A stretch of DNA of 64,000 nucleotides from assembly GCF_051903065.1 (NCBI RefSeq), contig NZ_CP178438.1; one strand, given 5' to 3'. Every line of letters starts with the position of its first letter. Positions within the stretch are counted from its first letter, which is position 1. Shown here in pieces: positions 1 through 64,000 of this stretch. The notes beneath the pieces are model-generated. The model saw only the letters and a program-made list of their open reading frames with translations, made no database searches and was not told the DNA's origin. The stretch is from Escherichia coli (GTDB taxonomy: Bacteria; Pseudomonadota; Gammaproteobacteria; Enterobacterales; Enterobacteriaceae). Position numbers and translations under genes: made by a program.

Positions 1-638
1 AAAGAAAGCTTCCAACTTTTAGCCCAATGATGGATAGCATAACAATCTTTTGTTATATATCTATAAAGTAATTGTGATCGTTTGGCACTACCATAAGGGT
101 TATATGGATAAAAATATTTATCAGAGTATATTGTGATATCTTTAATAGTAGAAATATCTTGTGAATCTATTTTTTTTACACCATGTAAGTCCAAAATATT
201 TTTTAAAAGAAAAGGAATTGTTTGCATACCATTTGCTTTTATGACAGCTGCTTTTAGCTCTTGGAAAAGCCAAAATTTGGGTTCACAACCCAAAATACCA
301 CAACTAGGCGTATCAATATCTTCTTCGCCGATAAATGCAATATTTTTTCGCAATGCAGAAATATCCCGTACTAATTCCATATCAGTATCGAGATATATAC
401 CACCAAAACGATATAATACATCACATCGGATCAAATCTGCAGCAAATGCAAACTTTTTCCTTTGGATCATTTCTTCAACAAAATCATTCTGACCAAATTC
501 CTTTCTATAAGAATCCTCATTCCATAAATAGCAATCGTAATTTACAGCATGTTCTTTCCACGACTCCATACAATCTAAATATATTTTAGGGATTTCACTT
601 TTACCAAGCCAAATATAATGAATTATTGCTGGTATCAT
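1..638 (-). CDS. Glycosyltransferase (DXD sugar-transferase-like), 3-prime end truncated by window edge; O-antigen cluster
   Basis: Manual minus-strand translation from ATG at 636-638 (MIPAIIHYIWLGKSEIPKIY...GGIYLDTDMEL...) appears open to the window start; ATGA start/stop overlap with the upstream gene; low GC. Not in the ORF track, presumably because no stop lies in the window. Confidence 0.5.
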   Translation of the reverse strand, partial: MIPAIIHYIWLGKSEIPKIYLDCMESWKEHAVNYDCYLWNEDSYRKEFGQNDFVEEMIQRKKFAFAADLIRCDVLYRFGGIYLDTDMELVRDISALRKNIAFIGEEDIDTPSCGILGCEPKFWLFQELKAAVIKANGMQTIPFLLKNILDLHGVKKIDSQDISTIKDITIYSDKYFYPYNPYGSAKRSQLLYRYITKDCYAIHHWAKSWKLS

Positions 639-1501
639 AACGATTTTCCTTTAACTTTATTCTTGATTTTTACAAGAAAAAGACATGTAATAAATAAAAC
701 GAAAACAGTAAATTTTGTCTTTTTCTTTACAACTATTAGATTACTAATATTAAAAATGGGAATAAAATGAAAAACGGTTTGTTTAATGACATTAATACCA
801 AGACCTTTTAGATTCAAGTTATTGATAACAAAAGCCATCGTGCCATTGATGTTTTTCCGCAAAAGATCAGTATAATTAGAAGTTAAACCTCCTGGTAAAT
901 ATTCACTATAATAGATGATCTCATTGAAATATTTAAAGTAGCCATTTTCTAAAATTGAATTCCAAACCAATGCCTCAGTTATAAAATTTTCACCATCAAA
1001 AACAGGAAATTGATTTTTAAGTAAAGAATCACGTTTTATGATTAATGCTTTATCTCCCTTTGTACCTGCAAACTTTTCCAGAGAAATATTTTCAATTGTT
1101 TCCGCTTTACCTACAATCTCTTTTGTAGTTTTATACCCCCTCAGGAAAACCATCCCTTTACATTTATCATCAACAATTGCCTGGATTTTTTCATTGGCTA
1201 GAGCAATAGCGTTGGGCGTTAATATATCATCACTATCAACAATAAATATCCAGTTAAACGACGAAATTTCTATCCCTATATTTAAGGCTGTGTGTTTTCC
1301 ACCGTTCTTCTTATATCTATATATGATTTTAAATGGGGATGTCGACGCTATTTTGTCAATAACCTCTTTTAAATTATCAGTAGAACCATCATCAATTATC
1401 ACCCATTCAAAATCATAAGATTGTTGTGACATTAAGGATTCATATAATTCATAGACTAACAAAGCTCGATTGAATACAGGAGTAATTACTGAAATTGACA
1501 T
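635..1501 (-). CDS. Family 2 glycosyltransferase (O-antigen cluster)
   Basis: 288-aa ORF; N-terminal ITPVFNRA...VIIDDGSTD and later DSDD motif typical of GT-A/GT2 enzymes; low GC; overlaps neighbours as in an operon. Confidence 0.75.
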   Translation of the reverse strand: MSISVITPVFNRALLVYELYESLMSQQSYDFEWVIIDDGSTDNLKEVIDKIASTSPFKIIYRYKKNGGKHTALNIGIEISSFNWIFIVDSDDILTPNAIALANEKIQAIVDDKCKGMVFLRGYKTTKEIVGKAETIENISLEKFAGTKGDKALIIKRDSLLKNQFPVFDGENFITEALVWNSILENGYFKYFNEIIYYSEYLPGGLTSNYTDLLRKNINGTMAFVINNLNLKGLGINVIKQTVFHFIPIFNISNLIVVKKKTKFTVFVLFITCLFLVKIKNKVKGKSL

Positions 1502-2793
1502 CTAACCCTTCCAAAATCATTAATCAAACGCCATGGGAAAATAATATACTTCAAACTCTGTAATTGCATTTTAAACATATTTTTAGTTTTTGGTATAAAT
1601 ATAAAAATCAAAAAGTTAGCAATAAAATAAGAAAGCAATGATACAGAAGCAGCGCCAACCGCTCCATATTTTGGTATAACAATGATATTCAAAGTTATAT
1701 TCAAAATTGCAGCAATAATGGTTTTTATCACTTCTAAATTAATATAATTCTTACTAAATAACCATTTAGATGAAAATGATCCTAAAAAAACAAAAACACC
1801 ACTCCACATATGAACCATTAATACTTGCGCCGATAAATCCATATTATCGCCATATAGTATTTTTATAATTATAGGTGACAGAGCAATCATAATAATTGCA
1901 CCATATATAGAGATTACACTTACAACTCCGCATATCCATTTCAAAAAGATAAATGATTCTTCCTCTCCTATTTTTTCAAGCTGAACAATTTTTGGAAAAA
2001 AAGCGTTCGCTATCAAACCTCCACACATAAACCAGATGGCTGATAACCTAAGAGCTGCACTAAATGCCCCAGCCTCTTTTGTACCTGTAAGAGACTCTAA
2101 TAAGATAACATCACACTGTGTAAATAGTGATACACTAATAGTTGATACAATGAGTTTACTCCCCATAAAAAAATACATTTTGACTAATTCTAAATCAATC
2201 GTCCATTTTGCTGAATAAGGGAAATAGAATTTGTATATAGTAAAACTAAAAAGAGCTTGAATTAAATAAAAGAAAACATAAGCATAAAAGACATACCAAC
2301 CAAAATATATACAACACCAAAGATAACCATATGAAACGGCCACACTACTTAGAATTGTGATAGCACGATATTTTGATTCAACCAATGCCGAATAATGAAA
2401 AAATATTACTTTAGCATACAAGCTAAAAAAATTAGCAACGATTAATATCGCCACGAATATAAAAGCGAACGGTATATCATAGTAAAAATAAATAACAATG
2501 GTAATAAAAGCAGATGCATATAATAACAGTCCTAAAAACTGTAAGAATAATGCACATCCAATCTCAGTGCCCGTTGATGATGGATTTTCAACAATTCTTT
2601 TAACTACGACTATATCAATGCCAAATAAAAATAACGATAGTAATATTTGTGAGATATTCATTATCGTTGCCCAACTACCCAAGATATCTAACCCATAGAT
2701 TCTTTTGATAGAAGCAAAAAGTGACAGCTGAAATACCAGCATGAACACTCGGTCACTCAACAACCAAAATAGGTTACTTAAGTATTTTTTCAC
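1486..2793 (-). CDS. wzx: O-antigen flippase Wzx (polysaccharide transporter family)
   Basis: 435-aa highly hydrophobic multi-span protein in an O-antigen operon; size and composition typical of Wzx. Confidence 0.7.
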   Translation of the reverse strand: MKKYLSNLFWLLSDRVFMLVFQLSLFASIKRIYGLDILGSWATIMNISQILLSLFLFGIDIVVVKRIVENPSSTGTEIGCALFLQFLGLLLYASAFITIVIYFYYDIPFAFIFVAILIVANFFSLYAKVIFFHYSALVESKYRAITILSSVAVSYGYLWCCIYFGWYVFYAYVFFYLIQALFSFTIYKFYFPYSAKWTIDLELVKMYFFMGSKLIVSTISVSLFTQCDVILLESLTGTKEAGAFSAALRLSAIWFMCGGLIANAFFPKIVQLEKIGEEESFIFLKWICGVVSVISIYGAIIMIALSPIIIKILYGDNMDLSAQVLMVHMWSGVFVFLGSFSSKWLFSKNYINLEVIKTIIAAILNITLNIIVIPKYGAVGAASVSLLSYFIANFLIFIFIPKTKNMFKMQLQSLKYIIFPWRLINDFGRVRCQFQ

Positions 2794-2796
2794 GTG

Positions 2797-4023
2797 CTAG
2801 TTACCTTCATTGATATAGTTAACACCTTTATCAATTGCCTCCAATATATAATCAATCATACCATACACACCCTCAGTAAATGGATGATTATTTAGGAAAG
2901 TAAACATGTTATTCCCTAAAGACACATTATACATTAAATACAAAAAAGGCACTAAATTTACTACATATAAACAAATAAGTAGGGCATATTTACTCCTACC
3001 TTTTCTCTCAAAAGCTTTTAGATAAGGTAAAATAAAGTAGGGATAAAAACCAAAAATAATCATACCCAATCTATTCGAAAGTGCTGGGAAAGGTAATAAT
3101 ATTAAGAATAGAAAACACTCCTTACAAAATAAAATCTTATTAAAATCATCACATTTACTTCTCTTCCCTATCATTATAATAAAGCATATATTTACGACTG
3201 TAATGATAATATAATTTAACGGCAAACGTGTGAATTTATCGTTCCCAGAAACTGAAGTGAATTTCGATAATAGCACAGAATAAATTGGCGTATTATAAAC
3301 CACAAAAAACACAACTAAAAGTCCAATAAGAATAGAAAAAACAATTTTTGCATATGAGTATTTTTTTGAACCAAAGATCATATAAACTGCATATATAAAA
3401 ACATTAACAACTGCAGACATGTGAAAAAAAACACTCAATAAAAAAAAGATATATTTTTTAAATGAACGCTCATTTATAGCATACAGAAAAACAACCACAG
3501 ATAAAACCTGTCGAAGAAAATATGATGTAACTTCTATAAATCCTAAGTTAAAAAAGAAAAGCGATAATAAAAAAAGTTTATATTTTTTTTCAACATCTTT
3601 AAGAATCTTGGATAAAAAAAAGACGATCAGAAAATAAGTAGAAAGTAAAAATACTTCATCATTGCCATCTGAAATATACCCAATAAATTTCATGATGGCT
3701 AAAAACATAAATTCCAGCCCATCACCAAATCTTGAATAGCCAAAAACATCAATTAAATTATAATTTAACTCATGGTAAACATGAAGATACTCTGCAATAT
3801 CTCCAAATGGTTTTAGTGTGGAAAAAAAAATAATAATAAACACCAATAGTGCATAAAAATAAAAATTACGCAATACTGGGTGTAACAATGGCGAGAGGGC
3901 ACCAATAAATATCAATACAACAAGAGGGTAAAAGAATGTTGCCAATAATAACAAAGGAATAAAATATACAACACAGTTATTATTTGACAATGAATTTTCA
4001 TTGCTGTTTTTATAAATATTCAT
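2797..4023 (-). CDS. wzy: O-antigen polymerase Wzy (polytopic membrane protein)
   Basis: 408-aa very hydrophobic, very AT-rich ORF between wzx and a glycosyltransferase; assignment by context and composition only. Confidence 0.55.
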   Translation of the reverse strand: MNIYKNSNENSLSNNNCVVYFIPLLLLATFFYPLVVLIFIGALSPLLHPVLRNFYFYALLVFIIIFFSTLKPFGDIAEYLHVYHELNYNLIDVFGYSRFGDGLEFMFLAIMKFIGYISDGNDEVFLLSTYFLIVFFLSKILKDVEKKYKLFLLSLFFFNLGFIEVTSYFLRQVLSVVVFLYAINERSFKKYIFFLLSVFFHMSAVVNVFIYAVYMIFGSKKYSYAKIVFSILIGLLVVFFVVYNTPIYSVLLSKFTSVSGNDKFTRLPLNYIIITVVNICFIIMIGKRSKCDDFNKILFCKECFLFLILLPFPALSNRLGMIIFGFYPYFILPYLKAFERKGRSKYALLICLYVVNLVPFLYLMYNVSLGNNMFTFLNNHPFTEGVYGMIDYILEAIDKGVNYINEGN

Positions 4024-4825
4024 ATCGGGAATATCCTTTTAGCAGAATAAATAATGCAGCTATTTTTTTAATTCTGCCGCATTTTTTTTTAAAAAGAAAT
4101 TTTTTCACCCAGAATATGAAGATATATAGTAACCCTAAATATCTACCACCACAGCGTACAAAAATAGCACTTCTATCAGATAGGGCATCTGTTTCATTAT
4201 AAATTTTTTTACCAGAACTTTCTATTGGATGCACAGTAATTGTGACAGGTATAAAAATAATATTATTTTTTGTTTTCATAAGATCCGTAACAAAAATCGG
4301 TTCTTCACCCGCTTTATATCTAGCCCCCAATCCGAAACACTCATCAAACCAAACATTACATTCCTGTATTTGATTCACATTAAGGCACATTTCTATTGAA
4401 GAAATGTTAAATGCTGACAATCTATTTAGCCTTTTCCTCATTAGCGGATATTTTTTCCTTAGTCTTCCGTCTTGCGTACAACTTTGAATTTGATAATGAT
4501 ACTTGCCTCTATCTTCGATTATTCTATCTTTTAGTTCATAAAGTCCATTAACAAGGTAAGCGACATCATCATCACTTATAATCATATAATCAACGCTTTT
4601 TTGAAATGCAGTAGCCAATAAAATGTTTCTGCTTTTACTTAACCCTTTACAGTATGTCGTTATTATTATTACATTGTTTTTCTTACAAATATCCCCATAT
4701 TGTTTTTGCTTATCAGTCACTTGATGTGAAATTATTATTAAAAATTCATCTGGTATATTTTTTATTTTTTCCCAAACCTGATTTATTCCATTATTTAATG
4801 TTGATATACCTATAGCTATTTTCAT
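4010..4825 (-). CDS. Glycosyltransferase, first gene of the O-antigen operon
   Basis: 271-aa ORF with DDD-containing GT-A-like N-terminal half; immediately downstream (in transcription sense) of the JUMPstart/ops element. Confidence 0.6.
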   Translation of the reverse strand: MKIAIGISTLNNGINQVWEKIKNIPDEFLIIISHQVTDKQKQYGDICKKNNVIIITTYCKGLSKSRNILLATAFQKSVDYMIISDDDVAYLVNGLYELKDRIIEDRGKYHYQIQSCTQDGRLRKKYPLMRKRLNRLSAFNISSIEMCLNVNQIQECNVWFDECFGLGARYKAGEEPIFVTDLMKTKNNIIFIPVTITVHPIESSGKKIYNETDALSDRSAIFVRCGGRYLGLLYIFIFWVKKFLFKKKCGRIKKIAALFILLKGYSRYEYL

Positions 4826-4858
4826 CTCGGTTATCTATTTTAGACCTATGAATATAAA

Positions 4859-4871
4859 TAACGCTACCGCC
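4859..4871 (-). promoter_or_regulatory. ops element (RfaH-dependent antitermination site) within JUMPstart upstream of the O-antigen operon
   Basis: Plus strand reads acgctaccgcc, the reverse complement of GGCGGTAGCGT, followed by cctggcttt-agctacc JUMPstart-like sequence; lies in the 5-prime leader of the minus-strand operon. Confidence 0.7.
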
Positions 4872-5156
4872 CCTGGCTTTACAGCTACCAGAGCACTGCA
4901 TGCATGTCTACGATGTGACGAGCGTTACCCACTCGCGCTTAACTCGAAAAATTCAAACGCTAATTGTCTTACCAATCCGCTCTGGAAACAAGGAAAATCC
5001 TGGAAAACTTTGACTAAAATCCTATTGCTAACTCGTTGTTATTCTGATTGTTTATATAAAACAACGGCAGGAATATTCGCAACAAATTACTTTCGCCACG
5101 AATCCTCACTGCCGTTATAATTTTCTTATCAACCGTTACATCCGGTCAGATTTTCA

Positions 5157-6050
5157 TTATTCGCTTAACAGCTTCTCAATCCCTTTACGGAACTTCGCCC
5201 CTTCTTTCAGGTTGCGCAGTCCATACTTCACAAACGCCTGCATATAGCCCATTTTTTTACCGCAGTCGTAGCTTTCACCAGTCATCAGCATTGCATCAAC
5301 GGACTGTTTTTTCGCCAGTTCAGCAATGGCATCAGTCAGCTGAATACGCCCCCATGCACCAGGTTGAGTGCGTTCAAGTTCCGGCCAAATATCGGCAGAA
5401 AGCACATAGCGACCAACGGCCATGATGTCTGAGTCCAGCGTTTGTGGCTGATCCGGTTTTTCGATGAATTCAACAATGCGGCTGACTTTGCCTTCACGGT
5501 CCAGCGGTTCTTTGGTCTGAATGACGGAGTATTCAGAGAGGTCACCCGGCATACGTTTTGCCAGCACCTGGCTACGGCCCGTTTCATTGAAGCGCGCAAT
5601 CATGGCAGCAAGGTTGTAGCGCAGCGGGTCGGCGCTGGCGTCGTCGATCACTACGTCTGGCAGTACCACGACAAATGGGTTGTCGCCAATGGCGGGTCGT
5701 GCACATAAAATGGAGTGGCCTAAACCTAAAGGTTCGCCCTGACGCACGTTCATAATGGTCACGCCAGGCGGACAGATAGACTGCACTTCCGCCAGCAGTT
5801 GACGCTTCACGCGCTGTTCAAGGAGAGATTCTAATTCATAAGAGGTGTCGAAGTGGTTTTCGACCGCGTTCTTGGACGCGTGAGTTACCAGGAGGATTTC
5901 TTTGATCCCTGCAGCCACAATCTCGTCAACAATGTACTGAATCATTGGCTTGTCGACGATCGGTAGCATCTCTTTGGGTATCGCCTTAGTGGCTGGCAAC
6001 ATATGCATCCCAAGACCCGCTACCGGTATAACTGCTTTTAAATTCGTCAT
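5157..6050 (-). CDS. galF: UTP-glucose-1-phosphate uridylyltransferase paralog GalF
   Basis: 297-aa ORF with the GalU/GalF N-terminal motif ([39 protein letters not shown]); position between the O-antigen and colanic-acid clusters. Confidence 0.92.
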
Positions 6051-6292
6051 TATTTTCCTACCTCTAAGTGGCTGATAGTGCGTAAATTATTGCCATAGAT
6101 TAGCCAAACGGTATGGCTATATACCAAAGCTTAGTTCCGCATAACTTTGATTAAACCTTGCGATAACACTACACACCATCAGCATCTGGGTTACTCGGAT
6201 TACTCGGAATTCCGCATACTGATAATTTAATCAGTACCTCTTTCCGAATAATCGTAGTCCAACCTGGTCCTTTTTTCTCTGACTCTTCTGCA

Positions 6293-7288
6293 TTACTCAG
6301 AAACAAACGTTATGTCGTCTTTTTTGGCATGGACGAATTCATACTGCAGAGTTCGATCCAGACCTTGCGACAGCGTATACGGTGCCACAAAACCTGAAGA
6401 ATGCACTTTCGTTGCGTCAAACTGTGTTGTTGCGCAGAATTTTTTCACGCGCACTGAGCTGACAGCGTATTTTTTGCCCGTAATTTTGCTCAGGATATCA
6501 AAGCAATATCCACCCAGCATTCCTAGTGGGTAAGGCAAGTGCATAGAAGGGATCTTTTTGTTCAGGCTTTGTTCAACTTCAGCAACCAACTGGTTCATGT
6601 TCAAGTCTGGCTTATCAACGTAGTTATAAACCTCATAACCTGCGGCAACATTCTTCAGTTTGTACTTGATAAACTCAACAATGTTTCCAACATACGCCAT
6701 GGACTTATAGTTAGTCCCTGCCCCCACCATCATAAACTTACCGCCAGCGATCTGTTTCAGCAAGTTATAGACGTTACCGCGGTTGCGTTCACCGAAGATA
6801 ACGGTAGGACGGATGATGGTTAATGAACGTTCTGTTGGTGCTTTGTTATACCATTCACGCAGCACTTCCTCTGCCTGCCACTTACTTTTGCCGTAGTGGT
6901 TGAAAGGATCGTGTGGATGGTTTTCGTCAGGGTTGTGTTTGTTCAAACCATAAACAGCAACGGAACTGGTAAAGATGATATTTTTAACGCCTTTTTTTTC
7001 CATGGCCGCCAACACATTGCGGGTACCCTGAACGTTGACATCATAATAGAGAGAAGTAGGGCTGACGTCATCGCGGTGTTCCGCTGCAAGTAGTACAACA
7101 GTGTCAAAACCGGCTAACGCCTGGTCGAGTGCCTGTTGATCACGAACATCGCCAATCTGTGTGATTTCTGGATAAAAGTGGCTCTGCTGTTTGTCCAGGT
7201 TCTTGATATTAAAGTCAGCAATTGCCGTTTCAAGTAGTCGGGTTCCTACGAATCCGGAAGCTCCTATGAGCAAAACGTTATCGTTCAT
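6293..7288 (-). CDS. gne: NAD-dependent UDP-N-acetylglucosamine 4-epimerase (Gne-type)
   Basis: 331-aa short-chain dehydrogenase/epimerase (MNDNVLLIGASGFVGTRLLE..., YGKSK active-site motif); position between galF and wcaM as in strains with GalNAc-containing O-antigens. Confidence 0.8.
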   Translation of the reverse strand: MNDNVLLIGASGFVGTRLLETAIADFNIKNLDKQQSHFYPEITQIGDVRDQQALDQALAGFDTVVLLAAEHRDDVSPTSLYYDVNVQGTRNVLAAMEKKGVKNIIFTSSVAVYGLNKHNPDENHPHDPFNHYGKSKWQAEEVLREWYNKAPTERSLTIIRPTVIFGERNRGNVYNLLKQIAGGKFMMVGAGTNYKSMAYVGNIVEFIKYKLKNVAAGYEVYNYVDKPDLNMNQLVAEVEQSLNKKIPSMHLPYPLGMLGGYCFDILSKITGKKYAVSSVRVKKFCATTQFDATKVHSSGFVAPYTLSQGLDRTLQYEFVHAKKDDITFVSE

Positions 7289-7445
7289 AAATCACTTTAG
7301 TCTGGTTGTTACGTAAGAAACACAAGATAAAGATGAGTACCTTCCCTGAGTAGTCAATGCTGCCCAGCCCCAGCTTTAACAGTTAGTGTGAGGATTATAA
7401 TCTTTTAGAACATTATATCCAGTAAGTTTATGAATGGTCGCAAAT

Positions 7446-8840
7446 CTACTCCCTCCGTTCCGGCAATCTAAAGTTAATCTTTTCCACATTAATAATATGG
7501 TGATTAACTCTGTCGATATCGACGGAGCTTTGCCCTTTTTCATTCACCGCATGAACATTTGCAAGAGATAGCAGTGTTTCTTTTTTCGCCATAAAGACGC
7601 CGCGAACGTCTTTGCGCATGTCAAAGTTCATGCTCAATGCGGGTCCAACAGAGGATTCCTGCATCACCTTGATATTACGCATAAAAAGATGTTGCGGTTT
7701 ATTGTGTAGCTCAAGCGACGCACGCTTCATCTCAATGTTAGTCAGTGCCACAAAGGAGACGGCATTCCCGGCGGAGATTTGGATGCCGCGCAATTTATAA
7801 GCAAGATGGGTGTTATCCAGTTGAATATTATTCACTCGGAAATTTTGCGGTATCGAGAGATATTTGCCTTTAATTACCCCATAGCCGATTAACATCCCGG
7901 CGCTATTAATCATTTCAATATTATCAATCACAAAATTGTCACAACCGTAAATAGCGACCGTCGCGTTATCAATACCTGCTTTCTTACTGAAATCCGGCGT
8001 GATATTGCGGGCTTTGATATTACGAATAACAAAATGTTTACCATTTTCAACATGGATCAACTGCCGACAATCCGATCCCGTGATATTCGCCACGACAAAG
8101 TTTTTCACTGCCTGATCTTCTGGGTAATTATTATCGTAAGTGCTTCCCGCAAGGCCTATGCCGATGCCCCAGTTGATTTTGCCGTTAGTACAGTTGATGC
8201 GCTCGATGACATGGTCGGAGATCAAAATATCACTGTCGTTAATTGCCACGTTCCATTCAATGGCGTCGCCCTGTAAGTCGCTGAACTTACAATTGGTGAT
8301 GTTGGCACCGATAATCTGGTTATGAAATCCCTGGCGTAAGATGGCGTAATTAGCGTGGCTAACGGTCAGGTTATCGATGGTCAGGTTGCGCATGACCCGT
8401 TTGTTTTTGCCGCCGATATAAATCTGCGTTACCGGACCAAAGCCGCTCATCGCCAGCCCTTTGATGGTGCAGTCAGAGCCACGCACATCCAGGGTGATGT
8501 TATGCATACTGCCGCCCTCCTCCCCTGTCACCTGGCTGCCGTCCTGTAAGACAAATCGCCCTCTGCCGTTGCCGCGCAGGCTTCCAAGGATGTGTAAAAT
8601 TTTACCGGGAGGGATAAAGATGCCGGTGTTGATATTGTCACAAACCAATCCGCCAGGCACGACGACCGTATGCCCTTCGCTGAAGGCTTGTTTAAATGAG
8701 GCGATCCAGTCGTGAGGGTTGTAGTCGTTAATGTTAACGCTTTGTCGGGCGGGAAGTGCGCGAGCAAAAGGGGTATGGAGGAAGGCAAGCGCGGAGCTTG
8801 CCGTCAGGAAGGTGCGTCGGGAGAGTTTTTTAAATGGCAT
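7446..8840 (-). CDS. wcaM: Colanic acid biosynthesis protein WcaM
   Basis: 464-aa ORF with signal-peptide-like N-terminus; last gene of the wca cluster; length matches K-12 WcaM. Confidence 0.9.
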
Positions 8841-8850
8841 GCGTTCTCCT

Positions 8851-10071
8851 CTATAAAGCCTGCAGCAAGCTGGCGAGTTCTCGATTAATCACCTGCTGGT
8901 TAAAATCGTGTTCGACTTTTTCGCGCGCACGTTTGACAACCGGAGCCAGTTCGTCGGTGTCCAGTTGGCTAAACGCAGCCAGTCGTTGCGCCAGTGCGCG
9001 AGCATCGTTCTCAGGCACCAGCCAGCCGGATTTATCGGCCTCCACCAGTTCAGGAATTCCGCTATGCAGAGTTGAAACCACCGGAATACCGACCGCCATC
9101 GCTTCCATTAGCGCCACCGGAATACCTTCCATATCGCCATCCGCGCCCGTTACCGATGGCAACAGGAAGACATCCGCGTCGTCGAGCATCGCTTTCACTT
9201 CGTGGCTCGGTTTAAAGCCCGGCATCTCCACCACATCTTCCAGTTGATATTGTTCGATGAGGGTGCGCAGGCGTCGTTCCCACGGGCCAATGCCGAGGAT
9301 GCGATAGCGAAATGCCACGCCCTGCTCTTTCAACTGACGGCAGGCTTCGATCGCCACATGCAGGCCTTTTTTCTCGGTTAAGCGTGCGACGGAAATGATT
9401 TCCAGCGGCGTTGCAGGCGCTTTCACCGGACGCGGGCTAAAGCGCGTCATGTCCACGCCCATGCGCGATACGGCGATTTTTTCCCTCGGGCAGCCCATTT
9501 TTTGCAGCCTTCCGGCCCACAAATCGCTTATCGGTAACATCAGGTCGCCACGGCGGAACAGTTGTTGATATTCGGGAGTGTAGTGGTTGAGCACTTCCCG
9601 ACTGGAGATATCAATACCGTGGAAGATGGTGGCAATTTTGCCGCGAATGACACCCAGTTCGCGTAGTTTTGCTGCGGTTACCCCCGCAGGGCCAAAATGA
9701 GCGATAAAGACATCAGCATGAAATGGTGTTGCGACCTGACCGCAAATGGCAGACAAAATCAGGTTCCGCGACTCGGCACCATAGCGTTTGAGGTTGAACG
9801 CCTGCCAGGTATTTTTACGATGAATGCCACGTAACGTCTGGCTGGCGCGGTGGCGCAGTTTCGCCACTTTGCCCGTAGGTTCGTCCTGTAACCAGCGGGT
9901 TCTGGCGGCAAGGTTGTATTTCGTCCATGCCGCGTGGGTGTTCTGGGTGTCGCCTTTTTGCAGCGCGACAATCTCCACCTCAAAGCCCATATCAATAAAC
10001 GCGGTAATTTGATTGAGGACGAAGGTTTCCGACGACAACGGAAATTTCAGTAAAAAGAAGCCGACCTTCAT
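8851..10071 (-). CDS. wcaL: Colanic acid glycosyltransferase WcaL (GT4)
   Basis: 406-aa GT-B-type glycosyltransferase; position and length as in K-12. Confidence 0.9.
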
Positions 10072-11348
10072 TTCACCTCCCCGATGCGTTCAAGCACAGA
10101 TTGCACCATCTGCATTCCTGTATAACGCTCACGACTGACAGCTTCATTAAGTCGTGCGTTCAGCGCCGGAAGTTGACCTAAGGTATCCGCAACCATCGCT
10201 TGCAGGCTACCGTCCAGTAAATGACGGATATCAATTGCCATCTCTGGCAGCCCCAGCTGCTGCATGATCCCGGCGGATTTATGTTCATAGTTGATGGCAA
10301 TCGCCGGAGTAGCAAAGTTCATTGAGATAATGGCTGAGTGCAGGCGCGTACCGACGGTGAGTTCACAGGCACCGAGAATTTTGCCCATTTCCAGATCGTT
10401 GAGTTCATCCATCACTACGTGGTAACGGGCAGGATCGCTGATGTGCTGGCGAAGATTGAGCGCCACCATGCGGTCGTCTTTGTTATAGCTGTCGATGCCC
10501 GTACAGGTGGAGAGCGCAATCACCTGATAGCCTTCGTCGAGAATGCGATTGACCACCCCGGCAAAGGCTTTTTCATACGCTTGTTGAGTGGTGCCGAGAC
10601 GTTTGTCGAACGGTGCCAGTTCGCGCAGGGTAATGGCCACCGTTTTCTGTTGTGCGGCAACGTCCAGCCAGTGTTGAACGGCATAGCTGGCAGTGAAGTC
10701 TTCGGTGTGGTGATCGACCAGCCACGCGGTATCGACGCCATGTTCCACTTTTGCGGTAGTGATATTGCTGCGTTTCATCAGATCAAGACTGACCGATTCG
10801 CGCAGGATCAGCGCGTCACAGTGACCAAAAACGTAGTTCGCCAGTTGGTTAAATTGCTCATCCTGGAAGGGACCGACGCTGTGACCAATCATAAACAGCG
10901 GCTTTTTCGCCATAAACGTGCAAAGCGCATGTTCAAACTGCGGCACGCCGTAGAGATCGACAAAAAACGATCCGCCGACCTGAATAATGGCGTCGTAACC
11001 TGACAGCAGGCGCACGAAGTCGGTGAATCCCTGGGCGATGGCGATATTACGCAGCTTGCCAGTGTCGGTGACGCGTGAGAGCAGTACCTGATGCTGGTAG
11101 CGGCGACGGAGGACTTTTTTAACGCGCCCGACAACGCCCGCCGCGCTGTTGTGTTGTTTCATTTGCAGGAACAGCGGATCGCCCATTACCGGGCGGTTGA
11201 GCAGCCAGGAAGAACTGACCGGATAGCGGCTCATCACGTCCACTTCGGCATGTGGATTGAGGATGTTGATGGCATCAAGTAAGCCGCGCAAGATGGCGCT
11301 GTCGCCACGATTGCCGCAAGTGTGGTTGCCCAGAATAAGTAATTTCAT
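10068..11348 (-). CDS. wcaK: Colanic acid pyruvyl transferase WcaK
   Basis: 426-aa ORF; 4-bp overlap with wcaL; length and position as in K-12. Confidence 0.9.
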   Translation of the reverse strand: MKLLILGNHTCGNRGDSAILRGLLDAINILNPHAEVDVMSRYPVSSSWLLNRPVMGDPLFLQMKQHNSAAGVVGRVKKVLRRRYQHQVLLSRVTDTGKLRNIAIAQGFTDFVRLLSGYDAIIQVGGSFFVDLYGVPQFEHALCTFMAKKPLFMIGHSVGPFQDEQFNQLANYVFGHCDALILRESVSLDLMKRSNITTAKVEHGVDTAWLVDHHTEDFTASYAVQHWLDVAAQQKTVAITLRELAPFDKRLGTTQQAYEKAFAGVVNRILDEGYQVIALSTCTGIDSYNKDDRMVALNLRQHISDPARYHVVMDELNDLEMGKILGACELTVGTRLHSAIISMNFATPAIAINYEHKSAGIMQQLGLPEMAIDIRHLLDGSLQAMVADTLGQLPALNARLNEAVSRERYTGMQMVQSVLERIGEVK

Positions 11349-11409
11349 TTTTTCCTCATAAATTTGATGCCAGGTGAGGCTGTGTTTGTTGTGTTCGTTG
11401 CCGTTTTTT

Positions 11410-11600
11410 GCCTGATGCGACGCTGGCGCGTCTTATCAGGCCTACAAGACCCGAGCACAGAACCGTAGGCCGGATAAGGCGTTCACGCCGCATCCGGCAT
11501 TCAGTGCCTGATGCGACGCTGACGCGTCTTATCAGGCCTACAGGTCCCGAGCACAGAACCGTAGGATGGATAAGGCGTTTTACGCTGCACCCGGCAACCG
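11410..11600. repeat. REP/BIME cluster (at least two REP units)
   Basis: Two copies of gcctgatgcgacgct..cgcgtcttatcaggcctac plus ggataaggcgtt-acgccgcatccgg units between wcaK and wzxC. Confidence 0.85.
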
Positions 11601-11623
11601 TTGTCGGAGCCTAAAACAACCAT

Positions 11624-13102
11624 TCACCCCGCCCGTAAAAGCATTTTCATTTTTTCGCTGCGACAAAACTGACGCTTCACTTCCACCACCAGCGGATGGC
11701 GCGACAGCACAATCATCACCACAAACGCCAGCACGCCCGCGGCTATTTGCACCGCCAGCAGCATCCCCAGCGCCAGTTGCCCTTTCAGCACAATGCCCAG
11801 CACATAACTGACCACCAGCGTCGGCAGCGAGAGATAAAACGGCAGCCACAAACTCAGGATGTACTGGCGATAACTGGAACCGAGCACCGGTTTAATCATC
11901 ACGAAATAGCTCAGAATGGTGTTGATAATCTGCACCAGCAGGAAGCCAAGCGTGACGCCGATTGCGCCAGCCATCTGCCCACCAATAACAATCGCCGGAA
12001 TAAACAGAAATGTTTTGAATACGTTGAATTTAAAGCTGATATCGACCCGCGCTTTCGCCATCAGCAGCGAACCAATCGGGTTACCCACTGAGCGCAGTAG
12101 CCCCACCACACACAGCAATTGCAGCACCGGAATAATGCTGTTCCACTTTTCGCCAAATACCAGCGGTACAAAGTTATTCGACACCACCATTAGCCCCAGC
12201 AGCGCCGGAAAGTTAATAATCCCCACCACCGAAAGCAGCTTGTAGAAGTTAATGCGCAGCTTTTCGGTATCGTCCTGAATTTTGGCAAACGCCGGAAACA
12301 ACACCCGGGTGATGATCGGGTTCAGCTTCATCGGCGGTACAACGGCCACGTTGTACGCCAGGTTGTATCCCCCTGCCACGCCCGCGCCGAGAATACGCGC
12401 CAGCACCAGCGTTGAAAGGTTGGTGTTGAGATAGTTGATGATGCTGTCCGCCGTCAGCCAGGCACCAAAGCGTAAGTTCGGTGCCACCGACGCCAGCGAG
12501 AAATGCAGACCGGGGCGATAAATTTTGCGGCCAAAGTAGCCAAACAGCAGCGTTCTCACCGCACTATTGACCAGATAACCGAGGATCGCGGTCATCGCCA
12601 GCGGCCAGAAATGGGCGCTAACCACCGTAAAAGTGAAGCCCGCCAGTACCGCGCTGGTTTCGATCATGCCGATTTTGTTGAACTCCAGCTCCTTTTGCAT
12701 CAACGCGCGGAACTGCTGCCCGTGGGGGATCACCACAAACGCCAGCGACAATGTTTTAATCAACGGTGCCAGGTCCGGGTTGTTCAGCACGTCACCAATG
12801 AGATCACTCAACAAAAACACCGCCACGCACACCACAAGCCCCAGCCCAACGTTCAGCCAGTACAGCGTGGTGAGTTCAAGGTGGCTGATTTCTTTTCGCT
12901 GAATAATCGAGTTAGCAATACCGAAGTCAGAAAGCGTATCTGCCAGCGCGATGATCACCAGCGACACGGTAAGCAAACCGAACTGGTGGTTGTCGATGAT
13001 CCGCGCCAGCACGGTCATCTGCACCAGCCCGAGACCGATGATGATCACCGTGGCAATCGCCGACCACTTCGCGCCGCTGATGGTTTTTTCACGTAAGCTC
13101 AT
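11624..13102 (-). CDS. wzxC: Colanic acid repeat-unit flippase WzxC
   Basis: 492-aa polytopic membrane protein; position and length as in K-12. Confidence 0.9.
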   Translation of the reverse strand: MSLREKTISGAKWSAIATVIIIGLGLVQMTVLARIIDNHQFGLLTVSLVIIALADTLSDFGIANSIIQRKEISHLELTTLYWLNVGLGLVVCVAVFLLSDLIGDVLNNPDLAPLIKTLSLAFVVIPHGQQFRALMQKELEFNKIGMIETSAVLAGFTFTVVSAHFWPLAMTAILGYLVNSAVRTLLFGYFGRKIYRPGLHFSLASVAPNLRFGAWLTADSIINYLNTNLSTLVLARILGAGVAGGYNLAYNVAVVPPMKLNPIITRVLFPAFAKIQDDTEKLRINFYKLLSVVGIINFPALLGLMVVSNNFVPLVFGEKWNSIIPVLQLLCVVGLLRSVGNPIGSLLMAKARVDISFKFNVFKTFLFIPAIVIGGQMAGAIGVTLGFLLVQIINTILSYFVMIKPVLGSSYRQYILSLWLPFYLSLPTLVVSYVLGIVLKGQLALGMLLAVQIAAGVLAFVVMIVLSRHPLVVEVKRQFCRSEKMKMLLRAG

Positions 13103-13103
13103 A

Positions 13104-14498
13104 TCAATATGCCGCTTTGTTAACGAAACCTTTGAACACCGTCAGGAAAACGATTTTGATATCGAACCAGACGCTCCATTCGCGGATGTACTCAAGGTCG
13201 AACTCGACGCGTTTTTCCATTTTCTCCAGCGTGTCGGTTTCGCCACGCCAGCCGTTAATCTGCGCCCAGCCGGTAATGCCCGGTTTCACTTTATGGCGCA
13301 GCATGTAGCCTTCAATGAGCTGGCGATACTGTTCGTTATGCGCCACCGCGTGCGGACGCGGGCCAACAATCGACATCCCCCCGGTCAGCACATTGATAAA
13401 CTGCGGCAATTCATCCAGCGAGGTGCGGCGCAGAAAGTTCCCCACTTTGGTGACGCGCGGATCGTTCTGCGTCGCCTGAGTCACCACTTTGTCGTTCTCC
13501 ATCACTTTCATGGAACGGAACTTCCACACTTTGATCGGCTTGCCATCCATGCCGTAGCGAGTCTGGCGGAAAATAACCGGCCCAGGTGAACTGAGTTTCA
13601 CCGCCAGCGCAATGCAGCACAGCACCGGGGAGATCAGCAGCAGGATAAGCGTCGCCAGCACAATGTCTTCCGCACGTTTTAGCAAGCGGTTAACCCCGGA
13701 AAGTGGCGTGTCATACAGCGGCACCACCGGAACGCCGTTCATCTCTTCGAGACGTGAATGGAGAATGTTGAAGGTAAAGACGTCGGGGATCAGCAGCACC
13801 GAACAGGTAGTGTCCGCCAATTGATGGACCAGTTTTTTCACTCGCGCGCCGTCGCACATTTGCATCGCGATATAGACGTTATGAATCTTGCCTGCTTTAG
13901 CATCCTCGACCAGCTGTTGCAGGTTACCCGCCCAGTCGTTAGAAACGCCGCCCGGTTTCGGGTCGTGGTAAACGCCCACCACTTCAAACCCTAACCACGG
14001 CTGGTTACGGAAGCTCTCCATCAGCATTTGCCCGGCGGCTAAATCCCCCGCCACCGCGACCATGCGCTTGTTATAGCCATGATTACGCAGCCAGCCCGCC
14101 CCAATGCGAATACACGAACGGCAAACCACCAGTCCGATGCTGGTCAGCCCATACCACGCCAGCCAGATTTTCAGTTGCGTGTCGAAATCATTGTTGAACG
14201 CCACCAGTCCGGCGCTGAAAATCACGCTTAAGGTCCAGTTTTGTAGCAGCAGGGCAAATTCTGTCGCTGCCCGAACACCGCGCCATGAGCGATAAAAATC
14301 GGTGATGCCGCCCAGCATCTGGAACACCACCAGCGTAATCAGCGCCACCAACAGGTGCATGTAGAGGAATGACAGTCCGCTCACTTCGCAAACCAGCCAT
14401 AGTCCGGCAAACATGATGGTGATATCTGAAAAGCGTTGCACCATAGAGATTAACGATGCATTGGTTTTCGCTCGCTCGCGCTTTTTTAGATTTGTCAT
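13104..14498 (-). CDS. wcaJ: Undecaprenyl-phosphate glucose-1-phosphate transferase WcaJ
   Basis: 464-aa ORF with the C-terminal polyprenyl-phosphate sugar-phosphotransferase domain (SLDELPQFINVLTGGMSIVGPRP). Confidence 0.92.
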   Translation of the reverse strand: MTNLKKRERAKTNASLISMVQRFSDITIMFAGLWLVCEVSGLSFLYMHLLVALITLVVFQMLGGITDFYRSWRGVRAATEFALLLQNWTLSVIFSAGLVAFNNDFDTQLKIWLAWYGLTSIGLVVCRSCIRIGAGWLRNHGYNKRMVAVAGDLAAGQMLMESFRNQPWLGFEVVGVYHDPKPGGVSNDWAGNLQQLVEDAKAGKIHNVYIAMQMCDGARVKKLVHQLADTTCSVLLIPDVFTFNILHSRLEEMNGVPVVPLYDTPLSGVNRLLKRAEDIVLATLILLLISPVLCCIALAVKLSSPGPVIFRQTRYGMDGKPIKVWKFRSMKVMENDKVVTQATQNDPRVTKVGNFLRRTSLDELPQFINVLTGGMSIVGPRPHAVAHNEQYRQLIEGYMLRHKVKPGITGWAQINGWRGETDTLEKMEKRVEFDLEYIREWSVWFDIKIVFLTVFKGFVNKAAY

Positions 14499-14552
14499 CG
14501 TTGTTCCTGTTATTAGCCCCTTACCCGCAATGGGGTAAGGGAAGATCCGACA

Positions 14553-15923
14553 TTACTCGTTCAGCAACGCCAGCAGAGTTCGCGTTCGCGCTTCCATCAG
14601 CGGCACATCACCGCGTGATTCCACATTCAACCGCACCACCGGTTCGGTGTTGGAGGAGCGCAGGTTAAAGCGCCAGTCGGCAAAGGTCATGCTGATGCCA
14701 TCGGTGCGATCCACCGCCAGCGCCTCACGGCTAAAATGCTGTTCCACGCGGTTAATCGCCTCAACGGGTTGCGCCAGTTTGCTGTTGATCTCACCGCTTG
14801 CCGGAAACGCAGCCATCCGGTCGCGTACCAGTTCGCCCAGCGTTTTCTCTTTCAGGCATACCAGTTCGGCTACCAGCAACCACGGGATCATGCCGCTGTC
14901 GCAGTAAGCGAAATCACGGAAGTAATGGTGGGCGCTCATTTCGCCACCGTAGATGGCGTCTTCCTTGCGCATCCGTTCTTTAATAAAGGCGTGTCCGGTT
15001 TTCGACATTACCGGGGTGCCACCTGCGGCAGTCACCACATCAACGGTGTTCCAGGAGAGACGTGGATCGTGGATGATCTTCGCGCCGGGATTTTTTTCGA
15101 GGAATGCTTCTGCCAGCAGGCCGACAATGTAATAGCCCTCGATAAACTGCCCTTTTTCGTCAAACAGGAAACAGCGGTCAAAATCGCCATCAAAGGCAAT
15201 GCCCATATCCGCGCCGTGTTTGATGACCGCATTGCGGGTGTCGTCGCGGCATTCCGGCAGTAGCGGGTTAGGAATACCGTTGGGGAAATTGCCGTCCGGC
15301 GTGTTGTGTACTTTGATTAATTCCACCGGTGCGCCGAGGGCTTTAAATCGGGCTTCGATGGCGTCCACCACCGGCCCCGCTGCGCCGTTCCCGGAGTTGA
15401 TCACCAGCTTGAGCGGCGTGAGGTTTTTGACATTGATATAACCGAACAGGTGATCAACGTAAGCGTCACGCAGGTTGATTTGCTGATAGCGACCGCGTTT
15501 GGTTTCATCGACGGGAGGAAAGTCGTTGGCTTCAGCCAGGCGCTGGACATCGCGCAGTCCGGTATCACCGCTGATCGGGCGAGCCCCTTCGCGCACCAGT
15601 TTCATGCCGTTATAATCCATCGGGTTATGGCTGGCGGTAACTTCGATGCCGCCATCCACGCCGAGATGGAACGTGGCGAAATAAATCTCTTCGGTGCCGG
15701 ACATGCCAATATCCAGCACATCGACGCCCGCATCCTGTAAACCTTTCGCCAGCGCCAGTTTTAAGGTTTCGCTGGTGAGGCGGACATCGCCGCCTAAAAC
15801 AATGGTTTTCGGTTTAAGAAATTCGCCATAGGCGCGACCAATACGCCAGGCAATATCTTCATTCAGTTCTTCGCCTAATTTCCCGCGAATATCATAGGCT
15901 TTAAAGCAAGTTAATTTTTTCAT
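14553..15923 (-). CDS. cpsG: Phosphomannomutase
   Basis: Track ORF is 472 aa; likely true start is the ATG at 15921-15923 ([14 protein letters not shown]..., 456 aa); phosphohexomutase motifs. Confidence 0.92.
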
Positions 15924-16012
15924 GTCGTTACCCTTTTTCAGGCAATAGTTGGCCCTGACCGAAGCGGCCAATTTTGTTTTTGTCGTTATTTACACCGCGG
16001 TTTCGCATTCAT

Positions 16013-16112
<100 letters not shown>

Positions 16113-16115
16113 CGT

Positions 16116-17552
16116 TTACACCCGTCCGTAGCGATCCGCGAAGCGCACCACATCATCCTCTTCGAGATAAGAGCCGGAGCGCACTTCAATTAAATCGAGC
16201 GGAATTTTCCCCGGGTTTTCCAGGCAGTGCGTCGCCCCCAGCGGTATATAAATGGACTCGTTTTCACCAAGCAGTTTGATATCACCGTCAATGGTGACTT
16301 TTGCCGTTCCCGCGACAACCACCCAGTGTTCCGCGCGGTGATGGTGCATCTGTACCGACAAGCCTTCGCCCGGTTTCACGGTGATGCGTTTCACCTGGTA
16401 GCGGTCGCCCGCGTCGATAGAGTCATATTTGCCCCACGGGCGATAGACTTCGCGATGTACCCGATGCTCATGGCGACCATCGGCTTTGATCTGCTCGACC
16501 ACTTTTTTCACATCCTGCACCGCGTTACGGTCGGCAATCAGCACCGCATCTTTGGTCTGCACCACTACCAGATCTTTCACCCCGACGGTGGTTACGAGGC
16601 CAGATTCGGCATACACATAGCTGTTTTCAGTTTTGTGATTAATCACATCGCCATGGCAAACGTTGCCCTCGGCGGTGTGGGCACTGATCTCCCATAAAGA
16701 GGACCAGGAACCGACATCGCTCCAGCCCGCATCCATCGGCACCACAACGGCATCTGCCGTACGTTCCATGACCGCGTAATCCACCGACTCTTCCGGGCAG
16801 GCCAGAAACGCTTCTTCATCCACGCGAATAAAATCGAGATCCGGATCGACGGCGCTCATCGCTTTTTCACAGGCATCGAGAATATCCGGGCGATATTTTT
16901 TCAGTTCTTCGAGATAGCGTCCGGCGCGGAACAGGAACATACCGCTGTTCCAGTAATATTCGCCGCTTGCCACATAGGCCTGAGCGGTTTCCAGATTCGG
17001 TTTTTCGACAAACTGCGCCACTTCAAAGGCCACCGTATCCTGCTCACCCGCCGACACTTCACCGCGACGAATATAGCCATAACCGGTTTCTGGTAGATCC
17101 GGCACGATGCCAAAGGTCACCAGCTTGCCCGCTTCGGCATACGGCATGGCATTACGCACGGCGGCACGGAACGCGTCTTCATCGGCAATCACATGATCCG
17201 CCGCCAATACCAGCATTAACGGGTCGCTCTCCGGGCTATGACGTTTTGCCGCCAGCGCCGCCAACGCAATGGCAGGTGCTGTGTTACGCCCTGCAGGTTC
17301 GAGAATAATGTTCTCGGTGAGTTTGTTCAGTTGACGCAGCTGTTCCGCGACAATAAAGCGGTGCTGCTCATTGCAAATCACCACAGGGCTTTCGCACTCC
17401 ACGCCGTTCAGGCGGCAGATGGTGGTTTGCAGCATGGTGAGATCGCCTTTCAGGCATAAAAACTGCTTGGGATAAAGTACGCGGGAAAGCGGCCATAAGC
17501 GGCTACCGGAGCCACCTGCCATCACAACTGGATAGAGTTTCGACTGCGCCAT
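16116..17552 (-). CDS. cpsB: Mannose-1-phosphate guanylyltransferase
   Basis: 478-aa ORF ([24 protein letters not shown]...) with C-terminal cupin domain. Confidence 0.92.
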
Positions 17553-17554
17553 AA

Positions 17555-18778
17555 TTATCCCCGAATATCATTTATAAATTGACGTAACACGTTCTCTTTA
17601 TCGAGCGTGCGTTCGGCATATTCACGTGCCACCGTGTTGTGTTTGGGCAGCAGGAGCGCCTGACGAATCCCCGCCACCAGCGCCTCAACCGATTCCGGTT
17701 CTACGCAAACCGCAATGCCCGGAAAGGTTTCGCAAAGCTGCCCCAGTTCTGTGTGGGCTTCTGCGGTAATCACCGCGTTACCGCCTACTGCCAGAATATT
17801 GGTCAGTTTCGACGGCAATACGGCATCTGCCGCGCCGCGTTTTTGCACCACCAGATGGCAATCGCCCATCTTCAGCAGTGCGGGTAAAGCGTCATACGAT
17901 TGCAGCGGGAAAAATTGCATGTTGTGCAGTCCACGCTGCTGCGCCATTTTTTCCAGCCGCGCTTTGCCGCCGCCCTGCCCGACAATGGCAAAAATCAGCG
18001 GTTCATCACGCAGGCGTTCGGCAGCTTCAATAACGTTTTCCAGCCCCTGCTTTTCACCAATATTGCCGGAGTAAAGAATGATTTTTTTGTTATCCGGCAG
18101 GCCAAGCTGGTTACGAAGAGCATCAACATCGGCGTCTGCAACATGCTGAAAACGGGCGATTTCCGACCAGTTGGGGAAGAAGATGACGTTTTCCGCCGCC
18201 ACGCCTTTTTCGATGGCTTTATTCATCATCGAACGCGAAATCGTGGAGACGTTATCGACGTTATGCAATCCGCTACGCTCAAACGCTGTTGCCAGCTGTG
18301 CCACTTTGCCGCCTTTGCCTTTTCCGGCAAGGCCCAGCCCCAGCATGGCGTCCACTTCGTAATCCTGAATATGCAGCACGGTACGCGCACCAGAGAGTTT
18401 CGCCAGCAGGCGCATTCCCGGCGTGCAAAACAGCGTTGGCACCACGCCGATAATACGATCCGGCTTCCAGCGACGTTGCGCCATCAACGGGAAAAAACTG
18501 CTGACGGCAAAACTGCCGAGATGCAACAGGCGTTTCAGGGTGCTCGGCTGTTTTGGCACATACAGCGGGCAGCGCCACACCGTGGCGGCCCCCTCTTCTC
18601 GTTTGTAGCGCCAGGCGGAATAGTTCTCGCCCACCTGCCACTGCGGGTAGTAAGGCGGTGCGGTAATGACCCGCACCTCATGACCTTGTGCCGCCAGCCA
18701 TTCCACCATCTCGCCGGTGTACTTGCCGATGCCGGTTAACTCCGGCGAGTAGTTAATGCCGTAGACCAGTATTTTCAT
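17555..18778 (-). CDS. wcaI: Colanic acid glycosyltransferase WcaI
   Basis: 407-aa GT-B glycosyltransferase; position and length as in K-12. Confidence 0.9.
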
Positions 18779-19257
18779 AATCCGGGTACTCCGGCACGCT
18801 TCTCAGCGAGAAAATAGGCGCGGCTGTTAGCGTGAACATTGTCACTGGCGAGCAGTGCGTCCGGCGTCAGCCAGCGGTAATCGTCATGCTGTTCATCCGG
18901 CAGTAACAGCTCTTCTTCAGCGACTCTGAAGCAAAAACCGAGCACCACATAGTGAGTGGTGAAATCCGTGCCAGAGAAGTTATCGTCATAAAAGTGCTGC
19001 CAGACACCGTAAAACTGGCCTGCTGTTATCGGCAGACGCAGCCCCAGTTCCGCCATCGTCAGCCGCTCAAATGCGGCCTCCAGCGTTTCGTCTTTCTGCA
19101 CGCGCCCTCCCGGCACAAACCAGTAACCCTGCGCCGGGCGGTTGGTTCTTTTGCCAAGCAGAAACTCGCCGCGACTGTTCTCAACAATAAAGTCGAGAGA
19201 GACAAGCGGGGTGGAGCGCACTACCGTGGCAAAGTCTTCCTGACGTAAAAACATCAT
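18775..19257 (-). CDS. gmm: GDP-mannose mannosyl hydrolase (Nudix)
   Basis: 160-aa ORF with a Nudix box region; position between wcaI and fcl. Confidence 0.9.
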
Positions 19258-20222
19258 TACCCCCGAAAGCGGTCTTGATTCTCAAGGAACCACTGGTAAG
19301 TGCTGGCAAGCCCCGCTTCCAGTGAGATTTCGTGATACCAGCCAAGCTGATGCAGGCGCGTCACATCCAGCAGTTTGCGCGGCGTACCATCCGGTTTACT
19401 GGCATCAAAAACCACCCGACCTTTGTAACCCACCACTTTGGCGATGGTTTGCGCCAGCTCGCGGATAGTGCAGTCAATGCCCGTACCGACGTTAATGTGC
19501 GACAGCATCGGCTGGGTGTTCTCCAGCCAGACTTCGTGCGCCAGCTCCATCACGTGAATGCTTGCCGCCGCCATATCATCGACATGCAGAAATTCGCGCA
19601 TCGGTGTACCGCTGCCCCACACCACCACGTCCGGTGCATTCTGTGCCGTCGCCTCGTGGAAGCGACGCAGCAATGCAGGGATCACATGCGAATTACTCGG
19701 GTGGAAGTTGTCATGCGGGCCATACAGGTTGGTCGGCATGACTGAGCGGTAATCGCGTCCATACTGGCGGTTGTAAGATTCGCACAGTTTGATCCCGGCG
19801 ATTTTGGCAATGGCGTAAGGCTCGTTGGTCGGCTCCAGCGTGCCCTGCAATAATTCGCTTTCTGCCATCGGCTGTTTTGCCAGTTTCGGGTAGATGCAGG
19901 ACGATCCAAGAAACAGCAGTTTGTTCACGTCGTTCTGATGCGCGGCGTGAATGATGTTGCTCTCAATCATCATGTTCTGGTAGATGAAATCCGCCGGGTA
20001 GGTGTTGTTGGCAACAATGCCGCCCACTTTCGCCGCCGCCAGATAGACCTGGTCAATGCTTTCGCTGGCAAAGAAATCATGCACGGCGCGGCTGTCCAGC
20101 AGGTTAAGCTCGTCGCGGGTGCGTAATACCAGTTCCACATCACCGCGCTGTTCGAGCTGCCGCCTGATGGCGGAACCGACCATCCCGCGATGGCCAGCAA
20201 TAAAAATGCGTTGTCTACTCAT
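19257..20222 (-). CDS. fcl: GDP-L-fucose synthase
   Basis: 321-aa ORF ([19 protein letters not shown]...) of the NAD-dependent epimerase/reductase family, downstream of gmd. Confidence 0.93.
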
Positions 20223-20224
20223 GC

Positions 20225-21346
20225 TTATGACTCCAGCGCGATCGCCACGTCGTAGCCGTGAGATTTCAGCAGAGAGTGTTTTTTCGCCGCTTCGAGGTCA
20301 TTAGCCACCATTTCAGACACCATCTCTCTGAGGGTGATTTCCGGTTTCCAGCCCAGTTTTTCGTGCGCTTTGGTCGGGTCGCCGAGCAGCGTTTCAACTT
20401 CTGCCGGACGGAAGTAACGCGGGTCAACGGCGATAATCACATCACCCGGTTTAACGCCCGGCGCGTCATGTCCGGTGACGGAAACCACAATGCCCTTCTC
20501 TTCAACACCCGTGCCTTCAAAGCGCAGTTTGATGCCCAGCTGTGCTGCCGCCATTTCTACGAACTGACGTACGGAGTACTGAACGCCGGTCGCGATAACG
20601 AAATCTTCTGGCTGTTCCTGTTGCAGCATCATCCACTGCATTTTTACGTAGTCTTTGGCATGGCCCCAGTCACGCAGGGAATCCATATTGCCGAGGTACA
20701 GGCACGACTCCAGCCCCTGGGCGATGTTGGCGATTGCGCGGGTGATTTTGCGGGTAACGAAGGTTTCGCCGCGGCGCGGGGATTCATGGTTGAAGAGAAT
20801 ACCGTTACAGGCATACATGCCGTAGGATTCACGGTAGTTGACGGTGATCCAGTAGGCATACAGTTTGGCGACCGCATACGGAGAGCGCGGATAGAACGGC
20901 GTGGTCTCTTTCTGCGGAATTTCCTGCACCAGACCATACAGTTCAGAGGTGGAAGCCTGATAGAAACGGGTTTTCTTTTCCAGACCGAGGAAGCGGATCG
21001 CCTCCAGCAGGCGCAGCGTACCCATCGCGTCGACGTCAGCGGTATATTCCGGTGACTCAAAAGAAACCGCAACGTGGCTCATTGCGCCCAGGTTGTACAC
21101 TTCATCCGGCTGTACTTCACGCAAAATGCGCGTCAGGTTGGAGGTATCACTCAGGTCGCCATAATGCAGATGGAATTTCGGGTTGCAGGTGTGCGGATCC
21201 TGATAAATGTGATCCACGCGCTCGGTGTTGAATGACGATGCGCGACGCTTAATACCATGCACCTCGTAACCTTTTTCCAGCAGAAACTCTGCCAGGTAAG
21301 AACCGTCTTGTCCGGTTACACCGGTGATGAGAGCGACTTTTGACAT
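20225..21346 (-). CDS. gmd: GDP-mannose 4,6-dehydratase
   Basis: 373-aa ORF ([32 protein letters not shown]...). Confidence 0.95.
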
Positions 21347-21373
21347 GTCTTATTCCTCTGTATTTTTTTGAAT

Positions 21374-21922
21374 TTATTCAGTTTCAACGCGTTTGCGTAT
21401 CACCACTGCGGGATTCCCCCGGCAAACCACATTTGCCGGAAGCGATTTAAAAACACTGCTTCGTGCACCCACGACGGTGCCGTCGCCAATCGTGACGCCT
21501 GGGGCAACAAAAACATCGGTTGCCAGCCAGCATTTCTCGCCAATCACAATAGGCGTGGCGTTAATGGTGAAATGTTGACTTGCATGGTCGTGGCTCCCGG
21601 TGCATAAATAACTTTTTTGCGATATCACCGAATGTGCGCCAATGGTTATTTCACCGAGGGTATATAAATTGACGTCATCGCCGACCCACGCGTAATCACC
21701 TAAGGTTAATTTCCACGGATAGGTAATTTTTACTGACGGACGAATAACTACGTTTTTTCCTATTTTTGCGCCGAATAAACGTAATAAAAATGTCCGCCAG
21801 CGATACAATACTTGTGGCGACCAGGCAAATAATGTTGCCTGTACTGCCCACCACAATTGCACTTTAATAGCGTTGCCGCCCCGGAACCCTTTCGGCACCG
21901 AGAACCCACTTAAATCCTGCAT
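21374..21922 (-). CDS. wcaF: Colanic acid acetyltransferase WcaF (hexapeptide-repeat)
   Basis: 182-aa ORF with left-handed beta-helix hexapeptide repeats. Confidence 0.9.
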   Translation of the reverse strand: MQDLSGFSVPKGFRGGNAIKVQLWWAVQATLFAWSPQVLYRWRTFLLRLFGAKIGKNVVIRPSVKITYPWKLTLGDYAWVGDDVNLYTLGEITIGAHSVISQKSYLCTGSHDHASQHFTINATPIVIGEKCWLATDVFVAPGVTIGDGTVVGARSSVFKSLPANVVCRGNPAVVIRKRVETE

Positions 21923-21937
21923 CGTTTTTCCTTATAT

Positions 21938-22684
21938 TTAGCTTTTGTTATATAAGGCTTTCGTCTTTGAGGTAGTACGCTGGCGTAAATGCCAGGATAG
22001 TTCTGCCCAGAAGCCAGGCACATGTAATATTTGCCGTTGGACTTTTTTGGCGTCAGCACACAATTCCATATTATTGGTGGTTGATACCCCACCCATAGAA
22101 AATTCAGACACCAGACCATTGAGTTTTTTAAATGCATAACCGGCTTTATACATTTTGGCTGCCAGCGCGTAATCAGAAGAAACTTTATATTCCAGGTCAT
22201 AACGCCATTTTTTCAAACCGGATACCGGGAAAAATATCGCCTGATGACTGGCGGGCAGGCTGTGATAAATATACCAACCCGGTTTGGCGCTACGTTTAAT
22301 TTTATGCCCGTCGCCAAAATCCAGCAGCGCATCGCCGGTGATCATCATGTTATCTTTTTGCATTTTTAACTTACGGACAAAATTTGCGGCATCCTGATGA
22401 AAAATATCGCCCGAGTTGAGAAACAACGCGAACTTGCCTTGTGCCATCGCAATGCCCTTGTTCATGGCGTCGTAGATACCGTTATCTGGCTCGCTGACAA
22501 AGCGTAGGTTATAGATACCATTGAGATTTTCCAGGTACTCACGGGTGCCGTCATTGGAACCGCCATCGACAACAATCCATTCGAAGCTGATATCGTCCGC
22601 CTGCGCCAGATGCGCCAGCGAGGCGTGTGTTTTGACTATCCCTTCGAGGTTACGAAACGCGACAGTGATTATGCTAAGCAACAT
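21938..22684 (-). CDS. wcaE: Colanic acid glycosyltransferase WcaE (GT2)
   Basis: 248-aa ORF with GT2 N-terminal motifs ([11 protein letters not shown]). Confidence 0.9.
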
Positions 22685-22694
22685 GTTCTTATTC

Positions 22695-23912
22695 TTACCT
22701 CGTAATATTTAACGCTTTTCGCAAAATAAACGGACAGACGATTAAAAATGCATATTCCGGGCTAAATATCGAACCGGTAAAAAACAGCGATACCGGAGTA
22801 AAAAGATATAATTGCACGCGAAAATTGCGGTTATCACCAAAAGCGTTGATCATCATTTTTATCACTTTCCCCATGTACCACAGCGATAAAAACACCGCGA
22901 ACCAGGAAAAATAAATAATCAGCAGATACAAACCATTGTCTATGGTTTTTCCGATATCCGCACCGTTAAATATTCCGAATGATGCGACATATTCATAAAG
23001 TGAGCCAAATCTGACTACACCGTCAATATGGGTCAAAGAATAACCGACCATCACCAGCGGACCGACAATACGATAATACGATGACGATCCTTCCGTACCT
23101 AAATCGCCCAGACGGGTGGAAATATAAGGAAACGCGATTACCACACCAACCAGGAATACAGCCAGAGAAATCAATGCTAACGGTAACTTTTTCTTAATCG
23201 CCTCTTTATTCAGATATTGAAATGCCCACTCCAGCAAATAAAACAGGATAAAGGTCATAACCCCTGAAAACGATCCGGATAATATTATCCCTGCGAGAAT
23301 CATAGCATCTGTTTTAGGCGTTTTGATACCAAACTGTTTGATGCTGAGCCAAATTGAGATTAATGCCAGAGCGAAAAATGCCGGTTCGAAATAAAGTGCT
23401 GTCGTGCGCTTGCCGCCGAATTTAATGAAATTCAGCACATAGCTGTTGCTGTAAATCAGATATTTCGAAATCGACTCCATAATACTGCTGCCACCGGTGA
23501 GGATAATTTGCGCCATCTCCACCGCCGCCAGCGCCACCACCAGCCCGACCACCAGATAAAAGAAACGTAATATCTTGCGATGGTTGTGTGGCGAAATTGT
23601 TTTAAAACGAATACTCCACACCATGCCAATAATGATCACAATATAGACAAACAGCATGGTTGAAGTGACGTATTTACTGGCATCCAGCGACTGACCAAAC
23701 AGATAGTTAAACGCCGTGAGTCCCGCACCAATCCCTAAGGCAATCATCAATTTTTTAACGCTGATGCGTTCTAAAAACAGCAGTAACAAGACAGGTAAAA
23801 AAGTGACGATAGTGATGGGGAAACTTTCACCAAGCTGGGCGATTTTGACGTTAACCAGCAGGTAGATCAGCGGCAGCAGCAGGTAGCTACAGATTCTGAT
23901 AGAAGTTGACAT
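22695..23912 (-). CDS. wcaD: Colanic acid polymerase WcaD
   Basis: Track ORF is 429 aa; the internal start [12 protein letters not shown]... gives the 405-aa polytopic membrane protein expected for WcaD. Confidence 0.85.
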
Positions 23913-25104
23913 ACTCCTCCAGCATCTGTTGTCCACTGTAGGCGGCGCGGCTGCGCTGGCTGAACTCAGCCAGCGTGGTACCAAATATCGCCTGCGCGAT
24001 TTCCGGTTTGCTTAACTGGACCAGTTGCAGCACGTCTTCTTCGCTGACGGTTTTACCGCCGGATTTTTGCAACACTTCACGCGCCGCGTCGCTATGGGTG
24101 GCAATCACCGGCACGCCAATTGATAACGCCTCACACAAAATCAGCGGGTAGTTATCGACACGAGAACTGAACACCAGCGCATCCATCTGATTGAGCGCGC
24201 TCATCAGCTTACGTTTGTCGGTTTCAAAGCCGTGATTGACCACGTTGCCAGCGGTGAACGGCGAGAACTTACCGAAGGTATGCAGTTCGATTTTGTCGTC
24301 CAGCGCCATCATCTCGCGCACCAGTTGCTGGTTAGTTTTGCCGTCGTAACGCAGGTCATGCGCTACCACCGCGATTTTCGGCTTGCCCTGAGTTTCGCGC
24401 ACCGGAGGCAGATCCGCCAGAATCGCTTCGGTTGCCATATCAATACCGTTATTGATAATCCGGCAACGCCCTGGACCGTACAGGCTATTGAAAGCGTCAG
24501 CCACATGCTGGCTGGGGGAAATAAACTGACAGCCCAGCGCCAGCATCTCAAGGAATAACTGGCGTTTGCCCGCCACCAGTTGGTGTGCGCGATCAATCTT
24601 CACCGGCGGATAATTATTTAAGGTCGGGCATTTCTGGCAGCCCGTTTTCCAGCCTTCACAACCGTCAGTAAAGGCGCAGCGCCCGGTAACGCTCCAGTGG
24701 TCGTGCAGCGTCCAGACCAGAGTGACATCCGGTTTGTGGTTTTTCACCTTTTCGCAAAAGCGCACCACGCTCTTAAGATTCAACCAGTAGCTGTGCAGCA
24801 CATGAAAATGCAGGACCACCGGACCCGGTGTGCGAGTAATGGTGCGATATAACTCATTGAAATTGCCGAACAGATCGCGATTAAACAGACGAAACAGGGC
24901 AATGTTCGCCATCGCAGTCATCCGCGGCGTATGTTTGATGACCTGCGGATAGTTTTGATGGCTGACGCTCTCTTTGCCGCCTTTGCCGTAGCCGTAGACA
25001 AAATGTGACGCCAGCCCCTGTTGCAGCGCACGCTGGTGGAGATCTAACGCCACACCTGCTGCCCCGCCTTCCGCCAGTCGCACATTAAATTGCAAAATAT
25101 TCAT
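23887..25104 (-). CDS. wcaC: Colanic acid glycosyltransferase WcaC (GT4)
   Basis: 405-aa GT-B glycosyltransferase; position and length as in K-12. Confidence 0.9.
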   Translation of the reverse strand: MNILQFNVRLAEGGAAGVALDLHQRALQQGLASHFVYGYGKGGKESVSHQNYPQVIKHTPRMTAMANIALFRLFNRDLFGNFNELYRTITRTPGPVVLHFHVLHSYWLNLKSVVRFCEKVKNHKPDVTLVWTLHDHWSVTGRCAFTDGCEGWKTGCQKCPTLNNYPPVKIDRAHQLVAGKRQLFLEMLALGCQFISPSQHVADAFNSLYGPGRCRIINNGIDMATEAILADLPPVRETQGKPKIAVVAHDLRYDGKTNQQLVREMMALDDKIELHTFGKFSPFTAGNVVNHGFETDKRKLMSALNQMDALVFSSRVDNYPLILCEALSIGVPVIATHSDAAREVLQKSGGKTVSEEDVLQLVQLSKPEIAQAIFGTTLAEFSQRSRAAYSGQQMLEEYVNFYQNL

Positions 25105-25589
25105 TTGATTACCTTCACTCGCGCTTTTTCTCCCACCACCAGCGCGTTGTCCGGGACAGAATCGAGCACCACGCTGCCCGCGCCCACGGTGACGTTGTTA
25201 CCAAGCGTGATATCACCAAGAATAATGACGTTGGCACCGAGTTCGACGCCGTTGCCAATGTGTGGACATGCCATGTTATCGGCACCACGATTGCCGATAG
25301 TGACGCCGTGGCGAATGGTAAAATCATCCCCCGCTACCACGTTTTTATTGATCACTACGGCGTAACCGTGATGGATAGTAAAGCGGCGGCCAATGGTCGC
25401 GGCAGCCTGGATTTCATAACCGAAAAAGCATTCGGTGATAATGCGATACAGCACCAGCAGCGGGGCCGCCCACAGATTGTTGAGAACGTTCTTTTTGCGC
25501 CACACCGAACAAAAATGAGCGACGCGATAGGCAAGAACCATGCAGCACGGGCGTAAACTCCAGCTGTTGGCGCGTAGATCTTCCAGCAT
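25101..25589 (-). CDS. wcaB: Colanic acid acetyltransferase WcaB (hexapeptide-repeat)
   Basis: 162-aa serine-acetyltransferase-like hexapeptide protein. Confidence 0.9.
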   Translation of the reverse strand: MLEDLRANSWSLRPCCMVLAYRVAHFCSVWRKKNVLNNLWAAPLLVLYRIITECFFGYEIQAAATIGRRFTIHHGYAVVINKNVVAGDDFTIRHGVTIGNRGADNMACPHIGNGVELGANVIILGDITLGNNVTVGAGSVVLDSVPDNALVVGEKARVKVIK

Positions 25590-25591
25590 AT

Positions 25592-26431
25592 TTAGCGCCC
25601 CCGAATACCATCAGCCAGACGTTTGCCGTTACGCACCGACAGCAGCGTCAGCAAAGTGCGCCAGGTCATGCGTTTATTGCGGATCTGGTAGAGGGTAAAC
25701 AGCTGATATTTTTTGCTGGCGCGGTCAAATTTGTCTTTGTGCTTGCGGTAAAAGTGGAAGTATCCGGAGAATTTTTTCGGTGACGAGGTGATCTGCATTT
25801 CACCGTGATTGATATGCAGGATCTGCGTCGCCTCTTCCACTTTCCACGGTTCGCCATACTCCACCACCATCCGCAGGAAGATGTCGTAATCCTGTGCCGC
25901 TTTCAGTTCGGTATCGAACAAACACTCTTTGAAACGCCATGCCCAGGTAAAGACCTGATTGCCAATGATATTGCGTTTATAGAACAGGCGGCGTGAGTAC
26001 GGCGATTTGGGATACAGTGGTAAGCTTGCCGGTTGGGAATAAACTTCTCCCTGGCATACGTAGTCGTTAGCGTACAAAAAGGCGTGAGTGACCAGTTGCT
26101 GTTTATGGGCGAGGAAGACGCTCAGACGGTTGGGTGTCCATTCATCATCATCATCGATCCCGGTGATGTATTCCCCTTGCGCCAGCATAATCGCCTGGTT
26201 ACGTACCGCGCAAGCCCCGCTGTTAATGTCGTTGTGAATGTAGGTAATACGCGGATCGTTGAGGGCGGTGACGTACTGTTGCAGTTGTTCCCAGGAGGTG
26301 GAGCAATCATCCACGATGATCATCTCCCAGTTGCTGTAGTCCTGGCGCATGACCGATTTTATCGCCCGAATCGCCAGTTGTTGGCGGTTCCAGGTCGGCA
26401 TATAGATTGAGATCAGCGGATTGTCTTTCAT
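25592..26431 (-). CDS. wcaA: Colanic acid glycosyltransferase WcaA (GT2)
   Basis: 279-aa ORF with GT2 N-terminus (ISIYMPTWNRQ...IIVDDCS). Confidence 0.9.
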   Translation of the reverse strand: MKDNPLISIYMPTWNRQQLAIRAIKSVMRQDYSNWEMIIVDDCSTSWEQLQQYVTALNDPRITYIHNDINSGACAVRNQAIMLAQGEYITGIDDDDEWTPNRLSVFLAHKQQLVTHAFLYANDYVCQGEVYSQPASLPLYPKSPYSRRLFYKRNIIGNQVFTWAWRFKECLFDTELKAAQDYDIFLRMVVEYGEPWKVEEATQILHINHGEMQITSSPKKFSGYFHFYRKHKDKFDRASKKYQLFTLYQIRNKRMTWRTLLTLLSVRNGKRLADGIRGR

Positions 26432-26465
26432 AGGTTGTTCTCCCGGCTTATGAGCTGGTTTGCTT

Positions 26466-26540
26466 GCCGGATGCGGCGTGAACGCCTTATCCGGCCTACG
26501 GGGCGGTGCGAATGCAGGCGTCGTTATTTCGCATCCGACT
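26466..26540. repeat. REP element(s)
   Basis: gccggatgcggcgtgaacgccttatccggcctac class REP between wcaA and wzc. Confidence 0.8.
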
Positions 26541-28686
26541 TATATTCGTATTCGTAATAGCCATAATCCTGATACGCGCTGGCGCGGCGGATGATGGAGT
26601 TCAGAATCACCCCTTTCACCGGAATACCGTTTTGCTCAAAGCGGCTCAGACTGGTTTCCACTTCTTTCAATGTGTTGACCGCATAACGCGCCACCATTAA
26701 CGTGGTTCCGACATGACGACCAACAATTGCGGCATCGGTCACTGCCAGAATCGGCGGCGTATCAATCAACACCAGGTCGTAGTTTTTACTCGCCCAGTTC
26801 ACCAGTTCGGCAAAGCGTTCGCTCATCAACAATTCAGAAGGATTTGGCGGTACCTGACCGCGCGGGATCAGGTCAAATTTGGCAATCGAAGTGGGTTTAG
26901 CAGCGGTAGTAATATCGCCCTGACCAATCAGAATTTCCGACAGGCCATTGACGTTATTGGTGCCCAACAGCTCGTGGGTGTAGCCTTTGCGCATATCGCA
27001 GTCGATCAACAACACGCGTTTATTGGTCTGGCTGATCACCGCCGCCAGGTTGGCGCAGACAAAGGTTTTACCGATTGACGGGCTAACCCCGGTCATCATC
27101 AACACATTGTTCTGCGCCTGCATCATCGCGAAGTGCAAACTGGTACGAAGACTGCGGATGGCTTCAATCGCCAGATCGGTTGGATTCCCCACCGCCAGTA
27201 GCTGGCTCTGTTTATAGCGTTTAACTCCTTTGATGGTTTTGACGCTATCGCGCGCTTTTTGCCACTCCGACAGAGGAATACTGGCATAGACGCTGATGCC
27301 ATGTTCTTCCAGCACCTGTGGGCTTTCGATGCCGCGATTAAACAACGAGCGCAGCAGTACACCCACGATAGAAAGCATCAGGCCGAGGATAATCGCCCCA
27401 AGGATAATCAGCCCTTTCTTCGGTTTCAGTACACCTGGCTGGGTGATTGCCGGGTCAACAATGCGCACATCGCCGACGGTGCTGGCTTCGGTGATTTTCA
27501 GCTCCTGCTCTTTATTCAGCAGTTGCATATAGACCTGCTGACCAGACTCGACATCGCGGGTCAGACGGACAATCTCCTGCTGGGTTTTCGGCATCGCCGT
27601 TACGCGACCGTTAAGTTTGGCTTTTTCGTCTTCCAGCGCCTGACGTTTCTCCAGCAGCGTGCGGTACGCCGGGTGAACTTTGGTGTAAAGTTTGGAGATT
27701 TCCGCCTCTTTAAAGGTTAGTTCGTTCAACTGCGCGTCGATGTTCACCATCGAATCGAGCACCGCTTTCGCTTCCAGCGGCAGATCAACGGAATCTTTAT
27801 CCTGACGGAAGGTATTCAGTTTGTTTTCGGCAACATCGAGGCGGCTACGTACTTCCGGTAACTGTTGCGCGAGGAAAGCGAGGCTTTTCGACGCTTCCGC
27901 CGATTTGCGCTCAATATTTTGTTCCTGATAGTTACGGGCGATGCTGTTAAGAATGTCGCGGATCTGTTCGCGATCTTCACCGGTATAAGTCAGGCTCAGT
28001 ACGCCTGCGTCTTTGCCGTTCTCCGTTACCGTCAGGCTGTTTTGCAGTTGGTTGATCATCCCCAGCGTGGAGTATTTGGTGATGGTAAACTCACTGCCCG
28101 GGCTGGCGTGAATAGCTTCAACCATCAGCGTGACGCCTTCTTTTGTCAGCATCTGGCCCGCTTGCCCACGGGCGCTAAAGCTGCCATCGCTGCTCAGAGT
28201 GTAGTTTTTATCGTCCAGCACATTAAGCGTAAACACCTGGTCCGCCATCTCTTTCGGGCGGTTAAAGGTAGTCACTTTCACCGTCTCGTTCTGCCGTCCC
28301 ATCAGGCGATCCCAGCCCGCACCGAAAATCGGGAACGTGTTTTTGCTCACCGCAATATCGAGGTCGAGATCGTCCACCGTTTTACCAAGCACCAGACGCG
28401 AACGAATCAACTGGATCTCGGCGTCCGATGCAGGCGGTTTGTTGGCTAATGCCGAGCCGATATCCTGTACTAACGAATTGCCGCTGTTTTGCTCGATTTG
28501 TACCAGTGCGTCGGCACTATAAATCGGCGTGGCGAAGAAGGTGTAAACCACGGCACAGACGGCAAATACAGCGGTGATGCCAATCACCCACCAGCGCGCT
28601 TCAATGACGGTGCCGACCAGGCGACCAATATCGATTTCATCACTGCCCGTTACCGGAGCGGCATGTTGTTTTACTTTTTCTGTCAT
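26524..28686 (-). CDS. wzc: Tyrosine autokinase / polysaccharide co-polymerase Wzc
   Basis: Track ORF is 732 aa; likely start MTEKVKQHAAPV... (720 aa); Walker A region and C-terminal tyrosine-rich tail (YQDYGYYEYEYKSD). Confidence 0.92.
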   Translation of the reverse strand: MTEKVKQHAAPVTGSDEIDIGRLVGTVIEARWWVIGITAVFAVCAVVYTFFATPIYSADALVQIEQNSGNSLVQDIGSALANKPPASDAEIQLIRSRLVLGKTVDDLDLDIAVSKNTFPIFGAGWDRLMGRQNETVKVTTFNRPKEMADQVFTLNVLDDKNYTLSSDGSFSARGQAGQMLTKEGVTLMVEAIHASPGSEFTITKYSTLGMINQLQNSLTVTENGKDAGVLSLTYTGEDREQIRDILNSIARNYQEQNIERKSAEASKSLAFLAQQLPEVRSRLDVAENKLNTFRQDKDSVDLPLEAKAVLDSMVNIDAQLNELTFKEAEISKLYTKVHPAYRTLLEKRQALEDEKAKLNGRVTAMPKTQQEIVRLTRDVESGQQVYMQLLNKEQELKITEASTVGDVRIVDPAITQPGVLKPKKGLIILGAIILGLMLSIVGVLLRSLFNRGIESPQVLEEHGISVYASIPLSEWQKARDSVKTIKGVKRYKQSQLLAVGNPTDLAIEAIRSLRTSLHFAMMQAQNNVLMMTGVSPSIGKTFVCANLAAVISQTNKRVLLIDCDMRKGYTHELLGTNNVNGLSEILIGQGDITTAAKPTSIAKFDLIPRGQVPPNPSELLMSERFAELVNWASKNYDLVLIDTPPILAVTDAAIVGRHVGTTLMVARYAVNTLKEVETSLSRFEQNGIPVKGVILNSIIRRASAYQDYGYYEYEYKSDAK

Positions 28687-28688
28687 TC

Positions 28689-29132
28689 TTATACCTGCTC
28701 TGCGTTCAATGCCTGCGCCCACTGGCGGGCAGACCGTTCAAGTAATGTGTACACCGCTGCAAACGTTTCCCGGCTTTTGCGATACGGATCGGGGATTTCA
28801 CATTCGTTATCCCAGTGACCAAACAGCATCACTTTGCCGCGCATCTCAGGTGCCATCTCGCATAAGCGTTCGATATGGCGCTTTTCCATGGTCAAAATCA
28901 GGTCATAGTTGCGACACAGGCGGCGGCTGATTTGCCGTGCACAGTGACCTTCCAGAGACAGTTGATGCTCTGCGGCAACGCTGATGGCGGTAGGATCAGC
29001 GCCCTTACCGACCAGCGCGCCGAGTCCAGCGGACTCCACTTTCAGCTCCGGGTGATAACGTTGCAGTAAGCGTTCCGCCGTCGGGGAACGGCAAATATTG
29101 CCGACACAGACAACTAAGATGTTGTTAAACAT
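28689..29132 (-). CDS. wzb: Low-molecular-weight protein-tyrosine phosphatase Wzb
   Basis: 147-aa ORF with the CVGNICRS P-loop motif. Confidence 0.92.
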   Translation of the reverse strand: MFNNILVVCVGNICRSPTAERLLQRYHPELKVESAGLGALVGKGADPTAISVAAEHQLSLEGHCARQISRRLCRNYDLILTMEKRHIERLCEMAPEMRGKVMLFGHWDNECEIPDPYRKSRETFAAVYTLLERSARQWAQALNAEQV

Positions 29133-29137
29133 GACGA

Positions 29138-30277
29138 TTACCAGTTATGAATGTCGCTGGCTGTATCCGTCATGTAACGGACACCGCTAATAGTTGGCAG
29201 CAACTGATTGATCAGACGGTTCCAGCGGGAAACCGGGGCGGTGGTGACATACACCACGTCATAAGGTTGCAGGCGGAATTCTGTCGCCATCACCAGCGAC
29301 GTGGCATCGGACATATCCAGCTGGTAGATATTGGCAATCTTGCCGTTACGCCCGCCCTCGCCTTTCAGCGGACGAATGACAAAGATGCCGCTGGCGTTGG
29401 AGGTGGTCATGTCGATGCCTTCAGCATTGCCCAGGGCTTCAGTCAGGGTCATGCCGCTAAAGTCCATTTTCAGGGTGCTCTGTTTCTTCACTTCACCCAT
29501 CACAAATACTTTCAGATCATCATTACGTGGCACGTAGAGAATATCGCCGGGGTAAAGCAGGCGATTCTGGTTGAGGTCGCCGTTTTGCATCAGCGCCTGC
29601 AAAGAAATGCGCTCTTCACGACCATTGTGTGTTAGCACCACGTTGCGCCAGTCAGCGGTGTCGGTCAGGCCACCTGCGGCGTTGATGGCATCGAGAATGG
29701 TCAGTGGTACGTTGGTAATCGCCTGTTGACCGGATTTATTCACCTGGCCGGAGATATAGGCTTTTTGCGAGCGGAAGGCGGCGATATTAACGTCCACCTG
29801 CGGGTCAGCGATGTACGTCGCTAAGCGCCCGGTAATATCACTGCGGATTTCAGCGAGCGTTTTCCCCACGACGTGAACCTTGCCGATATACGGGTAGAAC
29901 ATGGTGCCGTCAGGCTGTACCCAGTTGCCGGTGTCGCTGGAACTGCGGTACTGACCAGCTGGCGTGGTGAGTTCCGGGTGATCCCAGACGGTGACATTAA
30001 GAACGTCCCCCGGCCCGACGCGATACTGGTAATTCGCGATCTCGCTTTCCAGCGTCATATTGGGGCGCGCTACATTCGGGCGTGGGCGTAATTGGTCAAT
30101 CAGGCGCGGGGTCAGCGGATACACATTCACCATTTTGTCGAGATCGAAATCAGCGTCCTGCTGTTTGATGACGTCTTTGCCCATCGTCGACATATTGCTG
30201 CCCGGAAGTACTGTGCAACCGCTTATCAAGGTTACTGACACCAATAATGGCATCAATTTCATTTTGGATTTCATCAT
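29138..30277 (-). CDS. wza: Outer-membrane polysaccharide export lipoprotein Wza
   Basis: 379-aa ORF with lipoprotein signal (LISGCTV); first gene of the wca operon. Confidence 0.92.
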
Positions 30278-30454
30278 TGTTTATTTATCACTTTGGCAGA
30301 GTAATTATCCTGTGCACTATTAATAGCAATGTCGCAATGCACATTTACCTTGCAGTTAATTGAATAAAAATTTAACTGGCATCAGTCCTAAAAAAATTGA
30401 TTTCATCCGCAGGCTATTGACAGAATAATTCAGACTGGCTTTCAGGCATCCAGA

Positions 30455-30466
30455 CACGCTACCGCC
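30455..30466 (-). promoter_or_regulatory. ops element in the JUMPstart of the colanic-acid operon leader
   Basis: Plus strand cacgctaccgcc is the reverse complement of GGCGGTAGCGTG, followed by cctggctttttagctacc JUMPstart-like sequence, about 180 bp upstream of wza. Confidence 0.75.
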
Positions 30467-30678
30467 CCTGGCTTTTTAGCTACCAATACACTGATTTAGC
30501 TTAATTTTTAAAACCCTCTCAACATACAGTCGTTGATGAGAAAGGGTTATTGCGGAAATTAACTTCCGAATATAAGGTGACATTATGGTAATTGAATATT
30601 GGCTCTCCAATAATGCAGGAGGAAGTGTTACAGCTAACGGAATAGCAGGCAAGGTAACAATTCGGCAATTGGCTATTT

Positions 30679-30693
30679 TTAAGAATTATATTA
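30679..30693. promoter_or_regulatory. Candidate RcsAB box of the wza (cps) promoter
   Basis: taagaattatatta resembles the RcsAB box consensus (TaAGaatatTCctA), about 400 bp upstream of wza; match is approximate. Confidence 0.35.
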
Positions 30694-30934
30694 AGTGTCA
30701 TTCAATATGGTTTTTAGGAGTTTCTTTAGGTTGACAATATTTAATATTGCGTCTCCACATGCGATATTTCTTAAATAATGTTTTATTATTACCACTTTTA
30801 ATTCAGGGATAATGTGAGGTTATTACCCTCAAATAATATGAGATAAATAGTGCTACAACATTGCATTTTTGCCCCGATTTATCCATGATCGAATTGTGAC
30901 ATTTGTCATACAACGAATAGGTTTTGTACTTACT

Positions 30935-32518
30935 ATGGAATGGATTGCCGATCCGTCTATCTGGGCCGGGTTAATCACGCTGATTGTGATCGAACTGGTC
31001 CTCGGCATTGATAACCTAGTCTTTATTGCCATCCTCGCCGAAAAACTACCGCCGAAGCAGCGCGACCGCGCACGGGTTACCGGGCTGTTGCTGGCGATGT
31101 TAATGCGCCTGTTACTGCTGGCGTCAATCTCCTGGCTGGTCACCCTGACTCAACCGCTATTCAGCTTTCGCTCGTTTACCTTTAGCGCCCGCGACTTAAT
31201 CATGCTGTTTGGTGGTTTCTTCTTGTTGTTCAAAGCCACGATGGAGCTGAACGAACGGCTGGAAGGGAAAGACAGCAATAACCCCACGCAACGCAAAGGT
31301 GCGAAGTTCTGGGGCGTGGTGACACAAATTGTGGTACTGGACGCCATCTTCTCACTCGACTCGGTGATTACAGCCGTCGGGATGGTCGACCATTTACTGG
31401 TCATGATGGCCGCCGTGGTTATCGCTATCAGCCTGATGTTGATGGCCAGCAAGCCGTTAACGCAATTTGTTAACAGTCACCCGACCATCGTTATTCTCTG
31501 CTTAAGCTTCCTGTTGATGATTGGCTTTAGCCTGGTGGCGGAAGGTTTCGGCTTCGTCATTCCGAAAGGCTACCTGTACGCTGCCATTGGTTTCTCGGTG
31601 ATGATCGAGGCGCTCAATCAGTTGGCTATCTTTAACCGGCGACGTTTTCTTTCCGCTAACCAGACGCTGCGCCAGCGGACTACCGAAGCGGTAATGCGCC
31701 TGCTTAGCGGGCAAAAAGAAGATGCGGAACTGGACGCCGAAACCGCGTCCATGCTGGTGGATCATGGTAACCAGCAGATCTTTAATCCGCAGGAACGGCG
31801 GATGATTGAGCGGGTACTTAATCTTAACCAGCGTACCGTCAGCAGCATTATGACGTCGCGCCACGATATTGAGCATATCGATCTCAACGCGCCGGAAGAA
31901 GAAATCCGCCAGTTGCTGGAGCGAAATCAGCATACGCGGCTGGTGGTTACCGACGGTGATGACGCAGAAGATTTGCTCGGTGTTGTTCACGTTATCGACC
32001 TGCTACAACAGTCTCTGCGCGGCGAACCGCTCAACCTGCGGGTGTTGATTCGCCAGCCGCTGGTGTTCCCGGAAACCTTGCCGTTGTTACCTGCCCTGGA
32101 GCAGTTCCGTAATGCCCGCACGCACTTTGCTTTTGTGGTGGATGAGTTTGGCTCGGTGGAAGGGATTGTGACATTAAGTGACGTCACTGAAACCATTGCC
32201 GGTAACTTACCGAACGAAGTGGAAGAGATCGACGCCCGCCATGATATTCAGAAGAATGCGGACGGTTCCTGGACGGCGAATGGTCATATGCCGCTGGAAG
32301 ATCTGGTGCAATATGTGCCGCTGCCGCTGGATGAAAAACGTGAATATCACACCATTGCCGGGCTGTTGATGGAGTATTTGCAGCGTATTCCAAAACCTGG
32401 CGAAGAAGTTCAGGTAGGGGATTATTTGCTTAAAACGTTGCAGGTAGAAAGCCATCGCGTGCAGAAGGTGCAGATTATACCGCTGCGTAAGGATGGCGAG
32501 ATGGAGTACGAGGTGTGA
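30935..32518 (+). CDS. yegH: Inner-membrane protein YegH (TerC-family membrane domain plus CBS/CorC-type domains)
   Basis: Track ORF is 549 aa; likely start [13 protein letters not shown]... (527 aa). Confidence 0.88.
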
Positions 32519-32780
32519 TGGTATCGGTCATTTTACCCGATGCTGCGTAACGCCTTATAACTTCAGCAATGAAGCGTTGTCTGTGGTACATGGACATTAC
32601 AGCGGGGGGGTGGGTCCGGCTGTAAATCGCCGAATCGTTTCCTGTGGCCGGGGCAGCCCACATGGATGTGGGCTGAGGGCGCGTTTTACAGGGATAATGA
32701 GATGGACGCTCCAGATTTTACGGTATCAAAGTACCAGACTGGATCGTTGCAATACGTCCTGAAAAATTAGGAGCGTCCAC

Positions 32781-33806
32781 ATGAAAGTATCAACTCTTGG
32801 TATCGACCTGGCAAAGAACGTTTTTCAGCTTCATGGTGTCGATCATGAAGGCCATACTATTTTGCGTAAAAAGCTCACCCGGGCTAAGTTTGTTCAGTTT
32901 GTGATTCAACTGGAACCTTGTCTGATTGGCATGGAAGCCTGCTCATCCAGTCATTATTTTGCGCGATTATTCACCCGCTATGGTCATGAGGTAAAACTCA
33001 TACCTCCGCAGTATGTGAAGCCTTATGTGAAAACGAACAAGACGGATGCAGCAGATGCTGAAGCAATCTGCGAAGCGGTAACCCGTCCGAATATGCGTTT
33101 TGTTCAGATAAAAAACGAAGAGCAGCAGGCCGTTTTAGCGTTACACACTGAACGGGGAATACTTATCCGTGAGCGGATTGCCTGTGCCAATAGTTTAAGA
33201 GCCACACTTGCTGAGTTTGGTATTACGATTGCGGCCGGACAAAGCCATTTAACCCGTGAGCTGCCAGCCATTCTGGAGGATAGCGAAAATGGTTTATCTC
33301 CCTTTGTCAGAACCAGCATCTACAGACAGTCTAAACATATCCGGGAACTTGAAGAACAAGTTAAACAGGTAGAAGAAGCTCTGGCCTCCTGGTATAGAAC
33401 GCAGGAAGCCTGCCAGAGAATGGCCAAAATCCCGGGGGTTGGCATGCTAACGGCCACTTATGTGGTAGCAGCAGTGGGTAATGCCCGACAATTCAGTACC
33501 GCAAAGCAGTTCGCTTCATGGCTGGGGCTGACACCAAAGGAACATTCCAGCGGCGGGAAACAGCAACTGGGAGGGATCAGCAAACGTGGAGATGGATATT
33601 TCCGATACCTGCTGGTTCACGGCGCACGCGCACTTACCGCCTGGGTCAACCGAAACGGCGCGGTTGAGGAGAATTCCTGGCTTCAGGGACTCCTTGAGCG
33701 GAAGCACTACAATGTAGCTGTTGTCGCCATGGCGGCAAAAACAGCGAGGATCATGTGGTCAATGTTGTCACACAATACTGAATATCAACCTCGGCAGCTC
33801 GCCTGA
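32781..33806 (+). CDS. IS110-family transposase/recombinase (DEDD N-terminal domain plus Transposase_20 C-terminal domain)
   Basis: 341-aa ORF: N-terminal MKVSTLGIDLAKNVFQLHGVD and C-terminal IPGVGMLTA...GLTPKEHSSGGKQQLGGISKRGDGYFR motifs characteristic of IS110-family recombinases. Confidence 0.85.
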   Translation: MKVSTLGIDLAKNVFQLHGVDHEGHTILRKKLTRAKFVQFVIQLEPCLIGMEACSSSHYFARLFTRYGHEVKLIPPQYVKPYVKTNKTDAADAEAICEAVTRPNMRFVQIKNEEQQAVLALHTERGILIRERIACANSLRATLAEFGITIAAGQSHLTRELPAILEDSENGLSPFVRTSIYRQSKHIRELEEQVKQVEEALASWYRTQEACQRMAKIPGVGMLTATYVVAAVGNARQFSTAKQFASWLGLTPKEHSSGGKQQLGGISKRGDGYFRYLLVHGARALTAWVNRNGAVEENSWLQGLLERKHYNVAVVAMAAKTARIMWSMLSHNTEYQPRQLA

Positions 33807-33839
33807 CACAAGGTCAGTCAATCTGACGAGGTGCTGAAA

Positions 33840-34060
33840 AAAAGTTAACGTCCTGGTAGGTGCAGGTGACTTCAGAAGATGGCAAAACAGGTAAGACCGC
33901 AGGCAGGATACACCGAGAGGTAACAAGGGCAAGTTAGCCCGTAGAGGATGATTGGTACCTGCCTGGCGGATTTCATCATGGTTCGGGATAAAAATCCCAT
34001 CAGAAACCGGATATATGGCTGCACCTACCCGTTTTATTACATAACTGAAGAAAGCATTGC
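33840..34060 (+). ncRNA. Candidate IS110-family guide RNA (bridge/seek-type) in the 3-prime non-coding flank
   Basis: No ORF; long-range complementary 11-mers ggtaggtgcag (33855-33865) and ctgcacctacc (34021-34031) plus internal helices; inferred by analogy with IS1111-group elements. Speculative. Confidence 0.3.
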
Positions 34061-34297
34061 ATTCCGGGAGCGTCCATATATGTTACCTCGTGCCCGTACC
34101 CGATAGCCGCAAGGAATAAGATGAGGGAACCGCGCCAGCGGCGATTTACCGCCGGGAGCCCGGGTTGCCAGGGTGGTGGCGATTGAGCCACCCTGGCACG
34201 TTCACCGGCTTGAGCCTTCCATAGTAGCGAGGAACATCAAGTGAACGGAACAGCCTTCGATCTTACATATTCAGAATATAATGGTGCCGCCGCGAAC

Positions 34298-34336
34298 GCC
34301 TGATGCGACGCTTTACGCGTCTTATCAGGCCTACAG
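34298..34336. repeat. REP element
   Basis: gcctgatgcgacgctttacgcgtcttatcaggcctac just downstream of the asmA stop. Confidence 0.85.
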
Positions 34337-34354
34337 GACAGCTCACCAGGTAAC

Positions 34355-36208
34355 CTACATCTTCTCCAGCAACTTCTTCACATCTTTGCCATTGCGGGAA
34401 TCTTTATTCCGCTCGGCCCAGTCATTCAGGCGACGTTTCGCTTCGTCCTGTAGATGTTTGCGCAGCAGCTGGTCCACTTGCAGGCTGTAATTGAGTTGCT
34501 GCCAGTTGCCATAAACCCGCAGCGGTACTGGCGTTTCTTTGAGGAAATCAATCAGTTTACTTTCCCCGTTCCAGCCACCCACGACCCGAATATCAAACTG
34601 GGTGTCGCAGGTTTGATCTGCCAGATTCAACATGCCTTCCCCTGTCAACGCCAGCACAGGCGATTGACCTTGCATGTCGTTTAACGTCACGACGCCATCC
34701 TTCAACGTCAAATCGGTGGTAAAGCGGTCAAGACGCGTTACGTTATCGAAGTTTTCAGCGGCCTTCACATCACCACCATTACGTTCTACCGCTTGCTGAA
34801 TCATCTGCTGGAAGTTCATCCCTTGCATGCGCGTATCGGCCATTTCGACATGCGCCGTCCCCTGCCAGTTGTGGCGGAATGCGTCGGCATCTATGTCAGC
34901 ACCGGAGAAATCACCAGCCAGTGACATCTTTCCGGTCAACGAAATCGGATAGTTAAACGCCTTCAGAATGGTGCCAATCTCAACGTTTTCCAGCCGTGGC
35001 TGAAAGTTTATCCGCGGATTTATTGATGTCGCGTCCAGCGTGCCCGGCAGTGAAACCTGTCCACCGTTAAGTTTGCCCTGCAGTTGAGTAATTTCCAGCA
35101 AACCCGACTTGTTGGTCATTTGCGTGGCAACATCTGTAAAATTCATTCCGCGCCAGCGCACGTTACTGGCCTGCAACAAAATATCAGCCGTAAAGCCTTG
35201 CAGTCCCTGATAGGCCGGTTCATCAATACGCGAAGAAATAACCGGGCGCGGCAACGTTGATTGGCTCTGCCCCTGCTGCGCGGCACCGTTTTCACCATTC
35301 GCGGTTTCATTAAGCGGGATGAGGTTGTCAAGATTCAGTTGCGGGAATTGCAGTCTCAGCTGCCATTCCGGTTTCTCTGTCAGCGTGACCTGTGCTTGCC
35401 CGCTCAGCGTACTATCATTGGCGGTCAAACTAATTTGGTTAAATGAAAGGCGTTTATGTGACTCCTGCCACTGGGCCAGGAAACTCCCCTGCCCCTGAAT
35501 ACCTTGTTTTGGTAAATCGGCACCCTGCAACTGCCAGTTAATTTGTTCAATAGCCGCCGTTAAATCATGCGGATAATCAGAAGCATCTACCGTACCGTTA
35601 AGGGATATCGTGAGATCGCGCTGATCGCGATTAACCCGCCCGGAGAACTCAAATGAGCCACGATGTTGGGGATCTTGTTCCATTTGCAGGCGGATATTGC
35701 GGATTGTCACCTGCTCGTCATCTTCATGCTGGAACACCAGAACGCTGTCCGCCACCTTAAGACTGGATATATCAAACGACCATCCGCGATCGTCTGACAG
35801 ATCCGGCAAGGTATTGTCGCGCGGTGCAACCGGAGCGTCTTCACTGCGCACCGCTTCCGTCTGCGGCGTCAGTTGGATCACTGCCCCTTTTAGCATCACC
35901 TGCTTAACGCTCAGTTGATGACTCAGTAGTGGTAAAAGCGCCACGTCCAGACGCATGTTATCGGCGCGAACCAGTGGCTGGCTTGCGCCCTGGGCGGTGA
36001 GAGACATTCGCCCGGAGAGGATACTAAGCTGCGGCCAGACGTGCCAACGCAGTGGCCCGTCGAGCTGCAATTGATAACCGCTACGTGCAGCAACTTGCTT
36101 GACCATATAGTCGCGGAAATCATTCGGATTCACCAGCAACACTAACGCAGATAACCCGGCCACCAGCACGACCAGGAGTATCATCAGCGTCGTCAGAAAT
36201 CGTCTCAT
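34355..36208 (-). CDS. asmA: Outer-membrane assembly protein AsmA
   Basis: 617-aa ORF with N-terminal membrane anchor; position and length as in K-12. Confidence 0.9.
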   Translation of the reverse strand: MRRFLTTLMILLVVLVAGLSALVLLVNPNDFRDYMVKQVAARSGYQLQLDGPLRWHVWPQLSILSGRMSLTAQGASQPLVRADNMRLDVALLPLLSHQLSVKQVMLKGAVIQLTPQTEAVRSEDAPVAPRDNTLPDLSDDRGWSFDISSLKVADSVLVFQHEDDEQVTIRNIRLQMEQDPQHRGSFEFSGRVNRDQRDLTISLNGTVDASDYPHDLTAAIEQINWQLQGADLPKQGIQGQGSFLAQWQESHKRLSFNQISLTANDSTLSGQAQVTLTEKPEWQLRLQFPQLNLDNLIPLNETANGENGAAQQGQSQSTLPRPVISSRIDEPAYQGLQGFTADILLQASNVRWRGMNFTDVATQMTNKSGLLEITQLQGKLNGGQVSLPGTLDATSINPRINFQPRLENVEIGTILKAFNYPISLTGKMSLAGDFSGADIDADAFRHNWQGTAHVEMADTRMQGMNFQQMIQQAVERNGGDVKAAENFDNVTRLDRFTTDLTLKDGVVTLNDMQGQSPVLALTGEGMLNLADQTCDTQFDIRVVGGWNGESKLIDFLKETPVPLRVYGNWQQLNYSLQVDQLLRKHLQDEAKRRLNDWAERNKDSRNGKDVKKLLEKM

Positions 36209-36229
36209 GGTATCCTCAATGGGCCTGAA

Positions 36230-36811
36230 TTAGTCTTTATCGATTCGGCTGGCTACCGCGCCCTGCTGGTTGCGATATTTCGCATCTTCACGGCGGTTGT
36301 AAGGTCGCGCCGCCGGGCCGGAAAGCGGCTCAAAGCTCAGCGCACCAATTAACATGCCCGGACGTAGCGCCAGCGGCAGCTTACCGGAGTTGTAGAACTC
36401 CAGCACAATGCAGCCAGACCAGCCCGGATCGATGCGGTGCGCGGTGACGTGCACCATCAGCCCCAGACGCGCCAGTGAGGAACGCCCGTCCAGCCAGCCC
36501 ACCAGATCGGCTGGCAGCGTCACCGACTCCAGCGTCACCGCCAGCGCCAGCTCTCCTGGGTGAAGATAGAACGCCTCGCTTTCATCGAGAACGATCTCAT
36601 CGCTCATCACGCGGTCAAGCGCGGCGCTCACTTCATCTTTGGGACCGCTCAGATCGATAAACGCTGCCGTGTGACCACGGAAGGTACGAAATTTATTGCC
36701 CAGGCGCACATCCACCGTCGCGCCGTTAATACGCTCCACTGGCGGACGTGGGTTGATCGACAAACGGCCTTCATCAAGCCAGGCTTCAATATCTCGGTCA
36801 CACAGACGCAT
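36230..36811 (-). CDS. dcd: dCTP deaminase
   Basis: 193-aa ORF ([17 protein letters not shown]...). Confidence 0.95.
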
Positions 36812-36902
36812 GGCATTTTCTCCTTTCGCGCATCACTCCCTTAACGCCAATTACGTCAAGGGCATACCAGGTTATCACTGAACGGTACACAATTTATCAA
36901 GC

Positions 36903-37544
36903 TTATTCAAAGAACTGACTTATTTTCGCTTTCAATATATCGATCGCGATGCGGTTTTTCCCGCCGCGCGGCACGATAATGTCCGCATATTGTTTAGAAG
37001 GCTCAATGAATTGCAGGAACATCGGGCGCACGGTTTTTTGATATTGCGCCATCACGGAATCCATTGAACGCCCACGCTCGTTAACGTCACGCTTGATGCG
37101 GCGCATCAGGCAGATATCCAGCGGGGTATCAACGAAAATGGAGAAGTTAAGTTCGTCACGCAAACGCGCATCCGTCAGCAACAAAATGCCTTCGAGAATG
37201 ATGACCTTCTTCGGCTCAACCGTCACCGTTTCTTTCATACGCGTATGTTCAACATAGCTGTAAACCGGCAGGTCAATTGCCGAGCCGCGTTTCAACGCTT
37301 GTAAATGCTCAAGCAGCAGGCTGTGATCCATCGCGCTGGGATGGTCGTAGTTGGTCTTAACGCGTTCTTCCATCGACAGATGGCTTTGATCTTTGTAATA
37401 GCAGTCTTCGGGAATTACGCCGATGTGTTCATCACCGACTTGCTCACGTAATTCACGATAAAGGGTACTGGCAATAAGACTCTTGCCGGAAGCCGATGCG
37501 CCAGCGATACCGATAATGACGCACTGATGAGACTGATCAGTCAT
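36903..37544 (-). CDS. udk: Uridine/cytidine kinase
   Basis: Track ORF is 234 aa; likely start [22 protein letters not shown] (213 aa, P-loop). Confidence 0.93.
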
Positions 37545-37861
37545 ATATTTAGCGACCTGATTAACCTGGATGTTAGGAAGGGGGCGACGAAGCGCCAAAC
37601 GCGGCAATTATAGGGATTTCATCCGCCTGATACCAGTCGAATAGCGTTGCCGCGCGCTCAGAGTTAATTGTTGACAAAGAATTCCTGGTGGCAAATTACG
37701 TTGATTAGTTTTATGTAAGGTAAAAAATGTTATACGCAGTTGCGCAAATTATCCGCCTTTACGTCACTTTATGAGCAATTCGCATATAAAATGTAAAACT
37801 TTTGTACTAGCATAAACACAGAAACGAATACTGGCGACCTGGCCTTGCGGATAAAGCGGTA

Positions 37862-40800
37862 ATGAGCAAACAATCACAGCATGTATTAATTGCCCTGCCC
37901 CACCCGCTGCTTCACCTGGTCAGTTTAGGTTTAGTCTCGTTTATCTTTACCCTTTTCTCGCTTGAGCTTTCGCAGTTTGGCACCCAACTCGCCCCACTGT
38001 GGTTCCCGACGTCCATCATGATGGTGGCGTTTTATCGCCATGCCGGGCGCATGTGGCCGGGAATTGCGCTGAGCTGTTCGCTGGGAAATATCGCCGCATC
38101 CATCCTGCTTTTTTCCACCAGCTCGCTGAACATGACCTGGACGACTATCAATATTGTTGAAGCCGTGGTCGGGGCAGTGCTGCTACGTAAATTGCTGCCG
38201 TGGTATAACCCCTTGCAAAATCTGGCTGACTGGCTGCGTCTGGCACTCGGCAGCGCCATTGTTCCACCTCTGTTGGGGGGTGTTCTGGTTGTCCTGCTGA
38301 CGCCCGGAGACGATCCTCTCAGGGCATTTTTGATATGGGTACTGTCAGAATCCATCGGCGCTCTGGCACTGGTGCCGCTGGGATTGTTATTTAAACCACA
38401 CTATCTGCTGCGCCATCGCAACCCACGGTTGCTTTTTGAGTCGCTGCTCACGTTAGCCATCACACTGACGTTAAGCTGGCTTTCGATGCTGTATCTGCCG
38501 TGGCCTTTTACTTTCATTATTGTGCTGTTGATGTGGAGCGCCGTGCGCCTGCCACGAATGGAAGCCTTTTTGATCTTCCTTACCACGGTGATGATGGTGT
38601 CGCTGATGATGGCCGCGGATCCCTCCCTGCTTGCTACGCCGCGTACGTACCTGATGAGCCATATGCCGTGGCTACCGTTTTTGCTGATCCTGCTGCCCGC
38701 CAACATCATGACGATGGTGATGTATGCCTTTCGTGCGGAACGCAAACACATTTCCGAAAGCGAAACCCGCTTTCGAAACGCCATGGAATATTCCGCTATC
38801 GGCATGGCGTTAGTGGGCACCGAGGGACAATGGCTGCAATCCAACAAAGCACTCTGCCAGTTTCTCGGTTACAGTCAGGAAGAGCTGCGCGGACTCACCT
38901 TTCAGCAACTGACCTGGCCGGAGGATCTCAATAAAGATCTCCAACAGGTTGAAAAGCTGATAAGCGGTGAAATAAACACCTATTCAATGGAAAAACGTTA
39001 CTACAACCGCAATGGCGATGTTGTCTGGGCGTTGCTTGCCGTCTCTCTGGTGCGCCACACGGATGGCACGCCGCTCTATTTTATCGCTCAGATTGAAGAC
39101 ATTAACGAGCTAAAACGCACCGAACAGGTGAATCAGCAACTGATGGAGCGCATCACGCTGGCTAACGAAGCGGGCGGGATTGGCATCTGGGAGTGGGAGC
39201 TGAAGCCGAATATTTTTAGCTGGGATAAGCGGATGTTCGAACTGTATGAAATTCCTCCGCATATCAAACCGAACTGGCAGGTGTGGTACGAGTGCGTGCT
39301 GCCGGAAGATCGTCAACACGCCGAAAAAGTGATTCGTGATTCGTTGCAATCACGCTCGCCCTTTAAGCTGGAATTTCGCATTGCCGTGAAAGATGGCATC
39401 CGCCATATCCGCGCCCTCGCCAACCGGGTACTGAATAAAGAAGGCGAAGTCGAACGCCTGCTCGGCATTAATATGGATATGACCGAGGTTAAACAGCTTA
39501 ACGAGGCATTGTTTCAGGAAAAAGAGCGCCTGCACATTACGCTGGACTCCATTGGCGAAGCCGTAGTCTGTATTGATATGGCGATGAAAATTACCTTTAT
39601 GAATCCGGTGGCGGAGAAGATGAGCGGCTGGACGCAGGAAGAAGCATTAGGTGTTCCGCTCCTGACGGTGTTGCATATTACTTTTGGCGACAACGGGCCA
39701 TTAATGGAGAATATTTACAGTGCCGACACCTCACGTTCCGCGATCGAACAAGACGTGGTGTTGCACTGTCGGAGCGGCGGCAGCTACGACGTGCATTACA
39801 GTATTACGCCGTTAAGTACTCTGGACGGCAGCAATATTGGTTCGGTTCTGGTGATTCAGGACGTTACCGAATCACGCAAAATGCTGCGCCAGCTGAGCTA
39901 CAGCGCCTCCCATGATGCACTGACGCATCTCGCCAACCGCGCCAGTTTTGAGAAACAACTGCGTATCCTGCTGCAAACGGTAAACAGTACGCATCAGCGA
40001 CATGCACTGGTGTTTATCGATCTTGATCGCTTTAAAGCGGTGAATGACAGCGCCGGGCATGCGGCGGGCGACGCTTTGCTGCGCGAACTGGCGTCGTTGA
40101 TGCTGAGTATGCTGCGCTCCAGTGACGTGCTGGCGAGGCTCGGCGGTGATGAATTTGGTCTGCTGCTGCCAGACTGCAATGTTGAAAGCGCTCGTTTTAT
40201 CGCTACACGTATTATCAGTGCTGTGAATGACTATCACTTTATATGGGAAGGCCGGGTACATCGGGTAGGTGCCAGCGCCGGGATTACCTTGATCGATGAC
40301 AACAATCATCAGGCGGCAGAACTGATGTCGCAGGCTGATATCGCCTGTTATGCCTCCAAAAATGGTGGCCGGGGCCGGGTGACGGTTTACGAACCGCAGC
40401 AAGCTGCCGCACATAGCGAACGGGCGGCGATGTCGCTTGATGAACAGTGGCGGATGATTAAAGAGAATCAGTTGATGATGCTCGCCCACGGTGTCGCTTC
40501 GCCACGGATCCCGGAAGCGCGTAATTTGTGGCTGATTTCACTTAAGCTCTGGAGTTGCGAAGGCGAGATTATTGATGAACAAACATTTCGTCGTAGCTTC
40601 AGCGATCCGGCGCTTAGCCATGCTCTTGACCGCCGGGTATTCCACGAATTTTTCCAGCAGGCCGCAAAAGCGGTTGCCAGTAAAGGCATAAGCATCGCCC
40701 TCCCCCTTTCCGTTGCCGGTTTGAGTAGCGCCACGCTGGTGAATGATCTGCTTGAGCAGCTGGAAAATAGCCCTCTACCACCACGGTTATTACATCTGAT

Positions 40801-41179
40801 TATTCCGGCTGAAGCGATTTTAGATCACGCAGAAAGCGTGCAAAAACTGCGGCTGGCGGGATGTCGGATAGTGCTCAGCCAGGTGGGCCGCGATCTGCAA
40901 ATCTTCAACTCGCTGAAAGCGAATATGGCAGATTACCTGCTACTTGATGGTGAGTTATGCGCCAACGTGCAGGGTAATTTGATGGATGAGATGCTGATTA
41001 CGATTATTCAGGGGCACGCTCAGCGACTCGGGATGAAAACCATCGCCGGGCCAGTCGTTTTACCGTTAGTGATGGATACGCTTTCTGGCATCGGCGTCGA
41101 TCTGATTTATGGTGATGTGATTGCCGATGCCCAACCGCTGGATTTGCTGGTGAATAGTAGTTATTTCGCGATTAACTGA
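37862..41179 (+). CDS. dgcE: Diguanylate cyclase DgcE (membrane MASE1 domain, PAS, GGDEF and degenerate EAL)
   Basis: 1105-aa ORF; hydrophobic N-terminal third, GGDEF-type motif (RLGGDEFGLLL); length as K-12 YegE. Confidence 0.9.
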   Translation: MSKQSQHVLIALPHPLLHLVSLGLVSFIFTLFSLELSQFGTQLAPLWFPTSIMMVAFYRHAGRMWPGIALSCSLGNIAASILLFSTSSLNMTWTTINIVEAVVGAVLLRKLLPWYNPLQNLADWLRLALGSAIVPPLLGGVLVVLLTPGDDPLRAFLIWVLSESIGALALVPLGLLFKPHYLLRHRNPRLLFESLLTLAITLTLSWLSMLYLPWPFTFIIVLLMWSAVRLPRMEAFLIFLTTVMMVSLMMAADPSLLATPRTYLMSHMPWLPFLLILLPANIMTMVMYAFRAERKHISESETRFRNAMEYSAIGMALVGTEGQWLQSNKALCQFLGYSQEELRGLTFQQLTWPEDLNKDLQQVEKLISGEINTYSMEKRYYNRNGDVVWALLAVSLVRHTDGTPLYFIAQIEDINELKRTEQVNQQLMERITLANEAGGIGIWEWELKPNIFSWDKRMFELYEIPPHIKPNWQVWYECVLPEDRQHAEKVIRDSLQSRSPFKLEFRIAVKDGIRHIRALANRVLNKEGEVERLLGINMDMTEVKQLNEALFQEKERLHITLDSIGEAVVCIDMAMKITFMNPVAEKMSGWTQEEALGVPLLTVLHITFGDNGPLMENIYSADTSRSAIEQDVVLHCRSGGSYDVHYSITPLSTLDGSNIGSVLVIQDVTESRKMLRQLSYSASHDALTHLANRASFEKQLRILLQTVNSTHQRHALVFIDLDRFKAVNDSAGHAAGDALLRELASLMLSMLRSSDVLARLGGDEFGLLLPDCNVESARFIATRIISAVNDYHFIWEGRVHRVGASAGITLIDDNNHQAAELMSQADIACYASKNGGRGRVTVYEPQQAAAHSERAAMSLDEQWRMIKENQLMMLAHGVASPRIPEARNLWLISLKLWSCEGEIIDEQTFRRSFSDPALSHALDRRVFHEFFQQAAKAVASKGISIALPLSVAGLSSATLVNDLLEQLENSPLPPRLLHLIIPAEAILDHAESVQKLRLAGCRIVLSQVGRDLQIFNSLKANMADYLLLDGELCANVQGNLMDEMLITIIQGHAQRLGMKTIAGPVVLPLVMDTLSGIGVDLIYGDVIADAQPLDLLVNSSYFAIN

Positions 41180-41195
41180 GGCGTGCTTCCCCATC

Positions 41196-41280
41196 GCCTG
41201 ATGCGACGCTAACGCGTCTTATCAGGCCTACAAATCGCTCATTCCCCAGGCCGGATAAGGCGCTCGCACCGCATCCGGCG
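41196..41280. repeat. REP elements
   Basis: gcctgatgcgacgctaacgcgtcttatcaggcctac plus ggataaggcgctcgcaccgcatccgg between dgcE and alkA. Confidence 0.85.
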
Positions 41281-41287
41281 ACCAACG

Positions 41288-42136
41288 TCATGCTTTGTCT
41301 GGTTGCCAGCCTTCCGTATACCAGATATGCAACAGCGCATAAGAACGCCAGGGCTTCCAGCGTTCAGCATAACGGCGGATTTGTGCCGGTGTCATTCCCG
41401 GAAATCGCTGTTTAATCAGATAATCATCCGGCAGGAAAACATCTTTCGCCTGCCAGCCACGCAAAGCGAAATAATTCGCCGTCCAGCGCCCGATACCCGG
41501 AAAAGTTTGCAGCGTTTTCATCGCCTGCTCCACATCGCCCGGAATTGTCATTGGTAAGCTGCCCTCCAGCGCCGCATTTGCCAGATGAATCAGTGCCTCT
41601 GCCCGTTTCAACGGCATGCCTAACGCTTTTAATGCCTGCGGGTCGGCTGCTGCCAGCCGCTGAGGCGTGGGGAAGCAGATATACTCCGGAAAATCATCCA
41701 GCCGTTCGCCATAAAGCTGTGCCACTCTGGCGGTCAATTTTGCCGCCATCGCCACGCTCACCAGTTGGCCTAAAATCGCCCGCACGCCCTGCTCAAAAGC
41801 ATCAACACTGCCGGGTAAACGCAATCCGGGCCGCGCCGCGCCTAACTTGCCCAACGCACCGTTAACAATCTGCGGGTTACATTGCAGATCAAGCAGGCGG
41901 CTCATTTTCGCCAGACACTCAGCGGCAACGGGTTCTAAATCTGCACTTAAATTTATGTGCAGAGTATGGCGGGCTATATCCGGAATAGCAGTCACCACGC
42001 CGCGATATTCGCCCACCGCCAGACTACGGGCATAATAATCGTCAGCGACCGTTTCCACACCACTCACTGCACGGGCGGCGAGAAATCCCAACATCCACGA
42101 CCAGTCATACGGCGGCTGCCAGTTCAGGGTATACAT
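41288..42136 (-). CDS. alkA: 3-methyladenine DNA glycosylase II
   Basis: 282-aa ORF with a helix-hairpin-helix glycosylase core; position as in K-12. Confidence 0.92.
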   Translation of the reverse strand: MYTLNWQPPYDWSWMLGFLAARAVSGVETVADDYYARSLAVGEYRGVVTAIPDIARHTLHINLSADLEPVAAECLAKMSRLLDLQCNPQIVNGALGKLGAARPGLRLPGSVDAFEQGVRAILGQLVSVAMAAKLTARVAQLYGERLDDFPEYICFPTPQRLAAADPQALKALGMPLKRAEALIHLANAALEGSLPMTIPGDVEQAMKTLQTFPGIGRWTANYFALRGWQAKDVFLPDDYLIKQRFPGMTPAQIRRYAERWKPWRSYALLHIWYTEGWQPDKA

Positions 42137-42269
42137 CGCATCTCCTTATTCATCCGCTTTCAGCATAAACGTTATTCAGACGCTGCGCTTTGCTTTCATA
42201 TTCCGGTTGTCGCGACGGCAACATTTCGCTAAAGTCACGCCCCTTCTTCACCGGCATGGGGATTATTTC

Positions 42270-43622
42270 GTGTTTATTGGTTTTGATTACGGTACAGCAA
42301 ACTGTTCAGTGGCGGTCATGCGTGACGGTAAACCGCACTTGCTAAAAATGGAAAACGACAGCACGCTGCTGCCTTCAATGCTTTGCGCGCCAACGCGTGA
42401 AGCGGTAAGCGAATGGCTGTACCGCCATCATGATGTTCCGGCAGACGACGATGAAACGCAGGCGCTGTTACGTCGGGCGATTCGTTATAACCGTGAAGAA
42501 GATATCGATGTTACGGCGAAAAGCGTGCAGTTCGGTCTTTCCTCACTGGCACAGTACATTGATGATCCGGAAGAAGTGTGGTTTGTGAAATCACCAAAAT
42601 CGTTCCTCGGTGCCAGCGGCTTAAAACCGCAGCAGGTAGCGCTGTTTGAGGATCTGGTCTGCGCAATGATGTTGCACATTCGCCAGCAGGCGCAGGCACA
42701 GCTGCCAGAAACGATTACTCAGGCGGTGATCGGTCGCCCGATCAACTTCCAGGGGCTTGGCGGCGATGAAGCAAACACCCAGGCGCAGGGGATTCTGGAA
42801 CGCGCGGCGAAGCGTGCCGGGTTTAAGGATGTGGTATTCCAGTACGAGCCGGTCGCGGCTGGGCTGGATTACGAAGCCACCTTGCAGGAAGAAAAACGGG
42901 TGCTGGTGGTGGATATCGGCGGTGGTACGACTGACTGTTCATTGCTGCTGATGGGGCCGCAGTGGCGTTCGCGTCTCGATCGTGAAGCCAGCCTGCTGGG
43001 TCACAGTGGTTGCCGTATTGGCGGTAACGATCTGGATATCGCGCTGGCGTTTAAAAACCTGATGCCGTTACTGGGCATGGGTGGCGAAACCGAAAAAGGC
43101 ATCGCCCTGCCGATTCTGCCGTGGTGGAATGCGGTTGCCATCAACGACGTACCTGCGCAGAGTGATTTCTACAGTAGTGCCAACGGTCGTCTGCTTAACG
43201 ATCTGGTACGCGATGCCCGCGAACCGGAAAAAGTGGCCCTGTTACAGAAAGTCTGGCGTCAGCGTTTAAGCTATCGCCTGGTGCGTAGCGCAGAAGAGTG
43301 CAAAATTGCTCTTTCAAGCGTAGCGGAAACCCGCGCCTCACTGCCGTTTATCAGCGATGAACTGGCTACGCTGATTAGCCAGCAAGGGCTGGAAAGCGCC
43401 CTCAGCCAGCCACTGGCGCGGATTCTGGAACAGGTGCAACTGGCGCTGGATAACGCCCAGGAAAAACCGGACGTTATCTACCTGACCGGCGGAAGCGCCC
43501 GTTCTCCGCTGATTAAAAAAGCGCTGGCAGAACAGTTGCCGGGCATTCCGATTGCAGGCGGCGATGACTTTGGCTCCGTCACCGCCGGGCTGGCACGCTG
43601 GGCGGAAGTGGTGTTTCGTTAA
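42270..43622 (+). CDS. yegD: Hsp70-like (actin-fold ATPase) protein YegD
   Basis: Track ORF is 471 aa from an upstream ATG; the conserved sequence begins at the in-frame GTG 42270 (FIGFDYGTANCSVAV...), giving 450 aa. Confidence 0.85.
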   Translation: MFIGFDYGTANCSVAVMRDGKPHLLKMENDSTLLPSMLCAPTREAVSEWLYRHHDVPADDDETQALLRRAIRYNREEDIDVTAKSVQFGLSSLAQYIDDPEEVWFVKSPKSFLGASGLKPQQVALFEDLVCAMMLHIRQQAQAQLPETITQAVIGRPINFQGLGGDEANTQAQGILERAAKRAGFKDVVFQYEPVAAGLDYEATLQEEKRVLVVDIGGGTTDCSLLLMGPQWRSRLDREASLLGHSGCRIGGNDLDIALAFKNLMPLLGMGGETEKGIALPILPWWNAVAINDVPAQSDFYSSANGRLLNDLVRDAREPEKVALLQKVWRQRLSYRLVRSAEECKIALSSVAETRASLPFISDELATLISQQGLESALSQPLARILEQVQLALDNAQEKPDVIYLTGGSARSPLIKKALAEQLPGIPIAGGDDFGSVTAGLARWAEVVFR

Positions 43623-43634
43623 TTGAAAAATGGC

Positions 43635-45584
43635 TCAGCAGCGGCTTAAATCTGCCTGCGCCTGAGCCAGTTTTTCTGCCGCCTGACGTAACGGTTCCAT
43701 CAACGGCATGGTCCGTGCTGGAGCATGAAGGCGGAATCGCTGCAACTCTGTCGCGCCGACAGTCAACGCCGATTCCAGCCGATGTCGTTTGGCGGCCATT
43801 TTCGCCATTACCGCTTGTCTTTCTGCAGGCGTTACCGCTTCGTTCGGCCTGAACACAAAACGGCGTTCACAGCTCGCTTTCCAGTCGATGACCGCCTGGG
43901 TCAGATGATCACCAAACCCTTTAACTTGCTTAACCCCACGACGGGTAACATCCGCGGCTGTTTCAATACCAAAAGACCGTAACGCCGCTTTACGCGCAGG
44001 GCCAACGCCGGGAATAGAGGCAGCATCAATAAAAAATCCCTCCAGAAACTTCTGCTTCTGCCGTTCCCTTGCAGTGTCGTGAAGTGCTGCCAGAGCACGT
44101 TTTTCTTCTTCCGGTAACCCGAGAATTTCGTCCTTCATTTTTTCGAGCATCGTCCGTTTGGCGATAAAACCTTCCAGCCCGCCCAACTGTTGGATCTGGT
44201 TGACTAAATGGTCATAGTCCATTTTCGCGCGATTAAATGCCTCACGGCGTTGCTGGATTTCTGCTTTATAAGCTTTGCTTGTCAGACTGCCAATAATCCA
44301 GATAGCCGCCAGCACAGGAACCAAAATAATATAACGCGGTTCTGCCTGAAGGCCGCAAAGCAACAGCGATAACGCTGACAGTGCGATCTCAATCAGAATG
44401 ATGTATTCGCGCCGTAACAGGCCTAAAGGAAGCGGCCTGCCAGTCGGTTGGAAATGATCGGGTAATGGCAATTGCAATGCTGGCGGTGCTACTGACGCCA
44501 TCACCATCGCCCAGACTTTCGCCAGCACAAAATCACCGCCGGTGGTAATGACCTCTTCACCGAGATCAATAAAATAGATAACGCCTTGATTATCCAGCGT
44601 ACACCACGGGCAGTCAGTCAAATGAGCGGGGTAAACATGCATTGCTGAAACGGTACATTTCTTTAACTGTTGGCGTAGAGAGTCCAGTGCCGCTACCCAC
44701 GCTTTAGCCGTCGGACGCCCCGTTGCCACGCCACTTTCCGTGAATGCCTGCTGAAACATGGCTTCAACATCGCCCGGTAACATCGACAGCGGAATAGATC
44801 GTGGCGGCGGTTTTAAACCACGCCGCTGATTATCTGACGCGTAGGCATAACGGAAATGGGCAATATCCGTCTCCAGCGCATTACCCGCATCAGAGATAAG
44901 CGGCACACCAGAATAAGGATGCCGCCCACCAAACAAGACGTGAAAAATCAGCAACGCAAGGCCAAAATTATCGTGATTTTCTGTGCGTTCAAAACCGACA
45001 AATGATGGCAAGGTTTGTAGCTCTGGCGGCGTAAAATGCGACACGCCAACTTCGCATAAATGCAACGTTCCATTGGCGTTAATCTGAAAGGAGTCGCTGT
45101 CGATCAACACCACTTTGCTGTCGCGACCTACCATAAAGCTGTTCTGGTTTACGTCACCCACGACGTGCCCGTGCTCGTGAACCGTAGCAAAAGATGAAGC
45201 AATATTACGCGCAACATAGAGTAGAAAATCCCACGCACAATGAGGGTAACTCTGGCGACGATGTGCCGGGCTATAGATCATATGAATCGGTTCTTTACCA
45301 GAAACTTTTGGCATCATAAAACCGATAACTTTTCCGCCTCGTCCACCGTGAAGCGTTGCCTGCGGCCAGGCGACATAATTCAGCAACTGTGCATCAGCTG
45401 TCGCAGCCATAAAGGCAAGTTTGTCCTGTTTTAAGGCGGGTGGCGGCGTGTGATAAATCTTAGCGACGCTATCGACAAACTCCTCGATATCATAAACCGC
45501 GCCTTCGCCACCTTTGCCCAGTTCACGGCCTGGCGTAACGCACTCACCAGTAGCAGTATATAAAGTGGGTTTCATGGTAACCAC
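43635..45584 (-). CDS. yegI: Atypical Ser/Thr protein kinase YegI (kinase-like N-terminus, TM segment, C-terminal helix-hairpin-helix region)
   Basis: 649-aa ORF; lysine-containing kinase-like N-terminal motifs; membrane segment; overlaps the downstream phosphatase gene start. Confidence 0.85.
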   Translation of the reverse strand: MVTMKPTLYTATGECVTPGRELGKGGEGAVYDIEEFVDSVAKIYHTPPPALKQDKLAFMAATADAQLLNYVAWPQATLHGGRGGKVIGFMMPKVSGKEPIHMIYSPAHRRQSYPHCAWDFLLYVARNIASSFATVHEHGHVVGDVNQNSFMVGRDSKVVLIDSDSFQINANGTLHLCEVGVSHFTPPELQTLPSFVGFERTENHDNFGLALLIFHVLFGGRHPYSGVPLISDAGNALETDIAHFRYAYASDNQRRGLKPPPRSIPLSMLPGDVEAMFQQAFTESGVATGRPTAKAWVAALDSLRQQLKKCTVSAMHVYPAHLTDCPWCTLDNQGVIYFIDLGEEVITTGGDFVLAKVWAMVMASVAPPALQLPLPDHFQPTGRPLPLGLLRREYIILIEIALSALSLLLCGLQAEPRYIILVPVLAAIWIIGSLTSKAYKAEIQQRREAFNRAKMDYDHLVNQIQQLGGLEGFIAKRTMLEKMKDEILGLPEEEKRALAALHDTARERQKQKFLEGFFIDAASIPGVGPARKAALRSFGIETAADVTRRGVKQVKGFGDHLTQAVIDWKASCERRFVFRPNEAVTPAERQAVMAKMAAKRHRLESALTVGATELQRFRLHAPARTMPLMEPLRQAAEKLAQAQADLSRC

Positions 45585-46333
45585 AGCGCCAGTGCCAACG
45601 TTTTATCATCATCGGTACGCTCGTTTACCGCCGGGCTGGACAAAAACTGCTTTAACAATTCAGGTAATAAATCGAGCTGTTCCTGCGTTGCTGCCGCCAG
45701 TCCATTGAAAAAAGGGGTAAAGAAAGGCACATGCGGAGAATTATCCAACATATTTAACGCCAGTCGCTGGATACCATCCGTAAATGCTGCAACTTTATGC
45801 ACACGCTCAGTGCTGGTGAAAGTTTCCAGTCTGGAAACAGCATCTTCATCGCTAATGAAATGCGTCATATTGGCATATTCACCCACCATCGGCGTGAGCG
45901 GCAGTTCCAGACCACGACCAAAATCCACCACTACACCGCCGTCGCCAATTTGCATAATCAATGTGCCGTTAGCCGATGAAATCAATCCCAGAAACGTGCA
46001 GGCAAAATCGCGAACTGCTAATGCTTTGGCTTCTGCCTCGGCAAAAAGTCGTTGACGAATGGTCAGTACCATATTTGTGGCGAGGACATCATTAAGCCCC
46101 AATTCACCGTCCTGTACTTTTTGCACCATAAACGCCATCGCTTCATTGACGGCGAGCTTCGCGCCTTCTCCTCCCTGCGAAACGCTACCTGCGCCATCAG
46201 CAAGGAACATCACCAGTAATGGCTGCTGGTCATTTAGCCAGGCAACCTGCATCTGGCAGGCATCCTGACAAGGTAAATCAGCGCTAATGTGCGACGTTCC
46301 AACAGCGGATGCATAAACCAGACGCCAGCTCAC
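45572..46333 (-). CDS. pphC: PP2C-family protein phosphatase PphC (YegK)
   Basis: 253-aa ORF (…[20 protein letters not shown]…) consistent with an atypical PP2C fold; operonic with yegI and yegL. Confidence 0.8.
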
Positions 46334-46989
46334 ACTGACGTCCAGCCTTTTGGCGCTTCCAGCACAACTTCCGTTCCCGGCGTGGAGCGGGAAACCGAAC
46401 GCAGCGAACTGGATAACCAGCTAAACAGTTCACGGAATTGTAATCCCTGCAGTGGCAAAGGCTGACGAACGCTGATTTGTGCCAGAGTCTTCATATCCGC
46501 CCCCTGAACACCGATGGAAAAGAAGGCAAACTTCTTATCTTCTTCCCCCTGAAACACTTTGTTGGCGGCAGCCTGCCACTCATCGGTTGGTGCACCATCG
46601 GTGATTAGGAAAATCCACGGGCGATAATACGAAATACCATTTGCGCGGTACTCACGTTTCCTCTTTTCAACCATATCCAGGGCTTTGGTAATGGCGGCCC
46701 CCATAGGCGTATCCCCTTGGGCAAACAGGATGGGCGGGAAAAAGTTAGCGGCGCTGGTAAAGGGTTGTTCCACATGCACCGGGCCGAACGTCACAATGCC
46801 GAGTTCCACTCTTTTTAAAGCCAGCGGATCAGCAAGCAGTTCATCACGAAAGGTAACCAATCCGGCGTTAAGTTCATTAATGGGTCTACCGTTCATCGAA
46901 CCAGAAACATCCAGCAGCAGAATGCAGGGGCAACGTGGTTCCGGGTTACTGGCAGAATCGCTGGTGGCAAACATGATTTGTTCGCTCAT
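46330..46989 (-). CDS. yegL: von Willebrand factor A domain protein YegL
   Basis: 219-aa ORF with a vWA MIDAS-like motif (LLLDVSGSM). Confidence 0.85.
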
Positions 46990-47164
46990 AAGAAATCATT
47001 TCTTAGAGAATTATTGAGGTCCGGTATCATACCGACTGCAATAATGAAATAAGAGCAAACGAAGAAACTTTCAGAATTAGTCCCGGCGGCGCAGAAAATT
47101 TTGCTATTCGCCTCGCAAGAACGGAGAGCCGTCGATTGACACTAAGGGCGGAGTGACATAATTT

Positions 47165-47315
47165 CAGGAGTGAGGGTTAGGGAAAGGTTTCCCCCTCCCC
47201 CTGGTGTTCTTAGTAAGCCTGGAAGCTAATCACTAAGAGTATCACCAGTATGATGACGTGCTTCATCATAACCCTTTCCTTATTTAAGGCCCCTTCCTCG
47301 GGAGGGGCTTTCCCG
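47165..47315 (+). ncRNA. sibA: SibA antisense sRNA (antitoxin to ibsA); ends approximate
   Basis: ttgaca / cataat promoter-like elements around 47139-47163; antisense to ibsA; GC hairpin ccccttcctcgggaggggc followed by a T-rich run. Confidence 0.55.
47210..47269 (-). CDS. ibsA: Type I toxin IbsA (19 aa hydrophobic peptide)
   Basis: Minus-strand translation gives MMKHVIILVILLVISFQAY with an AAGGG Shine-Dalgarno-like sequence upstream. Confidence 0.8.
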   Translation of the reverse strand: MMKHVIILVILLVISFQAY

Positions 47316-47499
47316 TTTCAGCATCCCGCTGAAATCGTCGGCTTACCTCCTTTCGCCATGCATGCAGTCTATCGCTGACTTGCGGATAAAATAGTTTCCA
47401 GTGTGATTATTGCGTAACGTCTCGCAAAGAATATTTGCTGGCAGGATCGCAGACTGCAAAGCCTGCAGATTGACAATCTGACCGTGAAGGCATACTTTC

Positions 47500-47620
47500 A
47501 GGAGTGAGGGTTGAGCGGGGTTTCCCCCGCCCTGGTAGTCTTAGTAAGCTGGCCAGCTAATGACTAAGAGCACCACGATGATGAGTAGCTTCATCATGAC
47601 CCTTTTCTTATTAAAGGATG
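47500..47620 (+). ncRNA. sibB: SibB antisense sRNA, apparently lacking its native 3-prime hairpin
   Basis: ttgaca / catact promoter-like elements at about 47471-47497; homology with the sibA copy stops near 47618. Confidence 0.45.
47541..47597 (-). CDS. ibsB: Type I toxin IbsB-like (18 aa hydrophobic peptide)
   Basis: Minus-strand translation gives MMKLLIIVVLLVISWPAY; paralogous to ibsA. Confidence 0.75.
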   Translation of the reverse strand: MMKLLIIVVLLVISWPAY

Positions 47621-47763
47621 ACAAAATAATACAAATCACTTAAAAATCATCGCATTACACGAATTTGCGGTTAAATAATAGACTACAAAGTGCGACAAAA
47701 CGCAACATATGCAGTCACTATGAATCAACTACTTAGATAGTACTAGTGACCTGTAACAGAGCA

Positions 47764-47805
47764 TTAGCGCAAGGTGATTTTTTGTCCTCTTGCGCTAATT
47801 TTTTG
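47764..47805 (+). terminator. Rho-independent terminator-like hairpin
   Basis: Perfect 10-bp stem ttagcgcaag / cttgcgctaa with a 15-nt loop, followed by tttttt. Confidence 0.35.
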
Positions 47806-47961
47806 TCATCAAACATGTCGTTCTCCAGAGAAGCATAAAGCCTTGCAATCAAGTGCAAAGCTTTGTGTACCAGAGTTTTTCCTCATCAACTACCACAAGT
47901 ATCGATCGATTGAGACTTGGATGATAGACTTCATGCCTTTCAGAACTCATTGATTACATAA

Positions 47962-48324
47962 ATGTTAAAGCTATTTGCAAAGTACACCTCGATTGGTGTG
48001 CTGAACACACTTATACACTGGGTGGTTTTTGGTGTATGTATCTATGCCGCGCATACCAATCAGGCTCTGGCAAACTTCTCAGGTTTCGTTGTGGCTGTGA
48101 GCTTTAGCTTCTTCGCGAATGCAAAATTCACATTCAAAGCATCGACTACAACGATGCGCTACATGTTATATGTCGGGTTCATGGGAACACTGAGTGCTAC
48201 TGTTGGATGGGCTGCTGATAAGTGCTCGCTTCCTCCAATTATCACTCTTATCACCTTCTCCGCCATCAGCCTGGTGTGCGGTTTCGTCTATTCAAAGTTC
48301 ATTGTCTTTAGGGATGCGAAATGA
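47962..48324 (+). CDS. gtrA: Bactoprenol-linked glucose translocase GtrA
   Basis: 120-aa small 4-TM protein of the GtrA family; start codon of the next gene overlaps its stop. Confidence 0.85.
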
Positions 48325-49241
48325 AAATATCTCTGATTGTTCCTGTCTTCAATGAAGAAGATGCGATACCAATTTTCTATAAAACGGTACGTGAATTCGA
48401 AGAGTTGAAGCCTTATGACGTCGAAATTGTATTCATAAATGACGGAAGCAAAGACGCCACGGAATCAATTATTAACGTTCTGGCTGTTTCAGATCCGCTA
48501 GTTGTTCCGCTGTCATTTACACGAAACTTTGGTAAAGAACCAGCATTGTTTGCAGGGTTAGACCATGCAACGGGCGATGCTGTTATTCCTATTGATGTTG
48601 ACCTGCAAGACCCGATTGAGGTTATTCCTCATCTGATTGAAAAGTGGCAGGCAGGTGCCGATATGGTGCTGGCAAAACGTTCAGATCGTTCAACTGATGG
48701 AAGATTAAAACGGAAAACCGCTGAGTGGTTCTATAAGCTTCACAATAAAATAAGCAATCCAAAGATTGAAGAGAATGTCGGCGATTTCCGCCTGATGTCT
48801 CGAGAGGTGGTAGAAAATATCAAACTACTGCCAGAGCGTAACCTGTTTATGAAAGGCGTTTTATCTTGGGTTGGCGGTAAGACGGATGTTGTTGAATACA
48901 TCCGTGCTGAACGCGTTGCCGGAAGCACAAAATTCAATGGCTGGAAGCTATGGAACCTGGCGCTTGAGGGAATTACAAGTTTCTCGACCTTCCCCTTACG
49001 CGTGTGGACTTACATCGGCCTACTTGTTGCGGGACTCTCGTTCCTTTACGGGGTGTGGATGATTTTCGACACATTGGTGTTCGGTAATGCTGTCCGCGGA
49101 TATCCTTCTATTCTTGTATCTATTCTCTTTTTAGGTGGCATTCAGTTAATTGGTATTGGGGTGCTGGGAGAATACATCGGCAGAATTTACGTAGAAGTTA
49201 AAAATCGTCCTAGATATGTACTTAAAAAAATAAAAGGTTAG
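48321..49241 (+). CDS. gtrB: Bactoprenol glucosyltransferase GtrB (GT2)
   Basis: 306-aa ORF with GT2 N-terminus ([11 protein letters not shown]...FINDGSKD) and two C-terminal TM segments. Confidence 0.9.
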
Positions 49242-49246
49242 AGAAT

Positions 49247-50623
49247 ATGCGCATTTCAAAAAATGAAAAATACCTTTCATTGATTATGATAGCATTTTAC
49301 TTGCCATTTTTATTATCTGATTTACCTTTTAGGGACGATCTAAGCAGGACTTATTGGGGTTTTGTTGGGTTGTCTCAATTAGGTAGACCATTGGCAGACA
49401 TTGTTTATAGTTTGGTTGGATTTGGCTATGAGGGTGTTAACCTCAGCCCTATGCCTAAAATTATAGCGCTATTAATAATATTATCGTCTGCGATATTTTC
49501 ATACAGAACGCTATTCAACTCAATAGGAGCAACCGGGTTACTCTCTTTATCTATTTTCTTTGCAAATCCATTTATTATTCAAAATTTTGCATATCAGTAC
49601 GACTGTTTTCCAATGGCTTTATCTATTTTATTGGCGACATTATCTGTATTATATAGACCAAGATCAAGCTATTTTTATTTTCTTAGCGCATCATTTTTAT
49701 TAACTAGCGCAATATCACTTTATCAAGCATCTATATTTATTGCGGCATCTTTATATTTATGTAAGATCACTATTTATTTCGTTAACGATAGAAATCGCAG
49801 AGATGTTTTTATAGAATGCATGCTTACTCTTTTGTCTTCTTTTTTCTCTATTGCATGTTACATGGTGATTTTACTTTTTGTAGAAAATGGCGTGTCAAAA
49901 CGAGCTAGCATTACAGGGCCAAGTGGCGTTATTAGCAATATCGAGTTCCTTTTGGATAGGTTAAATAGCCTTTACCACTCGGTTTATATTTTTTTTATTA
50001 TTTTGTCATTAGTATTAATATTCTCTCTCTTGAGGATTTTTATCCTAAAAAGATATATCAATTTATGCGTGATATTACTAATACTTGTTGCGCTGCTAGT
50101 CTCTTCCCTACTCCCATCTGTCATCCTTAAGGAAGGGTTCGCCGGACCAAGAGTTTTAATGTCTATTTGTTCGGTATTTATATTTATATCTATCATTGCA
50201 ACCGGAAAAGAAAAATACGTATACGCCATGGTGTTATCTGTTTTAATGATGCATTCCATGTCTATTTCATACGCATTTTCAGGTGACATTAAGGCACAAT
50301 ACGATAGATACTCGATGATATCATCTCTTGTTTATAAAGATATTGATAATTACGTGTCGTCAAATACAGCAAAAATATACATTTCTTGCAAATCAACCCC
50401 ATCACAAAGAGAGTACGTTTTCTATAAATTCAACAATCACATAGCATGGCTCAACCCAGAAGAGGCTTGGGCTATCAGGTTTTTCATAAGAAATAATGGC
50501 GAGAGCAGGGTGGTGCACTCATGGGATGAATGCTTTGATATAAATGGAGGTAAGATCGTTAAAGAAAATGCATTTTATAAAATGGTTGAAAATAAAAATT
50601 CTTACTATTTCATAATGAAATAA
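49247..50623 (+). CDS. Serotype-specific O-antigen glucosyltransferase (GtrC-type polytopic membrane protein)
   Basis: 458-aa very AT-rich, highly hydrophobic ORF immediately after gtrAB; family call is by context and composition. Confidence 0.6.
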   Translation: MRISKNEKYLSLIMIAFYLPFLLSDLPFRDDLSRTYWGFVGLSQLGRPLADIVYSLVGFGYEGVNLSPMPKIIALLIILSSAIFSYRTLFNSIGATGLLSLSIFFANPFIIQNFAYQYDCFPMALSILLATLSVLYRPRSSYFYFLSASFLLTSAISLYQASIFIAASLYLCKITIYFVNDRNRRDVFIECMLTLLSSFFSIACYMVILLFVENGVSKRASITGPSGVISNIEFLLDRLNSLYHSVYIFFIILSLVLIFSLLRIFILKRYINLCVILLILVALLVSSLLPSVILKEGFAGPRVLMSICSVFIFISIIATGKEKYVYAMVLSVLMMHSMSISYAFSGDIKAQYDRYSMISSLVYKDIDNYVSSNTAKIYISCKSTPSQREYVFYKFNNHIAWLNPEEAWAIRFFIRNNGESRVVHSWDECFDINGGKIVKENAFYKMVENKNSYYFIMK

Positions 50624-50629
50624 ATATAG

Positions 50630-50663
50630 GCGGGGGGGGGGGTAACAATCCCCCGTCTTTTTT
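50630..50663 (+). terminator. Rho-independent terminator after the gtr operon
   Basis: G-run (11 G) pairing with ccccc across a taacaat loop, followed by tctttttt, 7 bp after the gtrC stop. Confidence 0.5.
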
Positions 50664-50849
50664 GCTACGGCAAGTGATTAATCGCAACAATTGATTATTA
50701 TTTATAACAAATGCGTCATCTACCGCTATTCGGGTGACATTTTCATTCCTTATCTAAAATACAATTAAATAATTAACAAATAATTAAACGAATTGCATGA
50801 AAAATACATTACCGAAAAGTTAGAATAGTGTGCGATTGAAAGTTAATAA

Positions 50850-53381
50850 CTATATAACGGATAGCGTTCTTATGTCATTGCTAGCTGGTGATGCCATAAC
50901 TATCTGTGTTACGTTAGCGCCAGACACCGTATACGTCAGAATTACGTTACCAACGGCTCCTATATTAAAGTTTTGTTTAGCTCCTGAGGTACCTATAGCT
51001 CTGGCATTCGTTAAAGTATACGTGCTTCCCGCAGTGAATCCTGTAGCAATTACAAATTGTTGACCAACTTTAAAAGGAACTGTCATTGTTGCGGATGTTG
51101 ACTCGACAGTAGCAAACGGCAGGCCAGGCTGTTTAACCCCCGTCACATCCCAGAACTCACAGTTACGCACCAATGCTCGACCAATTAAATCGCGAGTTAC
51201 AGGGAATGTTGTCTGGTCCTGTGATAAGAATGCTCCAACAATTTGCACGTTATCGAGCGTAATATCGTGTACTGTGGCCCCATCTATAGGACTTAACGTT
51301 GGTGATGCACTCCATAATTTACCACCCTTCATTTTGATACTTACAGGCCCGTTAGGGTCTGTCCCTCTAAAAGCGCGAATACTCTCAAATTTGCAATCTG
51401 TAAATTCATAGCTGCCGCGTTGGTTAGTTTCGAACAATGTATACGCCTCACCTGACACTCCGTGTCTTACATCACTGGCAACAACGCGCGGATTATGGCG
51501 GAATGATGCAGACGTGACAGAGAAAAATGGCGCGCAGACATCGTTAATAAGAATGTCTGTTGTATAACGCCCTGTAACAGCGCTCTCAGAGTCACTCATA
51601 TCCGAATATAGCGCTTTGAAGCGGGAGAAGTCTATGTTTAGACCTATTCCTGCACTTTTTGGTAATTGTCCAAAATCAAGCCCGTCAATAACAATTTTCT
51701 TAGGGAAATAAAGGGTGTTATCTCGAGCTACAGTTATTAATGTACCCGGATAAGTCAAGACGAAACCTGGATACATTTTAACATCTTTCAAGGTAACATT
51801 ATTGAATAACGTGGGGCTTATAGGCGACCCGCTACTAGGCCCTTGCCCAGCAGTAACAGCTGCGTTTATGATACCATTTCCGGGTGCGCCGCTGCGCAGG
51901 CCAGTTAACTTAATATTCTCCATGTATAAATCACCATCGAAGCCCCCCCCCAGCGTCAGAGCGAGTCGAAATAATATTACCAGGCTTATATGGTGAAGCA
52001 TTAAATATTGAATTGGTTACATACAAATCCCCGATACCAGAAGCGACGACACCATAAGTCCCAATATTACAGTCATTTATCTTTAAGTAGTTTTGGAAAG
52101 GTCTGTGGAAATCAATTCGACTAAGATCGCATCTTTCAAACCTTATATTGGCGCAATTATTGCTGCCTGTTGCCCCCCAGCCTTTACCATTTGCCGTTGC
52201 GTTTTTGATAGTGACATCCATAGAGTTAGATAGGGTTAAGGCGTATGCGTAGCTATCAACACCATCTATTAAGGCGTTTGCTATGGCTGGCGTGTATAAA
52301 CCATCAACTGTAACATCATAGCTTTCGTTAATTTCTATCCTGATATCATTAAAGTTTTGCGTTATCGGTCTGTTAATAAATGTCGTATTAACCAAGCGAA
52401 CTCGTGATGCTTGATTAATATAAATAATTCGATAATTCTTTGTAAGACTTTCGTCTATAGTCAATCCCTTAAGGTCTGCACATCTTTGCGTATTTTAAGT
52501 GCTTTAATTGATGTTGCGTTAGTTCCTAGGGCGTACTTAAGCGGGTTTTCAATGTATCCACGGTTATATACCCTGTTGAAATCTACGCGAGTTTGATTAA
52601 CGCCATCGAAAATAAACATAGGTTGAGATGTCGATAACTGAATGAAGCAACCGTCAAGGTCGGTATTAGAAGCCAAACCATCAAGATAGTTGCTACCTAT
52701 GTCGCGAGAGCCACTGGTGGACGTATTAACTCCATTAACTGGAGCCGAACCAGAACCGTATGTAACAGGGGCGACAGGCTGGCTAATAACAATTTGCCCT
52801 TTCCATGTAGCCGATGGTTTAAGCACACACCCGGTTAAATCCACATTTAAACTTTTAATATCAAGATAAGTATCACCATCTAGTAGAAAAGTTCCGTCAG
52901 ATTGCCTAACGTCTAAATTATTTGAATAAGCATAGTTCAGTGCCTTAGCTATGGCGGGAGCGTCATTTGTTACTCCATCACCAATAGCGCCAAACTCCTT
53001 CAACGTTACCCAGTATTTTACTTTCTCCAAGCTCTTTTGATATTGATCTGGGTCGTACTTCAGCACATTAGGAAAATAGAACTGCTGCGCACCATATGCA
53101 TCATAAACAGCCATAGAGTGGCCTTGCACAGTTACGAACTTGGCAATCTGTCCGTTATATACCGGATATCCAGCAGCGTTAATGATGATTGGTTGTGAAA
53201 CAGGAACGTGAGAACCATCCTCATTCTCCACATAAATCTGAATCTGGTTTTCAGGATTTACCGGGTCAGTGTCAATTTTTCCTATATAAATTTTGCCATT
53301 GGCAACCGCTTTAAAAGAACGTGCCATAGTGAAGAGTTGCGAAGGCATGCTTACCACAACATTTGCGGTGATATCTGTCAT
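50850..53381 (-). pseudogene. P22-like phage tailspike gene disrupted by at least two frameshifts
   Basis: Three consecutive minus-strand ORFs (52461-53381, 51931-52464, 50850-52001). The first begins [43 protein letters not shown], recognised from memory as the P22 gp9 head-binding domain; the others are beta-helix-like. One frame junction sits on a 9-nt homopolymer. Confidence 0.75.
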
Positions 53382-53505
53382 TTAATTTGCTCCAGATTCA
53401 AGGAATCGCCGCAGCATGGCTACGGTGAATTTTGTGCATAAAAAACCCAGCCGAAGCTGGGTCGTTGCGTTGGTTATCTGTAAGTAGTTATGTGCTTAGG
53501 TAATT

Positions 53506-54706
53506 TGTATTAGCTCAGACCTGATCTGACAGTTACCGGTTATTTATACAGGTATCTGTCAGATTACATCCGGCTTAAATTTTTCTCGGCCCAGATGCGC
53601 TTTCCATCAAGTAACGTTTCCATTGGCGTCCGCCCATTGCGCATTTTTCCCTGATGGGTTCGTTCATTATTATAGTGAGCCAGCCACTCATCAAGATCCG
53701 ATTGCAATGTATCGAGAGCTCCATACAACTTTTTACGGAACGTCACCTGATAAAATTCGTTCAGTATCGTCTTATGGAACCGCTCGCAGATGCCATTTGT
53801 CTGCGGTGACATCGCTTTAGTTTTCGTGTGGTCTATATCATTTATTGCCAGATATAGCTGGTAGTCATGCTGTTCCACCTTACCGCAGTACTCTGTTCCT
53901 CTGTCGGTCAGTATTCTCAGCATTGGCAGGTTTTGCGATTCGTAAAATGGCAACACACGATCATTCAGCAGGTCAGCAGCCGTGATCGGTGTTTTGGTTA
54001 CATACAGTTTACAGTGTGCGACCTTCGAGTAGGTGTCAACGAACGTTTGCTGATAAATGCGTCCGACTCCTTTCAGATTACCCACGTAGAACGTATCCTG
54101 AGAGCCCAGATAACCGGGATGTGCGGTTTCGATTTCACCACACGCTTCGTCATCGCTGGCTTTACGCTCCAGAACGACTATCTGTGCTTCTGTCAGCTCG
54201 ATACCGTCACGGGCTACTTTTTCCTCCAGTGCTTTCAGCCGCTTTTTGAAGTTCTCAAGGTTATGCCGCAGCCAGACAGAACGTACACCCCTTCCTGAGA
54301 TGAAGACACCTTGCTTACGTAGCTCATTGCTGGTCCGGTGCTGGCCATGCGCAGGGTACGCGATGGCATAATCAACAACGGCCCGCTCAGTTGCATCATC
54401 GGTACGATTTTTTAGATTGGGCGTTCGTCGAGTGCGGTTAATCAGTGCATCCACCCCACCTTCATCAGCCAGTTCGCGATAACGGTAAAACGTATCACGC
54501 GAGACGCCCATGATTTTGCAGGCCTTCGAAACATTGCGGAGTTCTTCAGCCAGATTGAGCAAACCGGCTTTGTGTTTGATGACGGGATTGTTAGTATGAA
54601 GCATGAGAGTTACCTCGTGTTTTGTATAAGGATTCGACACCCATATCAAAACCGGTAACTCTCAACCTTTCAAGGCTCAGTGTCAGATCAAGTCGCGACT
54701 AATACA
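53506..54706 (-). mobile_element. IS481-like insertion sequence (about 1.2 kb) with imperfect terminal inverted repeats
   Basis: Ends tgtattagctcagacctgatctgacagttaccggtt (53506-53541) and aaccggtaact...gtcagatcaagtcgcgactaataca (54650-54706) are inverted repeats with a 20-bp insertion in the right copy; encloses one transposase gene. Confidence 0.6.
53564..54604 (-). CDS. DDE transposase (integrase-core/rve domain with N-terminal HTH), IS481-family-like
   Basis: Track ORF is 361 aa from a TTG; likely ATG start at 54604 (MLHTNNPVIKHK..., 346 aa); HTH-like N-terminus and integrase-core-like central region. Confidence 0.75.
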   Translation of the reverse strand: MLHTNNPVIKHKAGLLNLAEELRNVSKACKIMGVSRDTFYRYRELADEGGVDALINRTRRTPNLKNRTDDATERAVVDYAIAYPAHGQHRTSNELRKQGVFISGRGVRSVWLRHNLENFKKRLKALEEKVARDGIELTEAQIVVLERKASDDEACGEIETAHPGYLGSQDTFYVGNLKGVGRIYQQTFVDTYSKVAHCKLYVTKTPITAADLLNDRVLPFYESQNLPMLRILTDRGTEYCGKVEQHDYQLYLAINDIDHTKTKAMSPQTNGICERFHKTILNEFYQVTFRKKLYGALDTLQSDLDEWLAHYNNERTHQGKMRNGRTPMETLLDGKRIWAEKNLSRM

Positions 54707-54754
54707 TGTACCCGTCATTCAGACGATTCCCGACAGTGTTTCATAATTCCTCCA

Positions 54755-54772
54755 TTTTTCTCCCTTATTGGC
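54755..54772 (+). promoter_or_regulatory. BaeR-binding box of the mdtA promoter
   Basis: tttttctcccttattggc matches the published BaeR box consensus TTTTTCTCCATDATTGGC at 16 of 18 positions, about 55 bp upstream of the mdtA start. Confidence 0.5.
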
Positions 54773-54825
54773 TGGCTACACTAGTATCATTCCGCGAAAC
54801 GTTTCAGGAAGAGAAACTCTTAACG

Positions 54826-56073
54826 ATGAAAGGCAGTTATAAATCCCGTTGGGTAATCGTAATCGTGGTGGTTATCGCCGCCATCGCCGCATTCTGGTTC
54901 TGGCAAGGCCGCAATGACTCCCAGAGTGCAGCCCCAGGGGCGACGAAACAAGCGCAGCAATCGCCAGCGGGTGGTCGCCGTGGTATGCGTTCCGGCCCAT
55001 TAGCCCCGGTTCAGGCGGCGACCGCCGTAGAACAGGCAGTTCCGCGTTACCTTACCGGGCTTGGCACCATTACCGCTGCTAACACCGTTACGGTGCGCAG
55101 CCGCGTAGATGGTCAGTTGATGGCGTTACATTTCCAGGAAGGCCAGCAGGTCAAAGCAGGCGATTTACTGGCAGAAATTGACCCCAGCCAGTTCAAAGTT
55201 GCATTAGCACAAGCCCAGGGCCAACTGGCAAAAGATAAAGCCACGCTTGCCAACGCCCGCCGTGACCTGGCGCGTTATCAACAACTGGTAAAAACCAATC
55301 TCGTATCTCGTCAGGAACTGGATGCCCAACAGGCGCTGGTCAGTGAAACCGAAGGCACCATTAAGGCTGATGAAGCAAGCGTCGCCAGCGCGCAGCTGCA
55401 ACTCGACTGGAGCCGCATCACCGCACCAGTCGATGGTCGCGTTGGTCTCAAGCAGGTTGATGTTGGTAACCAAATCTCCAGTGGTGATACCACCGGGATT
55501 GTGGTGATCACCCAGACGCATCCTATCGATTTGCTCTTTACCCTGCCGGAAAGCGATATCGCTACCGTCGTGCAGGCGCAGAAATCCGGAAAACCGCTGG
55601 TGGTAGAAGCCTGGGATCGCACCAACTCGAAGAAATTAAGTGAAGGCACGCTGTTAAGCCTCGATAACCAAATCGATGCCACAACCGGTACGATTAAAGT
55701 GAAAGCACGCTTTAATAATCAGGATGATGCGCTGTTTCCCAATCAGTTTGTTAACGCGCGCATGTTAGTCGACACCGAACAAAACGCCGTAGTGATCCCA
55801 ACAGCCGCCCTGCAAATGGGCAATGAAGGCCATTTTGTCTGGGTGCTGAATAGCGAAAACAAGGTCAGCAAACATCTGGTGACGCCGGGCATTCAGGACA
55901 GTCAGAAAGTGGTGATCCGCGCAGGTATTTCTGCGGGCGATCGCGTGGTGACAGACGGCATTGATCGCCTGACCGAAGGGGCGAAAGTGGAAGTGGTGGA
56001 AGCCCAGAGCGCCACCACTCCGGAAGAGAAAGCCACCAGCCGCGAATACGCGAAAAAAGGAGCTCGCTCCTGA
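54826..56073 (+). CDS. mdtA: Multidrug efflux RND membrane-fusion protein MdtA
   Basis: Track ORF is 455 aa and starts at an ATG formed at the IS terminus (54706); conserved start is [15 protein letters not shown]... (415 aa). Confidence 0.92.
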
Positions 56074-59000
56074 TGCAGGTGTTACCCCCGAGCAGCACAG
56101 GCGGCCCGTCGCGCCTGTTTATTATGCGTCCTGTGGCCACCACGCTGCTGATGGTGGCGATCTTACTCGCCGGGATTATCGGTTATCGCGCCCTGCCCGT
56201 TTCGGCGCTGCCGGAAGTGGACTATCCGACCATTCAGGTGGTCACGCTCTACCCAGGTGCGAGCCCGGATGTCATGACCTCTGCCGTTACCGCGCCGCTC
56301 GAACGCCAGTTCGGGCAGATGTCTGGCCTGAAACAGATGTCGTCGCAAAGTTCCGGCGGTGCGTCAGTTATCACCTTACAGTTCCAGCTAACATTACCGC
56401 TGGATGTCGCCGAGCAGGAAGTGCAGGCCGCGATTAACGCTGCGACCAACTTGTTGCCGAGCGATCTGCCTAACCCGCCGGTTTACAGCAAAGTGAACCC
56501 GGCAGATCCGCCGATCATGACGCTCGCCGTCACCTCAACCGCCATGCCGATGACGCAAGTGGAAGATATGGTGGAAACCCGCGTCGCGCAGAAAATCTCG
56601 CAGATTTCCGGTGTCGGTCTGGTGACGCTTTCCGGCGGCCAGCGTCCGGCTGTTCGCGTCAAACTTAACGCTCAGGCGATTGCCGCCCTCGGCCTGACCA
56701 GCGAAACCGTGCGAACCGCCATTACCGGCGCTAACGTTAACTCGGCAAAAGGTAGCCTCGACGGCCCTTCCCGTGCGGTCACGCTTTCCGCTAACGACCA
56801 GATGCAATCCGCCGAAGAGTATCGCCAGCTAATCATCGCCTACCAGAACGGCGCGCCGATTCGTCTGGGCGATGTCGCAACTGTAGAGCAAGGTGCAGAA
56901 AACAGCTGGCTCGGCGCGTGGGCGAACAAAGAACAGGCCATTGTGATGAATGTTCAGCGCCAGCCCGGTGCTAACATTATCTCCACCGCCGACAGCATCC
57001 GGCAGATGCTGCCACAGCTCACCGAGAGTTTGCCGAAATCGGTGAAGGTGACGGTACTTTCTGACCGTACCACCAATATCCGCGCATCCGTCGACGATAC
57101 CCAGTTTGAGCTGATGATGGCTATCGCGCTGGTAGTCATGATTATCTACCTGTTTTTGCGCAATATTCCGGCGACCATCATTCCCGGTGTTGCCGTGCCG
57201 CTGTCGTTAATCGGCACTTTTGCGGTTATGGTGTTTCTCGATTTTTCAATCAATAACCTGACGCTGATGGCGTTAACTATCGCCACCGGGTTCGTGGTCG
57301 ATGACGCCATCGTGGTGATCGAAAATATTTCCCGCTATATCGAAAAAGGCGAAAAACCGTTGGCGGCGGCGCTCAAGGGCGCAGGTGAAATCGGCTTTAC
57401 CATTATCTCGCTGACCTTCTCACTGATTGCGGTGTTGATCCCACTGCTGTTTATGGGCGATATCGTCGGGCGACTGTTCCGCGAATTTGCTATTACCCTG
57501 GCGGTAGCGATTTTGATCTCAGCGGTGGTGTCGCTGACCCTGACACCGATGATGTGCGCGCGGATGCTCAGCCAGGAGTCGCTGCGTAAACAGAACCGCT
57601 TCTCCCGTGCCTCGGAGAAAATGTTCGACAGGATAATCGCCGCCTATGGACGTGGACTGGCGAAAGTGCTGAATCATCCGTGGCTGACCTTAAGCGTGGC
57701 GCTCAGCACGCTGCTGCTTAGCGTTCTATTGTGGGTGTTCATTCCGAAAGGTTTCTTCCCGGTACAGGACAACGGCATTATTCAGGGCACTTTGCAGGCA
57801 CCGCAATCCAGCTCCTTTACCAATATGGCCCAGCGGCAACGCCAGGTCGCGGACGTGATTTTGCAGGATCCGGCAGTGCAAAGTCTGACCTCATTTGTTG
57901 GCGTTGATGGCACTAACCCGTCGCTGAACAGTGCGCGTTTACAGATCAACCTCAAACCGCTGGATGAACGTGATGATCGGGTGCAAAAAGTCATCGCCCG
58001 TCTGCAAACGGCGGTGGATAAAGTGCCGGGCGTCGATCTCTTCCTGCAACCAACGCAGGACCTGACCATCGATACTCAGGTCAGCCGCACCCAGTACCAG
58101 TTTACCTTGCAGGCCACGTCACTGGATGCGCTCAGTACCTGGGTGCCACAGTTGATGGAAAAACTCCAGCAGCTGCCACAGCTATCTGATGTCTCCAGCG
58201 ACTGGCAGGACAAAGGGCTGGTGGCGTATGTCAATGTTGATCGCGACAGCGCCAGCCGTCTGGGGATCAGCATGGCGGACGTCGATAACGCCCTGTACAA
58301 CGCGTTTGGTCAGCGGCTGATTTCCACTATTTATACTCAGGCTAACCAGTATCGCGTGGTGCTGGAGCACAACACCGAAAATACCCCAGGGCTTGCGGCG
58401 CTGGATACCATTCGCCTTACCAGCAGCGACGGCGGCGTGGTGCCGTTAAGCTCAATTGCCAAAGTTGAACAGCGTTTTGCGCCGCTTTCCATCAACCATC
58501 TGGATCAGTTCCCGGTAACGACCATCTCTTTTAACGTGCCAGATAACTATTCGCTGGGCGATGCGGTGCAGGCGATTATGGACACCGAAAAGACGCTGAA
58601 TCTGCCGGTGGATATCACCACGCAGTTCCAGGGCAGCACCCTCGCCTTCCAGTCGGCGCTGGGCAGCACTGTCTGGCTGATTGTCGCGGCGGTGGTGGCG
58701 ATGTATATCGTGCTCGGCATTCTGTACGAGAGCTTTATTCACCCGATCACCATTCTCTCGACGCTACCCACCGCAGGGGTCGGCGCGCTGCTGGCGTTAA
58801 TGATTGCCGGTAGCGAACTGGATGTGATTGCGATTATCGGCATTATTTTGCTGATCGGTATCGTGAAGAAGAACGCCATCATGATGATCGACTTCGCGCT
58901 GGCTGCTGAGCGCGAGCAAGGCATGTCGCCGCGCGAAGCTATTTACCAGGCTTGTCTGTTGCGTTTTCGTCCGATCCTGATGACCACCCTGGCGGCTCTG

Positions 59001-59195
59001 CTTGGCGCGCTGCCGCTGATGTTGAGTACCGGGGTCGGCGCGGAACTGCGTCGTCCGTTAGGTATCGGCATGGTCGGCGGCCTGATTGTCAGCCAGGTGC
59101 TGACGCTGTTTACCACGCCGGTGATTTATTTGCTGTTCGACCGCCTGGCATTGTGGACCAAAAGCTGCTTTGCCCGTCATGAAGAGGAGGCGTAA
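56073..59195 (+). CDS. mdtB: Multidrug efflux RND permease MdtB
   Basis: 1040-aa RND transporter; start overlaps the mdtA stop. Confidence 0.95.
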
Positions 59196-62100
59196 GTGAA
59201 GTTTTTTGCCCTCTTCATTTACCGCCCGGTGGCGACGATTTTACTGTCGGTTGCCATTACCCTGTGCGGCATACTGGGTTTCCGTATGCTGCCGGTCGCC
59301 CCGCTGCCGCAGGTCGATTTTCCGGTGATTATGGTCAGCGCCTCGCTGCCCGGTGCGTCGCCGGAGACAATGGCGTCTTCCGTTGCCACGCCGCTGGAGC
59401 GTTCACTTGGGCGCATTGCCGGGGTCAGTGAAATGACCTCCAGCAGTTCGCTCGGCAGCACGCGTATTATTTTGCAGTTTGATTTTGACCGGGATATCAA
59501 CGGCGCAGCGCGTGATGTGCAGGCGGCGATCAACGCTGCACAAAGTTTGCTGCCCAGTGGGATGCCCAGCCGTCCGACCTATCGCAAAGCGAACCCGTCG
59601 GATGCGCCAATTATGATCCTCACGCTGACATCCGATACTTATTCGCAGGGTGAACTGTACGATTTCGCCTCGACGCAGCTGGCTCCGACGATTTCGCAAA
59701 TCGACGGTGTCGGTGATGTCGATGTCGGCGGCAGCTCGCTGCCCGCCGTGCGCGTCGGGCTGAACCCGCAGGCGCTGTTTAATCAGGGCGTGTCGCTGGA
59801 TGACGTACGCACTGCCATCAGCAATGCCAACGTGCGTAAACCGCAGGGGGCGCTGGAAGATGGCACTCACCGCTGGCAGATCCAGACCAACGATGAACTG
59901 AAAACCGCCGCTGAATATCAGCCGCTGATTATTCACTACAACAACGGCGGCGCGGTTCGTCTGGGCGATGTGGCGACGGTGACCGACTCAGTGCAGGATG
60001 TGCGCAACGCCGGGATGACCAACGCCAAACCGGCTATTTTGCTGATGATCCGCAAGCTGCCGGAAGCCAATATTATCCAGACGGTTGACAGCATCCGGGC
60101 AAAATTACCGGAGTTGCAGGAGACCATTCCGGCGGCGATTGATCTGCAAATTGCTCAGGATCGCTCCCCCACCATTCGCGCCTCGCTGGAAGAAGTCGAG
60201 CAAACGCTGATTATCTCGGTGGCGCTGGTGATTCTGGTGGTGTTTTTATTCCTGCGCTCGGGTCGCGCCACTATTATTCCCGCCGTTGCGGTGCCGGTTT
60301 CGCTGATTGGTACGTTTGCGGCGATGTACCTGTGCGGATTCAGTCTCAATAACCTGTCGTTAATGGCGCTCACCATCGCCACAGGCTTTGTGGTGGATGA
60401 CGCCATCGTGGTGCTGGAAAACATTGCCCGTCATCTGGAAGCGGGGATGAAACCACTACAGGCCGCGCTACAAGGTACTCGCGAAGTCGGTTTTACGGTG
60501 CTGTCGATGAGTCTGTCACTGGTGGCGGTGTTCCTGCCGCTGCTGTTGGTGGGCGGATTGCCGGGCCGACTGTTACGCGAGTTTGCCGTGACGCTTTCTG
60601 TCGCCATTGGTATTTCGTTGCTGGTTTCCCTGACGCTAACGCCGATGATGTGTGGCTGGATGCTGAAAGCCAGCAAGCCGCGCGAGCAAAAGCGACTACG
60701 TGGTTTTGGTCGCATGTTGGTAGCCCTGCAACAAGGCTACGGCAAGTCACTGAAATGGGTGCTCAATCATACCCGTCTGGTGGGCGTGGTGCTGCTTGGC
60801 ACCATTGCGCTGAATATCTGGCTATATATCTCGATCCCGAAAACCTTCTTCCCGGAGCAGGACACTGGCGTGTTGATGGGCGGGATTCAGGCGGATCAGA
60901 GTATTTCGTTTCAGGCGATGCGCGGTAAGTTGCAGGATTTTATGAAAATTATCCGTGACGATCCGGCAGTGGATAATGTCACCGGCTTTACCGGCGGTTC
61001 ACGAGTTAACAGTGGGATGATGTTTATCACTCTGAAGCCACGCGACGAACGCAGCGAAACGGCGCAGCAAATTATCGACCGTCTGCGGGTGAAGCTGGCG
61101 AAAGAACCGGGGGCGAATCTGTTCCTGATGGCGGTACAGGATATTCGCGTTGGCGGACGTCAGTCGAACGCCAGTTATCAGTACACGTTGTTATCCGACG
61201 ACCTGGCGGCACTGCGCGAATGGGAGCCAAAAATCCGCAAAAAACTGGCGACGTTGCCGGAACTGGCGGACGTGAACTCCGATCAGCAGGATAACGGCGC
61301 GGAGATGAATCTGGTTTACGATCGCGACACCATGGCACGGCTGGGAATCGACGTACAGGCCGCCAACAGCCTGTTAAATAACGCCTTCGGTCAGCGGCAA
61401 ATCTCGACCATTTACCAGCCGATGAACCAGTACAAAGTGGTGATGGAAGTGGATCCGCGCTATACCCAGGACATCAGTGCGCTGGAAAAAATGTTCGTCA
61501 TTAATAACGAAGGCAAAGCGATCCCGCTGTCGTATTTCGCTAAATGGCAACCGGCGAATGCCCCGCTGTCAGTGAATCATCAGGGATTATCGGCGGCCTC
61601 GACCATCTCGTTCAACCTGCCGACCGGAAAATCGCTCTCAGACGCCAGCGCGGCAATCGATCGCGCAATGACCCAGCTTGGCGTGCCTTCCACCGTGCGC
61701 GGCAGTTTTGCCGGAACGGCGCAGGTGTTCCAAGAGACGATGAACTCGCAGGTGATCCTGATTATCGCCGCCATCGCCACGGTGTATATCGTGCTGGGTA
61801 TCCTTTACGAGAGTTACGTGCATCCGCTGACGATCCTCTCCACCCTGCCCTCGGCGGGCGTTGGAGCGCTGCTGGCGCTGGAGCTGTTCAATGCCCCGTT
61901 CAGCCTAATCGCCCTGATAGGGATTATGTTATTAATCGGCATCGTGAAGAAAAACGCCATTATGATGGTCGATTTTGCGCTCGAAGCCCAACGGCACGGT
62001 AACCTGACGCCGCAGGAAGCTATTTTCCAGGCCTGTCTGCTGCGTTTTCGCCCGATTATGATGACTACCCTGGCGGCGCTGTTTGGCGCGCTGCCGCTGG

Positions 62101-62273
62101 TATTGTCGGGCGGCGACGGCTCGGAGCTGCGGCAACCCCTGGGGATCACCATTGTCGGCGGTCTGGTGATGAGCCAGCTCCTGACGCTGTATACCACGCC
62201 GGTGGTGTATCTCTTTTTCGACCGTCTACGGCTGCGTTTTTCGCGTAAACCTAAACAAACGGTAACCGAATAA
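59196..62273 (+). CDS. mdtC: Multidrug efflux RND permease MdtC
   Basis: 1025-aa RND transporter paralogous to MdtB. Confidence 0.95.
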
Positions 62274-63689
62274 ATGACAGAGCTTCCCGACAGCACCCGC
62301 TGGCAATTGTGGATTGTGGCTTTCGGCTTCTTTATGCAGTCGCTGGACACCACTATCGTTAACACCGCACTCCCCTCAATGGCGCAAAGCCTGGGGGAAA
62401 GCCCGCTGCATATGCACATGGTCATCGTCTCTTATGTGCTGACCGTGGCGGTGATGCTGCCCGCCAGCGGCTGGCTGGCGGACAAAATCGGCGTGCGCAA
62501 TATTTTCTTTACCGCTATTGTGCTGTTTACCCTCGGTTCACTGTTCTGCGCGCTTTCCGGCACGCTGAACGAACTGTTGCTGGCACGCGCGTTACAGGGC
62601 GTTGGCGGCGCGATGATGGTGCCGGTCGGCAGATTGACAGTGATGAAAATCGTACCGCGCGAGCAATATATGGCGGCGATGACCTTTGTCACGTTACCCG
62701 GTCAGGTCGGTCCGCTGCTCGGTCCGGCGCTCGGCGGCCTGCTGGTGGAGTACGCGTCGTGGCACTGGATCTTTTTGATCAACATTCCGGTGGGAATTAT
62801 CGGCGCGATCGCCACACTGATGTTAATGCCGAACTACACCATGCAGACGCGGCGCTTCGATCTCTCCGGCTTTTTATTGCTGGCGGTTGGCATGGCGGTA
62901 TTAACCCTGGCGCTGGACGGCAGTAAAGGTACAGGTTTATCGCCGCTAACCATCTCCGTGCTGGTAGCGGTTGGCGTGGTGGCACTGGTGCTTTATCTGC
63001 TACACGCCAGAAATAACCACCGCGCTCTTTTCAGTCTGAAACTGTTCCGCACTCGTACCTTTTCGCTGGGCCTGGCGGGGAGCTTTGCCGGACGTATCGG
63101 TAGCGGCATGTTGCCCTTTATGACGCCGGTTTTCCTGCAAATTGGCCTTGGCTTCTCACCGTTTCATGCCGGACTGATGATGATCCCGATGGTGCTTGGC
63201 AGCATGGGAATGAAGCGAATTGTGGTACAGGTGGTGAATCGCTTTGGTTATCGTCGGGTACTGGTAGCGACCACGCTGGGTCTGTCGCTGGTCACCCTGT
63301 TGTTTATGACTACCGCTCTGTTGGGCTGGTACTACGTTTTGCCGTTCGTCCTGTTTTTACAAGGGATGGTCAACTCGACCCGTTTCTCCTCCATGAACAC
63401 CCTGACGCTGAAAGATCTCCCGGACAACCTGGCGAGCAGCGGCAACAGTCTGCTGTCGATGATTATGCAATTGTCGATGAGTATCGGCGTCACCATCGCC
63501 GGGCTGTTGCTGGGACTTTTTGGTTCGCAGCATGTCAGCGTCGACAGCGGCACCACACAAACCGTCTTTATGTACACCTGGCTTAGCATGGCGTTTATCA
63601 TCGCCCTTCCGGCGTTCATCTTTGCCAGAGTGCCGAACGATACGCATCAAAATGTAGCTATTTCGCGGCGAAAAAGGAGCGCGCAATGA
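62274..63689 (+). CDS. mdtD: MFS transporter MdtD
   Basis: 471-aa 14-TM-like MFS protein following mdtC. Confidence 0.92.
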
Positions 63690-64000
63690 AGTTCTGGCGA
63701 CCCGGTATTACCGGCAAACTGTTTCTGGCGATTTTCGCCACCTGCATTGTCTTGCTGATCAGTATGCACTGGGCGGTGCGTATCAGTTTTGAGCGTGGCT
63801 TTATTGATTACATCAAGCATGGTAATGAACAGCGATTACAACTGTTAAGTGATGCGCTTGGCGAGCAGTATGCGCAGCATGGTAACTGGCGCTTCCTGCG
63901 CAACAATGATCGCTTTGTCTTTCAGATCCTGCGTTCATTTGAACACGATAATTCGGAAGATAAACCCGGCCCGGGTATGCCACCACACGGCTGGCGTACT
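63686..64000 (+). CDS. baeS: Sensor histidine kinase BaeS, N-terminal part (runs off the window)
   Basis: ATG overlapping the mdtD stop (ATGA); manual translation [35 protein letters not shown]... Confidence 0.9.

What the first reader, a model, noticed from the sequence alone, without database searches (positions are those of the whole stretch)
52464..52494. Second frameshift separating the tailspike head-binding domain from its beta-helix
The ORF encoding the P22-like N-terminal domain ends at 52461 and the next frame is open only from about 52494, so a 1-nt indel must lie in this 30-bp window, which has no long homopolymer. Two independent frameshifts suggest genuine decay of the tailspike, in contrast to the intact gtrABC genes beside it.
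Basis: seen in the sequence. Interest (0 to 1): 0.3.

Follow-up and report, generated by a model that had tools for sequence, protein, structure and literature searches.

The report
One-base deletion in dead tailspike gene
A phage tailspike gene stranded in an E. coli chromosome has lost one base at codon 304, which breaks its reading frame inside the enzyme domain; this is ordinary decay of a prophage leftover, and the neighbouring sugar-modification genes are still whole.

Summary
The tailspike lies on the minus strand (53381 to 50850). Its first ORF stops at TGA 52463-52461. The next frame is closed by TAA 52497-52495, so it is open from 52494. An intact 843-aa homologue (E. coli BL12 prophage, 84% nt identity) places one missing base between C52473 and T52472, in codon 304.

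Repairing this base and removing one G from the G9 run (51951-51943) restores an 843-codon ORF. It aligns without gaps to the intact protein at 87% identity. The same deletion is in three directly aligned assemblies from Ecuador, China and Switzerland, so it is inherited rather than a sequencing error. The poly-G length varies among them (G8, G9, G10).

The title is wrong on position. The head-binding domain is only residues 1-113. The break is 190 residues further in, within a beta-strand of a beta-helix homologous to the Klebsiella phage K64-ORF41 capsule lyase. All three conserved catalytic residues fall in the middle ORF.

No other phage gene remains: the island holds gtrABC, the tailspike and an IS481-family element, inserted between ibsB and mdtA. 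There is no slippery site. The finding is an ordinary, recent pseudogene, of low interest.

The parts
52472..52473 (-). Site of the 1-nt deletion (codon 304 of the tailspike). One base is missing between C52473 and T52472.
   Evidence: Alignment to the intact BL12 gene and to three near-identical E. coli copies; frame analysis.
52461..52463 (-). Premature TGA stop of ORF1, three codons after the deletion.
52495..52497 (-). TAA that closes the ORF2 frame upstream. It sets the upper bound of the interval in which the shift must lie.
50850..53381 (-). Whole tailspike pseudogene, 2532 nt. It is the same length as the intact gene because the -1 and +1 lesions cancel in length.
53043..53381 (-). P22-type head-binding domain, residues 1-113 (PF09008).
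   Evidence: Pfam E=1.9e-67; PDB matches to the Sf6 and P22 tailspike N-termini.
51943..51951 (-). Second lesion: a G9 run on the sense strand (C9 on the + strand). It is one G longer than the in-frame G8 of strain ECNB21-M121, and strain 33F4 has G10.
51931..52464 (-). Middle ORF fragment (codons 305-480). It carries the conserved lyase residues Y380, H426 and R474.
47962..50623 (+). Intact gtrA (47962-48324), gtrB (48321-49241) and gtrC (49247-50623).
   Evidence: Full-length Pfam matches PF04138, PF00535 and PF14264. They are annotated as intact in the near-identical genomes.
53506..54707 (-). IS481-family element (transposase 53564-54649) that forms the right-hand junction of the island with the mdtA upstream DNA. 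The end coordinates are approximate.
   Evidence: Pfam HTH_29, rve and rve_3; RefSeq annotation in relatives; imperfect inverted repeats of about 26 bp read; homology limits.
47613..54705 (.). The inserted island (about 7.1 kb). It replaces 143 bp of K-12-type sequence between sibB/ibsB and mdtA.
   Evidence: blastn against K-12 and against the BL12 prophage; K-12 annotation.

Best explanation
This is an ordinary inactivating mutation: a single-base deletion in codon 304 of a P22-type tailspike gene. The gene survives only as part of a roughly 7-kb prophage remnant (gtrA-gtrB-gtrC, tailspike, IS481-family element) between ibsB and mdtA in an E. coli chromosome.

The deletion shifts the frame inside a beta-strand of the beta-helix receptor-binding domain, and translation stops three codons later. 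That domain is homologous to the K64-ORF41 polysaccharide lyase.

The most likely history (inferred) has four steps. (1) A P22-like prophage carrying gtrABC next to its tailspike sat at this site. (2) A deletion associated with the IS removed everything from gene 16 onward, including the integrase. (3) With no virion to attach to, the tailspike was released from selection and acquired the deletion, which every known copy of the island shares. (4) Later the G8 run slipped to G9 or G10 in some lineages. The gtrABC genes stayed intact, presumably because O-antigen glucosylation still benefits the host.
For: Shown:
- The deletion is placed to the base by alignment with an intact homologue.
- The repaired gene gives a gapless 843-aa match at 87% identity.
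- At least 15 clusters of intact single-ORF 843-aa homologues exist. The motif [12 protein letters not shown], which spans the break, is almost fully conserved in an 11-sequence alignment reaching down to 44% identity: Q302 and G306-L313 are invariant, T303 and K305 are at least 90% conserved, and position 304 is I or V.
- The same deletion is in assemblies from three countries, while the poly-G length varies among them.
- The head-binding domain is residues 1-113 only.
- Residues 123-707 align continuously to PDB 8X8M (E=1e-40). The three published catalytic residues align to Y380, H426 and R474, all in the middle ORF.
- The AlphaFold model is confident from residue 121 onward, puts residues 302-305 in a strand, and matches 8x8m_A with TM 0.75/0.82.
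- The island holds no other phage genes and is bounded by an IS481-family element.
- dN/dS against BL12 is 0.10, so inactivation is recent relative to the divergence of the two alleles.
- Among four near-identical copies the tailspike has 7 SNPs (5 nonsynonymous, 2 synonymous) against 1 in gtrABC over a similar length (Fisher p=0.035).
- Other E. coli carry fragments of the same gene next to insertion sequences, in remnants that also keep an O-antigen-modification-type gene.
Against: - No raw reads were available for this window, so the base call rests on agreement with other assemblies.
- Those assemblies represent only three independent sources (two Ecuadorian strains, one Chinese strain, three Swiss farm isolates).
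- The order of events and the role of the IS in the deletion are inferred, not shown.
- The SNP excess in the tailspike rests on 8 SNPs in all.
- No intact allele more than 90% identical was found, so the exact ancestral codon 304 (ATT, or less likely CTT) cannot be known.
- Differences in poly-G length between assemblies could partly be homopolymer sequencing error.
Confidence: 0.92

Rival explanations
1. Sequencing or assembly error: the gene is really intact at this position.
For: Single-base indels are a common assembly artefact. The other lesion, the poly-G run, does vary between assemblies, as homopolymer errors would.
Against: The site is not a homopolymer; the longest run is 3 nt. The identical deletion is in three directly aligned assemblies from Ecuador, China and Switzerland, and three more records have matching BLAST length and score. 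RefSeq annotation of those genomes also splits the gene at this point.
Confidence: 0.03
2. Programmed -1 ribosomal frameshift, or translational coupling through the overlapping TTGA, so that a full or two-part tailspike is still made.
For: ORF1's TGA overlaps a TTG in the next frame and is preceded by AAGGGA. A hairpin begins about 50 nt downstream of the stop, and the 101-nt stretch that contains it folds with z=-2.09.
Against: There is no X XXY YYZ slippery heptamer in the 34-nt overlap, in any frame. All full-length homologues are in a single frame here. The Shine-Dalgarno-like AAGGGA abuts the TTG with no spacing. A second frameshift lies downstream in this window. No virion genes remain. 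The break falls within a beta-strand, so two separate pieces are unlikely to fold.
Confidence: 0.02
3. The 306-aa ORF1 product (a complete head-binding domain plus the start of the helix) is retained as a functional protein, for example a decoy that blocks tailspike attachment in superinfecting P22-like phages.
For: ORF1 is intact in all copies, with only one nonsynonymous and one synonymous SNP. From background knowledge, the isolated P22 head-binding domain folds as a stable trimer (PDB 1LKT, which matches residues 6-109 of the intact BL12 homologue).
Against: The late promoter and the antiterminator are gone. A terminator-like hairpin (minus strand, about 53466-53440) lies between the IS and the start codon. 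The low SNP count is not statistically distinguishable from that of the rest of the pseudogene. The stop position is simply what the deletion dictates.
Confidence: 0.03

Closest known systems
P22, Sf6 and HK620-type tailspikes (gene 9 / gp14): head-binding domain PF09008 joined to an exchangeable beta-helix receptor-binding domain
   Same: The N-terminal 113 residues match PF09008 over its full length (E=1.9e-67) and match Sf6 gp14 and P22 gp9 in the PDB. The nucleotide sequence is 87-91% identical to the tailspike 5' ends of Sf6, HK620 and CUS-3. The gene sits next to gtrABC, as in serotype-converting P22-like prophages.
   Different: The receptor-binding domain is unrelated in sequence to the P22, Sf6 or HK620 enzymes. 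The gene is broken by two indels, and it lies in a remnant with no virion genes.
Klebsiella phage SH-KP152410 K64-ORF41 capsule depolymerase (PDB 8X8M), a beta-elimination polysaccharide lyase
   Same: Residues 123-707 align at E=1e-40. The model superposes with TM 0.75/0.82 and rmsd 3.4 A. The published catalytic Tyr528, His574 and Arg628 (PMC11652154) align to Y380, H426 and R474, which are invariant in the family alignment.
   Different: Identity is only about 21-30%. The N-terminal adaptor is different (Autographiviridae type rather than P22 head-binding). The substrate is unknown, and the copy here cannot be translated as one chain.
Intact tailspike of the E. coli BL12 argW prophage (WP_259482333.1, 843 aa)
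   Same: Same length and architecture. It is 84% identical in nucleotides and 87% in amino acids with no gaps, and it has gtrA and gtrB beside it at 98.5% nucleotide identity.
   Different: It is intact and lies in a complete P22-like prophage with an integrase at argW. Its gtrC allele is different.
Cryptic prophage remnants that keep gtr or yfd O-antigen modification genes (for example CPS-53/KpLE1 yfdGHI in E. coli K-12)
   Same: gtrABC-type genes are retained while the phage structural genes are lost or decaying. Insertion sequences sit at the deletion edges.
   Different: The location is ibsB-mdtA rather than argW, and no integrase is left.

Membership tests
P22-type tailspike (head-binding domain family PF09008) | N-terminal head-binding domain of about 110 residues | tested here: met
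   PF09008 matches residues 1-113 over 113/113 profile positions, E=1.9e-67. There are PDB matches to the Sf6 and P22 N-termini.
P22-type tailspike (head-binding domain family PF09008) | Head-binding domain and receptor-binding beta-helix encoded in one uninterrupted ORF | tested here: not met
   The window has three ORFs, produced by a -1 lesion at codon 304 and a +1 lesion in the G9 run. Homologues are single ORFs. The window copy is therefore a pseudogene of this family.
P22-type tailspike (head-binding domain family PF09008) | Encoded within a phage or prophage alongside tail-hub and ejection-protein genes | tested here: not met
   Homology to the BL12 prophage stops 130 nt upstream of the start codon, at the IS481-family element. 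No gene 16, gene 10 or gene 26 homologues are present.
K64-ORF41-like beta-helix polysaccharide lyase tailspikes | Sequence homology across the beta-helix domain | tested here: met
   phmmer E=1.1e-40, residues 123-707 against chain positions 292-893 of 8x8m_A, continuous across codon 304.
K64-ORF41-like beta-helix polysaccharide lyase tailspikes | Same fold | tested here: met
   AlphaFold model with pLDDT 81.8 (residues 121-843 confident). Foldseek against 8x8m_A gives E=1e-40, TM 0.75/0.82, rmsd 3.4 A.
K64-ORF41-like beta-helix polysaccharide lyase tailspikes | Catalytic Tyr, His and Arg (Tyr528, His574, Arg628 in K64-ORF41) | tested here: met
   They align to Y380, H426 and R474, assuming a 20-residue tag offset (PDB chain 1037 aa against the native 1017 aa). 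All three are invariant in alignment A1. This holds for the conceptual translation only.
K64-ORF41-like beta-helix polysaccharide lyase tailspikes | Lyase activity on a defined polysaccharide | not testable with these tools
   This needs the repaired gene to be expressed and assayed on O38 LPS, capsule or colanic acid.
Programmed -1 ribosomal frameshift site | Slippery heptamer X XXY YYZ in the overlap of the two frames | tested here: not met
   None in any frame between 52510 and 52455.
Programmed -1 ribosomal frameshift site | The frameshift is conserved in functional homologues | tested here: not met
   All intact homologues read straight through.
Programmed -1 ribosomal frameshift site | Stimulatory RNA structure 5-9 nt downstream of the shift site | tested here: inconclusive
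   A hairpin exists but starts about 50 nt downstream of the stop. The 101-nt stretch that contains it folds at -16 kcal/mol, z=-2.09.

The most novel reading that the evidence does not exclude
The truncated 306-aa product, which holds a complete trimer-forming head-binding domain, might be expressed from the remnant and act as a decoy. It would occupy the tailspike sites on the tails of superinfecting P22-like phages and so work as a defence. A weaker alternative is that codons 301-304 mark a recurrent breakpoint in this tailspike family: an independent E. coli lineage has a gene fragment that begins exactly at nt 901, 9 nt from this deletion.
Probability: 0.03. Interest if true: 0.5.

Novelty: new member of a known kind. 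Interest (0 to 1): 0.1.

Why it matters
It matters little beyond annotation. The three ORFs at 50850-53381 should be annotated as one tailspike pseudogene with two lesions, not as a partial head-binding protein plus two hypothetical proteins.

Two points have modest wider value. First, the locus is a clean example of differential decay in a prophage remnant: the host-beneficial gtrABC genes are kept, while the now useless tailspike erodes. The shared and variable lesions also give an order of events. That domain is joined to at least three kinds of N-terminal adaptor, which could interest people who mine depolymerases.

Tried and rejected
- Sequencing error: rejected, because the deletion is shared by independent assemblies and is not in a homopolymer.
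- Programmed frameshift or translational coupling: rejected. There is no slippery heptamer, homologues are in one frame, and a second lesion lies downstream.
- [quoted passage not shown]: rejected, given the single-ORF homologues with three kinds of N-terminal module. The shorter proteins in the database are fragments that lie next to an insertion sequence or begin at a recombination junction, not natural two-gene systems.
- "The +1 in the poly-G run compensates for the -1": rejected, because a stop codon follows the deletion after three codons.
- A search for an intact allele more than 90% identical found none; the best is 88%.
- The phage collection gave matches only to the head-binding 5' end.
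- The 219-bp left junction (47613-47831) was traced to DNA that lies next to the att site of lambdoid prophages. I did not establish an attB site.
- dS for codons 304-480 was saturated, so no per-segment dN/dS could be computed there.

Full report
**Observation**

The tailspike is encoded on the minus strand, from ATG 53381 to the stop at 50850. The mechanical ORF list gives three pieces:
- 53381..52461, 306 aa
- 52464..51931, 177 aa
- 52001..50850, 383 aa

Reading the sense strand, ORF1 ends ...[11 protein letters not shown] with TGA at 52463-52461. The frame of the next ORF reads [15 protein letters not shown]..., with its upstream TAA at 52497-52495, so it is open from 52494. The longest homopolymer in 52464-52494 is 3 nt.

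**Placing the lesion**

A megablast search of complete E. coli genomes found six near-identical copies (99.8-100%). It also found three duck isolates at 84% identity in which the whole region is one annotated CDS.

In strain BL12 that CDS is 2532 nt (843 aa, WP_259482333.1). It sits in a complete P22-like prophage at argW, between the ejection-protein genes and gtrC-gtrB-gtrA-intS.

A DNA alignment shows a single gap in the window between C52473 and T52472. BL12 reads ACT ATT AAA GGG and the window reads ACC -TT AAG GGA, so one base of codon 304 is missing.

The second lesion is a G run on the sense strand at 51951-51943. Its length differs between copies:
- G9 in the window and in 23CRST027
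- G8 in ECNB21-M121, where the downstream 537-codon ORF is continuous
- G10 in 33F4

Inserting one base at the first site and removing one G at the second gives an 843-codon ORF. It aligns to BL12 without gaps, 734/843 identical. The window gene is also 2532 nt because the -1 and +1 lesions cancel in length. This does not rescue anything, since a stop follows the deletion after three codons.

**Real mutation or artefact**

The same deletion is in the three near-identical chromosomes I aligned directly: 23CRST027 from Ecuador, ECNB21-M121 from China and 33F4 from Switzerland. The other three records have the same BLAST length and score as one of these. RefSeq annotation splits the gene at the same place in those genomes.

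The site is not a homopolymer. I therefore treat the deletion as real and inherited. The poly-G length varies, so that lesion is either younger or partly a sequencing artefact.

**Where the break falls in the protein**

Pfam places the head-binding domain at residues 1-113. Residues 123-707 align continuously, across codon 304, to PDB 8X8M (E=1e-40). That entry is the K64-ORF41 capsule depolymerase of Klebsiella phage SH-KP152410, a beta-elimination lyase with catalytic Tyr528, His574 and Arg628 (PMC11652154).

The PDB chain is 20 residues longer than the native protein (1037 against 1017 aa). Allowing for that offset, the three catalytic residues align to Y380, H426 and R474. All three are invariant in an 11-sequence family alignment, and all lie in the middle ORF.

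An AlphaFold model built from a 35-sequence alignment has mean pLDDT 81.8 and is confident from residue 121 to the end. It puts residues 302-305 in a beta-strand. Its best PDB match is 8x8m_A, with TM 0.75/0.82 and rmsd 3.4 A.

The frameshift therefore does not separate the head-binding domain from the helix. It cuts a strand about 190 residues into the enzyme domain. The motif across the break, [12 protein letters not shown], is among the best conserved in the family: Q302 and G306-L313 are invariant, T303 and K305 are at least 90% conserved, and position 304 is I or V.

**Are the two halves separate genes elsewhere?**

They are not. The protein database holds at least 15 clusters of intact 843-aa proteins at 87-88% identity. 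It also holds single-ORF proteins that join the same receptor-binding domain to other N-terminal modules, including PF18668-type adaptors, Shigella phage MK-13 and Enterobacter phage fGh-Ecl02.

The shorter entries are fragments:
- DAM: an IS1 lies just upstream, and homology to the tailspike starts at nt 485.
- GCA_964290345: an IS3-type element lies just upstream, and the product starts at about residue 108.
- GCA_000713605: a 3' fossil begins exactly at nt 901 and lies behind a newer tailspike, an acyltransferase and a humD-like gene.

**Context**

Compared with K-12, the island at window 47613-54705 replaces 143 bp between sibB/ibsB and mdtA. It contains the following:
- a 219-bp stretch that resembles DNA next to the att site of lambdoid prophages
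- intact gtrA, gtrB and gtrC
- the tailspike with 130 nt of its upstream region
- an IS481-family element that abuts the mdtA upstream DNA

No integrase or virion gene remains. The strain carries an O38-family O-antigen cluster about 45 kb upstream of the island.

**Selection**

The repaired gene against BL12 gives dN/dS = 0.10. Almost all of the divergence between the two alleles therefore accumulated under purifying selection, and inactivation is recent.

Among four near-identical island copies, the tailspike carries 7 SNPs (5 nonsynonymous, 2 synonymous). gtrABC carries 1 SNP over a similar length (Fisher p=0.035). This fits relaxed constraint on the tailspike and continued constraint on gtrABC, but the counts are small.

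**Rivals**

- Programmed frameshifting. There is no X XXY YYZ heptamer in the overlap and homologues are in one frame. The only downstream hairpin begins about 50 nt beyond the stop, in a 101-nt stretch that folds with z=-2.09.
- Coupling through the TTGA overlap. The Shine-Dalgarno-like AAGGGA has no spacing from the TTG, and the break falls within a strand.
- A decoy role for ORF1. This cannot be excluded, but no promoter is evident, and a terminator-like hairpin lies between the IS and the start codon.

**Verdict**

This is a real, precisely located, inherited 1-nt deletion in a tailspike pseudogene within a prophage remnant. The stated domain boundary is wrong. Interest is low.

Noticed in passing
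window 51943-51951 (C9 on + strand, G9 on the sense strand): The other frameshift is a homopolymer whose length differs among near-identical genomes: G8 (in frame) in ECNB21-M121, G9 in the window and in 23CRST027, G10 in 33F4. The run exists because this allele has GGG GGC where BL12 has GGT TAC (Y480G). The variation is either slippage after inactivation or homopolymer sequencing error.
   Followed up: partly
window 50632-50642: A G11 run just after the gtrC stop forms the stem of a terminator-like hairpin (G-run, taacaat, CCCCC, then a T-run). The run is 7 nt longer in strain 33F4.
   Followed up: partly
window 47613-47831: The 219-bp left junction of the island matches neither K-12 nor the BL12 prophage. 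It is 80-95% similar to DNA found in about 2000 E. coli genomes, for example next to ybhB/bio at the edge of lambdoid prophages. It may be the phage side of an att junction. It contains a terminator-like hairpin at about 47762-47805.
   Followed up: partly
window 53506-54707: An IS481-family element (transposase 53564-54649, minus strand) with imperfect terminal inverted repeats of about 26 bp. Prophage DNA lies on one side and mdtA upstream DNA on the other, so it marks a rearrangement junction rather than a simple insertion. 143 bp of K-12-type sequence are missing there.
   Followed up: partly
L007 6908-7001 (E. coli GCA_000713605, argW prophage): A 3' fossil of the same tailspike begins exactly at nt 901 (codon 301), 9 nt from the window's deletion. 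It lies behind a complete newer tailspike, an acyltransferase and a humD-like gene. This is either coincidence or a preferred breakpoint at the conserved QTIKGLTIDE motif.
   Followed up: partly
L006 4263-9440 (strain DAM) and L012 4838-9710 (GCA_964290345): These are other remnants with an IS1 or an IS3-type element just upstream. Each keeps a 5'-truncated copy of this receptor-binding domain together with a 471-aa gene on the opposite strand. This suggests a recurring pattern in which the tailspike 3' end persists beside a retained cargo gene.
   Followed up: no
window 1-4825 and 45572-46333: The window starts in an O38-family O-antigen cluster (wzx, wzy), followed by the colanic acid operon. 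yegJ, which lies between yegI and pphC in K-12, is absent. An IS110-family element sits between yegH and asmA (about 32781-33806).
   Followed up: no
window 53440-53466 (minus strand): A terminator-like hairpin (cccagc ttcg gctggg followed by a T-run) lies about 60-85 nt upstream of the tailspike start codon, between the IS and the gene. It would limit read-through transcription into ORF1.
   Followed up: no

Follow-up and report, generated by a model that had tools for sequence, protein, structure and literature searches.

An insertion sequence (IS) of the IS481 family stands between the remnant of a prophage and the promoter region of the mdtABCD-baeSR efflux operon in the stretch of Escherichia coli DNA analysed here (64,000 nucleotides of NZ_CP178438.1, assembly GCF_051903065.1; hereafter, the window). 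Its repeats, its transposase and its flanks define it as a 1201-bp element at 53506-54706 on the minus strand, a novel joint without a target-site duplication. We consider it highly probable that this IS is a deletion joint at which the rest of the prophage, its attL site and 143 bp of chromosome were lost, that the event had little or no effect on mdtA, and that the joint is inherited vertically in one lineage.

The limits of the IS are set by a pair of terminal inverted repeats. The repeat at the 3' end of the transposase gene, TGTATTAGCTCAGACCTGATCTGACA, occupies 53506-53531, and the repeat at the 5' end of that gene, ...GTCGCGACTAATACA, occupies 54681-54706, where the comparison with K-12 places its limit as well. 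As a pair (TGTATTAGCTCAGACCTGATCTGACA and TGTCAGATCAAGTCGCGACTAATACA), the repeats are 26 nt each, start with TGT and are imperfect, being 81% complementary. The sole ambiguous base is the A at 54706, which is common to the IS terminus and the native sequence. A single minus-strand open reading frame (ORF) fills the element, from an ATG at 54604 down to 53564, and reads away from mdtA. By its ORF, by HMM matches and by its RefSeq counterpart (WP_114007566.1), it is an intact transposase gene of 346 aa with an HTH and a DDE/rve core. The protein scores 279.2 bits against the NCBIfam model NF033577 (‘IS481 family transposase’, cutoff 224), matching model positions 2-283 of 284, and it contains the Pfam domains HTH_29 (residues 11-73), rve (162-267) and rve_3 (256-319), the DDE core being assigned at the level of the rve and rve_3 domains rather than residue by residue. 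Identical copies of the IS are labelled ‘IS481 family transposase’ in RefSeq. The model score, the domains and the RefSeq copies all agree with the first-pass annotation, which had called the element IS481-like: it is an ordinary IS481-family IS, already annotated in public records.

Like the prototype of the family, IS481 of Bordetella pertussis, the element combines a single DDE (rve) transposase bearing an N-terminal HTH with a length of about 1.2 kb, terminal inverted repeats that start with TGT, and a short duplication at ordinary insertions. The copy at 53506-54706 differs only in that it sits at a deletion joint and the flanking duplication is absent. Its DNA is 87-88% identical to the commoner full-length IS481-family copies of E. 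coli, and 81% identical to an enterobacterial relative on the phage-plasmid RCS47, annotated as ‘ISSod13 family’. Searching the literature for IS481-family elements named in E. coli gave no name for the element at 53506-54706. We also rejected a phage-borne origin for the IS: no phage record carries it, and the sole full-length match is the 81% relative in RCS47. Some match to the IS occurs in 3402 of the 5426 complete E. coli genomes, most of the best matches being only 80-90% identical, and just 76 of them have a match that spans 80% or more of the IS. This distribution suggests that related or relic IS481-family sequences are widespread in the species.

The IS is flanked on the left by ...gcttaggtaatt and on the right by tgtacccgtc..., with no 7-bp repeat; the two flanks have one base (t) in common and nothing longer. 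In order to read this absence, we sampled copies of the same IS group, namely the window copy and seven others, and read the ends in each. The IS ends are the same in all eight independent copies. Exact 7-bp duplications bound three sister copies: AGTCAGT, around a copy on a plasmid of EC7072022BGR; CATTAAA, around a copy at yhcG/nanQ; and CCTTAAT. The remaining five of the eight, the window copy included, have no duplication. Since the sister copies make a 7-bp duplication, its absence at 53506-54706 is real; and since this is what the IS type makes, copies without a duplication mark rearrangements. The flanks were re-read and held no overlooked repeat, in keeping with the original observation that no direct repeat flanks the element.

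What lies to the left of the IS can be followed back to the point at which the phage entered the chromosome. The sibB gene, which specifies a SIB_RNA antitoxin sRNA antisense to ibsB, is found at 47470-47612 on the plus strand (Rfam RF00113, 133 bits, full model 1-147). The prophage att core is formed by the final bases of the gene, CTTATT, and the comparison with K-12 shows the native chromosome ending at 47612. The junction between chromosome and phage falls on CCTTATT (47606-47612), which is the exact 3' end of the Rfam SIB_RNA model, and the same sibB/phage junction is common to 90 complete E. coli genomes. Where a prophage has integrated at sibB, only about 15 bp of native sequence are left upstream of the ibsB start codon, and the ibsB promoter is probably displaced in such genomes.

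From 47613 to 53505, the ORFs and the RefSeq annotation of the ECNB21-M121 locus identify what is left of the attR end of a P22-like prophage of the serotype-converting kind. The annotation of that locus, which is identical, supplies three plus-strand genes, namely gtrA (47962-48324), gtrB (48321-49241) and a gtrC-like gene (49247-50623); gtrA and gtrB are 84-86% identical to their counterparts in the Sf phages SfII, SfIV, SfI and SfV. On the minus strand there follow a disrupted tailspike gene, now in three ORFs (50850-53381; PHROG tailspike matches, E=6e-110), and a phage terminator (53444-53463) found by a terminator scan. These three minus-strand ORFs measure 306, 177 and 383 aa, versus two ORFs of 306 and 537 aa in ECNB21-M121; the window therefore carries one extra 1-bp frameshift. 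In the tailspike remnant, a 1-bp indel separates the two sequences, which match exactly around the IS. The arrangement, with the gtr cluster next to attR and then the tailspike gene, is that of P22-like genomes and of the gtrABC-carrying P22-like and Sf-type prophages. The window remnant differs from those prophages in that only 5.9 kb are left and the tailspike gene is split in three, and in its att site, which is not a tRNA gene but the sibB 3' end.

The window retains the junction on the attR side, at CCTTATT; the attL side and int are missing, and the IS joint stands in their place. What an attL side can look like at this locus is seen in RM14723, in which an int-bearing, partly degraded lambdoid prophage occupies the CCTTATT core (L003 1040-1060 and 39700-39720). 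There, int adjoins mdtA, and 143 bp are kept between attL and mdtA. The RM14723 prophage also carries nleB2, nleC and nleD.

The two flanks of the IS come from different sources. In the intact P22-like phages of 23CRST047 and BL12, the left flank runs on into gp16, the gene for a DNA-ejection protein, whose stop codon lies about 8 bp past the end of the flank. The right flank belongs to the chromosome and begins 143 bp beyond the att core: K-12 (DH10B, L001) corresponds to the window from L001:4000 and window position 54706 onward, at 97.7% identity; the alignment on the sibB side ends at L001:3856, which is window position 47612; and the 143 bp at L001:3857-3999 are missing from the window. 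Since the phage and mdtA-side flanks were never contiguous, there is no target duplication at the window copy. With phage DNA on one side and chromosome 143 bp past att on the other, these comparisons support the proposal, made in the first-pass annotation, of an IS-linked deletion of the rest of the prophage.

In the order of events that we propose, a P22-like gtr-carrying prophage would once have been integrated in the att site that the sibB 3' end provides, oriented with its integrase end towards mdtA. The IS481-family element would now be the deletion joint, linking phage DNA from between gp16 and the tailspike gene to chromosomal DNA 120 bp upstream of the mdtA start codon. Three things would have been removed: the part of the prophage that runs from gp16 to int, the attL site, and 143 bp of the chromosomal DNA that separated sibB from mdtA; given the usual size of such phages, the phage portion may have amounted to roughly 30-35 kb. 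No IS-free close relative was found among the 5426 complete E. coli genomes, and hence our account of the ancestral state, of the sequence of events and of the length deleted draws on lysogens that are more distantly related. In comparison with other IS-bounded deletions that leave prophage remnants behind, the joint is alike in having one IS, no duplication and non-contiguous flanks, and in the loss of the lytic and integration genes. As in those cases, too, another gtr-carrying remnant in the same genome ends at a second copy of the IS, by a truncated int at ybhC. We saw nothing unusual at the joint, which is typical of IS-bounded deletions.

The 143 bp and the promoter region are contiguous in 5409 of the 5426 complete E. 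coli genomes. The IS joint occurs in only six RefSeq genomes (ECNB21-M121, 23CRST027, 23CRST031, 33F4, 32F4 and 33E), and it is identical in all of them. The six carriers are 100% identical to each other in mdtAB, the next nearest genome being 98.9% identical, and they are the only genomes that reach at least 99% identity in mdtAB. The complete identity of mdtAB in the six carriers points to a joint that would have arisen in one event and been inherited vertically within one E. coli lineage. As a separate feature of the window, yegJ, which lies between yegI and pphC in K-12 (L001 1039-1823), is absent at about 45530-45581; for the same locus, RefSeq shows yegI and pphC directly adjoining or overlapping.

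The lineage also contains a second copy of the IS, 100% identical, at the ybhC locus, which is the lambda attB (L004 3001-4201, 23CRST027). It is present in ECNB21-M121 and 23CRST031 as well, and absent from the lineage's three calf/farm genomes. On one side of this copy is a prophage remnant with gtr genes, on the other an integrase gene truncated at its N-terminal end, and there is no target duplication; because it is missing from three genomes of the lineage, it represents a later event with the same geometry. Outside the lineage, the chromosome of EC7072022BGR, in which 8-10 places match the IS, carries a 99.6% identical copy (L005 1501-2701) that joins a truncated paaZ to pdxI, again without a duplication. 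The paaZ-pdxI joint implies a putative IS-bounded deletion of the paa cluster and the ydbA region.

Several explanations of the joint have to be weighed against one another. The simplest, that the IS inserted in an ordinary manner and that its target duplication was overlooked or has since mutated, we hold to be practically excluded. All that speaks for it is the single t shared by both flanks, and against it stand not only the missing 7-bp repeat but the different origins of the flanks, one being phage intergenic DNA and the other the chromosomal DNA upstream of mdtA, which lie tens of kb apart in lysogens. The alignments of the flanks with K-12, with RM14723 and with the intact phages refute it. 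A deletion, on the other hand, could have come about by either of two routes: an adjacent deletion, in which an IS at one site would have transposed within the same DNA molecule, or recombination between two IS copies in the same orientation. The latter would have taken the form of homologous recombination between directly oriented copies in the gp16/tailspike intergenic region and 120 bp upstream of mdtA; the survivor would be a hybrid copy with one flank from each parent, and the account differs from the best explanation in mechanism only. We regard this route as possible, and assign it the smaller share of our confidence. At least two copies, 100% identical, are present in the window's lineage, and the five of eight sampled copies without a duplication include the paaZ...pdxI deletion, in a strain with 8-10 matches to the IS. 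However, neither of the parental single insertions was found in the 5426 genomes, and by inspection there is no reciprocal 7-mer match, in either orientation, between the flanks of the lineage's two copies. We lean slightly towards direct IS-mediated adjacent deletion. An inversion or translocation between the lineage's two copies was considered separately and set aside, as inspection of their flanks gave no such signature.

The joint leaves the immediate surroundings of mdtA in place. The native mdtA upstream region (54707-54825, plus strand; -119 to -1 from the ATG) has 2 SNPs relative to K-12 by pairwise comparison. Within it, the BaeR box TTTTTCTCCCTTATTGGC (54755-54772, plus strand) is identical in K-12 and matches 17 of the 18 positions of the published consensus TTTTTCTCCATDATTGGC, as quoted in PMC3915751. 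The end of the IS at 54706 lies 49 bp from the BaeR box and 120 bp from the mdtA ATG at 54826; the sequence confirms these positions and distances as they were first given. The predicted -10 element is likely the native TAGTAT at 54782-54787. A native sigma-70-like site, TTCAGA-18-CATAAT, with 9 of 12 matches, is also found just upstream of the BaeR box (54718-54747, plus strand); it is kept in K-12 (L001 4012-4041) and is unrelated to the IS. By its ORFs and by RefSeq annotation, mdtA itself (54826-56073, plus strand) is the first gene of an intact mdtABCD-baeSR operon: the six genes stand in the order mdtA-B-C-D-baeS-baeR, all intact, with no pseudogene flags in the RefSeq annotation of the identical locus.

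The first-pass annotation had further held that the end of the IS creates an ATG, and with it a 40-codon in-frame extension of mdtA in the ORF track, which it took to be probably an artefact. Both the ATG and the extension proved to be native. The ATG at 54706-54708, which overlaps the last base of the IS, is present in K-12 at L001:4000-4002, and the mechanically called mdtA ORF measures 464 aa in K-12 (from a GTG, 3973..5367) versus 455 aa in the window. Since K-12 has the same ATG and a longer in-frame ORF, the extension is a property of the native leader; if anything, the IS would appear to shorten the mechanical ORF.

We also asked what the IS might contribute to transcription of the operon. 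A tool scan and a relaxed scan both covered the end of the IS and the joint itself, and neither turned up a sigma-70 promoter, outward or hybrid, directed at mdtA. On the plus strand, relaxing the thresholds still gave no -35/-10 pair within 54560-54706 or across the joint, although consensus scans of this kind are weak evidence against outward transcription. The only plus-strand match of the promoter scan upstream of mdtA is the native TTCAGA-18-CATAAT site described above. Given the native BaeR box, likely -10 element and 5' UTR, together with a divergent transposase and no outward promoter detected, mdtABCD-baeSR most likely remains under BaeR control, its expression changed little or not at all. 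The suggestion that the IS alters mdtA expression finds no support in these results: the sequence from -120 to the ATG is native, the transposase is divergent, and no outward promoter was seen.

The insertion of an IS upstream of an efflux operon is nonetheless a known route to overexpression, and IS-activated efflux operons are those in which the IS has entered upstream of an RND pump operon or within a repressor gene. The window resembles such cases in that an IS lies immediately upstream of the promoter of an RND efflux operon. It differs from them in that no outward or hybrid promoter is found, the IS is divergent, the BaeR activator box is kept, and no repressor gene or known operator is disrupted. 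We think it unlikely, all told, that the IS alters expression of mdtABCD-baeSR, and thereby efflux or Bae signalling, whether through an outward or hybrid promoter or through the loss of upstream regulatory DNA. What favours such an effect is that 143 bp of near-universally conserved upstream DNA are gone; the candidates for a lost element are CpxR sites and the terminator-like hairpin found after sibB where the IS is absent. The mdtABCD promoter is reported to have CpxR sites (PMC5063474), and, should these be situated further than 120 bp from the mdtA ATG on its upstream side, they are lost and regulation could differ. There is a precedent in Bordetella, where IS481 is reported to affect the expression of a neighbouring gene (PMC3053399). 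Against these considerations, no match to GTAAA-N5-GTAAA with at most 2 mismatches was found in the lost 143 bp of K-12, the promoter end of the transposase gene faces away from mdtA, no plus-strand -35/-10 pair was detected, and the BaeR box and all sequence downstream of it are native.

A broader reading would hold that the lost 143 bp, the neighbouring IS, or both, rewire mdtABCD-baeSR, or else that the IS repeatedly ‘domesticates’ gtr prophages. This joint reading seems to us distinctly improbable. Rewiring could come about, for one, if the auto-regulated Bae operon had lost inputs that act from upstream, such as CpxR. Domestication is a possibility in the sense that the IS would delete the span from tailspike to int and spare the O-antigen-modifying genes, a pattern seen at two loci of the same genome.

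If the lost DNA bore modulatory sites, the lineage would be a natural promoter-truncation mutant of a Bae-controlled efflux operon; nothing that we found suggests that it is one. The joint matters little beyond strain-level annotation, where the mechanically ‘extended’ mdtA ORF can be taken as native rather than as a product of the IS. What the joint does offer is a view of an IS that would have cut back a serotype-converting prophage until little but the gtr genes and the tailspike was left.
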